Position numbers and translations under genes: made by a program. Shown here piece after piece: positions 1 through 64,000 of a DNA stretch of 64,000 nucleotides. The stretch's first letter is position 1, and the number at the start of each line of letters is the position of its first letter. The stretch is from an uncultured Verrucomicrobiae bacterium (GTDB lineage Bacteria > Verrucomicrobiota > Verrucomicrobiia > Limisphaerales > Palsa-1400). The stretch lies in contig CAVPOM010000004.1 of the NCBI GenBank assembly GCA_963707025.1, positions 704,001 to 768,000 on the forward strand. Reading direction: 5' to 3'. The notes beneath the pieces were generated by a model. It was given only the letters and a program-made list of their open reading frames with translations. It searched no databases and had not been told where the DNA came from.

Positions 1-140
1 TCATTTTATATGCAAAAATGCTCGCTGATAAACCCAACGAGTAGCGCGGACGGCGGACCGGGGAAGCTGGCGGCCGAGCGGGTCGGCAAGCCGCAAGAGT
101 CGCAATGGCGAACGGCTTTTTAATAGATGGGGACAAGAAC

Positions 141-323
141 GGAGGCGTCTTGACACTGCTGCCGGCGGAGTGCGGCCGTCCCCGGCCGCAGCAAGCCAGG
201 GATTGTTTGGGTACCCAGGAAAATCACCGCCGCGCCGTGTTTCCCACGCTGCTGCGCCCGAGGACGGGCGCACTCCTGTGGCATTCTTGCGACTGACGCC
301 GGTAGCAGCGTCAAGATGCACCC
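141..323. mobile_element. MITE-like non-autonomous element (183 bp) with imperfect ~27-bp TIRs and 9-bp TSD
   Basis: Left end GGAGGCGTCTTGACACTGCTGCCGGCG vs reverse complement of right end GGGTGCATCTTGACGCTGCTACCGGCG; GACAAGAAC directly repeated at 132-140 and 324-332; internal inverted REP-like pair. Confidence 0.8.
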
Positions 324-409
324 GACAAGAACTGACAGCAGAATATGTGCTTTGACAAGCCTGGCGGCTTGGGGCGAAGATGGCAAGGCCCGCAGTTATC
401 ATTGAATCT

Positions 410-2649
410 ATGAAACGCCTGTCCGCGGTTCTTGGGCTGCTTGAATTGAACAATCTTTTCTATCCGGATTTTTGTTTGTCGGGCTTGATGATTGCCGTCA
501 TGGTGGCGCTTTCTCCCCCGCGCGCCGCAGCTCAGGACGCCTCCCCGGCCAATCACGATTACTGGGCGGTGGAAGATCGTGGGGAGCGTGAGAAGTTGCC
601 CCTTTACAAAATCATTCCGGCGGCGGCCACCGCGGAATTGACGCCGGCCAACGGCTATCCCAAGCGGGATACGTTTCTAACCTGGCACCGCTCGCATGGT
701 GACAACGGCGGCCTGCGTTACTCGGCGCTGGCCCAGATCAATCGTGCCAACGTCAAGAACTTGGAAGTGGCCTGGATTTATCATTCAAAGGATGGCAGCA
801 ACAATCTCCAATGCAATCCCATCATGGTGCGGGATACCCTGATCGCACCCACGGCCGGCCAATTCATGGTTGGCATCGCCGCGGAGAACGGCCGGGAGTT
901 GTGGCGGTTCAAGCCGGAAGGCAGGCCGGCTTTTCGCGGGCTGATTTACTGGCCGGGCGGCAACTCTGCCAGTGAGCGCGTCCTGTTTTGCGCGGGCAAA
1001 TATCTTTACGCGCTCAATCCCAAGACCGGCACGCCGATCCCCGATTTCGGCGAGCAAGGACACGCCTTGCTGCCCGGCCGGGTGCAAGGGGATTTCGGCG
1101 CGGCCACGACCGGGCCTGCCATCTTTGAAGACACCATCGTCATTCCCGGCTTTGAGAAGGATGTGTGGGGGCTGAACGCCGGCTCCGGCCAATGGCGCTG
1201 GACTTTTCACACCGTGCCCCATCCGGGAGAGTTTGGCGCCGGGACGTGGGACCGGCCGGAAAGCTACGCCGCCAATTGTTGGAGCGGCATGGCCCTGGAT
1301 GAAGTGCGCGGCATCGCCTACATCCCCACCGCCTCGGCCAAGGAGAATTTCATCGGCGTCGGCCATCTCGGCGACAATCTTTTCGCCAACTGCCTGATCG
1401 CGCTGGATGCGCGCACCGGCCGGCGCCTCTGGCATTTTCAGGAAATCGCCCATGACATCTGGGACCAGGACATCCCCGCCCCGCCCAATCTGGCCACCAT
1501 CCGCCGCGAGGGCAAATTGGTGGACGTTGTCGCCGTGACCACCAAGATCGGCGAAACCCTCGTGCTGGATCGCGTGACCGGGAAGCTCATTTTCCCGTTT
1601 CGCCTGCGCCGCGCCCCAACCAGCGAGTTGCCGGGCGAAGTGACGGCCCCTTACCAGCCGGATCCGGAGTTGCCGGAGCGATTCTCCAAAATGGAGTTCA
1701 CGGCGGCCGATATGACCGATCGCACACCCGAAGCGGCGGAATTTGTGGCGGGCCGCTGCCAAAGCGCAACAACGGGATTTTTCCAGCCGGCCTGCTCGGT
1801 CGGCCCATTTTGTATCTCGGCATTGACGGCGGAGCCGAATGGTCCGGATCCTGCGTGGACCCGGAGACGGGCCGGCTCTACGTCAGCGCCAATCATGCCG
1901 CCTGGCTTATTTCCGTCTTTCGCGATGATGATCCGCCCGACGATCCGGCCGCGCCGCCGACCCTGGGCCAGACGGTCTATCGAGCCAACTGCGCTTCATG
2001 CCACGGCATAAACCGGCTGGGCATCGCCGTGGCTCCGCCGTTGCGCGGATTGCGGTTTCGACTGTCGGACGAGGCCCTTGTCAAACAGATTCGTCTCGGA
2101 AAAAACGGCATGCCGGGCAACACCAACTTGAGCGAGAGCGACCTCAAGGCGCTGGCCGATTATCTCCTGTTGCGCGATCGCCCCGCCCCGCCGCCCCAGC
2201 CAAAGTCCGAGCGCCCGCGTTACGGCTTCACCGGTTATCCCAGGTTTTACGATAATGAGGGCTATCCCGCCAACAAGCCGCCCTGGGGCACGCTCAATTG
2301 CCTGGACCTGAACACGGGCAAGCTGGTCTGGAAAGTCCCGCTGGGCGAATACCCGGAACTGGCGGCCCAGGGCGTTCCCAAAACCGGCACGGAAAACTAC
2401 GGCGGGCCTATTGTCACCGCCGGCGGCCTGGTGTTTTGTTCCGGCACGCGCGACGCCAAAATCCGCGCTTTCGACAAGGAGACCGGGGCGGAATTGTGGT
2501 CGGGCAAACTGCCGTGGGTGGGCAGCGCGCCCCCGGCGACCTATCAAGTCAACGGGCGCCAATATGTCGTGACCGCCGCGACCGGCAACAAGCTGGGCAA
2601 ACAAAACGAGTACGGCGACGCCTACGTCGCCTTCGCCCTGCCCAAATAA
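410..2649 (+). CDS. PQQ-dependent (quinoprotein glucose-type) dehydrogenase with internal cytochrome c domain; one-base frameshift near 1795; start uncertain (380/410/488)
   Basis: PQQ propeller motifs (INRANVKNLEVAW, HDIWDQDIP, PPWGTL, GTENYGGPIVTAGGLVF, IRAFDKETGAELW), heme motif CASCH; ORFs 380-2011 and 1810-2649 join if one base is added. Confidence 0.85.
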
Positions 2650-2675
2650 TGCCATTTCCAGTATGCGCTTGCACT

Positions 2676-2698
2676 GTAGCGGCGGTCTGCGACCGCCG
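2676..2698 (+). repeat. GTAG-type REP-like palindrome
   Basis: GTAG followed by hairpin CGGCGGTC-TGC-GACCGCCG; second copy at 39014-39037. Confidence 0.6.
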
Positions 2699-2789
2699 CC
2701 AATTGCTTTGGCAACAGTGCAGTTACCAACTGGAAGGGGTATAAATCACCGATGCTTTTCCCATCAACTCCAATCCTCTTTCTGCCGCC

Positions 2790-5348
2790 TCATTGCGAGC
2801 CGATGCGGTAGTAGCGTCCGGAACTGCCCGCCTGAAAAGGTTCGCTGAAATAATAGGAACCGTTGGTGAGCGTGAGACTTTGCAGCGGAGTCCACACGGG
2901 GCTGGCCAGATCGGTGCAGGCTTCCACCACGATGGGGATGTTTGTAGCGCCGGTGATGTTGAACCCGAATTGACCGTTCTGCACACCAATGCTGCCGTCG
3001 CCGGTTTGGATCAGCGGGTTCCACAGCACCGCCGGAAGATTGGCCAAACTGTTGCTCCAGCCGGTTGTGCCCGGCAGATAATAGATCGTCAGGTTGGCGT
3101 CGAAACGGAACGCCGAGGAATCAACGGGCAGGGCGTTGCCGTTGAAAAAAATGCTGCTCAGACTCGTGCCTGCGAACGCGTACCCTCCGATGCTGGTCAT
3201 GCTGCTGGGAATCGTGATGCTGGTCAGCAACGTGCAGTAAGCGAAGGCAAACTCCCCTATGTTTGTCACCCCGTTGCCGATTGTGGCGCTGGTCAAACTG
3301 CTGCAAAGGGAAAACGCATCGGCCCCGATGCTGCCGACGCTGCCGGGAATCGTGATGCTGGTCAGATTGGAGCAGCCTTGGAACTCGTACAACGCTCTCC
3401 CCCCGAACCCGGTGACCCCGTTGGCCATCGTGGCATTGGTCAGGCTGGCGCAGAAAGCGAAGGCATAAAACCCGAAGTTGGTGACGCCGGCCGGAATGGT
3501 GACGCTGGTCAAAGCGGCGCCGCAGAAGGCCTCCGGGCCGATGCTGGTGACGCTGCCCGGAATCGCGTAGCCTCCGCTGACGCCCCCTGGGTACTGAAGC
3601 AGCGTCGAGGCGCTCTTGTCAAACAGAACTCCATTGATGCTGCTGTAAAACTCATTCGCCGGGTCCACATTTATCGCTGTCAGGCTGGCACACCAGGCCA
3701 ACACCCCGGGAGAGGCCGTATTGAGGATGGCGCCGAAGGGGGCTCCCAGGTTGGTCACGCTGGCGGGAATCGTCACGCTGGCCAGGCGGGAGCAGCCGGC
3801 GAACGCTTCATCCCCGATGCCGGTGACACCGTTCAGGATCGTGACGTTGGTCAGCCCTAAGCAATATATGAACGAACCCTCTCCGAGGTTGGTGACAGTG
3901 CCGGGGATGGTGACGCTGGTCAGCCTGGTGCAGAATTCAAACGCTTCAGCCCCGATGCCGGTGACACCGTTCGGGATCGAGACGTTGGTCAGCCCTGTGC
4001 AATATATGAACGAACCCTCTCCTAGGTTGGTGACAGTGCCGGGGATCGTGACACTGGTCAGGCTGGCGCAGGATTCAAACGTATCCTCCCCGATGCTGAG
4101 GAGGCCGTTGGCCAGGGCGGCGTTTGTCAGGCTGACGCAATACGCGAACACGGCATCCCCGATTTGGGCGACGCTGCCGGGAATCGTGACGCTGGCCAGG
4201 TTGGAACAGCCGGCGAACGCTTCATCCCCGATGCCGGTGACACCGTTCGGGATCGAGACGTTGGTCAGCACTGTGCAATAGGTGAACGAACCCTCTCCCA
4301 GGTTGGTGACAGTGCCGGGGATGGTGACGCTGGTCAGGTTGGTGCAGAATTCAAACGCATAGTCCCCGATGCTGAGGAGGCCGTTGGCCATGGCGGCGTT
4401 TGTCAGTCTGAAGCAATACGCGAACACGGAATGGCCGAAATTGGTGACGCTGGCGGGAATCGTGACGCTGGTCAGGTTGGAGCAGCCTTCGAACGCTGCC
4501 TCCCCGAGGCTGGGGACACCGTTCTGGATCGTGACGTTGGTCAGCCCTGTGCAATAGCTGAACGAACTCTCTCCGAGATTGGTGACAGTGCTGGGGATGG
4601 TGACGCTGGTCAGGCTGGCGCAATACGCGAACACGGCTTCCCCGATATTGGTGAGGCTGTCGGGAATCGTGACGCTGGCCAGGTTGGAGCAGCCGGCGAA
4701 CGCTTCATCCCCGATGCTGGTGACACCGTTCTGGATTGTGACGTTGGTCAGCCCTGTACAATAGGTGAACGAACCGTCTCCCAGGTTGGTGACAGTGCCG
4801 GGAATCGTGACGCTGGCCAGGTTGGAGCAGCCGGCGAACGCTTCATCCCCGATGCCGGTGACACCGTTCTGGATCGTGACGTTGGTCAGCCCTGTGCAAT
4901 AGGTGAACGAACCGTCTCCCAGGTTGGTGACAGTGCCGGGGATGGTGACGCTGGCCAGGTTGGTGCAGAATTCAAACGCATCCTCCCCGATGCTGAGGAG
5001 GCCGTTGGCCATGGCGGCGTTTGTCAGGCTAACGCAATACGCGAACACGGCATCTCCAATATCAGTGACGCTGCCGGGAATGGCGATGCCAGTCAGGCTG
5101 GTGAGACCCGCAAACGCCCCGCTGCCGAGGCTGGTGACCAGCAGGCCGTTGAGGTTGGTTGGAACGGTCACAGCCCAGGGCGGCCCGGCGTAAGCCGCGA
5201 TGTTGACACTGCCGTCGGCGTTTCTGTTGTAAGTGTAGATACTGCCGTCGGCATTTGTCTTGTAACTGAATTGGGCTTGCACCGCTGCCGGCGCGGCCAA
5301 CAGGGCGGCCATTAATATAATCACGCGAGCCAAAATCATTTTTTCCAT
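2790..5348 (-). CDS. BspA-type leucine-rich repeat (LRR_5) secreted surface protein
   Basis: Signal peptide; many 23-aa repeats CxxLTSVTIPxSVTxIGxxAF; C-terminal VEACTDL...W...RYYR domain. Confidence 0.92.
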   Translation of the reverse strand: MEKMILARVIILMAALLAAPAAVQAQFSYKTNADGSIYTYNRNADGSVNIAAYAGPPWAVTVPTNLNGLLVTSLGSGAFAGLTSLTGIAIPGSVTDIGDAVFAYCVSLTNAAMANGLLSIGEDAFEFCTNLASVTIPGTVTNLGDGSFTYCTGLTNVTIQNGVTGIGDEAFAGCSNLASVTIPGTVTNLGDGSFTYCTGLTNVTIQNGVTSIGDEAFAGCSNLASVTIPDSLTNIGEAVFAYCASLTSVTIPSTVTNLGESSFSYCTGLTNVTIQNGVPSLGEAAFEGCSNLTSVTIPASVTNFGHSVFAYCFRLTNAAMANGLLSIGDYAFEFCTNLTSVTIPGTVTNLGEGSFTYCTVLTNVSIPNGVTGIGDEAFAGCSNLASVTIPGSVAQIGDAVFAYCVSLTNAALANGLLSIGEDTFESCASLTSVTIPGTVTNLGEGSFIYCTGLTNVSIPNGVTGIGAEAFEFCTRLTSVTIPGTVTNLGEGSFIYCLGLTNVTILNGVTGIGDEAFAGCSRLASVTIPASVTNLGAPFGAILNTASPGVLAWCASLTAINVDPANEFYSSINGVLFDKSASTLLQYPGGVSGGYAIPGSVTSIGPEAFCGAALTSVTIPAGVTNFGFYAFAFCASLTNATMANGVTGFGGRALYEFQGCSNLTSITIPGSVGSIGADAFSLCSSLTSATIGNGVTNIGEFAFAYCTLLTSITIPSSMTSIGGYAFAGTSLSSIFFNGNALPVDSSAFRFDANLTIYYLPGTTGWSNSLANLPAVLWNPLIQTGDGSIGVQNGQFGFNITGATNIPIVVEACTDLASPVWTPLQSLTLTNGSYYFSEPFQAGSSGRYYRIGSQ

Positions 5349-5870
5349 ATCAACGCACTCCTTTGAAATCGCTGGGCGACCGTACCGGCGAACCTACCCC
5401 GGTTGATGGCGAAAAGCAATCGAGATGTTGTGTCAATTAAGACCCGTTTACCGGCCTTTTTGTGGCGCGGGTATCTCCTGGCATAACCCGAAGTTTTCAT
5501 GGCCACGGCTGCTTTGCGCGGCGCCGCGCCGGGCGCAGGCGTCCCATCCGCACTTTGTCAATCCGGCAGGCTTGAGGGCGGAGTCCTGACCCAACCTCTT
5601 CCCATAACCAATCACAGATCTTCAATGGCCAATTCTCAATCGAGATTTCCCAAATCATAAAGTCTTTGCCTGGCCGGCAGGACTTGCCCCAAAAAGTGAA
5701 ATTCACGCGCAGTCTGGAGGGCCTGCTTGACTTGGTTGCGGCGCGGCCTAGCATTTCGGCCATGAACCCCGGCAGCAGGTCGCCCATCACCGCGTTGAGC
5801 TTTGGCCAGGCCGCGCCGCTGGCCGGGTCCTTTTCCATGGCGACATCGCCAATTGAGGAGAGCAACTAAT

Positions 5871-7529
5871 ATGATTCTTGAAACCACCAAACGCTCTTGC
5901 GGCCGGCTTGGCGCCGCAGCCCTGGCCGGTCTTGGCCTTGCCCTTTTCAGCGGTCCAACTCCGGCGCTGGGGGCCGCAAACCCCCTGCCGCAGGTCGTGA
6001 CCCAAAACGGACGCCATGCCCTCATGGTGGACGGCGCGCCCTACCTCATCCTGGGCGCGCAGTGCCACAACTCCAGCGCCTGGCCGGGCTTGCTCCCCAA
6101 GGTCTGGCCGGCCATTGATGATCTCCACGCCAACACGCTGGAAATCCCGGTTTATTGGGAGCAATTCGAGCCGGAACTGGGCGTCTTCGACACCTCGATT
6201 GTTGACTTGATCCTGAAGCAGGCCCGCCAACACAACGCGCGCCTGGTCCTCCTCTGGTTCGGCACCTGGAAAAACGGCAGCTCGCATTACCTCCCATCCT
6301 GGGCCAAAAGCCGGCCGGATCTGTTCCCCCGCATGATCGCCAGGGATGGACGGCGGGTGGATTCGCCCTCCCCTTTCGCCGCGTCGGCCCTGCAGGCCGA
6401 TACGCGCGCCTTCAGTTCCCTGATGCGCCACCTCAAGTCCGCCGACCCCGTTCACACCGTCATCATGGTCCAGGTTGAAAATGAACCGGGAACCTGGGGC
6501 GGCACCGTCCGCGACTATTCCCCGGAGGCGGAAAAAGTGTTTGCCGCGCCCGTGCCGGCGGAGTTCTTGCAGGCGCTGGGCGCCAACCGCGGCGCCGGCG
6601 GGAATTGGCGGGAGGTTTTCGGCACCAACGCCGACGAGTATTTTCAGGCCTGGGCCGTGGCCCGTTACATCGGCCAGGTGGCCGCGGCCGGCAAGGCCCA
6701 ATATCCCTTGCCCATGTATGTCAACGCCGCCTTGCGCGATCCGCTGGCCCCCGGCCCCGCCGGCACCTATGAAGCCGGCGGCGCGACCGACAATGTGCTT
6801 GACATTTGGAAGGCGGCCGCCCCGGCCATTGATATTCTCGCCCCCGACATTTACCAGAATGACAGCGCCAAATATCGCGCGGTGCTGGAACATTATGCCC
6901 GGCCCGACAACACGCTGTTTGTCCCCGAAACCGGCGGCAGCGGCAACGCCAGCCGGATGTGCTTTGCCGCCCTGGGACGCGGCGCCGTCGGCTGGTCGCC
7001 CTTTGGCCTGGACTACACGCGGACAACGGAGGAGGCGCTCGCGCCCGTCGGGCTGAACTACCGGATGCTCGAACCGATCATGCGCGAAGTGGCGCGGCTC
7101 AATTTCGAAGGCAAAGTCCAGGCCGTGGCGGAGGAGGCGGGCCAGCCGGAGGCCGCGCTGGATTTTGGCGCGTGGCGGGCGGTCATCGGTTTTGGCGCGA
7201 CGGGCCGCGGCGGGCGGGGCGCCGCGCCGGGAAACCCCACGCCGACAGGCCGCGCCCTGGTCGCGCAAATTGCGGAAAACCAATTCTACGTCACCGGCGC
7301 TTATTGCAAAATTGATTTCCGGGCCGCCTCCGGCGGACAGCGCGACTTTCTCCGGGTGGAGGAAGCCGCGCCGCTGGAAAGGCCGGCCCGCTCCTCCCGC
7401 AATGAGCCTGGCGGCCCGGCGGCTTCGGCCTTCCGCGCTTTGCGGATTTGGAACGGGGACGAGACCGATTATGGCCTGAACTTCGGTTCCGCGCCGCAAG
7501 CGCTGCGCGTTGCCTTGGGCACCTATTGA
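5871..7529 (+). CDS. GH35-like beta-galactosidase / DUF5597-domain glycoside hydrolase
   Basis: Signal peptide; LMVDGAPYLILG, VYWEQFEPE, LLWFGTWKNG, MVQVENEPG, APDIY, LFVPETG; GAGGAG RBS upstream of ATG 5871. Confidence 0.85.
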   Translation: MILETTKRSCGRLGAAALAGLGLALFSGPTPALGAANPLPQVVTQNGRHALMVDGAPYLILGAQCHNSSAWPGLLPKVWPAIDDLHANTLEIPVYWEQFEPELGVFDTSIVDLILKQARQHNARLVLLWFGTWKNGSSHYLPSWAKSRPDLFPRMIARDGRRVDSPSPFAASALQADTRAFSSLMRHLKSADPVHTVIMVQVENEPGTWGGTVRDYSPEAEKVFAAPVPAEFLQALGANRGAGGNWREVFGTNADEYFQAWAVARYIGQVAAAGKAQYPLPMYVNAALRDPLAPGPAGTYEAGGATDNVLDIWKAAAPAIDILAPDIYQNDSAKYRAVLEHYARPDNTLFVPETGGSGNASRMCFAALGRGAVGWSPFGLDYTRTTEEALAPVGLNYRMLEPIMREVARLNFEGKVQAVAEEAGQPEAALDFGAWRAVIGFGATGRGGRGAAPGNPTPTGRALVAQIAENQFYVTGAYCKIDFRAASGGQRDFLRVEEAAPLERPARSSRNEPGGPAASAFRALRIWNGDETDYGLNFGSAPQALRVALGTY

Positions 7530-7540
7530 GGCGCAATAAA

Positions 7541-9505
7541 ATGAAATCAAACTCTCTGGCGAAATGGGCCGGCGGGCTTGCCCTGCTGGCCGCCGTGGCT
7601 TCCCTTTCACCGGCGCGCGCCGGCGGTTACTCCAACCTCAGTGTCTGCGTCTATTTCCGCTATCAGGAGGTCCACTCCATTCCCGCCAGCCTGGCGCGTT
7701 TTTCCAACCAGTGGGCCAATGTCGAAAAACAGGTCAAGGTGGACAAGGTTTATCTGGAAACCACCCGCAACGGCGAATTGGCCGGCGACGCCGACGTGGA
7801 AACGCTGAAAAAATTCTTCCACGACCGTGGCATCCGGACTTCCGGCGGCCTGGGGCTGACCGCCCAGGAAAGCGACGGCTTCCGATCCTACGACTACAAC
7901 GCCCCGGCGGATCGCGCCCGGGTCAAGGCCATGTCCGAGTTCACCGCCCGACACTTCGACGAGATCATTCTGGACGACTTTTTTTTCTCCAACGACAAGG
8001 GCGAGGATGCCATTGCGGCCAAGGGCGGCAAAAGCTGGACGCAATTCCGCACGGAGCTGATGGATGAGGTCTCGCAAAACCTGATCATTGCGCCCGCCAG
8101 AGCTGTCAATCCTAAAGTCCGCCTGATCATCAAGTATCCCAACTGGTACGAGAGCTTCCAGGGCCTGGGTTACGATCTGGCGGTCGAGCCGAAACTTTTT
8201 GACGCCCTCTACACCGGCACGGAGACGCGCGACGCCAATTCCGGCCAGCGGTTGCAGTCCTACCAGAGCTACCTCCAAACCGAGTATTTCAACCGCATCA
8301 AGCCCGGCGGCAACCAGGGCGGGTGGATTGACGGCGGCGGCGACGCCCGCTACGCCGAACAGTTCTGGGACACCTTTTTCGCAAAAGTGCCGGAAATCAT
8401 GCTCTTCAACTCGCAGCAAATCATGCAAGGCCTGGGCGGACGCGGCGGACGCGGCGGACGCGGCGGAGGCGGCGGTGGGGCAGGGGAACCGGACACCAAT
8501 TCCATCCTCGCCAATCTGATGGCGCCCATTGTCCAGGCCGACGGTTCGACTTACACCCCAAACATGGTGGCCCGCACCGCCGGCTACTCGGCGGAACTGC
8601 TGGATCGCTTTCTCGGCAAGCTGGGCAGGCCCATCGGCGTTCCCACCTACAAACCCTGCAACTCCGCCGGCGAAGCCTATCTGCCCGATTACCTCGGCAT
8701 GGCCGGCGTCCCGATTGACCTGGTGCCGGACTTTCCCGGCAATGCTCCAACAATTCTATTGACAGCCGCCTCCAAATACGACCCTGACCTGGTGGCCAAG
8801 ACGAAGGAATTTGTGCGAAAAGGCGGCCAGGCCATCGCCACCACGGGCCTGCTTGAGGCCTTGGGTGACAAGGGCTTTCAGGACATCGCGGAAATTGAAG
8901 TGACCGGACACCGCGTCCTGGCCACGCGCTTCGGCGGCGGTCGCGGCGGTTTGGGCGGCGGCAATCGCGGCGCAGACGCGGCCGGGGCGCCGCCGGCCGC
9001 CCTGAACATGCTCCTGCCGCAATTGCGTCATTTTGAAAACGATTCCTGGACGGCCCTCAACTTCGAGACCGCCGATTCCGGCTATCCCATGGTCGTGCGC
9101 GCCTCCTGCGGCAAGGGAACTTTTTATGCGCTGGCCGTGCCGGATGATTTTGGGGACATCTACCGCCTGCCGCAGCCCGTCCTGACCCAGCTCCGCAACC
9201 TCCTGGGCCGGGACCTCTTCGTTAATCTTGACGCCCCGGATCACGTCAGCCTGTTCGCCTACGATAATCGCATGTTTATTGTGCAAAACTTCCAGTCCCA
9301 ACCGGTCACCGCGCGCGTCTCCGTGGTGCGCGCGACCGCCTTGCGCGATCTGCTCAGCGAGCAGACGATTGCGCCAGCGCAGGCCGGTGGCGCTTTTGGT
9401 GGAGGCGGCGGTCGCGGCGGTCGTGGCGGAATTCCCGGCAACGGCGGCAGCACCTTCGAGTTCCCGGTCCCCCCTCATTCCTTCCGCGTCTTCGCCGCCG
9501 AATAA
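7541..9505 (+). CDS. Secreted hypothetical protein, putative TIM-barrel glycoside hydrolase-like with Gly/Arg-rich inserts
   Basis: Signal peptide ending ARA; motifs FDEIILDDFFF, IIKYPNWYE, YTGTETRD; 11 bp downstream of GH35 gene. Confidence 0.6.
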   Translation: MKSNSLAKWAGGLALLAAVASLSPARAGGYSNLSVCVYFRYQEVHSIPASLARFSNQWANVEKQVKVDKVYLETTRNGELAGDADVETLKKFFHDRGIRTSGGLGLTAQESDGFRSYDYNAPADRARVKAMSEFTARHFDEIILDDFFFSNDKGEDAIAAKGGKSWTQFRTELMDEVSQNLIIAPARAVNPKVRLIIKYPNWYESFQGLGYDLAVEPKLFDALYTGTETRDANSGQRLQSYQSYLQTEYFNRIKPGGNQGGWIDGGGDARYAEQFWDTFFAKVPEIMLFNSQQIMQGLGGRGGRGGRGGGGGGAGEPDTNSILANLMAPIVQADGSTYTPNMVARTAGYSAELLDRFLGKLGRPIGVPTYKPCNSAGEAYLPDYLGMAGVPIDLVPDFPGNAPTILLTAASKYDPDLVAKTKEFVRKGGQAIATTGLLEALGDKGFQDIAEIEVTGHRVLATRFGGGRGGLGGGNRGADAAGAPPAALNMLLPQLRHFENDSWTALNFETADSGYPMVVRASCGKGTFYALAVPDDFGDIYRLPQPVLTQLRNLLGRDLFVNLDAPDHVSLFAYDNRMFIVQNFQSQPVTARVSVVRATALRDLLSEQTIAPAQAGGAFGGGGGRGGRGGIPGNGGSTFEFPVPPHSFRVFAAE

Positions 9506-9647
9506 AACCCCCTCATGCGGAAAGAAAACACTGCGATGCGATTAGCATTTTCCCGGGCCTGACGGGTTGACGGCTCAAAACACTTTTAGCCGTCGGCGAG
9601 GCTCTGGCACAACGAGCGGGCGGGGCGGTGCTCCCAAACTCCCCCAT

Positions 9648-9679
9648 CACTCCAGCACTCCAGCACTCCAGCACTCCAT
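9648..9679 (+). repeat. 8-bp tandem repeat (CACTCCAG)x3 + CACTCCAT
   Basis: Read directly; related copies on the opposite strand at 50746-50772 and 56803-56837. Confidence 0.85.
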
Positions 9680-9748
9680 CGCCCCTCCCGCGGCGGTTTT
9701 TGCTGTGTTTCGGGCGGCGGGTGCGCCATGCTCCACGGCCACGGAATT

Positions 9749-10651
9749 ATGCGACTGATCGGCCGGCTAAATAGTGAATCCAACGCCAAGTCTTTTGGCG
9801 ATTATTTGACGTGCCTGGAAATCCGCAACGCGGTCGAAGCGGAGCCGGACGGCCAGTGGGCGGTCTGGGTTTTTTCGGAGGATCAACTGGAGGCCAGTCA
9901 TCAGGCGCTGACGGATTTTGTGGCGCATCCAAAAGATCCGAAGTTTCGGCGCGCTTCGGAAAAGGCCGGGGCCATCCGGCAACGCGAGGAGAAGGAAAAA
10001 AGCGAATTTGCCAAACGCGTTCTGACGCCGGAGACGATGTGGGGGGGCTTCTCTCTGGGGCCGTTGACCGTGGTGCTGATGGGCGCGTGCATCGGCCTGG
10101 CGGTGGTGGCCGGGTTTCCCCCGGAGGAAGGATACCTCGTAGATCACCGCGTTTATCGGAACCTCTATATTAGCTTGGCGACTTCCGGTTCGGCGTTTCT
10201 GCCGGAAATCCGCCAAGGCGAGGTTTGGCGGCTCATCACGCCGGCCTTCATTCACATGAATCTGATTCATTTGGTGTTCAACATGTTTTGGTTGAAAGAC
10301 CTCGGTTCGATGATCGAAGCCAGGAAGGGAACCTTGACCCTGCTCGTCATGGTGCTGCTGGTGGCGGCGGTTTCAGATTTCGCCCAGTATTGGGTCTCTG
10401 GGCCGGACTTTGGCGGCATGTCCGGGGTCCTCTATGGCCTGTTCGGCTACATTTGGATGCGCGGCAAATTTGAGCCCGCTTCCGGGCTGCACCTGCATCC
10501 GACCAACGTCATCATCATGGTGGGCTGGTTTTTTCTCTGCCTCCTTCATATTATTCCGCACGTCGCCAATAGCGCGCATGGCGTGGGGTTGGCCCTGGGG
10601 ATGATTTGGGGCGCGGGGCCGCCCCTGGCAAAAAAGCTTTTGAAACTTTGA
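9749..10651 (+). CDS. glpG: Rhomboid family intramembrane serine protease (GlpG-like)
   Basis: WRLITPAFIH, HLVFNM, GGMSGVLYG (catalytic Ser), ANSAHGVG (catalytic His), GlpG-like N-terminal domain. Confidence 0.9.
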   Translation: MRLIGRLNSESNAKSFGDYLTCLEIRNAVEAEPDGQWAVWVFSEDQLEASHQALTDFVAHPKDPKFRRASEKAGAIRQREEKEKSEFAKRVLTPETMWGGFSLGPLTVVLMGACIGLAVVAGFPPEEGYLVDHRVYRNLYISLATSGSAFLPEIRQGEVWRLITPAFIHMNLIHLVFNMFWLKDLGSMIEARKGTLTLLVMVLLVAAVSDFAQYWVSGPDFGGMSGVLYGLFGYIWMRGKFEPASGLHLHPTNVIIMVGWFFLCLLHIIPHVANSAHGVGLALGMIWGAGPPLAKKLLKL

Positions 10652-10687
10652 GCTTTTTAGCCCGTAAAAGCGCTTTAAATTACAATT

Positions 10688-12085
10688 ATGAACGAACCAT
10701 TCCGAAGCGAGAGCGATTCCATGGGGCCGATGCAAATCCCCGCCCGCGCCTATTACGGCGCGCAGACGGCGCGGGCGGTGGAGAATTTTCCCATCAGCAA
10801 CCTGCGTTTTCCACGCTCCTTCATCCACGCCCTGGGCTTGATCAAGAAGCACGCCGCGCTGACCAACCAGGAGTTGGGAGGACTCAAGCCGCCGCTGGCC
10901 GGCGCCATCGTCCAGGCCGCGCAGGAGGTGGCGGAGGGCAAGTGGGACGGGGAATTTGTGCTGGACATTTTTCAAACCGGCTCCGGCACCTCCACCAACA
11001 TGAACGCCAACGAGGTCATTGCCAACCGCGCCATGGAGTTGCTCGGCGGCAAACGGGGCGAGAAACTGGTTCACCCCAACGACCACGTCAACCGCGGCCA
11101 ATCCAGCAACGACGTCATTCCCACCGCCATCCACCTGGCCGCGCTGGAGGCGATGGAACGGCGGCTGCTGCCGGCGCTGGCCGGATTGCAGGAGGCGCTG
11201 CAACGGAAGGCGGAGGAATTTCACGACGTGCTCAAAATCGGCCGCACCCATTTGCAGGACGCCACCCCCATCCGGCTCGGCCAGGAATTCGGCGGTTATG
11301 CCAGCCAGGTCCAGCATGGCCTGGCCCGCTTGCGCGCGGCGGAGAAAGATCTGGGCGAATTGGCCCTGGGCGGCACGGCGGTGGGCACCGGCATCAACAC
11401 CCATCCCGAATTTGCCCGCCGCACCATTGCCCGGCTGGCCGCCGAAATGAACCTGCCGCTGCGCGAGGCGGCGGACCATTTCGAGGCGCAAGGCGGACGC
11501 GACGCGGTGGTGGAAGCCAGCGGCATGCTCAAGACGGTGGCCGTGAGCCTGATCAAGATCGCCAACGATATCCGGCTCCTCGGCTCCGGTCCGCGCCTGG
11601 GCTTGGGCGAATTAAAATTGCCCGCCACCCAGCCCGGTTCCTCCATCATGCCCGGCAAGGTCAATCCGGTGATGTGCGAGATGGTCCTGCAAGTTTGCGC
11701 GCAAGTGCTGGGCAACGACGCCGCCATCACGTTCAGCGGCAGTTTTGGCAACTTTGAGCTCAACGTCATGCTGCCGGTCATGGCCCATAATCTTTTGCAG
11801 TCCATCGAACTGCTGGCCGCGGCGGCCGAAGTTTTTGCGCGGCGTTGCGTGGCGGGGCTGGAAGTGGACCGCGACAAATGCCGCAACAACCTGGAATTGA
11901 GCCTTTCCAACTGCACCGTTCTGGCGCCGGTCATCGGCTATGACAAGGCGGCGAAAATTGCCAAGGTCGCTTTTGAAACCAATCGCACCGTCCGCCAGGT
12001 CGCCTTGGAAATCTCCGGCCTGGACCCGGCCCGCCTGGAGGAGTTGCTGGACCCGGCCAAACAAACCGCCCCCGGCGGCGAATGA
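10688..12085 (+). CDS. fumC: Class II fumarate hydratase
   Basis: QTGSGTSTNMNANEV, HPNDHVN, GRTHLQDATP, GSSIMPGKVNP. Confidence 0.97.
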   Translation: MNEPFRSESDSMGPMQIPARAYYGAQTARAVENFPISNLRFPRSFIHALGLIKKHAALTNQELGGLKPPLAGAIVQAAQEVAEGKWDGEFVLDIFQTGSGTSTNMNANEVIANRAMELLGGKRGEKLVHPNDHVNRGQSSNDVIPTAIHLAALEAMERRLLPALAGLQEALQRKAEEFHDVLKIGRTHLQDATPIRLGQEFGGYASQVQHGLARLRAAEKDLGELALGGTAVGTGINTHPEFARRTIARLAAEMNLPLREAADHFEAQGGRDAVVEASGMLKTVAVSLIKIANDIRLLGSGPRLGLGELKLPATQPGSSIMPGKVNPVMCEMVLQVCAQVLGNDAAITFSGSFGNFELNVMLPVMAHNLLQSIELLAAAAEVFARRCVAGLEVDRDKCRNNLELSLSNCTVLAPVIGYDKAAKIAKVAFETNRTVRQVALEISGLDPARLEELLDPAKQTAPGGE

Positions 12086-12918
12086 AAACCGGCCGGCAAA
12101 AAAAGGCCCTGGCCTGCGCGGTCCGGGCGGCGCGGCAGGCCGGCGCCTTGATGCGCCGCAATCAATTAGTCAAGAAGAAAATAAACTCCCAGTCCCGCTA
12201 CGACATCAAGCTGGACCTGGATGTGCGCTGCCAAAAAATCATCCAGGCCATTTTGCTGGGCGCTTTTCCCGGCTCGGGGCTGCTGGGCGAGGAGGGCCTG
12301 GCCGGGGTGGCGGAGGCGGCGCTGCGCTGGGTGGTGGATCCGATTGACGGCACGGTCAACTTCACTTATGGCGTCCCTCATGCCTGCGTCTCCATCGCGC
12401 TGCAAGAGCGCGACGGGAGGGCAGGGGACTACGAGACGATCATCGGGGTGGTCTATGATCCGTTTTGCGACGAACTTTACACGGCGGCGCGCGGCGCTGC
12501 GGCGCGACTCAACGGCCGGATCATCCATGTCAGCGCGAGAAAAAAATTGGCGGCGGCCATCGTGGCCATCGGTTTTTCCAAGGACGCGGCGAGTTTGCGG
12601 GAAAACCTGCCGGTCTTCAACGCCCTGGTGCGGCGCGTGCTCAAAATGCGCATGACCGGTTCGGCGGCGCTTTCCCTGGCTTACGTGGCCAGCGGACGAT
12701 TCGACGCTTATGTGGAATCCGGCGTGCGGATCTGGGACATCGCGGCGGCGGGTTTTATTCTGGAGCGGGCCGGCGGCGACTTCTGGCACAGACCCATTGC
12801 CGGCGATTACAAGTATGCCATGCTGGCGAACAATGGGTTGCTGCGCAGCAAAGTGGAGCGCGTGGCGCGCGAGGCCAGGCGCTCAGCAGCGAGGATGGAA
12901 GATGGCGTGGGGAAATGA
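12082..12918 (+). CDS. suhB: Inositol monophosphatase family protein
   Basis: LGEE, WVVDPIDGTVNF, GSAALSLAYVASGRFD, WDIAA. Confidence 0.9.
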   Translation: MKTGRQKKALACAVRAARQAGALMRRNQLVKKKINSQSRYDIKLDLDVRCQKIIQAILLGAFPGSGLLGEEGLAGVAEAALRWVVDPIDGTVNFTYGVPHACVSIALQERDGRAGDYETIIGVVYDPFCDELYTAARGAAARLNGRIIHVSARKKLAAAIVAIGFSKDAASLRENLPVFNALVRRVLKMRMTGSAALSLAYVASGRFDAYVESGVRIWDIAAAGFILERAGGDFWHRPIAGDYKYAMLANNGLLRSKVERVAREARRSAARMEDGVGK

Positions 12919-12954
12919 GCACATCTGGGATCAGCCGCCCGCGGATGTTTGGTT

Positions 12955-14505
12955 TCAGGATTTCGGCTCTTCCCCGGCATTGCCTTCGCCTCTTGGCTTG
13001 CTGCTTGTCGGCGCGTCTAACTGCTCGAACAGCGGCTTGGCCTTCTCCCAAACCACCGTGGGGACCTTCTCCTCTTGCGCCAGGGTGTCAACGTCGCCAT
13101 CGAACAGCGATTGCCCATCCTTGTCGCGCGCCGTCAGGTGTTTTTTTGCCCCTGCCTCAATGATTAACGTGCCGTTCTCGTCGCTTTGGACAATCGTTCG
13201 GTTTGAATTGCGCTTGTTGCGGACGATGACGGTGGCGTCCTTGTCCACAGCAACGCCGTCGCGCGCCAGGTCCTTCAGTTCACGGCCAACCACGGTCAGG
13301 GTTTTTCCGTCGCTGGACGCCTGGCGCACCGCGTCCTGGATCGCTTTGCTGGTCTGATCCATGGTGCGTTGGATTTCGTAATTCACCTTGGCTTTGTCCA
13401 GACCGGCGCGCGCCAGGGAATCACCCACGAAGCGCAATTGGCCGCTCAGGCGGTTAACCTGGTACTGAAGGATTGGCAGATCGCCTAACAGCGGTCCGTC
13501 TTCCCTGTCAGACGCCCGGTCTGAAGTCGTCTTTCCCAGTTTGACGGCGGCGGTCTGCTTCTTGCCGCCCCGGTAAAAGGTCAGATTGATCGTGTCGCCC
13601 TCCGCGCGCATTTGCACCAATTTGCGCAACTGCATCGGGTGGACGAGCATCTGGCCGTCCAGCTCGACCAAAACATCGTTCGTGTGAAAATCAGCCTTCT
13701 CCGCCGGGCTGTCCGGCGCGATGAAGTTGACCGTCAATCCCTCCCCTGGCTTCAGGCCCAATTGTGAGGACAACGCCTCGTCCTCGGAGGATTCTCCGAA
13801 CGACAACCCCAGCCACGCGACTTCCTTGGCCTGCTTATTTTTGGCAACCCCGGGATAGAATGTAGAGTTCAAGCTTCCATCAGGGTTAAGCCGGGCAATC
13901 TGGGAAGCCCGCTGGAACCAAATGTTTTGCCCGAAGCTCGGCAATGTTCCTTCTTCCTGGTCAGACGCCTGGTCCGAAGTTGTCTTTCCCAGTTTGACGG
14001 AGGCGGTTTGCCTCTCGCCACCGCGGTAGAAGGTCAGTTTAATCGTGTCGCCCACCGCGTGCATTTGCACCAATTTGCGCAACTGCTGCGGGTGGACCAG
14101 CATCTGGCCGTCCAGTTCCACCAGAACATCGTTTGTGTGAAAATCAGCCTTCGCCGCCGGACTTTCCGGCGCGAGGGAGTTGACCGTCAATCCTTCCCCT
14201 GCCTTCAGGCCTAATTGTGAGGACAAGGCCTCGTCCTCGGAGGACTCCTCGACCTTCAATCCCAGCCAGGCGACTTCCTTGGCCGGCCTTTTTTTGGCAT
14301 AAGGCGCGGCGGATTGGAAGCTGATTCGGGGCTGGGCTTTTGATGTGGCGGCCGCCGGCCGGTTATTGTCGGCGCTCTGCGCCTGGGCCGTCAACACCAC
14401 CGCGCGCTCATCCTGGGCCTGCGCCCGCGCCGGCAACCAGCCGGCCAACAAAACGCTGGAACCGATGGTGGCGATTACAACTGTGCTGCGAACAACATTT
14501 TTCAT
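12955..14505 (-). CDS. Secreted protein with two tandem PDZ domains and no protease domain
   Basis: Signal peptide from ATG 14505; two near-identical units AWLG...GLTV...SPAxKADFHTNDVLVELDGQ...LTFYRGG. Confidence 0.85.
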   Translation of the reverse strand: MKNVVRSTVVIATIGSSVLLAGWLPARAQAQDERAVVLTAQAQSADNNRPAAATSKAQPRISFQSAAPYAKKRPAKEVAWLGLKVEESSEDEALSSQLGLKAGEGLTVNSLAPESPAAKADFHTNDVLVELDGQMLVHPQQLRKLVQMHAVGDTIKLTFYRGGERQTASVKLGKTTSDQASDQEEGTLPSFGQNIWFQRASQIARLNPDGSLNSTFYPGVAKNKQAKEVAWLGLSFGESSEDEALSSQLGLKPGEGLTVNFIAPDSPAEKADFHTNDVLVELDGQMLVHPMQLRKLVQMRAEGDTINLTFYRGGKKQTAAVKLGKTTSDRASDREDGPLLGDLPILQYQVNRLSGQLRFVGDSLARAGLDKAKVNYEIQRTMDQTSKAIQDAVRQASSDGKTLTVVGRELKDLARDGVAVDKDATVIVRNKRNSNRTIVQSDENGTLIIEAGAKKHLTARDKDGQSLFDGDVDTLAQEEKVPTVVWEKAKPLFEQLDAPTSSKPRGEGNAGEEPKS

Positions 14506-14539
14506 GATGATTGTCTCCGATTTCTGTTGGATGCTCTCG

Positions 14540-15025
14540 TCAATAGGTTTCAAAGCGCACCGGCACGACCTCAACTCGCGGGCGGTTTTGCTGAATTTCC
14601 ACCCCGTGGTTCTTGTCCGTCACGACCAGTTGATCCCGCCACTGCCGGCAGCGAAACCGCACCGGCTGTCCCCCCGGCAGGAGCGCGACCACGTCGAAGG
14701 ATGAAACCAACTCCTCATCCACCTGCACGTCGTCGGCCTTGAAACCCGCCGTTGCGCCCGGCGGCAGTTTTTTCGCGCTGCTGGCGAAGTTCGCCTGGAA
14801 GACGAGCCAGCCTGCCATCAGCATGGCCAGGGCCGTGACTGGCGCCAGCCAGCGCCACAACCCCGGCCAGCGGGGCTTCCCGACCGCCGCCTGGAGGAGT
14901 GTCCGCCGCGCCGGCTCCGTTGCGGGCTTGGCCGCTCGCAATCGCGCCATAAAATGCTCTGGCAACGGCGCGGGTGATACACCCCTTAATTCGGTCTCGA
15001 ACCGGTCCAATTCATGTTCGTTCAC
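14540..15025 (-). CDS. Putative single-TM anti-sigma factor
   Basis: GTG start with GGAGG RBS overlapping the sigma stop (GTGA); ELDRFETELR...PAP N-terminus and one TM helix. Confidence 0.65.
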   Translation of the reverse strand: MNEHELDRFETELRGVSPAPLPEHFMARLRAAKPATEPARRTLLQAAVGKPRWPGLWRWLAPVTALAMLMAGWLVFQANFASSAKKLPPGATAGFKADDVQVDEELVSSFDVVALLPGGQPVRFRCRQWRDQLVVTDKNHGVEIQQNRPRVEVVPVRFETY

Positions 15026-15540
15026 GCGACAACCTCCTTCGTCCACTTGCGCAGTTCGAGCAAGCCGTAACGATAGCGCGAGGCCGCCGTATTGGCCGGA
15101 ATGTCGAGTGCTTTGGCAATCTCAGCAAAGGTCAGCCCGCCCCAGACTTTGAGCGTCACGACGTCGCGATAGATTTCCGGCAAATGGCTCATGGCTTTTT
15201 GGATTAACAGGTTGCGCTCCCGTTCGTCCAGGCCGCCATCAAACCAGCAGGATGGGTTGTCCAGATGCGCCGCCACTTCGCGCTCCTGCCGACGCTCATC
15301 CCGGCGCGCCCGATCAATCGCCCGGTGACGAATGGTGGCATACACCAAGCCCAGAGGCGGCGGCGCGCCGTCATGTTGGCGCCGCCATGACTCCACGACC
15401 GCCTCCTGCACCAGGTCCTGGGCGTCGGCTTCGCAACTGATTTGTTGCCGGGCGAAGAGCAACAGCGCGGGCGCATGCCGCGCCAGCCATTGCTCCCACT
15501 CTGAGTCTCCGGGCCATTCATGTTTAGAACCGCTCTTCAC
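15022..15540 (-). CDS. ECF-type RNA polymerase sigma-70 factor
   Basis: Region 2 DAQDLVQEA; region 4 LPEIYRDVVTLKVWGGLTFAEIA...NTAASRYRYG. Confidence 0.93.
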   Translation of the reverse strand: MKSGSKHEWPGDSEWEQWLARHAPALLLFARQQISCEADAQDLVQEAVVESWRRQHDGAPPPLGLVYATIRHRAIDRARRDERRQEREVAAHLDNPSCWFDGGLDERERNLLIQKAMSHLPEIYRDVVTLKVWGGLTFAEIAKALDIPANTAASRYRYGLLELRKWTKEVVA

Positions 15541-15736
15541 GCGATTTCACCTGTGCAAGCGTCGCCGCCGGTCATTTTTGTCTAAAATTATTTAAATTCG
15601 CAAGTGCCAGGCCAACCACGCCTGTGTTTCCGCAACCGGATGAGCTGGACGATGGAAGAGAAATGAAGAATTTGACAACATCGCGCCAGTGCTTTTGTCA
15701 GCGTCCGTCCCTTCTTCTGCCTCCTCCATCCCCGCC

Positions 15737-16591
15737 CTATTTTCCCGCCGGCGGATTGAGCTTGATGCTCACGGTGACCGGAGTGTTGGTGGGGGGCAGG
15801 CTGTTGGTATTGGCCAGCCAGATGGTGTCGTTGTCGTGGCCGCTGCCTTCATTGTTGATGAGGGCTTCGGCGTCGGTCACCAGGGAAACGACCGAGCCGT
15901 CAATTTCCGCCAGGAACAGCCCCTCCATCACGCGGGAACCGGTATAGACCCAGTCGCCCGCGCGCATGGCCGAGTTTTGTTCGGTGTTGAAAATCATTTC
16001 CTCGGCCCGCTTGCGCGTCTCTTTTCCGTCCACCGTCCACTTTAGCTCGATGGCCACCGCTTCCCCCGGCAGACGCTCCTTGGAGGGATGGGAAACAAAT
16101 CCTCCCACGCTGACGGGCGGGCCGTTGCTCGCGGTGGTGGGACTGCCGGCCTTGGCGTCCAGCAAGAGCATGGCCAGGTGGATGCGAAACGGCTCGGTGT
16201 CGGTCTTGAGGATGCTCTCGTGCGTCTTGCCCCAACTGGTGACCAGGAAATATTCCATCGGGCCTTGATCCAGATTCAAGCGGGCCGGGAAACTGACGGT
16301 GCGCTGGCCCTTGTCAATGCGCACATCGCCCAATTCAAAAATGCCGGGACTGATTTCGCGGATGGGCATGTTGGATTTCACCTCGGGAGAGGAGAGGTCG
16401 GGCGGCAGCAGGGCGCGCTCGAACGGATCAAAGGCCGCGCCGTCGCCGCGGGCGGGCGGGGTCGTGTTGGTGGCGGGCGCGGTGTTGGTCGCCGGCTGTT
16501 GTCCGCGCGAGACAAGGCAGGCCAGCGTCAGCGCGACCGCCAGCGCCAACACCGGCAAAACTTTTGACCCGCTGGAATGTGCCCTCGCCAT
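15737..16591 (-). CDS. YdjY-domain secreted protein (start approximate)
   Basis: Signal peptide; MEYFLV...GKTHESIL...HLAMLLL, WVYTGS, DGSVVSL. Confidence 0.75.
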   Translation of the reverse strand: MARAHSSGSKVLPVLALAVALTLACLVSRGQQPATNTAPATNTTPPARGDGAAFDPFERALLPPDLSSPEVKSNMPIREISPGIFELGDVRIDKGQRTVSFPARLNLDQGPMEYFLVTSWGKTHESILKTDTEPFRIHLAMLLLDAKAGSPTTASNGPPVSVGGFVSHPSKERLPGEAVAIELKWTVDGKETRKRAEEMIFNTEQNSAMRAGDWVYTGSRVMEGLFLAEIDGSVVSLVTDAEALINNEGSGHDNDTIWLANTNSLPPTNTPVTVSIKLNPPAGK

Positions 16592-16853
16592 GCCGCGCAT
16601 CAAACCACGTTTCCAACCCATGTCAACCCAGGAGCTAATGCCACAGTCATGGCTGGAAGGGCGGGTCCCGAAATATCGGGACCCGCCCTGCCTTTCCCGG
16701 ACCAGCCATGAGTGACCTATCGAAGGTCCGTTTCGGCAGGGCACTTGCTTACAGGAATAATATAGATGACTTTGCCGGGAGCCGGAGTAGAATCGGCGCA
16801 TCGGCGGTGCTTTAAAATGACCACAGTGCGCAAAATGTGACCGGGGGCGGGCC

Positions 16854-18290
16854 ATGCTGCAGAATTACAAAAATGACGGCTGCTTCGATGAGATGCTCGA
16901 TGGCGCGGGCGCGACGCGGGCGCATTACCAGAAGTTCCGCCGGTTGTTGGAGGAGATTCCACCGGATGATTTCCGCCAGCGGCGCCAATCGGTGGACTTG
17001 TCGTTTCTGCGGCAGGGCATCACCTTCAATGTCTATGGCGACGAAAAAGGGGCGGAAAAGATTTTCCCCTTCGACCTGATCCCGCGCATCATTCCCGCCA
17101 GCGAATGGGAGTTCCTCGAACGCGGGCTGACCCAGCGCATCACGGCGCTGAACCTGTTTTTGCACGATATTTATCACGAGCAAAAAATCGTCAAGGACGG
17201 CGTCATCCCGCCCTACTACGTTTTGTCGGGGAAACATTTCCGGCGCGAGTTTGTCAACTTCAAGGTCCCGCGCGATATTTACATTCATATCTGCGGGACG
17301 GATCTGATTCGCGGCGGCCAGGGGGAATGGCTGGTGCTGGAGGACAACGGGCGCTGCCCGTCCGGCGTGAGCTATCTTCTGGAAAACCGCCGCGCCATGA
17401 AGCGCAGTTTCCCGGGGATGTTCCAGTCCATCGGGGTGCGGCCGGTGGAACATTATCCGCAGGAATTGCTCAAGATGCTGCAATACATCGCCCCCGGCGG
17501 CGTGGCCGACCCCACCGTGGTGCTGCTCACGCCCGGCGCCTGCAACTCGGCCTATTTCGAGCACACTTACCTGGCCCGCCAGATGGGCATCGCGATTGTG
17601 GAAGGCCGCGATTTGATGGTCAAGGACGACAGCGTTTTTATGCGCACCACCAAGGGCCTGCAGCAGGTCCATGTCATTTACCGGCGGATTGACGACGATT
17701 TTCTGGACCCGACCGTTTTCCGGCGCGACTCGGTGCTGGGGGCGCCGGGCATCATCCGGGCCTTCCGCCAGGGCAATGTTTCCCTGGCCAATTCCGTCGG
17801 CACGGGCATCGCCGACGACAAGGTGATGTATTATTTCGTGCCGCGCATCATCAAGTATTACCTGGATCAGGACCCGGTCATCCCCAACGTGGCGACCTGG
17901 CTGGCGAGCGAGGAGGCCGACCGCAAATATATTCTGGAAAACTTGGAAAATCTGGTGGTCAAGGCCGCCAACGAAAGCGGCGGTTACGGCATGCTGATGG
18001 GACCCAAAGCGACCCGGGAGGAAATCGCCGGATTCCGCGGGCGCATCGCGGCCGACCCGCGCAATTACATCGCCCAGCCGATGATCATCCTCTCGCAACA
18101 TCCGACCGAAGTGGCGGGCCATTTCGAGGGCCGGCACATTGACTTGCGCCCCTACATTATTTACGGGGAAAAGATCACCATCGTGCCCAGCGGCCTGACG
18201 CGCGTGGCCTTGCGCAAAGGCTCCCTCGTGGTCAACTCCTCCCAGGGCGGCGGCAGCAAGGACACCTGGGTGCTCTACGGCGATGAATGA
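16854..18290 (+). CDS. Circularly permuted type 2 ATP-grasp protein
   Basis: [60 protein letters not shown]. Confidence 0.95.
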
Positions 18291-18340
18291 AACTGGAAAA
18301 TGGCTCCTGACCAAATCCGCATGACGAAGTTTTCTCCCCC

Positions 18341-19399
18341 ATGTTGAGCCGCGTCGCCAATTCGCTTTACTGGATGTCGCGTTACATCGAGCGCGCGGAA
18401 AACACCGCGCGCCTGGTGGACACCAGCCTGCAACTGCTGCTGGACATGCGCAATCTGAACGAGGAACACGTCGCCAAACAGTGGCTGCCCATTGTCCAGG
18501 CGGCCGGCGACGAGGAGGCCTTTTCCAAGCTTCATCCCAAGGCGACCGGCGCGGCCGTGACTGAATTCCTGGTGTTCCAGGCGCAAAACCCAAACTCCAT
18601 TGTGCAGTGTATCAGCGAGGCGCGGGAAAACGCGCGGATGGCGCGCGATCAAATCACCATTGAATTGTGGGAGGAGTTGAACCGGCTTTATCTGTTTGTC
18701 AAATCGCCCGAGGCGCGCCAGGTTTGGCGGCAAAGCCCGAGCGACTTCTTTTCGGAGATCAAGGCCGCCTCCATGCACCTGACGGGCATCGCCTACGCCA
18801 CCCTCATCCACAATGAAGGCTGGTGGTTCACCCAGGCCGGGCGCTTCCTGGAACGGGCCGACAAGACTTCGCGCATCCTGGACGTGCGCCATCAAAGCCT
18901 GCCCGCCAGCGGAGTGCCCGGGGCCATCAGCCAGAACGAGGCGCTGGAGTGGTCGGCCATCCTGCGTTCCTGCAGCGCCTGGGACGCCTATAAATCCATC
19001 AACGGGGCGGACGTTCACCCGGTGCGGGTGACCGAATTCCTGGTGCTGAGCGAGGATTTCCCGCGCTCCATCCGCTTCTGCGCCGCGCAATTAAACACGG
19101 CCCTGCGCAAGATTTCGGGCGTGGCCGAGGGCCGCTTCGTCAACGACGCCGAACGCCACGCCGGGCGGTTGCTGGCGGAATTGCAATTCAGCACGGTGGA
19201 GGAAATCTTCGAGCGGGGCTTGCACGGTTGCATGGACGATCTCCAGATCAAGCTCAACCGCATCGGCGCCGCGCTCTTCGAGGCCTACTTCTTTCTTTCG
19301 TTCGCGGCGCAGGGCGCGGCAGATTTTGTCCAGCAGGAAGAACAACAGCAGCAAAGCGCGCCGGGCCATCTCCGCTGGAAAGCCGGGGAGTGTCCATGA
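18341..19399 (+). CDS. Alpha-E domain protein
   Basis: MLSRVANSLYWMSRYIERAENTAR, GRFLERAD, FPRS. Confidence 0.95.
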   Translation: MLSRVANSLYWMSRYIERAENTARLVDTSLQLLLDMRNLNEEHVAKQWLPIVQAAGDEEAFSKLHPKATGAAVTEFLVFQAQNPNSIVQCISEARENARMARDQITIELWEELNRLYLFVKSPEARQVWRQSPSDFFSEIKAASMHLTGIAYATLIHNEGWWFTQAGRFLERADKTSRILDVRHQSLPASGVPGAISQNEALEWSAILRSCSAWDAYKSINGADVHPVRVTEFLVLSEDFPRSIRFCAAQLNTALRKISGVAEGRFVNDAERHAGRLLAELQFSTVEEIFERGLHGCMDDLQIKLNRIGAALFEAYFFLSFAAQGAADFVQQEEQQQQSAPGHLRWKAGECP

Positions 19400-20229
19400 G
19401 GTGGGCCATCCGCCATCGCACGGCCTACCGCTATGCGGACGCGGTGCGCGAAAGTTTCAACGAGGCGCGCTTGCGCCCGTTCAACTCCCCGCGGCAGCGG
19501 CTGGAACATTTCGAGTTGACAGTCACGCCGCCGGCGCGGGCGAATCATTACACCGATTTTTACGGCAACTGGGTGGACCAATTCGACGTGGCCGAGCCGC
19601 ACACGACGCTGGAGTTGGAAACCCGCGCCCTGGTGACGACCTTCGCGCCGGACACGCTGGCGCCGGACGCGCGGCCGGCCACGCTGGCCGAGGCGCGCCA
19701 GGCGGGGCAAAGCGACCCCTGCCTGGATTTCGTGCAGGCCAGCCGTTTCACCGACACCGGGCCGGAAACCGGGCGGCTGGCGGCGGACGCGATGGCCGGA
19801 GAAACCGATGCCTGGCAGGCGGCGCTGGCGCTGGCGCGGTGGGTGCATGAGCGGATGGCCTACGAACCGCGGGCGACTCATGTTCACACCCATGCGCGCG
19901 AGGCGCTGGCCGCGGGACGCGGGGTGTGCCAGGACTTTTCCCATGTCCTCATCGGCCTGTGCCGCGCGGCGGCCATCCCGGCGCGGTATGTCAGCGGTTA
20001 TCTGGCGACTCAAAAGACCAGCGCGACCCACGCCTGGACGGAGGTGTTTATTCCCTCCATCGGCTGGGTGGGGCTTGATCCGACCCACAACCGGCAACCT
20101 GACGAAGCCTATGTGAAGATCGCGACGGGCCGCGACTACAACGATGTCCCCCCCTTGCGCGGCACCTACCGCGGCACGCAGGAGCGGACGATGGAAGTCC
20201 TCGTCGAAATCAGCGCGGCAAAGGAATAG
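19396..20229 (+). CDS. Transglutaminase family protein
   Basis: IRHRTAYRY N-terminus, GVCQDFSH, ARYVSGY, HAWTEV, GLDPT, GRDY; ATGA overlap with alpha-E stop. Confidence 0.93.
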   Translation: MRWAIRHRTAYRYADAVRESFNEARLRPFNSPRQRLEHFELTVTPPARANHYTDFYGNWVDQFDVAEPHTTLELETRALVTTFAPDTLAPDARPATLAEARQAGQSDPCLDFVQASRFTDTGPETGRLAADAMAGETDAWQAALALARWVHERMAYEPRATHVHTHAREALAAGRGVCQDFSHVLIGLCRAAAIPARYVSGYLATQKTSATHAWTEVFIPSIGWVGLDPTHNRQPDEAYVKIATGRDYNDVPPLRGTYRGTQERTMEVLVEISAAKE

Positions 20230-20333
20230 TGAATGGTGAGTTTTGAATAGTGAATGTGCAGAGGCAAGAGTGGAGGATGGAAGATGGGTTTAAACGCAAA
20301 GTCGCGAAGGCGCAACGGCGCAAAGCTTAGATC

Positions 20334-20364
20334 CCCTCTCCTGGAGGAGAGGGCCAGGGTGAGG
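20334..20364 (+). repeat. REP-like palindrome CCCTCTCC-TGGA-GGAGAGGG-CCAGGGTGAGG within an intergenic cluster of short repeats
   Basis: Hairpin read directly; neighbouring short repeats (GAATAGTGAAT; CGCAAAG/CGCGAAG). Confidence 0.5.
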
Positions 20365-20537
20365 ACGAGCCACCTCCACTCCATCCTTTCTCTTTGCAGT
20401 GCTATTATCGTGAAGGGGTCGGGGAAAGGCTCGGTCCTGGGAAAATGACACTTTCAACGGAGACGGATCCGCGGTCAGCCACAGGTGTTGATGCTCGGAA
20501 GCAGAGGCCCCAATCCCCTCACGTCCGCCATTCGCTG

Positions 20538-21710
20538 CTATTGTGACTTGAGCCGGTAAAAACTGTTGGCAGCCGGCAAAGGCAGCGTAACGGTGTCCTG
20601 CAAGTTGGTGAGGTTGAGGGCTGGCCGGTTCGTCACATCACTCCAACTGATCAGATCCGAACTCTGTTGCAAAGCAAATGTCATCGAAGGAACGAGCCAC
20701 GAGAGCAAAAGATCACTGTTTGAAGAAGTGGAACTCAACCACGGCGTGGGTGTGGTGAAGGAAATGAAGATTTCTCCGGAAGGGACCGCGTAGGCCAGTC
20801 TGTTTCCATCCGCTGACATTGCGACAAGATTTCGCGAAGGGCTGCTTACATGATTCGACACCCAAGCAGACCCAGAATTTGTCGAAGTGTAAATATGGAA
20901 ACTGCCCGCTATTAACTTCGTGCCATCGGCCGAGCTGGCGACGGAAACCCATTGATCTGCTGGGACTTGGTTGGTCGCCCAATTCCGTCCCGAATTTGTC
21001 GAAGCGTAAATACTGCCGTTCTCGTTCGCCGCGACAAGTCTGCCTCCGTCGGCTGAACACGAAATGGACTGCCAGATCCCGCTGGGCGCATTGTTGGTGT
21101 TCCAGGACAGCCCGGAATTGGTGGAGAGGTAGATCGGGCCGACGTAACTTCCGACCGTCAGAACGCGTCCGTCGGCCGACGAAGCGGCGGACAGATACTC
21201 ATGAAAAGCGCCGGGAATATTATTTGAAACCCAATCGAGACCGCCATCGGGCGAGGTCCAGACAGCCGCGCCGCCACCGCCGCCGCTCGTGACGACCACC
21301 AGTTTTTCGCCATCGGCCGATGACGCCACAGCGGACGGCCCGTCCGAGGAAGGTTCGCAGGTCAAGTTGGTTGAGGTCCAAGTCAGGCCAGTGGCTGTCC
21401 AAACACCGAGATTGCCGCCTCCGGCGCGCGTGACTGCGACCAGCTTGTTCCCGTCGGCTGACGAAGCGATGCCGCTCCACGCAATGCCGGCCGTCAGGTT
21501 ATTAGTGACCCACGTTTGTCCTGAATCTTGAGAGGTCAAGATGCCGCTGTTGTCCGCCGCCGCAGCCAATTTGGAGCCGTCGGCGGAAAATGCGATGCCC
21601 ACCCAGTTCGCAATCGGCGCCGTGGTTGGGTTCCACCCCTGGGCAAAACCGTTGCTCTCCATGCAAAAGGCGCTGACGAGCGCCAACAATAATGCTCGAT
21701 TTATTTGCAT
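20538..21710 (-). CDS. Secreted BNR/Asp-box (WD40/YVTN-like) beta-propeller protein
   Basis: Signal peptide; repeats W-x-S-x-A-S-S-A-D-G-x-K-L and S-T-N-S-G-x-x-W; C-terminal LQQSSDLISW...FYRL. Confidence 0.85.
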   Translation of the reverse strand: MQINRALLLALVSAFCMESNGFAQGWNPTTAPIANWVGIAFSADGSKLAAAADNSGILTSQDSGQTWVTNNLTAGIAWSGIASSADGNKLVAVTRAGGGNLGVWTATGLTWTSTNLTCEPSSDGPSAVASSADGEKLVVVTSGGGGGAAVWTSPDGGLDWVSNNIPGAFHEYLSAASSADGRVLTVGSYVGPIYLSTNSGLSWNTNNAPSGIWQSISCSADGGRLVAANENGSIYASTNSGRNWATNQVPADQWVSVASSADGTKLIAGSFHIYTSTNSGSAWVSNHVSSPSRNLVAMSADGNRLAYAVPSGEIFISFTTPTPWLSSTSSNSDLLLSWLVPSMTFALQQSSDLISWSDVTNRPALNLTNLQDTVTLPLPAANSFYRLKSQ

Positions 21711-22013
21711 TCTGGGATTTCCGGCACATCAAAATGGGATTTCCCATTTGATTTCTTGCCCGGGAAAAGCGCGGGCCTTTTTCTTGATGTTGACCTTTCT
21801 CCACCGATTTGCAAGCCGTTTTGCCAGTCCCTTTTCGGCTTTTCCCTGCCAGAGGGGGTGTTTCCCTGCTTTTTGCTCTTTTCCCCACGCTTTTCGACCG
21901 CATGCAAAGACACCTCTACAGTGGTTTCCTTTGTTCTCATGCCAGTCCTGTCACTTTTCCTTTACCCGGAAGCCGCCGCACCGCAGACCAGCCGGATTTG
22001 ACCACGGATTTCG

Positions 22014-22055
22014 GTAGAGTAGGAGGGGTGCGCATGGCAGCCCCGCCTACTCTAC
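22014..22055. repeat. Stand-alone palindrome GTAGAGTAGG...CCTACTCTAC
   Basis: 10-bp perfect terminal inverted repeat plus inner GGGG/CCCC pairing. Confidence 0.7.
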
Positions 22056-22423
22056 TGGTTCTCCTCAGGGGTGTCTTTTTTTTTCGTCGGGCCCTTCATG
22101 AGCCAGCCGTGATGTTCAATCCCGCCATTCAGCATTCCCCGCCGGCAGGCAAACCGGCCTTTTCGCCAAACTATTTTCACTTTTGCAAATCCACTTGTTT
22201 GGGGGCAAAACGGCTTTGAGCGAGTCTTGACAAGGGTTTTTTTGCGGTCATGACCCCCGTTTTCCGGCATGCATTTTGTACCCACGGTGGGCAGTCCCTT
22301 TTTCAAACCTGTGGTTTAATAGTTCCATGAACGCTAAACCAACAATGGATCACCCTGAAAAACCACAGGTAATACCAGCCCCGCACCAATGGGGCAGGGG
22401 ATTCCACCGCCGCTGCCAAGCCC

Positions 22424-22598
22424 GGGAAGTGTCCCAATTTAACAAACAGCGACGACTCGGGCGCGGTGATCGGGGAGCGCACGCGCCCTCGCGTGCCGTC
22501 AGCGACGCCCCCGTCGCTGACATCAGCGAAGTGGGTTCAGCGAGGGCGCTGAACGCTGCACGCCGGGCGCGCGCGCTCCCCGAATTAGGACACCGCCC
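22424..22598. mobile_element. MITE-like nested inverted-repeat element
   Basis: Outer IR GGGAAGTGTCCCAATT vs GGGCGGTGTCCTAATT (reverse complement); inner GGGAGCGCACGCGCCC...GGGCGCGCGCGCTCCC; no perfect TSD. Confidence 0.55.
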
Positions 22599-22751
22599 AA
22601 TCCCGCTCACTTCCCTCCCGCCCACGCCGACTTGGTGCGCAAAGCCCAGGGCACTCCTTTTGAACGGTTGTTGCGCGCCCATAACCTCCCTTCCTCGGAA
22701 GAAAAGAAGAAAAAGCCCCGTCCGGCCTCCAAGACAGCCCATACCGGTCCC

Positions 22752-22837
22752 GGCTGATTTCAGTTATTTTCACCTAGTTTCACCTAGTTTCACTTGTTTT
22801 CACCTGGTTTCAGTTCGAGGAGGGGTGGGGGGGGCCT
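22752..22837 (+). repeat. Phased 6 x TTTCA array, copy A
   Basis: TTTCA at 22758, 22768, 22778, 22788, 22798, 22808, then GTTC and G-rich tract ending GGGCC. Confidence 0.9.
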
Positions 22838-23016
22838 GTTCCACACACACAAAAGCGGCTCGCGCCGTCGAAAGGCAAGGCTGTCACGGAATCTTCTTAT
22901 CGCCATTCGACAGGGTGGAGGTGTGCAAAAGCCCCGCGCTTTCACAAAAACCAGCCAGAGTTTGGCAAGAAACGTGGAGTGCCGCTGCCGCCGGGTGTCG
23001 CATATTATATTCAATT

Positions 23017-23941
23017 ATGGCAAAAAAGCTGGATCAACCAAGCGCCAAGAAAATTGGCCTGACTGGAACGGGGCGCGCGCCGGCCCGTGCCGCCGTCACC
23101 CCCGATGCGGCGTATGGGTATCCGCGGGATTTTCTGGAGAATCAGTTCGTTTACCTGGTGATTTCCCCGCGGGCCGGAGGATTGACCATCGGGGTCAACG
23201 TGAACCCGGTTTTGCAATGCACTTTCCAGTGCTTGGTACTGCGAGATTGATCGCAGCACGCCTGCCCGCGCCACCCGCTTTGATGTGGAGAGAATGGCCG
23301 GGGAACTGCGCGGGACTTTTGGATTGGCCTGCTCGGGCGGGCTGCGGCGACGGGCGCGTTACGCGAATTTGCCGGAGGACTTGCTGCGAGTGCGCCACGT
23401 GGCCGTCAGCGGGGACGGCGAACCGACCTTGTCGAGTTATTTTGGCGAGGCCCTGGAAGCCATGGTCCACCTGCGCGTGGTGGGCGCGCTGCCGTTTTTC
23501 AAAATCGTGGTGGTGACCAATTCGACCGCGCTGGACAGGCCGGAAGTCCAACACAGCTTGAAACTCCTCACGCGGGCGGACGAGATTTGGGCAAAACTGG
23601 ATGGAGGCACGCAGGAGTATCTGAACCGGGTCAACCGCGCGACGGTCCCGCTGGAAAAAATCATGGACAATATTCTCTTGACAGGCCGCCGGCGGCCCGT
23701 GATCATTCAGAGCCTGTTCCCGGCCATCAATGGCGAGCCGCCGCCGGCGCGTGAGATCAAGCAATACGCGCAGCGCTTGAAGGAACTGAAAGAAGCGGGC
23801 GCGGAGATTCCCTTGGTGCAAGTCTATTCCGCGACGCGGCCGATGGCCCGGACGGGATGCAGTCATCTGCCCTTGAAAGAGCTTTCGCAGATCGCGAAGA
23901 CGGTGCGGCAGGTGGCCGGACTGCGCGCGGAAGTCTTTTGA
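23017..23941 (+). CDS. Radical SAM protein of unknown function; extra G at 23235-23236
   Basis: Removing one G restores CTFQCLYC (CX3CX2C); SGDGEPT, VTNST, IWAKLDGG. Confidence 0.85.
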
Positions 23942-23999
23942 GCGGGTCATCCCGGAAGTTGACGCTGCCGGATGTGGTTCATAGAATGGGGGCATTAAT

Positions 24000-25399
24000 T
24001 TGCTGAACAAATGCCTGCCTTTTGCGCTGGCGGCCCTGGCCTTGCTGGTGACGGGTTGTCCGCACAACCAGTACGTTGTCCAACTCAAACCGCGAGGCAA
24101 CAGCATCGAGCGCACGCTGGTCTTTTACCGCGAGGACGGCGTGAAGAATGACGGCACGCCAAAATACCAGGAATTTGATGAGGAGGAACTTGCGCTGATC
24201 GCCGGTGTGTATCCGGCGCGTGGCGTGACCCAGGCGGGCGAGGGTTACGTGGCCCGGGGCGTCTTCACCAACGCGCTGCCGGATGATGTCGGCGGCGCGG
24301 GCGCTTATACGAATCTGACGACGAGCCTTGGCGAGGCGGGCTTTTATGTGGAGCGGTTCCGCGGCAATGACGATTTGGCCGGCATGTCGGAGCGGCGCTT
24401 GCAGGCGGCCGACCGGCTGGCGGACCTGATGACCGGCTGGAGCCAGGCGGAGTTGGGCCGGGAACCCGGCTACGACAAGTTGCGTCAGTTTCTGGAGGTG
24501 GATTTTCGGCGCGATCTCAAGAATCTCAGTGAGTATTGGTGGGAGGGGCGGCTGGCCGGCGGCTACGGCACCAATGCGGGCGAGGAGTTTGCCGTGCGTT
24601 TTGGCCAATACCTCGTCGAACACGGTTATTTCACCATCGCAGAAATTCCGGGCCTTTTCCGGGATGTCTCGGGAGACGACCCGCAGGCCATGTTGCGCTG
24701 GTTTCAACGGCTGGTGGCGCGCAAAATGGGCGTGCCGGACAGCCAACCGGTGCCGGCATCGCTCGGCTTCCTTGCCGACGATACCAAGATGAATGAATCG
24801 TTTGATAAATATCTGGCCGGCACCGAGCTATTCCGCGCCCGGCTCAAGCAGTGGGAGCAAGACGAGAAACTGGACCCCAACCTTGACCGGCCGAAGCCGA
24901 GGGACCTGGTGCAGGAGGCGAGCGACACCTTGATTGATTTCAAGATATTTGACACAGCGGAAGCGGATCATCTGGTGGTCCAGTTATCAGTGCCGGTGTC
25001 TCCCGTTCACAGTAACGGCCGCTGGGATGAGGTGTTGAAGCAGGTGGTTTGGGACACCGACATCCAGAATAGAACCAATGCGACCCATTTGCCCGTTGCT
25101 TGTTACGCCAGTTGGGCACGGGCCAACGAAGCGTTTCAACAAGAACACCTCGGCAAGGTGGCGTTGACCGGGGATGAACTGACGCAGGTACCTGCCTTTG
25201 GCGGATCAGTCAGGATGCGCAACGGGGCGGCGAATGGGACGCCTTTCTGGCGGCCTTGCGGCCCGGCGCCGGGTTGGGGGAGAGGCTGGAGGCCTTCCGG
25301 TTCCCGGGCGAACCGCCTCCGGCGGGGACAAACGACCAACAGAAGACGCCCAGCCCCTCCAACTATCCGCGCCAACTCCTTAAGACCGCGCTGAAGTAG
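24000..25399 (+). CDS. Hypothetical lipoprotein; two extra bases near 25187-25191
   Basis: Lipobox LVTGC; corrected C-terminus ELTQYCLWR...GEWDAFLAAL...LLKTALK ending TAG 25399. Confidence 0.7.
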
Positions 25400-25525
25400 C
25401 CGGCTTGGTTTTACGTTCGCGGCAGCCGGATCCCGCGGTGCGCCAGACCAGCCGGTCGCCGCGAATTTGCTTGGAAAAGAAGGGGCTGGGGTTTAAACCG
25501 GCGCGTGGTTGAATTCAGGATGCGC

Positions 25526-26725
25526 ATGAAAAAGAATATGTTGCGGCGGATCGCCTTGTTTGGCGAGGTGGCGGTCGTGGCCCTGCTGGCGGCCTTTCTC
25601 CCGGCGGGTCCGGCTCCGGCGCAGGACGCCAGGACGGCCGCCAAGACCAACGGGCCTGTTGGGGCCGGCGCGGGCCTGGGCGAGGCAAAACAGGACCTTC
25701 TTTCGCACACCCTGGCCGCCAAGGAGGCTGGCGCGGCTTGGCTTGAACTGCGGGCCGCCATCTCCACGCCTCCTCCGCGTCCGGACGCATGGCAATTGAA
25801 GGAACCCTCCCCGGAAGAGGAAATGCGCTTTCTCCTGCCTTACGCCCTGGCGATTGCCGACAAATCCAAGGATTATTATTCCCGATTTCCCGACGATACC
25901 AATGCCATCGAGGCCAAACTGAGCGAGTTTGGCTTGTTATCATTCGTGGTGGATGAAGCGGCGGCCACCAACCAGCAGGCCCGGCTGGAGGCCGCGTTGC
26001 AAGGGATTCTGGCCGATCCCAAATTGCCGGAGGATGAGCGCTTCGAACTGCGCCATCAGGCCGTGGGCAAGGCGGTGCAGGACAAGAAGGCGGAGGGGGA
26101 CGCGGCGGTGCTGGTGGAATTGGAAAAAGGGACGCGGATGTTGCAGAAGGAGTTCCCCAAACGACCTGAAGTGATGGGGATGTTGATGGATCTGGCCGAG
26201 ATCAGCGAGCCGGAAAAATCCCGCGCCATGCTCCAGGAGATTGCCGCCAGCGAGGCCCCCGCCGAACTCAAGGCGGTGGCGGCGGATATGCAAAAGCAAC
26301 TGGAGAGGGTGGGGCAGCCCCTGGCCTTGAAATATACGGCGGTGGACGGACGCGAGGTGGACCTCGACAAAATGCGCGGGAAAGTGGTGCTGGTGGATTT
26401 CTGGGCCACCGAGAGCCAGTCCTCGCTGGAGATGCTGCCCATGGTCAAGGAGGCTTACGACCGGTTCCATGGCAAAGGATTTGAGATCGCCGGCATTGAT
26501 CTGGACGAGGAGAAGGAGGTTTTGACCAATTTTGTGGCCGGGCAAAAACTGGAGTGGCCGCAGTTTTTCGACGGCAAATCCGCGGAGACCAAGTATGCGG
26601 TTGAACTTGGGGTGAAAGGGAAAGACCTTCCCGCCATGTGGCTGGTGGATAAAAAAGGCGTGCTGCGCTACATCAACGCCGACTTCGATTTTACCAATAA
26701 AATCGGCCATCTTCTCGGCGAATAG
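25526..26725 (+). CDS. Secreted TlpA/redoxin-fold protein lacking the CXXC motif (start approximate)
   Basis: DGREVDL, GKVVLVDFWAT, WPQFFDG, LPAMWLVDKKG; ESQSS in place of WCxxC. Confidence 0.85.
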   Translation: MKKNMLRRIALFGEVAVVALLAAFLPAGPAPAQDARTAAKTNGPVGAGAGLGEAKQDLLSHTLAAKEAGAAWLELRAAISTPPPRPDAWQLKEPSPEEEMRFLLPYALAIADKSKDYYSRFPDDTNAIEAKLSEFGLLSFVVDEAAATNQQARLEAALQGILADPKLPEDERFELRHQAVGKAVQDKKAEGDAAVLVELEKGTRMLQKEFPKRPEVMGMLMDLAEISEPEKSRAMLQEIAASEAPAELKAVAADMQKQLERVGQPLALKYTAVDGREVDLDKMRGKVVLVDFWATESQSSLEMLPMVKEAYDRFHGKGFEIAGIDLDEEKEVLTNFVAGQKLEWPQFFDGKSAETKYAVELGVKGKDLPAMWLVDKKGVLRYINADFDFTNKIGHLLGE

Positions 26726-26742
26726 CCCGGGGGCGCGCAAAC

Positions 26743-27144
26743 ATGGATTGGCTGCCTCATCTGCTCTGGCCTGACGGCCATTTCCTGGGCATTGAATGGT
26801 CGGTTTGGAAAGTGATCGGCTGGGCGGGCAACGCCGTGTTTTCCACGCGGTTTCTGGTGCAATGGTATGCCACCGAAAAGCGCCAGCAGGTGGTGGTGCC
26901 GCCGCTGTTCTGGTGGTTGAGCCTGGCGGGGTCGCTGCTCCTGTTGTGCTACGCGGTGTTTCACGAGCGCGATTCGGTCTTCATTTTTGCCTACGCCTTC
27001 ACCTGGATTCCTTACATTCGCAACCTGCTGATTCATCGCCGCCATGAACAATCGCAAATCGCCTGTCCCTCCTGCGGGCACAAGGCGCCGGGGTCGGCCA
27101 ACTTCTGCGGCCAGTGCGGTGCCAAACTGGTTAAGGCGAAGTAG
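26743..27144 (+). CDS. Lipid-A-disaccharide synthase N-terminal (LAB_N) domain membrane protein with C-terminal zinc ribbon
   Basis: FSTRFLVQWYATEK, VVPPLFWWLSLAG, YIRNL; CPSC...FCGQCG. Confidence 0.88.
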   Translation: MDWLPHLLWPDGHFLGIEWSVWKVIGWAGNAVFSTRFLVQWYATEKRQQVVVPPLFWWLSLAGSLLLLCYAVFHERDSVFIFAYAFTWIPYIRNLLIHRRHEQSQIACPSCGHKAPGSANFCGQCGAKLVKAK

Positions 27145-27156
27145 CCGGTGGCCAGG

Positions 27157-28185
27157 CTAAGGCTTGATGACGGTGCGGATGTGATCGGTGGTGGCTTCCA
27201 GCCCGTCCAGGGCCGCGTTGATGGCCTTGGCCTCCAGCGGAATGATGCGCGTGACCGCGGCCGGAATTTGCAGCTTGCCGCCGCGCGCCAGTTCCAGCAA
27301 CAGGGGCAGCTCGGACGCCAAATGATCGGACACGCCGATGATGTGCGCTTCCTTGTTGAGCAGATTGTCGTAGGGGGAGACGGGGAATGATTGGCGGGTC
27401 AACCCCGCCAGCGCGGCGCGGCCCAACCGGCCGAGGCAGCGCACCGCGCCGTCCATGGTTTCGGGCCGGCCGATCAGTTCCAGCGCGACATCCACCCCGC
27501 GGCCCTTGGTTGCTGCCATGATTTGCCCCGCGGCATCGCCTTTGCCGGCGTCTATGGGGATGGCGCCGAAGCGCGCCGCCGTGCGCAGTTTGTTTGGGTT
27601 GATCTCCACGGCAAAAATGTCGCCGGCGCCGAGGGCTTTGGCCAGTTGCACCGCCGAAAAACCCAGTCCGCCAAAACCAAAAACGGCGACCGATTCGCCC
27701 GCTTGCATGTGGGCTTTGCGCAGGGCGTGCAGCGCCGTGGCGGAGGAACACATCATGATCGCGCCCTGGACAAACGGAATTTCGTCGGGCAGGACGAACA
27801 GGCTGCGCGCCGGCACGCGCACGAATTCGGCGTAGCCGCCGTCCCGTTCCTTGCCGATCATCTGGCCGGTGTCGCAGAATTGTTCCTGGCCGGCGAAGCA
27901 GAAGTGGCAGAGGCCGCAGGTGGCCAGATAATGGACGCAGACGCGCGCCCCCTTGGCAATATGCTTGACGTTCGCGCCGGTCTCCGCGGCCACCCCCGCG
28001 ATTTCGTGGCCCAGCGTCATGGGCAGCGGGCTGACGCGGGAAACCCCGGCGCGGTAATGGGCGTCGGAGTGGCAAATGCCCGCCGCGTGAACGCGCACCA
28101 GCACATCCTCCGGCCCGATTTGCGGCACGGGCAGGGTTTCCAGCCGCAAGGGCTTTCCGACTTTGATGAGGCGCACCGCTTTCAT
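27157..28185 (-). CDS. Zinc-dependent alcohol dehydrogenase
   Basis: GICHSD, LGHEIAG, CGLCHFC...C, GFGGLG. Confidence 0.93.
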   Translation of the reverse strand: MKAVRLIKVGKPLRLETLPVPQIGPEDVLVRVHAAGICHSDAHYRAGVSRVSPLPMTLGHEIAGVAAETGANVKHIAKGARVCVHYLATCGLCHFCFAGQEQFCDTGQMIGKERDGGYAEFVRVPARSLFVLPDEIPFVQGAIMMCSSATALHALRKAHMQAGESVAVFGFGGLGFSAVQLAKALGAGDIFAVEINPNKLRTAARFGAIPIDAGKGDAAGQIMAATKGRGVDVALELIGRPETMDGAVRCLGRLGRAALAGLTRQSFPVSPYDNLLNKEAHIIGVSDHLASELPLLLELARGGKLQIPAAVTRIIPLEAKAINAALDGLEATTDHIRTVIKP

Positions 28186-28325
28186 GGCGTCAAGAGGTTG
28201 ATTCAAACATTTTAAAGGATTGAATGGACGCCATCTTAATCCAAGGCCGCCGGTCGCGCCAATGGAAAAGGCAAGTATTGAATGGACAATACCGGGGGTC
28301 TATTTCAATCTTAGCAAGATTGACG

Positions 28326-29456
28326 ATGCACCTGCTCGAAACGTTAAACCTCAAAGGCTTTCGCTCCATCAAGGAATTGGAGAACTTCACGCTGGGGCCC
28401 ATCACCGTGCTCATCGGAGCGAATGGATCCGGAAAATCGAACCTCATCGGATTTTTCCGAATGATGAGCTACGTCATGCAGGGCGGCCTCCAGAGATTCC
28501 TGCAAGACGGCGGCGGAGCATCAAATTTTCTTCATTTCGGCCCGGCGCGCACGCGCTCTCTCGAGGCGAATCTGACTTTTCGCAGTGGTGCGGGCCTGAA
28601 CACAAAGCGGAACACCTACAGGTCTGAACTAACTTTCGCGGCCGTTGATCGCCTCATATTCTTTCACGAAGAGGTGCAATCTGAGCTCGCTGGCTCGGAT
28701 AATCCCGAAACGATCCTGTTCGAGAACATTGAGCCTTCAGAAAGCACTCTGAGCCGCGAAATCAAGTTGGACCCGCTACGGGCCGACACATTCATCCGCC
28801 AGTTCCTGAACAAAGTTCGTGCCTTCCATTTTCACGATACAAGCCTGACGTTGCGCATGCGGAATTACTGCGACGAGACTGATGCGCCGTATCTGCGCGC
28901 CGAAGGCGGCAATCTAGCGGCCGTGCTGTTGCGGCTGCTCAAGGAGTTTCCTGCGAATTATCGGCGCGTTGTCGCCGGAGTGAACACGGTTTTTCCAGAG
29001 TTGAAAGACTTCCAACTCGATCCCCCAGGCGGCAACGGCAAGGGCCTGTTGTTACGCTGGCGGCCGACGAGCAATCCGACTGAGATTTTTGGGCGGGCTC
29101 ACCTTTCCGACGGTACGCTACGCATGATTGCTCTCGTTACCCTCTTCAATTTGCCGGAGGCGATGTCGCCGTGGATGATTATCCTTGATGAGCCGGAACT
29201 TGGCTTGCATCCGGCCGCCGAGGCCTACCTTGCTTCGCTTATCCGCGCCGCCTCAGCGCAAACGCAGGTGCTGCTCAGCACACAGTCAGCGACGCTCGTT
29301 GATCACTTCAAACCATCTGAGGTCGTTGTGACTGAGATGCATGAAGGCGCTTCGACATTCAGTCGTCTCGAAGACGAAAAGCTCAGCCAGTGGTTGAAGC
29401 GATATACACTCGGGGAGGCCTGGCGAAAGAACGTCTTTGGGGGTCGCCCGGAATGA
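28326..29456 (+). CDS. ABC-type ATPase (AAA_21 / AbiEii-like)
   Basis: Walker A GANGSGKS, signature LSDGT, Walker B IILDEPELGLHP, STQS. Confidence 0.9.
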   Translation: MHLLETLNLKGFRSIKELENFTLGPITVLIGANGSGKSNLIGFFRMMSYVMQGGLQRFLQDGGGASNFLHFGPARTRSLEANLTFRSGAGLNTKRNTYRSELTFAAVDRLIFFHEEVQSELAGSDNPETILFENIEPSESTLSREIKLDPLRADTFIRQFLNKVRAFHFHDTSLTLRMRNYCDETDAPYLRAEGGNLAAVLLRLLKEFPANYRRVVAGVNTVFPELKDFQLDPPGGNGKGLLLRWRPTSNPTEIFGRAHLSDGTLRMIALVTLFNLPEAMSPWMIILDEPELGLHPAAEAYLASLIRAASAQTQVLLSTQSATLVDHFKPSEVVVTEMHEGASTFSRLEDEKLSQWLKRYTLGEAWRKNVFGGRPE

Positions 29457-30142
29457 ACCTGTTCCTCTACGTTGAAGGACAGGAGGAAGAGATGTTTGTG
29501 AATCGCGTGTTGCGCGGTCACTTGCTTCCGTTTGGTGTCATGGTTCAAAAACCCATTCTGGCTGCGACAAGTTTTCGCATAGGTGGCGACGAGGACGCGG
29601 ACATCACGGTTGGCGGTGTGACGAACTACGATTCGATCCGCGAAGACATCCTTAACCAATTTGCCACCGGCGACATTAACGCCGCCGATGTGCTTACGAC
29701 CCTGATTGATCTTTATGGGCTGCCGGCGCTCTTCCCCGGTTATGAGGAAGCGAGGATGAGCGGCCTGACCGCGGGCAGAAAGGCCGAACACATCGAACAG
29801 GCATGGAAATCGGACATCGGTCACCCGAATTTTTTCCCCTACATCCAGGTGCATGAGTTCGAGGCTCTCATTCTCACGCGCCCGTCGGTGCTCAAAGAGT
29901 TTTATCCTGAGCACTCTGCCGGCATCGAGCAACTCCGCAATGAATGTGCGGCATTTCGCACACCCGAGGACATCAATGAGGAAAAAGCGACGTTGCCTTC
30001 GCACCGCATCCTTGCCCGCGTCCCGGCGTACCAGAAGGTGGACGGGTTCCGACATCTCCAAGATATTGGATTGCAGGAACTAAAGGCGCACTGCCCGCGA
30101 TTCAAGGCGTGGATGGAGCAATGCGAGAAATTCGTCCGCTAA
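29453..30142 (+). CDS. DUF4276 family protein (TOPRIM-like)
   Basis: VEGQEE, TTLIDLYGLP, PYIQVHEFEAL, PEDIN, CPRFKAW; ATGA overlap with the ATPase. Confidence 0.85.
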   Translation: MNLFLYVEGQEEEMFVNRVLRGHLLPFGVMVQKPILAATSFRIGGDEDADITVGGVTNYDSIREDILNQFATGDINAADVLTTLIDLYGLPALFPGYEEARMSGLTAGRKAEHIEQAWKSDIGHPNFFPYIQVHEFEALILTRPSVLKEFYPEHSAGIEQLRNECAAFRTPEDINEEKATLPSHRILARVPAYQKVDGFRHLQDIGLQELKAHCPRFKAWMEQCEKFVR

Positions 30143-30192
30143 CGGTTTCTTACGGGTCATTTAACTGGCCCGACCTCAATTTTAGGATTAGG

Positions 30193-31077
30193 ATGGAAAA
30201 TCCGGAACCCCCTGAAAACCAGTTGCCCCCGGCGGCGGTGTGGGGCAACGTTTTGAGTGTGGCGCAACATTACGACACCATTGGCATCATCGCGGGCAAC
30301 CGCTCGCTGCCGCTGCTCTTTGCCCGGCAGGCCCGCGCCCAGGGCGCCAAACACATCGTCGCCGCCGCCTTCGTCGGCGAGACGGACCCCCAACTGGCCG
30401 GGTTGGTGGACGAAATCGTCTGGCTCAAAGTCGGGCAGCTTTCCAAAATGATCTCCGCCTTCACCGAACGCGGGGTGCGCCATTGCGTGATGCTGGGCCA
30501 GATCGCGCCCAAGAATCTGTTCGATCTGCGGCCCGATTTCCGGGCGCTGTCCATTCTCCTCAAGCTCAAAGAAAAAAACGCGCAGACCATTTTCGGGGCC
30601 GTCGGTGACGAACTGAAGAAGGATGGAATTGAATTGCTGCCGCCTCTTCCCTGGCTGCGTCCGCTCATGCCTGCGGCGGGATTTGCCCTGGGGCCGGCCT
30701 TGAGCGGCGCACGCAAGGAGGATGTGGCATTTGGTTTTCGCCTGGCCAAGCAGGTTTCCCGCATGGAAATCGGGCAAACCGTCGTGGTCAAAGACGGCGC
30801 GGTGCTGGCGGTCGAGGCGCTGGAGGGCACCGATCAGTGTCTGCGGCGCGGCGGCGCGCTCGCCGGCAAGGCGGGCGGGGCGGTCGCGGTCAAAGTGGCC
30901 CGCGAAAACCACGATCTTCGTTTTGACATCCCCTGCATTGGCGTGAGCACGATGGAAGCCTGCCGCGAGGCCCGGATTGCGGCGCTGGCCTTTGAAGCAG
31001 GCATGACCCTGGTGCTGGAGCAAGAGGAAGTCGGGCCGATGGCCCGCCACCACAAAATCAGCCTGGTCGCCGTTTGA
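30193..31077 (+). CDS. lpxI: UDP-2,3-diacylglucosamine diphosphatase LpxI
   Basis: IGIIAGNRSLP, IGQTVVV, AVEALEGTD, DLRFDIP. Confidence 0.92.
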   Translation: MENPEPPENQLPPAAVWGNVLSVAQHYDTIGIIAGNRSLPLLFARQARAQGAKHIVAAAFVGETDPQLAGLVDEIVWLKVGQLSKMISAFTERGVRHCVMLGQIAPKNLFDLRPDFRALSILLKLKEKNAQTIFGAVGDELKKDGIELLPPLPWLRPLMPAAGFALGPALSGARKEDVAFGFRLAKQVSRMEIGQTVVVKDGAVLAVEALEGTDQCLRRGGALAGKAGGAVAVKVARENHDLRFDIPCIGVSTMEACREARIAALAFEAGMTLVLEQEEVGPMARHHKISLVAV

Positions 31078-31109
31078 GCCGGGGCGCGCGCCGGCAAATC
31101 CGCAAAACA

Positions 31110-32447
31110 ATGTCTTATTCCGAGGCCATCCGGTTTCTTTACGATCTCCAGGTTTTTGGCATGAAGCTGGGGTTGGAGAACGCTCTGCGCCTGGCCGCGC
31201 TGGCGGGCCATCCGCAAAACCGCCTGCGCTTCATCCATGTCGCCGGGACCAACGGCAAAGGCTCGACCTGCGCCATGCTGGAAGGCATCTACCGCGCGGC
31301 CGGATGGCGGGTTGGACTGTTCACCTCCCCGCACCTGGTTTCCTTTGCCGAGCGCATGCAGGTGGATCGCCGCCCGATAGGGCAGGGCGAGGTCGCGCGG
31401 TTGGTGGAGGAAATGCGGTCCCTGGTGCAGGGCGGAGATTTTCCCGACGCCCCGCCGACTTTTTTTGAAGTGGTGACGGTGATGGCCTTGCAATACTTCG
31501 CCCGGCAGGGCTGTGATCTGGTCATCTGGGAAACCGGCCTGGGCGGCCGCCTGGATGCCACCAATATCGTCACGCCGCTGGCCAGCGTCATCACCAACAT
31601 CCAGTTGGACCACCAGAAATGGCTGGGCAATACCGTGGCGGAAATCGCCCGGGAAAAAGCCGGCATCATCAAACCCAACATTCCGGTCATCACCACCGCC
31701 GCCGACCCCGCCGCGCTGGAAGTCATTTCCCAAACCGCCCGCGACCGCCCGGCGCCGCTGACCATCCTGACGGGTCGCGATGCGGAAATCCCCGATTATG
31801 AAGTCGGCCTGTGCGGGGAGCACCAGCGCACCAACGCCGCCCTGGCGCTGGCGGTGGTGCGGGCCTTGCGGGAACGCCTCCCGGTGACGGACGCCGCCAT
31901 GCGGGCCGGACTCAAGGAAGTGGAGTGGGCCGGGCGGTTGCAAAGAGTGGAGCGCGCCGACGGACAAATCATTCTGCTGGACGGAGCGCATAACCCCTCC
32001 GGCGCGCAAAGCCTGGCCGCCGCCTTGCCGGGGATGATGCCGCCCGGCGGATGGGGCGCGGGGCGGCGGCCGGCCCTGATTTTAGGTGCGATGCGGGACA
32101 AGGATTACGCCGCGATCTGCCAAATCCTGGCCCCGCTCGCCGGGAAAATCCTGCTGGCGCCCATCGGCAGCCACCGCACGGCCGACCCGGTGTTGCTGGC
32201 CGGTTATTGCCGCGCGGCCAATCCCGGGGCCCCCGCCGTGCCGTGCGAAAATCTGGCCGCCGCCCTGGCCCGGGCGGCCGGGGAAAAATTTATAGTTGTC
32301 ACCGGCTCCATCCATTTCATTGGCGAGGCCATGGAATTGCTGGGGCTGGTCCCTGCCTCCACCGAGCGGGCCTTGAACGATTATTATCCGTCCGCGGGTC
32401 CCTCTCCGCCATCGGCCCTGCGCCATCGGCCCTCCGCCATCCCGTGA
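31110..32447 (+). CDS. folC: Folylpolyglutamate synthase / dihydrofolate synthase
   Basis: HVAGTNGKGST, FTSPHL, ETGLGGRLDATN, EKAGIIK, LDGAHNP. Confidence 0.96.
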   Translation: MSYSEAIRFLYDLQVFGMKLGLENALRLAALAGHPQNRLRFIHVAGTNGKGSTCAMLEGIYRAAGWRVGLFTSPHLVSFAERMQVDRRPIGQGEVARLVEEMRSLVQGGDFPDAPPTFFEVVTVMALQYFARQGCDLVIWETGLGGRLDATNIVTPLASVITNIQLDHQKWLGNTVAEIAREKAGIIKPNIPVITTAADPAALEVISQTARDRPAPLTILTGRDAEIPDYEVGLCGEHQRTNAALALAVVRALRERLPVTDAAMRAGLKEVEWAGRLQRVERADGQIILLDGAHNPSGAQSLAAALPGMMPPGGWGAGRRPALILGAMRDKDYAAICQILAPLAGKILLAPIGSHRTADPVLLAGYCRAANPGAPAVPCENLAAALARAAGEKFIVVTGSIHFIGEAMELLGLVPASTERALNDYYPSAGPSPPSALRHRPSAIP

Positions 32448-33112
32448 CCACCATCCCCTCCCTGCGCGCGGTTACCCTGGATGTCGGCGGCACGCTCATC
32501 GCACCCTGGCCTTCCGTCGGCCACGTTTATGCGGCAGTGGCGGCGCGGCACGGGCTCCCGCTTTCGCCCGCAGCCCTCAACCGTCAGTTCGCCGCGGCGT
32601 GGCGGGCCAAAAGGGATTTTTCCCACGGCCGGGCCGGCTGGTCTGATTTGGTGGACCAAACCTTTGCCGGGCTGGTGGAAACGCCGCCGAGCCGGAGTTT
32701 TTTTCCGGAGCTTTACGAGGCGTTCAGTTCCGCCAAAGCGTGGCGGATTTACGAGGACGTTTTGCCCTGCCTGCAAGAGTTGCGCCGGCGGGGCCTCAAG
32801 TTGGGGGCGATTTCCAATTGGGACGAGCGCCTGCGCCCCCTGTTGAAAGAATTGGAACTCGACACCTGGTTCGATGCCATCGTCATCTCCGCGGAGGCCG
32901 GGCGGGCCAAACCCCACCCCGCCATTTTCCAGCGCGCCGCTGAGCAACTGCAAACCGATCCGGCCGCCATTCTGCACCTGGGCGACAGCCGGACGCAAGA
33001 TTTCGAAGGCGCGCGCGCCGCCGGTTTCCAGGCGCTGCTCCTCCGGCGCGGCCAACCGCGGCGCGGGGAGGACCAAATCAGTTCCCTGGCGGAGGCGCTT
33101 TCGCGCCTGTAG
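32444..33112 (+). CDS. HAD-IA family hydrolase (HDHD3/REG-2-like)
   Basis: DVGGTL, ISNWD, KPHPAIF, HLGDS...D; GTGA overlap with folC. Confidence 0.9.
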   Translation: MTTIPSLRAVTLDVGGTLIAPWPSVGHVYAAVAARHGLPLSPAALNRQFAAAWRAKRDFSHGRAGWSDLVDQTFAGLVETPPSRSFFPELYEAFSSAKAWRIYEDVLPCLQELRRRGLKLGAISNWDERLRPLLKELELDTWFDAIVISAEAGRAKPHPAIFQRAAEQLQTDPAAILHLGDSRTQDFEGARAAGFQALLLRRGQPRRGEDQISSLAEALSRL

Positions 33113-33245
33113 AACCGGCGATAAGGTTTCTTTATGTGCTCCCGACTTGGGCTAATACCTAGTCGGCGGCCGCGCAAGACGATTGACCTTGCCTGGCCGT
33201 TTCATTAGATTCGCGGGGTTTCTGGCCTGACGTTGCCAGGCAATC

Positions 33246-33947
33246 ATGTTTAATCTATTGCGCAACCTGTTCTGCTCCTCGCTCGGAAGGAAGTATGTCA
33301 TGGCCGTGACCGGCGGTGTGATGTTTCTTTTCGTCATCGGGCATCTGGTGGGCAATTTGCAAATTTTCATGGGTCCCGATCAGATCAATGCCTACGGCCA
33401 TTTCCTGCAGTCCAACCTCGAAATTATCTGGCCGGCCCGCCTCGTGCTGCTGGGTTGCGTGGCGCTCCATATTTGGGCCGCCGCCAGCCTGACGCGGGAG
33501 AACCTGGCCGCCCGGCCTGTCCAGTACGCCAACTGGGAGCCCACCGCCGCCAGTTATGCCTCGCGCACCATGATGTGGAGCGGGGTGATCGTGGCGGTGT
33601 TTATCATTTATCATTTGCTCCACTACACCGTCATGGTGCAGGCGGACAAAATTGGTCTGACGGGCCGGGATTTCCAATCCTTGCTGGACGATCAGAAGCG
33701 GCACGATATTTACAAAATGATGATCCTGGGTTTCAGCAATCTGTGGGTGTCGCTTTTTTATATGGTTGGGGTCGGCCTGCTTTGCCTGCACCTCAGCCAC
33801 GGCGCGAGCGCGATGTGGCAATCCCTGGGCTGGAAAAAAAATTCCTACTCCCCGGTGCTGGACGGAGTGGCGCGGTGGGGATCGCTCGCGATTTTCCTGG
33901 GTTATATCTCCATTCCGCTGGCCGTGTTGTTGAAAGCGATCCAATAA
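33246..33947 (+). CDS. sdhC: Succinate dehydrogenase cytochrome b558 subunit
   Basis: SSLGRKYVMAVTG, HLVGNL, ASRTM, HLSHG. Confidence 0.93.
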   Translation: MFNLLRNLFCSSLGRKYVMAVTGGVMFLFVIGHLVGNLQIFMGPDQINAYGHFLQSNLEIIWPARLVLLGCVALHIWAAASLTRENLAARPVQYANWEPTAASYASRTMMWSGVIVAVFIIYHLLHYTVMVQADKIGLTGRDFQSLLDDQKRHDIYKMMILGFSNLWVSLFYMVGVGLLCLHLSHGASAMWQSLGWKKNSYSPVLDGVARWGSLAIFLGYISIPLAVLLKAIQ

Positions 33948-33959
33948 AAATTGCCGCCC

Positions 33960-35869
<1,910 letters not shown>

Positions 35870-35873
<4 letters not shown>

Positions 35874-36643
35874 ACCTGACCCTGAAAGTTTGGCGGCAAA
35901 AGGACGCCCAAAGCCCGGGCCGGTTCGTCACTTACCAAGCCGGCAACGTCCTGAGCGACATGTCCTTTTTGGAAATGCTCGATGTGGTCAACGAGGAATT
36001 GATGGCCCGGGGCGAGGAACCGATTGCCTTCGATTCCGATTGCCGCGAAGGCATTTGCGGGACCTGTTCCATGGTCATCAATGGCAAGGCCCACGGCGGC
36101 CAGCCCGGCACCACGGTGTGCCAGTTGCACATGCGCCATTTCCAGGATGGCCAGACCATCCTGATCGAGCCGTGGCGCGCCCGCCCCTTTCCAGTGCTCA
36201 AGGATTTGATCGCGGACCGGAGCGCCTTTGACCGCATCATCCAGGCCGGCGGATTCGTTTCCGTCAACACCGGCGGCGCGCCCGACGGCAACGCCCTGCC
36301 CATTGCCAAAACCGCCGCCGAGCAGGCGATGGACGCGGCGGCCTGCATTGGTTGCGGGGCGTGCGTGGCGGCCTGCAAAAACGCCTCGGCCATGCTGTTC
36401 GTGGCCGCCAAAGTTTCCCATCTGGCCACCTTGCCCCAGGGCCAGGCCGAGCGCGAACAGCGCGTCCTCAACATGGTCAGGACCATGGACGAGGCCGGCT
36501 TCGGCAATTGCACCGTGACCGGTTCCTGCGAAGCCGTCTGTCCCAAGGAAATCAGTCTGGACTTCATCGCGCAAATGAACCGCGAATACGGCAAAGCCGT
36601 CCTCAAGAATTCCCTCGGCGGAAAGACCAGGGGCGGCCATTGA
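35870..36643 (+). CDS. sdhB: Succinate dehydrogenase iron-sulfur subunit
   Basis: [33 protein letters not shown]. Confidence 0.97.
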
Positions 36644-36668
36644 CCGAATGGCGGAAATTTCAACGGCT

Positions 36669-38948
36669 TCAATCACTTTGCGCTTTTGATCTCGTCTTGT
36701 GCCCGACCCAGTACAACAAACCGCACAGCAGCGCGAATGGAATCAGCGCCAGCCAATCCGACTGCGCCCCGGCATAGAACGGATTGAGCTTCTCGGCCCA
36801 CTCTGAGATGGTCTTGTTCTGCCGGGTCAACACCCCTTGCACCAGCGCGATGATGATTCCGGCAATCGCCCCGCCGGCGATGTAGCCGCTGGCCAGCAGC
36901 ACGCCGGGGCTTTTGTCGCTCTCGGCGTTGAGTTGCGCCTCCGTCAGGCCCGCGTCCCGCAAGTGGTGGCGCTGGCGGCGGTCCACCAGCCAGCGCACCA
37001 GCCCGCCCGCCAGCAGCGGCGTGGAAGCGGAAATGGGAAGGTAAACGCCCACCGCAAACGCCAGCGACGGGATACCCGACAACTCCAGCACCACTGAAAT
37101 CATGATGCCGAACAGAACCAGGCCCCAGGGCAGCTTCCCGCCCAGCAGGCCTTGAATGATGTCGGACATCAGCACCGCTTTCGGCACCGAATATTTTGTC
37201 ACCGGGCTTCCATCGGGCCGTTGCTTTTCCTGGCCGTTGATGCCCGGGTCAACCCGGTAGGCCACCGCGCCGGTGTCATCCACCAGGTATTTGACCGAAT
37301 TGCCGCCATTCTCATCCGTCTTTTGCCAGACATGGTAAGCGGCGTGATCCGCCGCCGCCTGCGGCCCCTGGAGTTTCTCCGGCCCACCCAGTTTCACTCC
37401 GGCGGGGACATGCAACACCGGCGCGTCCTTCGCCGGCGGAACGTAAACCGTCTGGGAGGCATTCAGACTCAAAAGAATGGGGGCCAGGGCCAGGGCGGAC
37501 GCCCCGGCCCCAATCAAGATCGCGATTTGTTGCAGCCGCGGCGTCGCTCCCAGCAGGAATCCCGATTTCAACGCTTGCGAGGTGCCCCCGCCATTGGAGG
37601 CCGCCACGCAGACGATTCCTCCCACCGACAGCGCGGTCACAAAATAGCGCGGTCCCTTCCAGCCCACCAGCAGGAAAATCAGGCAGGTCAGGATGAGCGT
37701 GGCCACCGTCATCCCGGAAATGGGGTTGGAGGACGACCCGATTTCCCCGGTGATGCGGGAGGAAACCGTCACGAAGAGAAAGCCAAAAACGACAATGAGA
37801 ACAGCGCCCATCAGATTCATGCGCAGCGACGGCATGGCCCAGATGATCGCCACCAAGGCCAGGCAGCCCAGCACCACAAACTTCATCGAAAGATCCTGCT
37901 CCGTGCGCAACGCCTTGGCCCGCGCCTGTCTGGCCGACGCCCCGAAATCGGAGAATCCGGCGCGAATAGCCCGCCAGATCAGCGGCAACGACCGGCCCAG
38001 GCTGATGATCCCCCCCGCCGTCACCGCCCCCGCACCGATGTAAAGAATGTAAGCGCCATGCACGCCGGCCGGGTCCATGTCCTTGATCAGTTTGGTGCCC
38101 GGCGCAATCGGAACTGTCGCGTCTTCGCCGAAATATTTGATCAGTGGGATCAGCACCAGATAAGACAACACCCCCCCGGCGGCCATAATGGCGGAAACGC
38201 GGGTGCCAATGACATAACCAACCCCCAACAGTTCCGGCGATATTTCCGCCGAAATCGAGCCGCCGTTGAAAGGCGCGGCAAAGATTTTTTCCGGCGTGTC
38301 CTTCCACGCCTTGAAAGCCGACATGGCCGCCTTGTAAAGCAACCCGACGCCGAAGCCGGTAAAAATGGCCGCGCCGCCCGCGGCCGCCTTGGCCTTCCCG
38401 CCGGCTGCCCCAACGCCCGCCTGATGGCTCTCGCCCGCCTTGAGCACCTCGGCGCAGGCCGTCCCTTCCGGGTATTTCAACTCTTTGTGCTGTTGCACGA
38501 TCAACGCCCGGCGCAGCGGAATCATCATCAAAATCCCCAGCCAGGCCCCCAAGAGGGCCACCAGCATGACCCGCGTCATCTCCAGATCGTAGCCCAGAAT
38601 GAGGATGGCCGGCATGGTGGCGCCCACGCCAAAGGCGATGGATTCGCCCGCGCAACCGGCCGTTTGCGCAATATTATTTTCCAAAACGGTCGCATCCCGG
38701 CCCCCGAAGAGCTTGGCCCAGAGGCGGAACAGCGTCAGCGAAATCACCGCCACCGGAATGGAGGCGCTGACCGTGATCCCGACCTTGAGCATCAGGTAAA
38801 GCGACGAGGCCCCGAAAACGACGCCGAGCAGGGTTCCCAGAATAATGGCGCGCGGCGTGCTTTCCGCCATGCGCGCTTCGGCGGGGACATGGGGCTGGAA
38901 GCCCGCGCCGCCTTTGCCCCCGCCGGCCGGTTCATTATCAGATGGCAT
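36669..38948 (-). CDS. OPT family oligopeptide transporter
   Basis: LKVGITVSASIP, LENNIAQT, LKYPEGTACA, SSNPISGM, FAVGVYLP. Confidence 0.93.
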   Translation of the reverse strand: MPSDNEPAGGGKGGAGFQPHVPAEARMAESTPRAIILGTLLGVVFGASSLYLMLKVGITVSASIPVAVISLTLFRLWAKLFGGRDATVLENNIAQTAGCAGESIAFGVGATMPAILILGYDLEMTRVMLVALLGAWLGILMMIPLRRALIVQQHKELKYPEGTACAEVLKAGESHQAGVGAAGGKAKAAAGGAAIFTGFGVGLLYKAAMSAFKAWKDTPEKIFAAPFNGGSISAEISPELLGVGYVIGTRVSAIMAAGGVLSYLVLIPLIKYFGEDATVPIAPGTKLIKDMDPAGVHGAYILYIGAGAVTAGGIISLGRSLPLIWRAIRAGFSDFGASARQARAKALRTEQDLSMKFVVLGCLALVAIIWAMPSLRMNLMGAVLIVVFGFLFVTVSSRITGEIGSSSNPISGMTVATLILTCLIFLLVGWKGPRYFVTALSVGGIVCVAASNGGGTSQALKSGFLLGATPRLQQIAILIGAGASALALAPILLSLNASQTVYVPPAKDAPVLHVPAGVKLGGPEKLQGPQAAADHAAYHVWQKTDENGGNSVKYLVDDTGAVAYRVDPGINGQEKQRPDGSPVTKYSVPKAVLMSDIIQGLLGGKLPWGLVLFGIMISVVLELSGIPSLAFAVGVYLPISASTPLLAGGLVRWLVDRRQRHHLRDAGLTEAQLNAESDKSPGVLLASGYIAGGAIAGIIIALVQGVLTRQNKTISEWAEKLNPFYAGAQSDWLALIPFALLCGLLYWVGHKTRSKAQSD

Positions 38949-39013
38949 GGCCCCTGTTTTAAACGAAGCCCGCCAAATAAGGAGCAAAATCTTCGCCTCA
39001 ACCCCAAAAAGTT

Positions 39014-39037
39014 GTAGCGGCGGTCTATGATCGCCGC
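39014..39037 (+). repeat. GTAG-type REP-like palindrome, second copy
   Basis: GTAG CGGCGGTC TAT GATCGCCG, matching 2676-2698. Confidence 0.6.
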
Positions 39038-39096
39038 ATTTTTCCACGTTCCACGGCACGGAGAAACTCTGTCGAGCCGTGACCCGATTCCAACGG

Positions 39097-40680
39097 TCAT
39101 CGATCCTGCTCGCGGTCGAACAGCATCATTTCCGTGAAGGCCCTTTTTGGATACCCGGATCTCGACCACGTATGATTTCGCGTGTTGTAATTCCATCCGC
39201 GTCGCATCAGTTGTTTGGCAAATTCTTCCCGATCCAGATTCAGGCAGCTCAAGGCGCGGCGATGCCACAATTCAATGACCAGCCGGTTGAACAGAGCCTC
39301 GCTGGTAAAACTGCTTGCGTCATTGTTAAGGCAGGCGTCGAAAACCTCCGGGAGAATGCCCGCTGAATCCACCTCCGGAGCGGTATTTGCCGGCATCGCC
39401 GCCTTGGGAACTTTGGCTGGCTTGTAAAAGGTTAAAATCATTTCGCCCGCCAGCACGCGCGCGGAATTTTTCTTTTTGTGCATGGACCAAATCACGTCGC
39501 CGGTTTGCGTGATGGCCGCTTTGAGTTCTCCGCCGCATTCATTGGCCGTTTCCAGAATGGTGGCAAAGTAGCTCGTATCCCAGTGTTGAAAGACAATTGA
39601 AAACCAACGGTCCGGTTTCAAAAGGCGGAAAGAAGTTGTGATGCTGCGCGCCAGGCTTTGTTTGTAATGGTCTTCCGAGTGGCCGCGCTCGCCGCCCACA
39701 ATGGTTTCCTGTTCGCGTGTTTCCTCGTCGATCGCAAAGCCAAGCCAGTGGTTCCACAAAATGGAAAGGTCCAGATAACTGATGAACGCTCCGTAGGGCG
39801 GATCGGTAAAGATGTAATCCATGCTGCCGGGCTTGATCACTTTATCCAGCGTCGCCGCGTCGTGCGCCAGCACCCGGAAATTCCTTTGGCTGTCCAGTTC
39901 GAGCGAGCCGCCGGATGGCTGCTCCCGATAATCCCGCAGTCGCAACACTTCCTCTTTTGCCGCCAGCACGTTCAGGAAGCGGCCTTGAAAGGTTTCCCAA
40001 ATCGGAAGCTCCACGGTGTGCGCCGCCAGTTTGTAGCGATAGATGCTGAAAATGCTCGAACCGCCCCGGCTTTCCGCCCGGCCTTTGGCGGAAAGAAACG
40101 TTTTGTTCAGTTTGGCCACGGAGGCTGACCAGGCCAAAAGCAGCAAATCGCGGACTATTCCTGCTTCGCGCTCAATGCCTTGTTTCATCAAGGCGACTCC
40201 GGCCAACTGGCGCGGCGTGAACATGTCATAAAAATAATCCGCGTCCGAATTGCGCGGCAACCGGATGTTTTCCGGCAGGGGCAGTTTTTTCAGCCACTGC
40301 CTGGCCACCGCCTCGTCTTTTTCGATGGCGTGAATTTCCTGCGCGCAACTCCGCTCCACGCGCTCAAAAGCCTGGCGCAGCGGCGCGGTGGAAACCAGGG
40401 TGGTATCGGCGATGTTCCGGGCGATGAAGTTCGCAAACGGATTCAGGTCGTTTTGGATCGCGCACCGGCCCAGTAAAAATGCCTCAATCGCCGTCACGCC
40501 CGTGCCGCCGAACGGGTCGAGCACCACGTCGCCTTCTTCCGAATACCGTTCCAAGTAAGCGCGCACTACGTTGGCGGGTCGCCGGGTGAAATAAGGATGC
40601 ACCCCGTAATGACGCGCATCTTCCTGTCTGGCGGCAGGAATGGCTTCGAGAATCGGTTCGATACAGGCGCGAGAATTCAT
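39097..40680 (-). CDS. Amino (N6-A/N4-C) DNA methyltransferase
   Basis: HPYFTR, motif I VLDPFGGTG, motif IV IFTDPPY. Confidence 0.92.
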   Translation of the reverse strand: MNSRACIEPILEAIPAARQEDARHYGVHPYFTRRPANVVRAYLERYSEEGDVVLDPFGGTGVTAIEAFLLGRCAIQNDLNPFANFIARNIADTTLVSTAPLRQAFERVERSCAQEIHAIEKDEAVARQWLKKLPLPENIRLPRNSDADYFYDMFTPRQLAGVALMKQGIEREAGIVRDLLLLAWSASVAKLNKTFLSAKGRAESRGGSSIFSIYRYKLAAHTVELPIWETFQGRFLNVLAAKEEVLRLRDYREQPSGGSLELDSQRNFRVLAHDAATLDKVIKPGSMDYIFTDPPYGAFISYLDLSILWNHWLGFAIDEETREQETIVGGERGHSEDHYKQSLARSITTSFRLLKPDRWFSIVFQHWDTSYFATILETANECGGELKAAITQTGDVIWSMHKKKNSARVLAGEMILTFYKPAKVPKAAMPANTAPEVDSAGILPEVFDACLNNDASSFTSEALFNRLVIELWHRRALSCLNLDREEFAKQLMRRGWNYNTRNHTWSRSGYPKRAFTEMMLFDREQDR

Positions 40681-41531
40681 GCAGACAGAAACCTTGCGAG
40701 AGATCGCACCTCAACAAAGTCAACATGTTCATGCGGATGGCGGGTGTCATATTCCAGGCAGAGAACCACGGCCCGCGGCAGCGTTGGGTAATTCTTGATC
40801 TGATATTTGAAGCCGCTCGCTCGTTTCTTAATTTCGACAGGGCATGAATATTCAGGATAATCGCCAAAGCAAAATGAACTTGTTGGACAATCATAGCCTT
40901 TCAACAAATAAGAGCCAAGTCTCAGACCTAAATGGTCAAAGGCGCCCGCCAGCCGCAACAAATCTGCTTCACTCACCAGCTTTGGTTTGGGCTGGCTATG
41001 GTCTTGAAGAAAGCGTCTGAACTGCGACGCGGCCCATGCCAAGGCATCAGGATTGGCGAGCCAGGCCCGCTTAATCTGTTCCTTCCACAGTTCGCTTTCG
41101 AAACGCGCATTAAAAGAAAGCGGCGCCTCCGTTGACGGCAGGATTTTGGGGGAGCCTTTCCGCCAATGCGCTTCCATCGGGGCAAGAACAAACCTGCTTT
41201 TCGAATCGAACGTGATTTTAATTTCTATGCGCTCAAAATCACGGTCGGCATCCAAAGCGAACCAATGACGGATCGCCTCGCCAATAGAATCTTTGGACTC
41301 TCCTTTCTGAATCCGAAAATGTTGTGCGTTGGCCTTGACAATTCTTCCCCCCACAATTTTGTGATCGGGATCAACTGCATTAAAAGGCGTTTCCACAGGA
41401 CCATATGGAGTTTGAAGAATAACCTGGCATTTCTTGTGCCGCCGGATGTGCTCCAGAATATGCGCCGGGGCGTGTTGCAGCCAATACTGCGGCCCGCCCG
41501 AGTTTTCGAGCTTTGCTTGTTGAAGGTGCAT
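40677..41531 (-). CDS. Putative PD-(D/E)XK restriction endonuclease (start 41531 preferred; frame open to 41837)
   Basis: C-terminal GYDC...PVEIKK; stop overlaps the MTase ATG; lower GC than flanks. Confidence 0.6.
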   Translation of the reverse strand: MHLQQAKLENSGGPQYWLQHAPAHILEHIRRHKKCQVILQTPYGPVETPFNAVDPDHKIVGGRIVKANAQHFRIQKGESKDSIGEAIRHWFALDADRDFERIEIKITFDSKSRFVLAPMEAHWRKGSPKILPSTEAPLSFNARFESELWKEQIKRAWLANPDALAWAASQFRRFLQDHSQPKPKLVSEADLLRLAGAFDHLGLRLGSYLLKGYDCPTSSFCFGDYPEYSCPVEIKKRASGFKYQIKNYPTLPRAVVLCLEYDTRHPHEHVDFVEVRSLARFLSA

Positions 41532-41986
41532 AATCTGTTCTGCAACCCGGCAGGCAGCAAAAACACCGGGCGGGCGCGGTTCCAGTTCAACATCTTGCGC
41601 CAGATTTGCAACTACATTCGGCTGCGCCCTAATGGGATCGTGGCGGTGCCGCCGCGGTGCGCCGGTTTGGGGCCGCCGGCCCGACCCTTCAACCAAGTGG
41701 GACAAGAGGCTGAATTGCGCCTCCCCCTCATCGCTCTTGTAAAACTCCTCCGGGTATCTTGCCCCTTTGCGCGGCCATGACGCGCCCTCCGTGGCCCGCG
41801 CCCTGCTTTTCAAAAATCCAAGAATATCCCTCGACAAATGGCGCTTAAATGTTAATCTTTCTTAAGTGATGAGGGCAAGGCAGAAGAACAAGGCGGGCGG
41901 GCTTGGGTCGGGCCAAAGCGCAAGCTTCCGGCAGTCCCCGGACAAGTTGGGCTGCGCCCTTGTCTATAACGATAAAGAGACCGACG

Positions 41987-42013
41987 GTCAAACCCGGTCA
42001 AACCGAGTCAAAC
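41987..42013 (+). repeat. 3 x GTCAAAC in 10-bp phase (intron 5' exon)
   Basis: GTCAAAC at 41987, 41997 and 42007. Confidence 0.9.
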
Positions 42014-42014
42014 G

Positions 42015-43971
42015 TTGCGCCAGTGAAGTTGGTTGGAACGCGGGTGAAAGTCCCGCCCGTCGAATTAGGCTGTTCACGACGGAACACGACCTCAACAGCG
42101 CCGCCGCGAGGCGGGGTTGGAAGCTGAGGGAGATGAACAGACGGGCCGTAATGAAAATGAACCACATCCAATGAGCCTCGATAAGTTTAGAACCGGAGAC
42201 AAGCCGAGCCGCTGTTTGACCGGCGAAGGCCGCAGGGAGGAGGCAGGGCAACAGTCAGAGCCTTCTCAACGCTCCGGCGGGGTCGGCGTGGACGGCACGT
42301 CTGGAAGTTCAACCAAGGTAAGCTGGGAGAACTCCGGCGGCGGGCGGCCAGCCCAACCGCCCGCGCAAGCTGGCAAGACCAGTCAGGCGAGCGGCCCTGC
42401 CGGAGAAGTCGGAGTTCCTCATAGTAGCGTGGACTTGTTTGCGCTCCAGGCGGATTTCCGCCGGGAGTTGCGCGAGCGAACGCAAAGGGGGAACACTTGC
42501 TCAATGCGTGGAGGCGAAGCGAAGGATGCGGGGATGGCCGGGGCGACCCGGATAGCAACCCCGGAGAAAGTTCGGCAGCTTCAAATCGCGCTCTATCGGA
42601 AAGCCAAAGCAGAGCCGAAGTATCGGTTCTGGAGCCTGTATGGGGAATTGCTGCGCAAGGACGTGCTCGAAACCGCCTTGGCAGCGCAACAGCGCAACGG
42701 CGGGGCCGCGGGAGTGGACGGACAGAGTATGGAGTCCATCACCGCCGACCCGGCCCTGCGCCAGCAATGGCTCGACCGCCTGCAAGCAGAACTCAAAGCC
42801 AAGACGTATCGGGCCAGCCCGGTGCGGCGGGTGATGATTCCCAAGAGCAGCGGAGGGGAACGGCCGTTGGGCATCCCGACGGTCAAGGACCGGGTGGTGC
42901 AAACGGCGGTGTATCTGGTGCTGATGCCGATCTTGGAGGCGGACTTTCATCCGCGCTCCTACGGCTTTCGGCCCAAACGCCGGGCACACCAAGCCATTGC
43001 GGAAATCCAACAAGCAGTGCAGCAAGGCTACGTGGAAATCATCAACGCGGACCTGACGAAATATTTCGACACGATTCCGCACCGGGAACTGATGAAGGCC
43101 GTGGCCCGGCGGGTCAGCGACGGCAGCGTGCTGCGGCTCCTCAAGAGCTGGCTGCGCGCCCCGGTCGCGGAGGAAGACCAGGACGGCACCAAGCGAGTGA
43201 TCCCCAACCGGCGCGGCACGCCGCAAGGCGGGGTCATCTCGCCGCTGCTGGCCAACCTCTACCTCAACCCGCTGGATCACGGGGTGAACGAGAAAACCTC
43301 CGGCCAAGCCCGCATGGTGCGCTACGCCGATGACTTTGTCATCGCGTGCGCGGCGGGGTGCGGCGGAGGGCTGATAGCGCGGCTCAAGAAATGGCTTCGA
43401 GCCAAAGGGCTGACCCTCAACGAAGTCAAAACCCGAATTGTGAACATTCGCAAGGAAGGGATCAACTTCCTGGGCTTCAACCTGACCTGGCGCAAGTCCT
43501 TTGGAGGGCGCGGCTACCTGCACGTTCAACCCAGCCAGAAAAGCCGGGGGCCCTGCGCGAGAAACTGGGCGGCATCCTCAACCACTGGACGCAGGGGCGT
43601 CCGATACAGGAGGTGGTCAAAGAGGTCAACCAAGTCTTGCGCGGATGGGCGGGCTACTTCCACTACGGCAACAGCGTCTCGGTGATGAACCGGATGAAAC
43701 ACTACAGCCAAAACCGCTTTCGGCGCTGGCTGTGGCGCAAACACGGTTGCCGCCGCAGCCTGTGGGAACACTACGTTCCCGAGCAGTTGCACCAGCGTTA
43801 TGGACTCTATGAACTGCCGACCACGGCGAAGTGGAAGGCGGCCCGATGAATGAGTTCGGAGAGCCGAATATGGGAAATCCGTCCGTTCGGTTCGATGAGG
43901 GGCGAAGTGGCAGCGCGAGACTGACAACTGCGGTCAGTTCAATCCGCCTCCTTCCACTTCGCCTACTCTAC
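42015..43971 (+). mobile_element. Group II intron, full length (5' boundary +/-1 nt)
   Basis: 5' TTGCG; EBS1 stem-loop 42208-42224; domain V GAGCCGAATATGGGAAATCCGTCCGTTCGGTTC at 43861-43893; domain VI ending CCTACTCTAC; internal RT. Confidence 0.92.
42534..43849 (+). CDS. ltrA: Group II intron reverse transcriptase/maturase without endonuclease domain; one G missing in G-run 43546-43550
   Basis: GAAGVDG, RPLGIPTVKDRVVQ, SYGFRP, GTPQGGVISPLLAN, RYADD, FLGF, maturase NQVLRGWAGYF. Confidence 0.93.
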
Positions 43972-44049
43972 CACAAAAAGCAGGCTTGACCGAAAAACTG
44001 ACCCAAAAACCCCACGCGGCCCAGTGCGTCCCAATTGTCTCGAGTTTTT

Positions 44050-44127
44050 TTTCAGGTAATTTCACCTAATTTCACCTAGTTTCACTTGTTTTCAATTAAT
44101 TTCAGTTCCAGAGGGCAGGGGGGGGCC
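44050..44127 (+). repeat. Phased 6 x TTTCA array, copy B
   Basis: TTTCA at 44050, 44060, 44070, 44080, 44090, 44100, then GTTC and G-rich tract ending GGGCC. Confidence 0.9.
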
Positions 44128-44236
44128 GGCGCCGCAAACCGGCTCGCGCCCCCTCATGCGGCCTTTTTGGCGCGTAGCGACGCCGCGACAAATCCACCCT
44201 CCTTCGCCGGGGCCGCGGAGGGCAAACCATCCGAAT

Positions 44237-45165
44237 TCATTTCTCCCCTCCTGCCAGGACCGTTTCAAAATGCGGGGGCTGCTCTTCGCGCGCCACCACG
44301 GTCACTTCGATTTTGCGAAGCCGGCCGCCTCCAGCCAGTTGTGCAAATCGCTTTCCGCAAATCCGAGCCAGCGGTCGCCGTGCAGTTCGCGCGCCTGCTC
44401 AAAGTTATGCTGCAACAGGTCCAGAATCATGATTTGTCCGCGCGGACGCAAAATGGCATGCGCGCCGCGGATGGCCTGGGGCGGACTGGCGGCGTGATGG
44501 AGGGCCTGGCTCAAAATCACCAGGTCCACGCTGGCCGGCTCGATGGGCGGATTTTCCAGATCGCCCAGGCGGAACTCGAGGTTTTTAATTTTATTCTTGC
44601 GGGCTTTGTTGGCGCCAAAGGCCACCATTTTTTCCGAGTTGTCCACCGCAATGACGTGTTTGGCCCGCCGCGCCAGCAATTCGCTGAGCAGTCCTTCGCC
44701 CGAACCCAGATCGGCCACCACCACCGGCGGGAGGATGCGCAGGAGCAATTGCCCGAAAGCCTGCCAGGAGCGGCCCGGCCCGTAGCTGCGATCAAACCGC
44801 CCGGCCACCTGGTTGAAATAAAGCTGGGCCTGCTGAGCCCGCCGTCCCACAATGCGCTTCAAGTTGATCTGGTCGGTGGCATAATCGGCCAGTTCCGCCG
44901 CGCCGCGCACGGCCAACTGGATGAATTCCCGCGCCGTGCCTTCCGCCTGCCCCGCGATTTTGTAAAAAGTCCGTTTGCCCTCCCGCCGGGATTCCAGCAG
45001 GCCGGATTCCTGCAACAATCCCAGGTGCGTGGAGATGCGGGACTGGCCCAGGCGGGTGATTTCCTGCAACTCGTTGACCGACAGCTCGTTGCGTTCCAAG
45101 AGCGCCATGATGCGCAGCCGCGTCGGGTCCGACAACGCCCGCAATGATTTTAAAATGGCTGACAT
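44237..45165 (-). CDS. sahR: ArsR HTH + SAM-binding methyltransferase-fold regulator (SahR-like); one base missing near 44317
   Basis: ALSDPTRLRI...QSRISTHL; VADLGSGEG; corrected end FRKIEVTVVARE...LAGGEK; divergent from metK-ahcY. Confidence 0.8.
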
Positions 45166-45205
45166 GAAAATAAAGGTTGACTCATTGGCAAAAAGATATA
45201 TCTTC

Positions 45206-45225
45206 GTATCAAGATATGTCAATAT
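45206..45225. promoter_or_regulatory. Candidate SahR operator (imperfect 20-bp palindrome)
   Basis: GTATCAAGATATGTCAATAT in the 84-bp divergent region; adjacent perfect palindrome AAGATATATCTT. Confidence 0.6.
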
Positions 45226-45249
45226 GTATGTTTTTAAATCATTCAGCGC

Positions 45250-46428
45250 ATGAATAAATCCTTTATCTTCTCTTCCGAATCGGTGGGCGAAGGCCACCCC
45301 GACAAAGTGTGCGACACCATTTCCGACGCGGTGCTGGACGCCTACATGGCCCAGGACACGCGCTGCCGGGTGGCGTGCGAGACGTACGCCAAAAGCAACA
45401 TGGTGGTGGTGGGCGGGGAAATCACCAGCTCGGGCCTGGTCCACATCAACGAATTGGTGCGCGAGACCATCCGCGGCATCGGCTACGTGCATGAGGACGA
45501 TGTTTTTCACGCCGACAAGGTGTTCATCACCAATCTGGTCACCCGGCAAAGCCCGGACATCGCCCAGGGGGTGGACGCGCGCGCGGCGGAGGGCAAGGAC
45601 ACGGCGGAGCAGGGGGCGGGGGACCAGGGATTGATGTTCGGCTACGCCTGCGATGAGACGCCGGAATTGATGCCGGCGCCAATCATGTTCGCCCACCGGC
45701 TGGGCCGGGAGCTGACCCGGGTGCGCAAGAGCGGCCAGGTGGCCTGGCTGCGCCCGGACTCCAAGACGCAGGTTTCCGTCCAGTATGAGGAAGGCCGGCC
45801 GGTGCGGGTGGTCACGGTGGTCGTCTCCACCCAGCACGCCCCCGACGTCAAGCACAAGGAAATCAAGAATTTCGTCATCCAGGAAATCGTGCGCAAAGTC
45901 CTGCCGGCGGAGATGCTGGACAAGAACACCCGCTACCTGATCAACCCGACCGGGCGGTTTGTCGTCGGCGGGCCGCAGGGGGACACGGGATTGACCGGGC
46001 GGAAGATTATAGTTGACACATACGGCGGCATGGGCCGGCACGGGGGCGGGGCCTTCAGCGGCAAGGACCCCTCCAAGGTGGACCGGAGCGCGGCCTACAT
46101 GGGCCGTTACGTGGCCAAGAACATTGTGGCGGCGGGCCTGGCCACGCGCGCGGAAATTCAATTCGCCTACGCCATCGGCTATCCCGACCCGGTTTCCATT
46201 TGTGTGGATACTCTGGGCACCGGCACGGTCAGCGACCAAAGAATCGAGGAGGCGGTCAAAACGGTTTTCAACTTCAAGCCGGCCGCCATCATCAAGCAAC
46301 TCAACCTCCTGCGCCCCATCTACTCCAAAACGACCAACTACGGCCATTTCGGCAAAATAGACGATCTGGAGAGCATTACCTGGGAAAAGACCGACAAGGC
46401 CGCCGCCCTGAAACGAGCTGTCAAGTAA
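45250..46428 (+). CDS. metK: S-adenosylmethionine synthetase
   Basis: [26 protein letters not shown]. Confidence 0.98.
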
Positions 46429-46458
46429 AACAATCTCCACAACCGACCCAACCCGCTT

Positions 46459-47937
<1,479 letters not shown>

Positions 47938-48053
47938 TCCAGTCATTCCTAATCTTAATCCCAATCCTCCCCTCGGAGCAGGGCCAAGCAGGATCGCTCC
48001 TGAGCGGGAAAGTTTGGCCGCCCGCCCCCTTCCGGCTCAAAACAGAGACGCTC

Positions 48054-49107
48054 CTAAGATGAGGGCTGCTTTTTGTCCATGAATTCGGGGTAAAGGTTCT
48101 GGGCGCAACTGGGGCAGATGGAGTGGGAGAATTCCGCCTCGGAATGCCCGGAAATATAAGTTTCCAGCGCCTGCCAGTGTCCCTTTTCGTCGCGGATCCT
48201 TTTGCAGGAGGCGCAGATGGGCAGCAGGCCGCGCAAGGACCGCACCTGGGCCAGGGTTTCGTTGAGTTCCTGGATCATTTTCTTGCGTTCTTCTTCCGCC
48301 TGTTTGCGTTCGGTAATGTCCACCGCCAGAATGGCCACGCCGATGACCTGGCCGTTCTCATCCTTGACCGCGGAGATGGCGGAGGAAACATCCACGGGCG
48401 TTCCATCCCGGCGCAGCCGGACCGTGGTGCCAAACTCAGCCAAGGGCGCTCCTTGGCGCACGCCGTCCAATATCTGCCGCGTCTCCTGGTGCAAGGCCCG
48501 GCGGCACGACCAATTCTATCGTCTTGCCGAGGGCCTCTTCCGCCGCATACCCGTAAAGCCTTTCCGCGCTGGCGTTCCAACTGGTGATGATCCCCGCCTG
48601 GTCGGTGCCGATGACGGCTTCGCCCAGGGAGTCCACGATGGCCGCCAGCCAGGCCGCTTTGCGCAGGGTGCGGGCGCGCTCGCGCCGGGCCTGGGCCTGG
48701 CCAATTTCACGCTCGATGGCAGGGACCAGACGGGTGAGTTTACCCTTCATGATGTAGTCGTGCGCGCCCGCCTTCATGGCCTCCACCGCCAAATCTTCCC
48801 CAGCCGCTCCAGACACGACAATGAAGGCGAGATCCAATTTGTGCTCCCGCATCATTTCCAGGGCCGGAGCGACGCCGAAACCGGGCACCCAATAGTCGCA
48901 CAGCACCACGTCCCAGGTTTCCTGTTGGAGCGCCTCCTTCATGGCGGCGGCATCCTGCACCCGGCGGGATTGAAGCTGGTACCTTTGCTCCAAATGACGG
49001 ACGAGGAGGGCGGCGTCCAATTCCGAGTCTTCCACCAGCAAAGCGCGGAGGGCTTTTTTCACCGGTGGGGCCGGTTCCTTTGACTGGCTGGATATGGGCT
49101 CATTCAT
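48054..49107 (-). CDS. Response regulator receiver + PAS + C-terminal Cys-rich domain; extra base near 48494
   Basis: LLVEDS...LCDY...AMKAGAHDYIMK; PAS ITSWNASAERLYGY; LLPICASCKRIRD...SHSICPSC. Confidence 0.85.
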
Positions 49108-49287
49108 GACCAATTGGCTTGGGCCTTTTCCATAACTAAGCATCATTTATGCCATTTGCCCGTCTGTTCCTCTATCAAAACCTTTCCCGGCGATGCTTGT
49201 CAACAGTGAAATCTGGAAGAACTTCTCCCTGAAATTTCCCGGTCGCCGCCCTTGCGCCGCGCCTGTCTTTTCCTTACTTTTGGCGGC

Positions 49288-49926
49288 TTGAAAAAGATCG
49301 TTCGCCCTGAAATTTCCAGGAAGGCCATTTACCGGCTGTCCGTTTATTTGCGCTGCCTGCAGCGGCTCAAGGCCAATGGCCTTCGCACCGTCTCCAGCGA
49401 AGCCCTGGCCAGGGTGGCGGGCGTCAAACCCACCCAACTTCGCAAGGACCTGGCCTGCTTTGGGCAATTCGGCACTCGTGGTTTGGGCTACGACGTCGCG
49501 CAATTGGCCGGGATGACTTCCGACCTTCTGGGCACCAACAGCTTGCAGCCGGTCATTTTGGTCGGCGTGGGGAACCTGGGGCGGGCGCTGCTTTCCTATC
49601 GCGGATTTGAACCGGAGGGATTTGAAATCGTGGCGGCCTTTGACACGGCTCCAGATCCCCAGCGAGTCCGGAGCAAGCATCTTGCCGCGCCGGTTTATGG
49701 CATGGAGAAATTGGGGGAGATCATCGCCCGCCGCATGGTGAAGATGGCGATCGTGACCGTCCCAGTGGCCGCCGCCCAGGAAGTCGCCAATGCTTTGGTT
49801 CAATTTGGCATCACCGGGATTCTTAATTTTGCCCCGCTGGTCTTGCGCGTTCCGCCGGAGGTCAAGGTCAACAACGTCAACCTGGCCATCGAACTGGAGA
49901 ACTTAAGCTATTTTGTGCAGCGTTGA
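49288..49926 (+). CDS. rex: Redox-sensing transcriptional repressor Rex (TTG start approximate)
   Basis: RLSVYLR, QLRKDL...FGQFGTRGLGY, GVGNLG, GILNFAP. Confidence 0.95.
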   Translation: MKKIVRPEISRKAIYRLSVYLRCLQRLKANGLRTVSSEALARVAGVKPTQLRKDLACFGQFGTRGLGYDVAQLAGMTSDLLGTNSLQPVILVGVGNLGRALLSYRGFEPEGFEIVAAFDTAPDPQRVRSKHLAAPVYGMEKLGEIIARRMVKMAIVTVPVAAAQEVANALVQFGITGILNFAPLVLRVPPEVKVNNVNLAIELENLSYFVQR

Positions 49927-49984
49927 ACCAAAGCAAGACATGTGGCAGTTTTGGACAGTGAGAATTGACCCAACCGCCCGCCCT

Positions 49985-50932
49985 TCATTTCTTCTTCAAC
50001 CGGACTTCAAAGAGCTTGGGCCAGTTCTTCCCGGTGACGAACAGACGATCCCCCGCCGGGTCGTAGGCAATGCCGTTGAGCACATCCGTCCCAGTCCGGT
50101 CCGCCTCCGGCAGCAAAAAGCTGAAGTCAATCATGCCCACCACCCTCCCCGAGGCGGGATCAATGCGCGCGACCGAATCGGTCTTCCAGACATTGGCGTA
50201 GATTTCGCCTTTGACGTATTCCAATTCGTTCAGGGCCTCCAGCGGCCTGTCCCCCTCGATCACACGGATCGTATGATCCACCGCAAAGGTCGCCGGATTG
50301 AGAAAGCGAAGCGTGGCGCTGCCATCGCTCAGAATCAACCTTTTGCCATCGGTGGTCAGACCCCACCCTTCACCTGTGTAGGAGAACTCCCCGACCTTGT
50401 GAAATGTTTGGGGATTACCCGTGAAGTCATAGACGAAGGCCTTGTTCTCCTTCCACGTCAGTTGATAAAGTTTGCCGTCAAACAGCGCCAGGCCCTCGGC
50501 AAAATACTGGCCGGGCACCGGCCATTTCCGCAGCACGTTGCCCGTGGCCAAATCCACCTCCCGCAGGCTGGATTGGTTATACTGGCCGGTGCTTTCCAGC
50601 AACTTGCCATCGTGGAACAGCAATCCCTGGGTAAAGGCCCGCGGATCATGCGGAAACGTATTCACCACCTGGTAACCGTAATAAGCCAGCTCCGCCGGCG
50701 CGGCGTTGGCCGCAGCGGGCGCGGTCAGGGCGGCGACGGGTGATGGGAGTGCTGGAGTGTTGGAGTTTTGGCTGGCAGGAGCGGCCGTTGGCGGGGCGGC
50801 GACGCTGTTGGCGGATTGTCCATCCGCTCCGGAAACCGCAAGGCCCAGGCAGCAGGCTCCCAGAAGCAGGACCGGCCACGCGCGCCAAGCGAGGGCGGCC
50901 GGCCGCCATTGGATTTGTCGCTCAATTCGCAT
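49985..50932 (-). CDS. Glutaminyl-peptide cyclotransferase (plant/bacterial type), exported
   Basis: PHDPRAFTQGL, ESTG, FAEG, YQLTW, EGWG, SDGS, LNELE, VLNGIA, VTGKNW. Confidence 0.93.
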   Translation of the reverse strand: MRIERQIQWRPAALAWRAWPVLLLGACCLGLAVSGADGQSANSVAAPPTAAPASQNSNTPALPSPVAALTAPAAANAAPAELAYYGYQVVNTFPHDPRAFTQGLLFHDGKLLESTGQYNQSSLREVDLATGNVLRKWPVPGQYFAEGLALFDGKLYQLTWKENKAFVYDFTGNPQTFHKVGEFSYTGEGWGLTTDGKRLILSDGSATLRFLNPATFAVDHTIRVIEGDRPLEALNELEYVKGEIYANVWKTDSVARIDPASGRVVGMIDFSFLLPEADRTGTDVLNGIAYDPAGDRLFVTGKNWPKLFEVRLKKK

Positions 50933-51267
50933 CTGGTAAAAACGATTCAACGCGGACAGGGTAGGGCCTGTTGGCAAAACCTCAAGTCAAGGGTTGCGGT
51001 CAAAAAAATGCCAGCGGGCAAATGCAAAATGAAAAATCCGGGGCGGTTTTGGTCCGCGAAATACGAAAACCCGCCTGGAGTGGAGGGGCTGTGGTCTGAC
51101 GCCAAGACGCCAGGACCCAAAAGCGGCCACACGCTTCCGGAGGGTTGATTTTGCTTGCGCGTTTTTCCTCCACCGTTGTATAGAACCGCTGAGATTCACC
51201 CGTCTGTCGTCGGTTGATGACGGGTCAAAGATGTTCCCATTCCAGCAATGGGTTCCTGAGATGTCTT

Positions 51268-52617
51268 ATGAATAAAGCGCTGTCTGCTCTGGCTGCGGCC
51301 GCGGGTGCCCTGGTGCTTCTCGCTACGGGCTGCACTTCCAACCAGCCCTTTCGCACCAATTTCACTCCAGGTAATCCCGCCCAGTCCTCGGCCAATTGCA
51401 CCAATCCGGTCATCGAAGTCACTCCGGACTACAAGCTGGGGTTCGTGGAATTCGACGACCAGGGCTGGTTCTGGGATACCAATCAGGCCAGAGCCGTGGA
51501 ACAAATGATCCGGAGCGAGGCGGCCATCGGTCAGACCAATAATGCCCAAGGCATCGTCATCGTCGTCTTCGCACATGGTTGGAAGAACAACGCGGCGACC
51601 AACAACGACAACGTGGAGATGTTCCGCACGAACCTGCAGCAACTGGCCACGGCCGAAAGGATGCAAACCAACCACGCCCCGCGGAAGGTGGTGGGAGTGT
51701 ATGCCGGCTGGCGCGGTTTGTCCGCGACGCTGGAACCTTTCAAGGAACTGAGTTTTTGGGAGCGCAAGAGCACGGCCCACAAAGTCGGGGGTTATGGCGC
51801 GATGACAGAATTGCTGGTGGATTTGGAACGCTTGCAGCAGGCCGGCAACGATTCGCTCGCGGCAAACGCGCCCCGGACGGAATTGATTATCGTGGGCCAC
51901 AGCTTTGGCGCCGCGGCGGTTTATTCGGCCATCTCGGAAATGGTGACGGAGCGATTCGTGGACACAGTCAAATACGGGGTGCCGCTCAAACCGCTGGGCG
52001 ACCAGGTCATTCTGCTCAATCCAGCTTTCGAGGCCTCGCGCCATTACAACTTGAATCAAATGGCGCTGGCCATCGGCCAGTACCCAACCAATCAAAGGCC
52101 AGTGCTGTCCATTTTCACCTCCAAGGGGGATTGGGCCACGCATTATTTCTTCCCCATGGGACGGTTTTTCTCGACCCTGTTCGAGAGCAATCGCGACCCG
52201 GACCAGAAGAAGGCGAATCGGGATGCGGTGGGCTGGTTTCAACCGTTCGTGACGCATGACCTGATTTACAAGACCAACGCCGGGGCCTTGGCTGGCGGAA
52301 ACGGCACGTTCAATGCCGCGACGGGAAAAAGTGAACTTCACCACCCGGACCAATTGCAGAGAACGATCAACAACGTCCACTCGCAACGCGAGAAATGGCA
52401 TCCCAATAATTCCGCCGCGGCAACCTATTACTTTGACGAAAGCATTCTGAAACCGAGGGGAAATTACCGCCCTGGCGATCCGTTTCTGATTGTATCGGTG
52501 GATAAGAAGATTATGAAAGACCACGATGACATCGCCAACCCGAGGATCATCAATTTCCTCGTGGAATACATCCTGTTTTGCCAGACCGACCCGCAAGAAC
52601 ATTCCAAGCAACCATAA
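51268..52617 (+). CDS. Alpha/beta-hydrolase lipoprotein (putative esterase)
   Basis: Lipobox LATGC; FVEFDDQG, FAHGWKNNA, GHSFG. Confidence 0.8.
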   Translation: MNKALSALAAAAGALVLLATGCTSNQPFRTNFTPGNPAQSSANCTNPVIEVTPDYKLGFVEFDDQGWFWDTNQARAVEQMIRSEAAIGQTNNAQGIVIVVFAHGWKNNAATNNDNVEMFRTNLQQLATAERMQTNHAPRKVVGVYAGWRGLSATLEPFKELSFWERKSTAHKVGGYGAMTELLVDLERLQQAGNDSLAANAPRTELIIVGHSFGAAAVYSAISEMVTERFVDTVKYGVPLKPLGDQVILLNPAFEASRHYNLNQMALAIGQYPTNQRPVLSIFTSKGDWATHYFFPMGRFFSTLFESNRDPDQKKANRDAVGWFQPFVTHDLIYKTNAGALAGGNGTFNAATGKSELHHPDQLQRTINNVHSQREKWHPNNSAAATYYFDESILKPRGNYRPGDPFLIVSVDKKIMKDHDDIANPRIINFLVEYILFCQTDPQEHSKQP

Positions 52618-52908
52618 TTGGCAATCAGGACAGAATTGTAATGCGCCGCTGATGGGCGGGCTGGGAAAGTTGGGCGGGTGCCGATGCGCAGGCGCATCTC
52701 AATTCTCGACGGCGGGTGAGGCGGGCCGCGAGGCGCGGCCGGCAGCAGGCGGGGCGCGATTTGCGCGGAAGCATGGGAATCAAGGCGAAGAGTTCGCGCT
52801 CATTGGTGAAACGGGCGGAGGTTGCCGTCGTTTTTGAAGTTTGAACTTGCGCCGCCATCTCCAATCATTAAGATTTATGGCTTAGAATCGCGCACTGCGC
52901 GCGCATTT

Positions 52909-54252
52909 ATGGAACAACTGAATTTCGGCTTAATCGGCGGCGGGACGGTGGGCAGTGGTGTTTGGCACCATTGGCACCGGAACGGGGCGCTGTTGGAATC
53001 GCGGCTCGGCCTCCAGGCGCGTCTGCGCAAAGTGGCGGTCAAGGCGCTGGATGAGCCGCGCCCTTACCCCATCCCAGCCTCGCTCATGACCACCGATTGG
53101 CGCCGCGTGGTGCAGGACCCGCGGATTCACGCCGTCATTGAGCTGGTCGGCGGAACAACGGTGGCCAGGACGATGATTTTGACGGCGCTCCGCCTGGGCA
53201 AGCCGGTGATCACCGCCAACAAGGCGCTGCTTTCGGCCCACGGCGAGGAACTGTTCGCGGCGGCGCGGCAATACGGGGCCAATCTGTATTACGAAGCCAG
53301 TGTGGGCGGAGGGATTCCGATTATCAAAGCCTTGCGCGAAGGGTTTGTGGGAAATCGCATTTCCCATATTTACGGAATTGTCAACGGCACCTGCAATTAC
53401 ATTCTCACCCGCATGAAATTGCAGCATTCCGATTTCGCGCCCACCCTGGCGGAGGCGCAAACAATGGGGTATGCCGAAGCTGATCCGGCGACGGATGTGG
53501 ACGGTTTGGATTCCATGCACAAGACGGGCATCCTGGCCTCGCTGGCGCACGGTTTTTGGGTTGAGCCGGCGGGCATTTCTGTCGAGGGCATTCGCGCCAT
53601 CACCAGGACGGACATCGAATTCGCCGAAAAACTCGGCTACACCATCAAATTGCTCGGCGTGGTCAAGGTGGTTTCGGGCGCGGCGGCTTCGGGCCGGGGC
53701 GCCGGCAAAGGCAGGGGCGGCCACTTCATTCAGGTTTCGGTTTATCCCTGCCTGGTTCCCAACAGCCACGTCCTGGCCGGCGTCAACGATGTTTTTAACG
53801 CGGTTTTTGTGCGGGGCGACGTGGTGGGCGACACCCTTTTTTACGGGCGCGGAGCGGGCAAGGACGCCACGGCCAGCGCGGTGCTGAGCGACATTGCCGA
53901 TGCGGCGCTGGATTTGAAGCACGGCACCAAGAACCGTATTCCGGCCTTTGTCCCGCACGATCATGGAGGCCATCTGCTGCCCGCGGCGCTGGCGGTCTCG
54001 CGCTATTATGTGCGGGCGAGCGTGGCGGACAAGCCGGGCACCCTGGCCAAAATTGCGGCGATTCTGGCCCAAGGCAAAATTGGCATCGCTTCGGTCATAC
54101 AGCCCGAAGGCCATGAAGGCGGGGTCGTGCCGCTCATTCTGATGACCCATGCCGCGCCCTTCGCCGCCATGAAAAAGGCCTTGCAGAAAATCGCCCGCAC
54201 CCCCGTGGTGAAGACGCCGCCGATCATGTTGCGCGTGGAGGGATTTGAGTAA
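52909..54252 (+). CDS. hom: Homoserine dehydrogenase with ACT domain
   Basis: GGGTVG, TANKAL, EASVGGGIP, GIVNGTCNYIL, GYAEADP. Confidence 0.96.
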   Translation: MEQLNFGLIGGGTVGSGVWHHWHRNGALLESRLGLQARLRKVAVKALDEPRPYPIPASLMTTDWRRVVQDPRIHAVIELVGGTTVARTMILTALRLGKPVITANKALLSAHGEELFAAARQYGANLYYEASVGGGIPIIKALREGFVGNRISHIYGIVNGTCNYILTRMKLQHSDFAPTLAEAQTMGYAEADPATDVDGLDSMHKTGILASLAHGFWVEPAGISVEGIRAITRTDIEFAEKLGYTIKLLGVVKVVSGAAASGRGAGKGRGGHFIQVSVYPCLVPNSHVLAGVNDVFNAVFVRGDVVGDTLFYGRGAGKDATASAVLSDIADAALDLKHGTKNRIPAFVPHDHGGHLLPAALAVSRYYVRASVADKPGTLAKIAAILAQGKIGIASVIQPEGHEGGVVPLILMTHAAPFAAMKKALQKIARTPVVKTPPIMLRVEGFE

Positions 54253-54266
54253 GGATCCCGGCCAGC

Positions 54267-55355
54267 ATGAACTCCATTCTTCCCGAACAAGGGGATCGTT
54301 GGCGCGGGGTCATCCACGCCTACCGCAGTCTGCTGCCGGTGACGGCCAAAACGCCGGTCGTTTCGCTCAACGAGGGAAACACCCCGCTGATTCGTGCGGA
54401 CAACTTCGTCCGGGCCGTCGGCGGGGAGTTTGAACTGTGGCTCAAATATGAGGCCGTCAATCCCACCTGCTCGTTCAAGGACCGCGGCATGAGCGTGGCG
54501 GTGTCCCTTGCCAGTGAACGCGGCGCGGAAATGGTCCTCTGCGCCAGCACCGGCAACACCTCCGCCTCAGCCGCTGCTTATGCCGCGCGCGCCGGCATGA
54601 AATGCGTGGTGCTCCTGCCGCACGGCCATATCGCCCTGGGCAAACTGGCCCAGACCCTCCTCTACGGGGCGACCACGGTGGCCGTGCAGGGGAATTTCGA
54701 CGCCGCCCTGCGCATTGTCCGGGAATTGGGCGCCACCGGGAAAGCGGAGGTCGTCAACAGCATTAATCCGGCGCGGATTGAAGGGCAGAAGACGGCCTCG
54801 TTCGAGATTTGCGACCAGTTGGGGCGCGCCCCCGATTTTCATTTTCTGCCGGTCGGCAACGCCGGAAACATCACGGCCTACTGGCGCGGCTACCAGGAAT
54901 ATCACGCCGCCAAAAAAAGCGACCGACTGCCGCGCATGTTCGGATTTCAGGCGGCGGGAGCCGCCCCCATCGTGGACGGCGCTCCCGTGGCCGAGCCGCA
55001 CACCATGGCCTCGGCCATCTGCATCGGCAATCCGGCCAGTTGGCAGGGAGCCACCAACGCGCTGGCCCAATCCGGCGGTTTTATTGGCAAAGTCACTGAT
55101 GAACAGATCGTGGCCGCCTACAAACTGATTGCCCGCACCGAGGGCCTGTTTGTCGAACCCGCCTCGGCGACCTGTTTGGCCGGCCTGATCGCCTGCCTCA
55201 AAGCGGGGAAAATTCCGGACGGAAGCGTCGTGGCCGCCACCATGACCGGCCATGGTTTGAAAGACCCCGACAACGCCATCAAGTCCGCCGGACGGGAGCC
55301 TATCGTGGTGGCGGCGGACCAGGAGGCGGTCGGCAAAGCCATCGGCCTGTCATGA
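54267..55355 (+). CDS. thrC: Threonine synthase
   Basis: EGNTPL, NPTCSFKDRG, ASTGNTS, PVGNAGN, TGHGLKDP. Confidence 0.96.
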   Translation: MNSILPEQGDRWRGVIHAYRSLLPVTAKTPVVSLNEGNTPLIRADNFVRAVGGEFELWLKYEAVNPTCSFKDRGMSVAVSLASERGAEMVLCASTGNTSASAAAYAARAGMKCVVLLPHGHIALGKLAQTLLYGATTVAVQGNFDAALRIVRELGATGKAEVVNSINPARIEGQKTASFEICDQLGRAPDFHFLPVGNAGNITAYWRGYQEYHAAKKSDRLPRMFGFQAAGAAPIVDGAPVAEPHTMASAICIGNPASWQGATNALAQSGGFIGKVTDEQIVAAYKLIARTEGLFVEPASATCLAGLIACLKAGKIPDGSVVAATMTGHGLKDPDNAIKSAGREPIVVAADQEAVGKAIGLS

Positions 55356-55387
55356 CGGCGGAGTGATTTTTTAAAACGACCAGCGCC

Positions 55388-56605
55388 ATGTCTCTCATTG
55401 TGCAAAAATACGGCGGCACCTCCGTCGCCAACCCGGACCGGATTAAAAACGTCGCCCAACGGGTGGCGGCTTGCCGGGCCAACGGCGACCAGGTGGTGGT
55501 GGTGACCTCGGCCATGAGTGGCGTCACCGACGACCTGATCAAAATGGCCAGGGCGCTCATGCCGCTGCCCAACGAGCGCGAGGTGGACATGCTCCTGGCC
55601 ACCGGCGAACAAACCACCATTGCCCTGACCGCCATCGCCCTGCACGCCCTGGGCGTGCCCGCCATATCCTTGACAGGCGCGCAGGCCGGCATCGTCACCG
55701 ACGGCGTCCATAACAAGGCCAAAATAAAGGACATCACCCCCAAACAAATCCACGCCCTGCTCAAGCAGGGCCAGGTCGTCATTGTCGCCGGATTCCAGGG
55801 CCAAACCATGGAAGGCCAGATCACCACCCTGGGGCGGGGAGGATCGGACCTGACGGCCATCGCCCTGGCCGCCGCCCTCAAGGCTGGTCTGTGCCAGATT
55901 TACACCGACGTGGACGGCGTCTATACCGCCGACCCGCGCATCGTTCCCAACGCCCGCAAGCTGGCGGAGATTTCCTACGATGAAATGCTCGAACTGGCCG
56001 GGCTGGGCGCCAAAGTCATGCAGTCCCGCTCGGTGGAATTCGCCAAAAAATTCGGCGTCATCTTCGAAGTCCGCTCCAGTCTGAACCACAACCCAGGAAC
56101 TATCGTGAAAGAAGAAACTCCCAGCATGGAAAGCGTCGTCATCCGCGGCGTCTCGCTCGACAAAAACCAGGCCAAACTCACCCTGGTGCAGGTCCCCGAC
56201 CGGCCCGGCGTGGCCGCCCTGGTTTTCAAAGCCATCGCCGAGGCCAACATCAATGTGGACATGATCGTGCAGAACATCAGCCACAATTTGAATTCTCCGG
56301 CGACGGACCTTTCCTTCACCGTGGACAAGGCGGATTTGCCCAAGGCCAGCAAGACCATCGAGGCGCTCAAGGAAAAAATCGGCTTCCGCCAGGTCATCGC
56401 CGATGAAAAGATCGGCAAGCTTTCCATTGTGGGCGTGGGCATGCGCAGCCATCCCGGCGTCGCGGCCAAAATGTTCGAGACCCTGGCCCAGGCCGGCATC
56501 AACATTGACATGATTTCCACCAGCGAGATCAAGGTCTCGGTCACGATTGATCTGGCCAAGGGCGAGGAAGCCATGCGCGTCGTTCACGCCGCTTTCCTGG
56601 GTTGA
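55388..56605 (+). CDS. lysC: Aspartate kinase
   Basis: VQKYGGTSV, TTLGRGGSD, TDVDGVY, two ACT domains. Confidence 0.96.
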   Translation: MSLIVQKYGGTSVANPDRIKNVAQRVAACRANGDQVVVVTSAMSGVTDDLIKMARALMPLPNEREVDMLLATGEQTTIALTAIALHALGVPAISLTGAQAGIVTDGVHNKAKIKDITPKQIHALLKQGQVVIVAGFQGQTMEGQITTLGRGGSDLTAIALAAALKAGLCQIYTDVDGVYTADPRIVPNARKLAEISYDEMLELAGLGAKVMQSRSVEFAKKFGVIFEVRSSLNHNPGTIVKEETPSMESVVIRGVSLDKNQAKLTLVQVPDRPGVAALVFKAIAEANINVDMIVQNISHNLNSPATDLSFTVDKADLPKASKTIEALKEKIGFRQVIADEKIGKLSIVGVGMRSHPGVAAKMFETLAQAGINIDMISTSEIKVSVTIDLAKGEEAMRVVHAAFLG

Positions 56606-56685
56606 TGGCCAAAGTGTTGACATGGGTTTTCTGGTGATGGCTTGGATCACAGGATTAGGAGAGGGTTGCAGGCTGGGTGCATGGC

Positions 56686-56773
56686 AGGCCCTCCCCGGGG
56701 GGGTCGGGAACTGAAACCAGGTGAAATTAGGTGAAACCAGGTGAAATTAGGTGAAACGGAATTGAAATCAGCC
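56686..56773 (-). repeat. Phased 6 x TTTCA array, copy C
   Basis: TGAAA at 56712, 56722, 56732, 56742, 56752, 56763; minus strand reads GGCTGATTTCA...TTTCAGTTC...GGGCCTG. Confidence 0.9.
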
Positions 56774-56934
56774 GCCATCCATTTTGAACCGCGAACCCCG
56801 GGTGGAGTGATGGAGTCATGGCGGGATGGAGTGATGGCGCCGGCGCGGCCAACGCCAGCAGAAAAATGCGGGGAATCCCGTCTTGGACCCGTCACCGTCT
56901 GATTCCACTGTGCCTTTCCCGTTCTCACTATGCG

Positions 56935-56962
56935 AATTTAGCATATAGGAAAGGGATGTCAA
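56935..56962 (-). promoter_or_regulatory. Sigma70-like promoter pointing into array copy C
   Basis: TTGACA-16 bp-TAAATT with TGn extension on the minus strand. Confidence 0.5.
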
Positions 56963-57081
56963 CGGAAAAGTGCGGAAGAATGCGGATTGTTGCAAGGTTC
57001 TAAGCATTAGATACTTACGTATCCAGATAACCCCATAGTGAAGGGCAAAACGCGCCTTGCGGCCAGCGGCAAACCAAGGAA

Positions 57082-57165
57082 TTGAACCGCGGATGGACGC
57101 GGAGGGAGGGGAGATGCAGAATGAAGGAGCGGCTTGAACCGCGGATTTCACGGATTTCACGGATA
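57082..57165 (+). repeat. Short intergenic repeats TTGAACCGCGGAT x2 and tandem CGGATTTCA
   Basis: Read directly; related TTGACCACGGATTTC near 21998. Confidence 0.7.
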
Positions 57166-57414
57166 AAAAAGACCTTTCAACGCAGGGATCCACTCAACGG
57201 TTTGGCCGCCTATTCCTGCGCTGACTTCGCCAATGTCTGGCGTTATTCCGGCGTTGTCCTGGCGCGCCCGTGTTGATCGAACCCAGGAAATCTGTCGCCA
57301 GCGCAAAGGCAGCATCCTCCATGGTCCATGATCCATCGCCGCCGGTTTGCAAGTTTTCGGTGGAAAGTTCTTGCGCGCGGGGCGGGGGATGGGTTATCAA
57401 CGCGCTGTTCTTTG

Positions 57415-57594
57415 ATAGATCATGGATGGCTTTGCCATCCCGCCGTAGCCAGCGCTGGGAAGCTCGTGAAATTCGAGCACGGTTGCGCCACTGTGACGGG
57501 TTACAATCTTCCAGGGCCACTGGTTCCGCCAAACGGAGCCGGGAAGGCGGGAGTGCGGTCTGAAACCCGAAAGTCAGGACATCAGCATGGCTAT
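57415..57594 (+). ncRNA. Cobalamin riboswitch
   Basis: GGGAA, GTGAAATTC loop, GCCACTGTGA, second GCCACTG...GGGAAGG, B12-box-like AGTCAGGACATCAGC, closing stem ATAG..CATG/CATG..CTAT. Confidence 0.85.
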
Positions 57595-57794
57595 ACGCTC
57601 GTCGGGTCCCGCCCTCGCGGGACCGCTTCTCCGTCAAAGAGAAGGATGAGGCCAGCCCGCGGCAACTGTTTTGCCGCGGATCGTGAATGCCTTCATTCTC
57701 CGTTTTGCCGGAGCCTGAAGGTTTTTTGTTTTCTGGCTCCGGCACTGGTCTCCAAACCGTTCCCCCCGACCGGAACATTGTTGAAAGACCAGTT

Positions 57795-58814
57795 ATGAAA
57801 ATAAAGTTTCTCTTGGCGCCGGCCGCGGCCGGCTGCGCGTTGCTCTCCACCCTTCACGCCGGCACGCTGGCGGAGGATTTTTCCCACGACCCGGCGCTGG
57901 ACGGCTGGCAGGTGCATGGGGATTCCAACCTGTTCCATTGGGATGCGGTCAATCGTAACCTGCAGGTGACCTGGGATTCCTCGCGGCCCAACAGCTATTT
58001 CTACCACCCGCTGGGCACGATTCTGGGCACGAATGACGATTTTTCCATGTCGTTTGATTTGCTTCTCCGCGACTGCGCCATTGGCGTAAACCCGGCTGCT
58101 CCGGACAGCTTCGAACTGGCAAGCGGCTTGATGAATTATGCCGAAGCGACCAGCACGAATTTTCTGCGCGGCGGCTACTCTCCAACCCAGCCGATTCTCC
58201 AGCCGGACTTGGCGGAATTTGACTTCTTCCAATGGGATGACGTTCCGCCTTATCCGGCCACGAATACCGTCTGGCCGAGCTTCATAGACAGCCAGAACGA
58301 CTTTTATTGGAACGGCGACAGTTCGTTCGGCGTGGTGGAACTGCCGACAAACATCGTGATGCAGGTCGCCGTGAATTATACGGCGTCCAATCAAACCTGT
58401 GTGCTGACCATCACCACCAACGGCGTGGCGGTCGTCGTCCCGGTGGTGGTTGTGCTCAACGCCCCGGGAGTGTATTTCGGCGATTATCATCTGGATGCTT
58501 TTGCCGTGGAAAGTTACTCGGACGTGGACTCGGGCGGCTCGCTGCTGGCGCACGGGGCCATCGGGAACGTGCTGCTGGTGGTGCCGCCACCGCCGGTGAC
58601 GTTGTTGCAGCCGGCGCTGGTCAACGGGGTGGGGCAGGTGCAGTTCGCCAGCCGGATCGCCTGGAATTATGTGCTGCAAAGCAGCGCCGATCTTCAGACC
58701 TGGCTGCCGGCGGGGCCGCCTGCTGCCGGGACGGGCGGCAATCTGATTTTGCAGGACACCAATGCGGCGCAGCCACATCAGTTTTATCGCGTCAACGCCG
58801 TGCGAGCGGACTAA
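57795..58814 (+). CDS. Secreted acidic/aromatic hypothetical protein with C-terminal LQSSADLQTW...FYRV domain
   Basis: Signal peptide ending LHA; first gene after the riboswitch. Confidence 0.8.
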   Translation: MKIKFLLAPAAAGCALLSTLHAGTLAEDFSHDPALDGWQVHGDSNLFHWDAVNRNLQVTWDSSRPNSYFYHPLGTILGTNDDFSMSFDLLLRDCAIGVNPAAPDSFELASGLMNYAEATSTNFLRGGYSPTQPILQPDLAEFDFFQWDDVPPYPATNTVWPSFIDSQNDFYWNGDSSFGVVELPTNIVMQVAVNYTASNQTCVLTITTNGVAVVVPVVVVLNAPGVYFGDYHLDAFAVESYSDVDSGGSLLAHGAIGNVLLVVPPPPVTLLQPALVNGVGQVQFASRIAWNYVLQSSADLQTWLPAGPPAAGTGGNLILQDTNAAQPHQFYRVNAVRAD

Positions 58815-58819
58815 AAATC

Positions 58820-59752
58820 GTGACCGAACCGGAACAAAAAATCTGCCCGCGTTGCGGGGCGCCGTTTGCCTGCGGCGCGCCCAAGGCCTGCTGGTGCGGG
58901 GAGTTTCCCCCGCTGGCCGGCCTCCAGGCCGAATCCGGCTGTCTTTGCCCGGAATGCCTGGGCCGGGCGACGGCGGCGGAGAGCGCCGTGGCGCGCGGTC
59001 ATCGGAACCGGCCCGCCATGAAACGCGCGCCCGGTTTCACGCTCATGGAACTTCTAGTGACCGTTGCGGTCATTGGCCTGCTGGCGTCCATTTTGTTGCC
59101 GGCGCTCGGCCGCGGCAAGCTGCCGGCGCAGGCGGCCAAGTGCGGGAGCAATCTGCGCCAGTTCGTGGCGGCCGGGCAGATGTACTGGGATGACAACAAC
59201 GGAAACCCCTTCCCCTACGCCGGGGCCAGCACGCCCAACGGCACTTGCTATTGGTTTGGTTTGCTGGGGCCGGGCGCGGAGGAGACCCGCTCTTTCGATC
59301 CCACGGCCGGCCCGTTATATCCCTGGCTTGGCACCGGCGTGGACTTATGCCCCGCCTTTGACTATTCCTCCCCGCAATTCAAATTGAAAGCCTCCGTGCC
59401 GACTTGCGATTACGGCTATAACTCCTCCATTTACGGACCTCCCCTGAACATGGCAAAACTGGCCGCGCCGGCCCGTCTGGCCTTCCTGGCGGACTCGGCC
59501 CAGGTGAACACGTTTGAAGCGCCCGCCTCGGCTAGAAATCCCATGTTCGAGGAATGGTATTATATTGACAACGAGGCCGGCCAGCCCAGCCCCCAGCCCA
59601 ACGGCCAATTCCGCCATCGCCAACGGGCCAATGCGGTGTTTGTGGACGGCCATCTGGGCCTGGAGCACATGGTCCCCGGCTCGCTGGACGAGCGCCTGCC
59701 GGCGCAGTGGATCGGCTGGCTGCGGCCTGAAATTCTGGAGCCGGGCCCATAA
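58820..59752 (+). CDS. Cys-rich CWC domain fused to prepilin-type N-methylation / H-X9-DG domain protein
   Basis: GTG start; CPRCGAPFAC...CWC...CLCPEC; GFTLMELL; FRHRQRANAVFVDGH; alternative ATG at 59018. Confidence 0.82.
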   Translation: MTEPEQKICPRCGAPFACGAPKACWCGEFPPLAGLQAESGCLCPECLGRATAAESAVARGHRNRPAMKRAPGFTLMELLVTVAVIGLLASILLPALGRGKLPAQAAKCGSNLRQFVAAGQMYWDDNNGNPFPYAGASTPNGTCYWFGLLGPGAEETRSFDPTAGPLYPWLGTGVDLCPAFDYSSPQFKLKASVPTCDYGYNSSIYGPPLNMAKLAAPARLAFLADSAQVNTFEAPASARNPMFEEWYYIDNEAGQPSPQPNGQFRHRQRANAVFVDGHLGLEHMVPGSLDERLPAQWIGWLRPEILEPGP

Positions 59753-59797
59753 AATCCTGCTTTACATGGGACGGCGGCAGGGCGAGGCTGAAGTATT

Positions 59798-59926
59798 ATG
59801 ACCGACACGAATTTGGCGTTTTGGGGATTGTGGATGGTGCCGCTGGGCGTGGCGATTTGCTTCGGCCCGGCTCTGATCGTCTGGCTGCGCGCGGAGATCA
59901 AGGCGGGCAAAGACAAGAAGAAATAG
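59798..59926 (+). CDS. 42-aa small membrane protein (below the ORF-track cutoff)
   Basis: MTDTNLAFWGLWMVPLGVAICFGPALIVWLRAEIKAGKDKKK; hydrophobic core, basic tail, GC3-rich codons. Confidence 0.6.
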   Translation: MTDTNLAFWGLWMVPLGVAICFGPALIVWLRAEIKAGKDKKK

Positions 59927-59953
59927 GGCCGCCCGGCGCGGCGTTATGGTTTG

Positions 59954-62900
59954 TCACTGGAGAGGCTGCAGGAGGATCGAGCAGGCGTTGGTGGCGGTGA
60001 GAAAGAATCCCCCGGCGCTGTTGGAAGTTTGCAAAACGGCTCCCAGTCCCTGGACGGGGGCGGCGCCGCTGCCGTTGCCGAAGCTCAACTTCAATCCGCC
60101 TGTCGTGGGAATGATGGAACCCGTCAACGAATTGGGCGGGGCGCCGCCCAGCTTGGCCAAATTATTGTTGTCGAGCACCGCCACTGTGAAATCCAGGTCA
60201 ATGCCGGCGCTGGCGTCGGTGATGAACAAATCTCCCTTGGGAAAGGAAATGGCCGGGGTGTTGGCGGGCGGGTTGGTCCAAAGTGCGCCTTGCAGGGCCA
60301 ACAGATTGGTAAACCCAGCGGGATAGAGAGCCATCGCGCCGGACGGTTTTTTAATCCAAGTGAGGAGATTGGCGGGCGGCGCCGCCTCCAAATTGGTCAG
60401 ACTGATCCAACCGAAGAGCAGGCCGGTGTTCTTGTCCAGGCTGGCATAGACGGGCACGTCGCCGGCCACCGAAGCGGGCACGGTCTGGCTGAAATTGGTT
60501 CCGTCCGCCAGCGCGCCGGTGAGCGTGACCAGGCCCGCGTGGTTGGTCACCAAGGCATAGCCATCGCCGGGCGGGGCAATCGTCGAGGCATTGAACGGCG
60601 AAAAGAGCATGGTGTACTCAGCCGAAAAGAGGGTGTTGCCGGCCAACTCGGCGGTTAAATTGGCGACCCACAGATTGCTGGAAACGGTCCCTACAATTTG
60701 ATTGCTTGGCGATTTTTCCAAGGTCAGGTCAAGCAGCAACGGCCCGCCGGGAGCGTTGGAAGCCCCGAGGCTGGCCGCCGCATGGCCGAAGATATCGAAG
60801 CTGCCCGTGAGGGGATAATTGGTTCCCGCGATGAACAGCTTGCCGCTGAAAGCGCCGTTTGTTTTCAAGACCAGATTATAGAGCATCCCGGCGGTTTCTT
60901 CGGTGACGCCGCCGGCGGCGGAGAACAAACCGTTGTAAATTCCAGCGGCGGGCAGAAAGAAATTGGTGACGAAATTGGCCGTCAACGTCATGTTGGACTC
61001 CATGAGAAAGGTCAGCGGATTAGCCGTAGCGGCGATCGCCCCCGTCCAGTTGGAAAACAAATTGCCGGGATGGGGCACAGCGGTGACGGCATAGTTCCGG
61101 CCCACCACCAGGGAGGTGCCGGTGAAACCATGGGTGATTGTGCCAGGGCCGGCCGTCTGCAGGGTAAGCGTGCTTTGTGTCAAGTAAAATACGGAGGCGG
61201 TTTGGGCCGCGGAGTGATTGCCCAGGCGATCCAGGCTCCAGGCGCTGAAAAGGTTCGTTCCCGGCTGCAAGGTCACCAGGGCGGACCAGTTGCTCCATTG
61301 CGTTGAAGTGATTGCGGAAACCCAAGGTCCGCCGTTGAGTTGGTACTGCACGCCGGCCACGCCAAATTTTCCCGCGGCCGTTCCCTGCACGGTCAGAGCC
61401 GGCGCCGTCACGCTGGACAGGAGCGGTTTCAGGGTCAGGGTTGGCGGCGGGACGGCCAGGGCGACAACGGCACTGGTGGCCGAGCCATAAGTGTTGGAAA
61501 CCACCACCGCATAACTTCCGGCGTCGGCGAGCACGGCGGCGGTGACGCTCAACTGGCTTGTGGCGAAGCCGGCAATATTGCCGCCGTCGGCCAGAGGGGT
61601 CCCATCCAGGCTCCATTGATAAGTCAAGGGAGGCGAACCAAGGGCCCGGACGGAGAATTGCACGTTGGTATTGGGCGCGAAGTTCCGCCCGGCCGGTGGC
61701 TGGAAGATGATCGGGGCCAGGGCGGAAAGGTTGGTCTGGAGGCTGATCAACCCGGCACCGGCTGCGGTCACAAAGAATCCCGCAGCGCTGTTGGAAGTTT
61801 GCAGGATGGCTCCGGCCCCGGTGGTGGTGCTCATGCCCTTGCCGTTGCCGAAGGTGAGGTTGAGAAGGCCGGTTTTGGGATTGATGGAACCGGTCAACGA
61901 ATTGGTCGGATAGCCGCCCAGCTTGGCCAGGGCGTTGTTGTTGCTGACGGCCACGTTGAAGGTGAGGGCAAGGCTGGAGTTGGAGACGACCAACAATCCA
62001 CTGGTGACTGGTATGGCCGGGACGTGGGCGGGCGGGTTGGTCCAAAGCGCGCCTTCCACCAGAAGTGTGTTGGTAAACCCGCCGGGATAAAGAGCGGTCG
62101 CGCTGGACGGTTTCTTAATCCAAGTGAGAAGATTGGTGGGCGGGGCAGCCTGCCCGTTGGTCAGATTGATCCAACCCAAGAGCAGGCCGGTGTTCTTGTA
62201 AAGGCTGGCATAGACCGGGATGTCGCCGGTCGCCGAAGCGGGCACGGTTTGGTTAAAAGCGGTTCCATCCGCCAGCGCGCCGCTGAGCGTGACCCGGCCC
62301 GCATGATTGGTGACCAGGGCATAACCGTCGCCTGGCGGGGTATTGGCGGAGGCGCCGCCGGGCGGGGAAAGCAGAAGGGTTTGCTCCGCCGATGGCAGCC
62401 CCGCGCCAGCCAACTCGGCGAGCAAATTCGCGGTCCAAAAAGTGTTTGAAACCGTGCCCAGGATTTGGTTGGTGGGCGCTTGTTGCAGGGATAATTCAAC
62501 CTGCAGTTGGCCGCCCGGCGCGGTGGCCGGTCCGACGCTCAGAGCGGCCTGGCCGAGTATGTCGAAGGCACCTGTGAGAGTGTATTTCGTGCCCGCGATC
62601 AGCAGTTCGCCGCTGAAAACGCCGTTAGTTTTCAGGATCAGGCCGCTGATCATTCCGGCGGTTTCTTCGGTGACGCCGCTGGTGGTGGAGAACAGGCCGT
62701 TGTAAGTTCCTGCGGTGGGCAGGAAGAAATTGGTGACAAAATTGGCCTGCAAGGCCGTGTCCGATTCCAGCAGGAACGTCAGGGGATTGTTGGTGGCGGT
62801 GATCGTCCCCGTCCAGTTGGAAAACAAATTGCCGGGATTCGCCACGGCGGTGAGGGTATAGTTCCGGCCTTCCACCAGGAAGTTGTTGGTGAAACTACGG

Positions 62901-64000
62901 GTGATTTTTCCAAAGCCGCTGGTCGTCAACGTCAGGGCACCGAAGTTCGTGTAAAAAACAGCGACGCGGTTGGTGCGGGACACTTGGCCGATGAGATCCA
63001 CGCTGTAGGCGCTGAAAAGGTTCGTCCCCGGCTGCAAGGTCACGCTGGCGGACCAGTTGGACTGAGTCAGGAGGTTCGTGCCAGTCCAGGCCCCGCCGTC
63101 AAGTTGGTACTGCACATTGGTCACGCCGAATTCTCCCGCCGCGGTTCCCATCACCGTGAGGTCGGGAGTCAACACGCCGGACATGGTTGGCAGAATGGTC
63201 AGTGTCGGCGGCGGGATCGTCAATGTCACAATGGAACTGGTGACCGAGCCGTAGGGATTGGAGACGACCACGGAATAATTGCCGGCATTATCCGGCGCCA
63301 GAGGGTAGATCGTCAGGTTGGAGGTCGTTGCACCGGTGATTTCCGGGCCGTCGGTCAAAGCATTCGTTTCGTTGACCATCCATTGGAAAGTCAAGGGCGC
63401 AGCCCCGGTGGCCGTCACGCTCAGATTCAGCGGCATTCCCGGCGCCGGTTTGACGGTCTTAGGAGGTTCGGTCTGGATGGTCACAGGCACGAACACCGTC
63501 AAGATGTTGGTTTCGCTGCTGATGACGCCGCCATCCAGCAGCGTGGAAGCGCCGACCAGGACGGAATAACTGCCCATGTCATTGGTGGAAACCGGGTTGA
63601 TGGTCAAAATGTTGCTCCAAGCGCCGGAAATGCGGCCGCCGTCAACGAGATTGGTTCCATTAAACTGCCATTGGTAACCCAGCGGAGAGGCATTGGTGCT
63701 GCTGGCAGCCACCTGGAAGGTGGCTATGCTGCCGGCGTTGGTCGAGACGTCGGACGATAGATCGGATATCGTCGGCGGGGTGGCGCTGGTTAAATCCAGA
63801 AGATTGGCTTCAAAGGCCCCCATGGTGGTGGGGGAGGATCGAGGCCGGAAGATCTGGTCGTAGGCCGGAAAGGTGAGGCCCGGGATGCCGGGGATGACGC
63901 CAACGGCCAGGCTGCCGGAAAAAACGGCCAGGGTCTGACCCGGCGAGCCGCCCAACAAGCCCACCACCGTGTTGCCCGGCGCGCTCAGGCCGGTGTCCAG
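59954..64000 (-). CDS. Very large secreted Ig-like / repeat-domain protein, 5' end outside the window
   Basis: Frame open to the window edge; Ig motifs YQW...G.YSVVVSN; ANPGNLFSNWTG...ANF units; ~589-aa module duplicated. Confidence 0.88.
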   Translation of the reverse strand: MDTGLSAPGNTVVGLLGGSPGQTLAVFSGSLAVGVIPGIPGLTFPAYDQIFRPRSSPTTMGAFEANLLDLTSATPPTISDLSSDVSTNAGSIATFQVAASSTNASPLGYQWQFNGTNLVDGGRISGAWSNILTINPVSTNDMGSYSVLVGASTLLDGGVISSETNILTVFVPVTIQTEPPKTVKPAPGMPLNLSVTATGAAPLTFQWMVNETNALTDGPEITGATTSNLTIYPLAPDNAGNYSVVVSNPYGSVTSSIVTLTIPPPTLTILPTMSGVLTPDLTVMGTAAGEFGVTNVQYQLDGGAWTGTNLLTQSNWSASVTLQPGTNLFSAYSVDLIGQVSRTNRVAVFYTNFGALTLTTSGFGKITRSFTNNFLVEGRNYTLTAVANPGNLFSNWTGTITATNNPLTFLLESDTALQANFVTNFFLPTAGTYNGLFSTTSGVTEETAGMISGLILKTNGVFSGELLIAGTKYTLTGAFDILGQAALSVGPATAPGGQLQVELSLQQAPTNQILGTVSNTFWTANLLAELAGAGLPSAEQTLLLSPPGGASANTPPGDGYALVTNHAGRVTLSGALADGTAFNQTVPASATGDIPVYASLYKNTGLLLGWINLTNGQAAPPTNLLTWIKKPSSATALYPGGFTNTLLVEGALWTNPPAHVPAIPVTSGLLVVSNSSLALTFNVAVSNNNALAKLGGYPTNSLTGSINPKTGLLNLTFGNGKGMSTTTGAGAILQTSNSAAGFFVTAAGAGLISLQTNLSALAPIIFQPPAGRNFAPNTNVQFSVRALGSPPLTYQWSLDGTPLADGGNIAGFATSQLSVTAAVLADAGSYAVVVSNTYGSATSAVVALAVPPPTLTLKPLLSSVTAPALTVQGTAAGKFGVAGVQYQLNGGPWVSAITSTQWSNWSALVTLQPGTNLFSAWSLDRLGNHSAAQTASVFYLTQSTLTLQTAGPGTITHGFTGTSLVVGRNYAVTAVPHPGNLFSNWTGAIAATANPLTFLMESNMTLTANFVTNFFLPAAGIYNGLFSAAGGVTEETAGMLYNLVLKTNGAFSGKLFIAGTNYPLTGSFDIFGHAAASLGASNAPGGPLLLDLTLEKSPSNQIVGTVSSNLWVANLTAELAGNTLFSAEYTMLFSPFNASTIAPPGDGYALVTNHAGLVTLTGALADGTNFSQTVPASVAGDVPVYASLDKNTGLLFGWISLTNLEAAPPANLLTWIKKPSGAMALYPAGFTNLLALQGALWTNPPANTPAISFPKGDLFITDASAGIDLDFTVAVLDNNNLAKLGGAPPNSLTGSIIPTTGGLKLSFGNGSGAAPVQGLGAVLQTSNSAGGFFLTATNACSILLQPLQ

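Follow-up and report, generated by a model that had tools for sequence, protein, structure and literature searches.

An endonuclease-less group II intron of a verrucomicrobial genome likely spreads by retrohoming into ten-base tandem repeats

The window (the whole stretch of 64,000 nucleotides analysed here, from an uncultured Verrucomicrobiae bacterium) harbors a group II intron, which is preceded by an array of GTCAAAC decamers and followed by an inverted repeat unit and an array of TTTCA decamers (Table 1). The genes on both sides of the intron are encoded on the minus strand, and no co-oriented gene is located downstream. The flanking sequences together form a module of approximately 420 nt, which recurs without the intron elsewhere in the genome with 92% and 84% identity to the window. 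The three GTCAAAC units are found at 41987-41993, 41997-42003 and 42007-42013. Downstream, the first TTTCA is reached 79 bases past the intron; an earlier note, made from the letters of this DNA, had described the 3' exon in the same way, with an inverted variant of the repeat and TTTCA within 80 bp.

Table 1. Features of the intron and its flanks (positions in the window)
Feature	Position	Strand	Description	Basis
~420-nt module	41755..44130	+	parts 41755-42013 and 43972-44130	recurs without intron at C14:259980-260404
GTCAAAC decamer array	41987..42013	+	3 units, 10-bp period, 5' exon end; IBS1 42007-42013	
Group II intron	42014..43971	+	1958 nt, GUUGCG to CUCUAC	Rfam, intron-less paralogue, 16 copies with exactly these ends
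Non-canonical 5' end GUUGCG	42014..42019	+	one U more than GUGCG	
Domain I core	42047..42292	+		Rfam RF02005 (group-II-D1D4-6)
One-sided internal loop AUAAGUUUAGAA	42181..42192	+	proposed EBS2 GUUU at 42185-42188	Rfam structure line
EBS1 hairpin	42208..42224	+	stem GCCG/CGGC, loop CUGUUUGAC, EBS1 GUUUGAC at 42214-42220	
Intron-encoded protein gene	42504..43849	+	RT and maturase X, no endonuclease; broken by -1 frameshift	
Domain V	43861..43893	+		RF00029 alignment and fold
Extended domain VI	43894..43971	+	bulged A at 43965, 3' end ...CUAC	fold
3' exon start	43972..43992	+	C at +1 (IBS3), A at +2, inverted unit GGCTTGACCG at 43983-43992	
TTTCA array	44050..44104	+	TTTCACCTNN-type decamers, 6 units	

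The element at 42014-43971 is a group II intron. The ribozyme core of domains I to IV was matched by RF02005 in the Rfam scan (62.2 bits, cut-off 49), and domains V and VI were matched by RF00029 (42.6 bits, cut-off 40), the latter match ending at 43971. Domain VI is extended to approx 75 nt, as claimed before, and carries the bulged A (RNA fold, z -3.25); its helix is retained in G014 and G020 despite a different sequence. The 3' end, AC, agrees with the AY boundary motif. The 5' end departs from the GUGYG motif by one extra base, and the remaining features of group II introns are present. GUUGCG is common to all 16 copies in the genome and to the relatives in G014, G019 and G020 as well as L090 and L078; the relatives L026, L027 and L089 (45-63% protein identity) begin with GTGCG. 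In the intron-less paralogue (C14:259980-260404), GTCAAAC is followed directly by CACAAAAAGCAGG. Since the two abut there, and since the periodic array is restored at three internal insertions, the G at 42014 is base 1 of the intron and the exon ends with GTCAAAC; the ambiguity of the boundary is limited to a leftward shift of one or two bases (AC), never rightward. The non-canonical start proposed in the earlier note was thus borne out. Of its description of the 5' exon, the three GTCAAAC units at 10-bp spacing stand, and the G that it added to them belongs to the intron.

The intron-encoded protein, whose gene is located in domain IV, contains the Pfam domains RVT_1 (2.1e-38) and GIIM (1e-14) and none other, matches TIGR04416 with 382 bits (cut-off 300) and ends 32 residues past GIIM without a further Pfam domain. 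A D/En domain is therefore lacking, in agreement with the earlier claim that the endonuclease is absent. The gene is intact in seven of the 16 copies and frameshifted in nine, including the window copy, which has a run of five G at 43546-43550 compared to six in the intact copies. Because the break falls within a homopolymer and contigs of DNA runs covering the G-run show the intact length, the frameshift in the window may be an assembly error. The top match among solved structures was the class IIC reverse transcriptase GsI-IIC (1.7e-60), which gives no class placement, since the PDB covers few classes. Identities of 33-36% were found to proteins of S. meliloti plasmid introns and of 45-47% to those of Bradyrhizobium, Rhizobium and Nitrobacter introns; among the nearest plasmid-borne relatives is the intron protein encoded on plasmid 1 of Nitrobacter hamburgensis (45% identity, 309 bits). 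The class of the intron was settled neither by the solved-structure matches nor by the matches to plasmid introns.

The stem-loop GCCG-CTGTTTGAC-CGGC at 42208-42224, which the earlier note had regarded as complementary to the exon repeat, coincides with a hairpin of the RF02005 model, and the alignment places EBS1 here and not elsewhere. GUUUGAC in its loop is complementary over 7 bp to the last repeat unit, GTCAAAC. The proposed EBS2, GUUU, is complementary to AAAC of the preceding unit (proposed IBS2, 42000-42003), a pairing that comprises 4 bp only in the window; the spacer between IBS2 and IBS1 is variable (2 to 5 nt). The proposal that the G following the EBS1 loop acts as EBS3 was abandoned. 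This G belongs to the 3' strand of the stem, CGGC (42221-42224), which pairs with GCCG (42208-42211), and is unlikely to be free, since relatives show covariation of the two strands, with GUCC/GGAC (L078, L034) and GCGG/CCGC (L089). EBS3 was not located on the intron RNA. The 3' exon starts with C in all 16 copies and with T in two of the nine relatives' copies with a readable 3' junction.

All 16 full-length copies in the genome were found by a search with the RF02005 model. They differ in 7 of 1959 alignment columns, and their flanks are different. Fourteen copies are preceded by (GGTCAAACCN)2-4, i.e. they are located in GGTCAAACC decamer arrays, one follows GCCAAAT within a AAATCAAGCC array, where EBS1 can form six pairs and EBS2 four, and one follows a lone GTCAAAC with CAAAC five bases upstream, which amounts to 15 of 16 copies in decamer arrays of either type. 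In the 14 cases of array insertion by the canonical unit, the intron was found after the last direct unit 11 times and inside the array three times. For the site statistics, 535 GTCAAAC-C sites were split by the presence of AAA[C/G] 2-5 nt upstream; introns occupy 15 of the 81 sites having this motif and none of the 454 without it (Fisher p 1.5e-13). Among the 81 sites, 14 of 50 with A at +2 are occupied, compared to 1 of 31 otherwise (p 0.0066), and this favoured A explains the preference for the last unit of the array. The G-rich strand, as judged by local GC skew, is represented by 9 of 14 occupied and 7 of 25 empty arrays (p 0.043), which, in a draft of 18 contigs with no mapped origin, is only weakly suggestive of a replication-strand bias of insertion.

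GTCAAAC occurs 1443 times in the genome, compared to approx 594 occurrences expected from composition. Genome-wide, 39 canonical arrays were counted, 25 of them without an intron, so that the repeat is far from unique to this locus; most of these arrays terminate in an inverted unit. Proteins encoded downstream of the arrays belong to Pfam families in 24 of 26 cases, and since these families are mutually unrelated, a single regulon was rejected as an explanation of the arrays. In the hypF leader of the same-genus genomes G003 and G005, decamer arrays are found at the orthologous place and the intron is absent. The arrays predate the intron, because they exist without introns in relatives. The TTTCA arrays (TTTCACCTNN) are a separate decamer family and not a target of the intron. 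Eight of the 35 TTTCA arrays in the genome adjoin a GTCAAAC array; from the link that the earlier note had drawn between the intron and a phased-array element, this co-occurrence is what is retained.

In relatives, where the pairings were read by hand, the two loops change together with the repeat variant. EBS1 reads GUUUGAU where the exons end with AUCAAAC (G019 and three G014 copies) and GUGUGAC where the exon ends with GUCGCAC (G020). EBS2 is CUUU with AAAG(U) upstream in G014, and GUGC with GCAC upstream in G020. The same two loops also fit the different targets of the distant relatives L078, L089 and L034. Compensatory changes of EBS1 and IBS1 are thus seen in G019/G014, G020, L078 and L034, and the EBS2 loop covaries with the upstream unit in G014, G020, L078 and L034; three to five EBS2 pairs are possible in nine of the ten readable exons of relatives. 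L090, from a different genome (83% protein identity), is inserted in the same GGTCAAACC array type. Four G014 copies have EBS1 GGUUGAU, which gives a mismatch at -2 for the three exons read (two end with AUCAAGC and one with AUCAAAC; the fourth copy extends beyond its contig), and the G014 copy L039 lies in non-repeat sequence and has no EBS2 match. Environmental RNA-library contigs (X15 and X16, 90-95% alike) carry decamer arrays ending exactly at the position of 42014. Furthermore, one environmental variant has as EBS1 the sequence CCUUAAU, the complement of the exon end AUUAAGG present on a different contig from the same run, and one environmental contig contains two intron copies with a single decamer between them. 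The comparison of 5' exons and the genome-wide count of the repeat, both suggested in the earlier note, therefore sustain its main idea of an intron set to a many-copy, phased intergenic repeat: 15 of the 16 copies are found in decamer arrays, empty arrays are common, and EBS1 and EBS2 covary with the repeat variant. That the array serves the intron as a safe harbour is what we infer.

The alignment of the locus with the same-genus genomes G001-G005 begins only at the ArsR-methyltransferase gene and runs inward from there; the intergenic sequence is different in every one of them. No orthologous empty site for the locus was found in these five genomes, which leaves the C14 paralogue as the only empty site. 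A consensus promoter scan of 41600-44400 revealed no promoter-like site, and four terminator-like sites were counted in this region compared to 3.7 expected. A TTGACA-16-TAATCT box was seen by eye upstream of the array of the C14 paralogue; its counterpart in the window reads TCGACA. Ligated-exon RNA for the window locus was not found among the assembled contigs of eight runs. RNA-run joints whose shorter side spans fewer than 30 letters were left out (X17, 42004 to 44050; X15, 42315 to 43952), and a joint of the DNA run X3 across 42012-43969 (a single contig with a shorter side of 27 letters) was discarded, as it may represent the C14 paralogue.

The endonuclease-less intron, with its 16 copies, very probably spreads by retrohoming into the ten-base repeats, with EBS1 reading the last unit and EBS2 predicted to read the unit before. 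Direct evidence is given by the boundaries, the copies and their sites, the complementarity and covariation of the loops and the empty arrays; for the individual steps of retrohoming, established group II biology serves as the model. The excised intron RNA, together with the bound reverse transcriptase/maturase, would reverse-splice into the DNA after GTCAAAC and before C, the favoured A at +2 steering insertion toward the 3' edge of the array. In the absence of an endonuclease, copying would use the nascent strand at the replication fork. At the window locus, splicing would join ...GTCAAAC to CACAAAAAG, and the window copy, if its break is real, would depend on the protein from the seven intact copies.

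A structure-guided insertion as in class IIC, in which a DNA hairpin between the final direct unit and an inverted one approx 10 nt downstream (GGTCAA...TTGACC) is recognized and the EBS match is secondary, would fit the inverted unit at the end of most canonical arrays, the 11 of 14 insertions after the last direct unit and the best solved-structure match, GsI-IIC. It is nevertheless very unlikely. Three insertions are array-internal, one (C11) has no inverted unit nearby, and the insertion point would be within the loop of the supposed hairpin and not after its stem. The preference for the last unit is accounted for by the A at +2, and the structure match, as stated above, places no class. 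Moreover, introns of class IIC insert after terminator or attC motifs as described in PMC4424553, whereas the present intron has an IBS1 of 7 nt and an EBS2 that covaries; an insertion after such a stem-loop and a lack of EBS2, by which class C is recognized, are not found, as EBS2 is present and the insertions are in or after direct repeats.

Likewise very unlikely is a spread of the copies via duplication or recombination of larger intron-bearing segments instead of repeated retrohoming. The 5' flanks do form families (three sets of three copies and one of two, with 40-70 nt in common upstream of the array), and the window's module of ~420 nt is itself duplicated at C14, but this duplicate lacks the intron, copies alike in the 5' flank differ in the 3' flank, the downstream genes are unrelated, and all 16 copies have exact intron ends. 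The least credible explanation is that the arrays were made by the intron, by target duplication or repeat seeding, and were not pre-existing targets. Apart from the co-occurrence of arrays and introns in the same bacterial family, which would be expected in this case, the observations speak against it: 25 of 39 canonical arrays are empty, the orthologous hypF leader arrays of G003 and G005 have no intron, and removal of the intron restores the regular period without an extra duplicated unit. Group II retrohoming produces no target duplication, which likewise counts against an origin of the arrays from the intron.

Retrohoming guided by EBS1 and EBS2 resembles in several respects the behaviour of RmInt1, which, like RmInt2 and Sr.md.I1 of Sinorhizobium, is an endonuclease-less class D intron in the account of PMC4615759. 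According to this source, introns of the RmInt1 type likewise encode reverse transcriptase and maturase without endonuclease, have a short IBS2-IBS1 linker, can do with four EBS2 pairs and have a homing site present in many genomic copies (in their case IS elements). They read the target by EBS1, EBS2 and EBS3, and a bias to the lagging-strand template is expected for them. Unlike the RmInt1 type, the intron described here is directed to an array of tandem decamers, with EBS1 and EBS2 reading neighbouring units and a linker of 2-5 nt, and its 5' end is GUUGCG. Class C introns share the short many-copy motif outside genes and the lack of endonuclease, but are described as recognizing a DNA stem-loop (PMC4424553), in contrast to the 7-nt IBS1 and covarying EBS2 found here. 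The nested introns of Methanosarcina acetivorans also have a self-renewing homing site that spares host genes; their site is inside other introns (PMC4424553), whereas host tandem repeats are used here. An endonuclease-less protein is also reported for class F sensu lato (g3, the group of Ni.ha.I1 and Ni.ha.I2; PMC3552965). The N. hamburgensis plasmid intron mentioned above, which may not be identical to Ni.ha.I1 or Ni.ha.I2, differs from the window intron in its ribozyme (RF02003 and not RF02005) and its start, GUGCG. Departures from the GUGYG start are known from fungal rRNA IIB1 introns and C.te.I1, in which, according to PMC4424553, splicing takes place 1-33 nt further upstream and either EBS2 or branch-site features have been lost; in contrast, EBS1, EBS2 and the bulged A are all present here, and the lineage is evidently mobile. 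The association of a P. putida intron with REP sequences was rejected as a precedent, because in the table of PMC1525189 it applies to only two of nine copies. A literature search, subscription journals being outside its coverage, yielded no paper in which a group II intron homes into tandem decamers.

In a 2015 review, three target specificities of bacterial group II introns are named, i.e. unique homing sites, terminators and attC (PMC4424553). The intron described here applies the ordinary EBS/IBS code to short tandem repeats: each of its two guide loops reads one of two adjacent units, which makes it a naturally occurring case of periodic DNA recognized by a dual guide. Consequently, dozens of equivalent sites are available per genome (81 here) and the register is tolerant, which bears on the question of how endonuclease-less introns multiply while sparing genes. 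One additional base at the 5' end does not preclude mobility. The finding also brings to notice that these Verrucomicrobia have several families of phased decamer arrays in their gene leaders. It is conceivable, although we regard this as tentative, that a verrucomicrobial intron lineage has specialised on, and co-diversified with, families of promoter-proximal decamer arrays, EBS1 and EBS2 being retuned in each genome. The repeat dialects GTCAAAC, ATCAAAC/AAAGT, GTCGCAC and ATTAAGG would each be matched by the loops of the respective genome, and the arrays, growing and changing by slippage with insertion aimed at their 3' edge, would provide a landing pad that renews itself and never becomes saturated. 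If so, the intron lineage would be a natural reporter of this class of repeats, which may represent curved DNA or arrays bound by proteins in gene leaders.

The group II intron of the window was identified by Rfam (RF02005, D1-D4-6, 62.2 bits, cut-off 49; D5/D6, RF00029, 42.6 bits, cut-off 40). It follows three GTCAAAC units starting at 41987, 41997 and 42007, which are spaced by exactly 10 bp, as described in the earlier note. The hairpin GCCG-CUGUUUGAC-CGGC reported there matches the hairpin of the RF02005 model. The extended D6 (approximately 75 nt) was confirmed as well; D5 and D6 fold with z = -3.25, and the bulged A is predicted at 43965. The lack of an endonuclease domain was borne out by the protein of an intact sister copy (P0001, 448 aa), in which RVT_1 and GIIM were found by Pfam with no domain after them, and which reached 382 bits against TIGR04416 (cut-off 300).

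G42014, assigned to the exon by the earlier note, is actually the first intron base. An intron-less paralogue of a module of about 420 nt, corresponding to window positions 41755-42013 and 43972-44130 (92% and 84% identity), carries CACAAAAAGCAGG directly after GTCAAAC. Moreover, in three sister copies inside arrays the 10-bp period is restored only with an insert from G to ...CUAC. The intron therefore spans 42014-43971 (1958 nt) and starts with GUUGCG, the sole boundary ambiguity being a leftward shift of 1-2 bases. A canonical GTGCG start is found in three distant relatives (L026, L027 and L089; 45-63% protein identity), whereas L078 (66%) and all closer relatives have GTTGCG, so that the extra U is a trait of this intron lineage. 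GUGYG is treated as near-universal in a passage of a review (PMC4424553). This non-coding module comprises a leader, the GTCAAAC array with its inverted unit, the TTTCA array and an end rich in G, and may be either a short transcription unit or a mobile cassette.

The genome studied (18 contigs, 6.96 Mb, completeness 88%) harbors 16 full-length copies of the intron, variable at 7 of 1959 alignment columns; a search with RF02005 returned the same 16 and no others. Directly 5' of 14 copies, (GGTCAAACCN)2-4 is located; 11 of these are inserted after the last direct unit and three internally. One copy is placed after GCCAAAT inside a AAATCAAGCC-type array, and one after a lone GTCAAAC, 9 codons before a small ORF of the same orientation terminates. 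Expression of the last residues of this ORF's protein would depend on splicing. The first 3' exon base (+1) is C in all copies, followed by A in 15 of them.

EBS1 (GUUUGAC, 42214-42220) is fully complementary to the GTCAAAC of IBS1 (-7 to -1). The GUUU within a one-sided internal loop, AUAAGUUUAGAA (42181-42192 in the Rfam structure line), can pair, as EBS2, with AAAC (-14 to -11, 42000-42003) in the unit before. Of the 535 GTCAAAC-C sites of the genome, 81 carry AAA[C/G] 2-5 nt upstream, and 15 of these are occupied by an intron, against none of the remaining 454 (p = 1.5e-13). Sites with A at +2 were occupied in 14 of 50 cases, compared to 1 of 31 with another base (p = 0.0066). A at +2 is favoured, which accounts for the preference for the last unit of an array, after which CAT... 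follows. The G proposed as EBS3 in the earlier note is paired rather than free, as the stem below the EBS1 loop shows covariation in relatives; no EBS3 position was located in the intron.

In the same-family search, 10 of 61 genomes (including the one studied) had a match at E <= 1e-60, and pairings in relatives were read by hand. EBS1 is GUUUGAU in G019 and three G014 copies, where exons end in AUCAAAC, and GUGUGAC in G020, where two of three exons end in GUCGCAC. EBS2 changes likewise: CUUU in G014 with AAAG(U) in the upstream unit, GUGC in G020 with GCAC. Three to five EBS2 pairs are possible in nine of the ten readable exons of relatives. Misfits are four G014 copies with GGUUGAU, showing a mismatch at -2 in the three exons read (the fourth runs off its contig), and the G014 copy L039, which is inserted outside any repeat and lacks a match to EBS2. 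In more distant relatives, the same two loops serve for other targets: CUGCCUG with CGGGCAG and GCGGCA with UGCCGU in L078, GGUGCAU and UUCAC with GTGAAATGCAC in L034, and AACUUUA with UAGGGUU in L089. Two-loop recognition is supported by the site statistics, the same-family covariation and these distant relatives.

A pattern search of the genome revealed 67 arrays, 39 of them canonical (units CCGGTCAAACC, at least three units or an inverted unit); 14 of the latter are occupied and 25 empty. Canonical arrays usually comprise, 5' to 3', (GGTCAAACC)2-6, then CA and some 8 nt rich in T, 1-2 inverted units (CYTTGACC) and often (TCACTCCA)n. With a crude gene finder, a co-oriented ORF (high GC3, at least 150 aa, start within 1 kb) was found at 26 of the 39, while 13, including the window locus, are without one. 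The downstream proteins have Pfam families in 24 of 26 cases (e.g. PPDK, PDH E1, HypF, ThiF/MoeB, Dus, PrmC, FtsJ, MgsA, ABC-F and several glycosidases). Since these are mutually unrelated, the arrays do not mark a single regulon. In the orthologous hypF leaders of the closest relatives, both same-genus genomes, decamer arrays occupy the same place with no intron and in other dialects (GGTCAAGCC x3 in G003, L101; CAATCAGAC.../TAATCAAACC in G005, L106); position is conserved and all units change together. It follows that the arrays predate the intron and undergo concerted evolution. With their A3 tracts phased at 10 bp, they may represent curved DNA or an array for protein binding.

A separate dispersed decamer family, TTTCACCTNN, forms 35 arrays of 4-7 units with a strict 10-bp period. 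For eight of them, a canonical GTCAAAC array with the same strand is found no further than about 230 nt away once the intron is left out of the count; the window pair, 79 nt apart, belongs to these. Many GGTCAAACC arrays are followed by 1-2 inverted units and the 8-bp tandem (TCACTCCA)n (e.g. C15:60777, C12:24423 and C14:44559). The impression is that gene leaders here are composed of several repeat modules of short period. At five loci, two GGTCAAACC arrays stand about 110 bp apart; the segment between them is conserved, contains a hairpin (GTGAGGG...CCCTCAC) and may include a short ORF that runs on into the second array. In three of the five cases an intron occupies the second array. Next to one TTTCA array lies the remnant of another group II intron protein, unrelated to the first, with 45% identity and a single in-frame TAG.

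Coordinates of features in the window (bare numbers) and on other contigs of the genome
Feature	Position	Strand	Remark
RF02005 match	42047-42292
Hairpin with EBS1	42208-42224
RF00029 match	43859-43971
DNA methylase	39097-40680	-	N6/N4 type, PF01555
Unnamed ORF	40677-41837	-	386 aa, low GC3, no Pfam family
ArsR-methyltransferase gene	ends 44302	-	other side of window copy
Cobalamin riboswitch	57415-57604	+	RF00174, 69.2 bits
TTTCACCTNN array	44050-44104	+
TTTCACCTNN array	22758-22812	+
TTTCACCTNN array	56712-56767	-
Intron-less module	C14:259980-260404
Sole non-array copy	C11:46161-48119	sense to ORF	ORF 140 codons, GC3 0.76
Paired arrays	C7:414046-414181
Paired arrays	C7:461946-462073
Paired arrays	C7:204396-204523
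Paired arrays	C13:76138-76264
Paired arrays	C18:613633-613759
Intron protein remnant	C15:110667-111665	-
TTTCA array beside remnant	C15:110242-110297

The ribozyme of the window copy has no private change. At four variable columns (outside the protein gene, or the indel) the majority state is present, the exception being a G-run (43546-43550) of 5 G, compared to 6 in seven copies, which splits RT from X. The shorter run is common to 9 of the 16 copies. It is possibly an assembly error, since it is a homopolymer and covering contigs from DNA runs have the longer run; the best DNA run (X1) has a collapsed intron contig with an intact G-run. If the break is real, the window copy would have to rely on the protein made by intact ones; such complementation is described for RmInt1 relatives in a section of PMC4615759. 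Unlike most copies, the window copy has no co-oriented gene downstream, and a scan around it found no promoter-like site. The unnamed ORF is possibly a restriction partner of the methylase; no counterpart of 39097-41837 was found at the same place in same-genus genomes.

All environmental runs consisted of contigs, in which strand, level and splicing are not readable, and represent relatives of this organism rather than the organism itself. RNA-library contigs of X15 and X16 (90-95% alike) contain AATCAAGG-type decamer arrays ending exactly at 42014, and a further X15 contig has EBS1 CCUUAAU, complementary to AUUAAGG, an exon end present on another contig of that run. In an X20 RNA-library contig (depth 4.6), the intron 3' end (43971) is joined to the intron 5' end (42014) through ten letters similar to one decamer unit. 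This joint has the look of a pair of related introns in neighbouring units of the repeat; an intron circle with extra letters would be an alternative. X18 and X15 RNA-library contigs (90-95% alike; shorter sides of 40 and 26 letters) join the D3 end/D4 start to 43856, just before D5, and omit the protein gene (window 42314-43856). These joints hint at ORF-less derivatives of the intron lineage in relatives.

The homing mechanism does not resemble that of IIC introns, as the intron has an EBS2 and its insertion does not require a stem-loop. It is the mechanism of En-less IIB-type homing introns such as RmInt1 and RmInt2, for which many-copy targets and tolerance of 4-bp EBS2 pairing are also described in part of PMC4615759. 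The nearest plasmid-borne proteins (45-47% identity) are from Bradyrhizobium, Rhizobium and Nitrobacter hamburgensis plasmid 1, while S. meliloti introns reach 33-36%. The plasmid 1 intron differs in its ribozyme (RF02003) and its GUGCG start; Ni.ha.I1 and Ni.ha.I2 are listed as group g3 in an excerpt of PMC3552965, and the plasmid 1 intron may or may not be one of the two. Three bacterial target specificities are counted in a passage of a review (PMC4424553), and literature searches turned up no paper in which tandem decamers serve as a homing site. The phased-repeat targeting proposed in the earlier note is real and well supported: the likely process is base-pair-guided retrohoming of the ordinary kind, directed by an intron lineage with a 5' end one base longer to an unusual target that is periodic and present in many copies.
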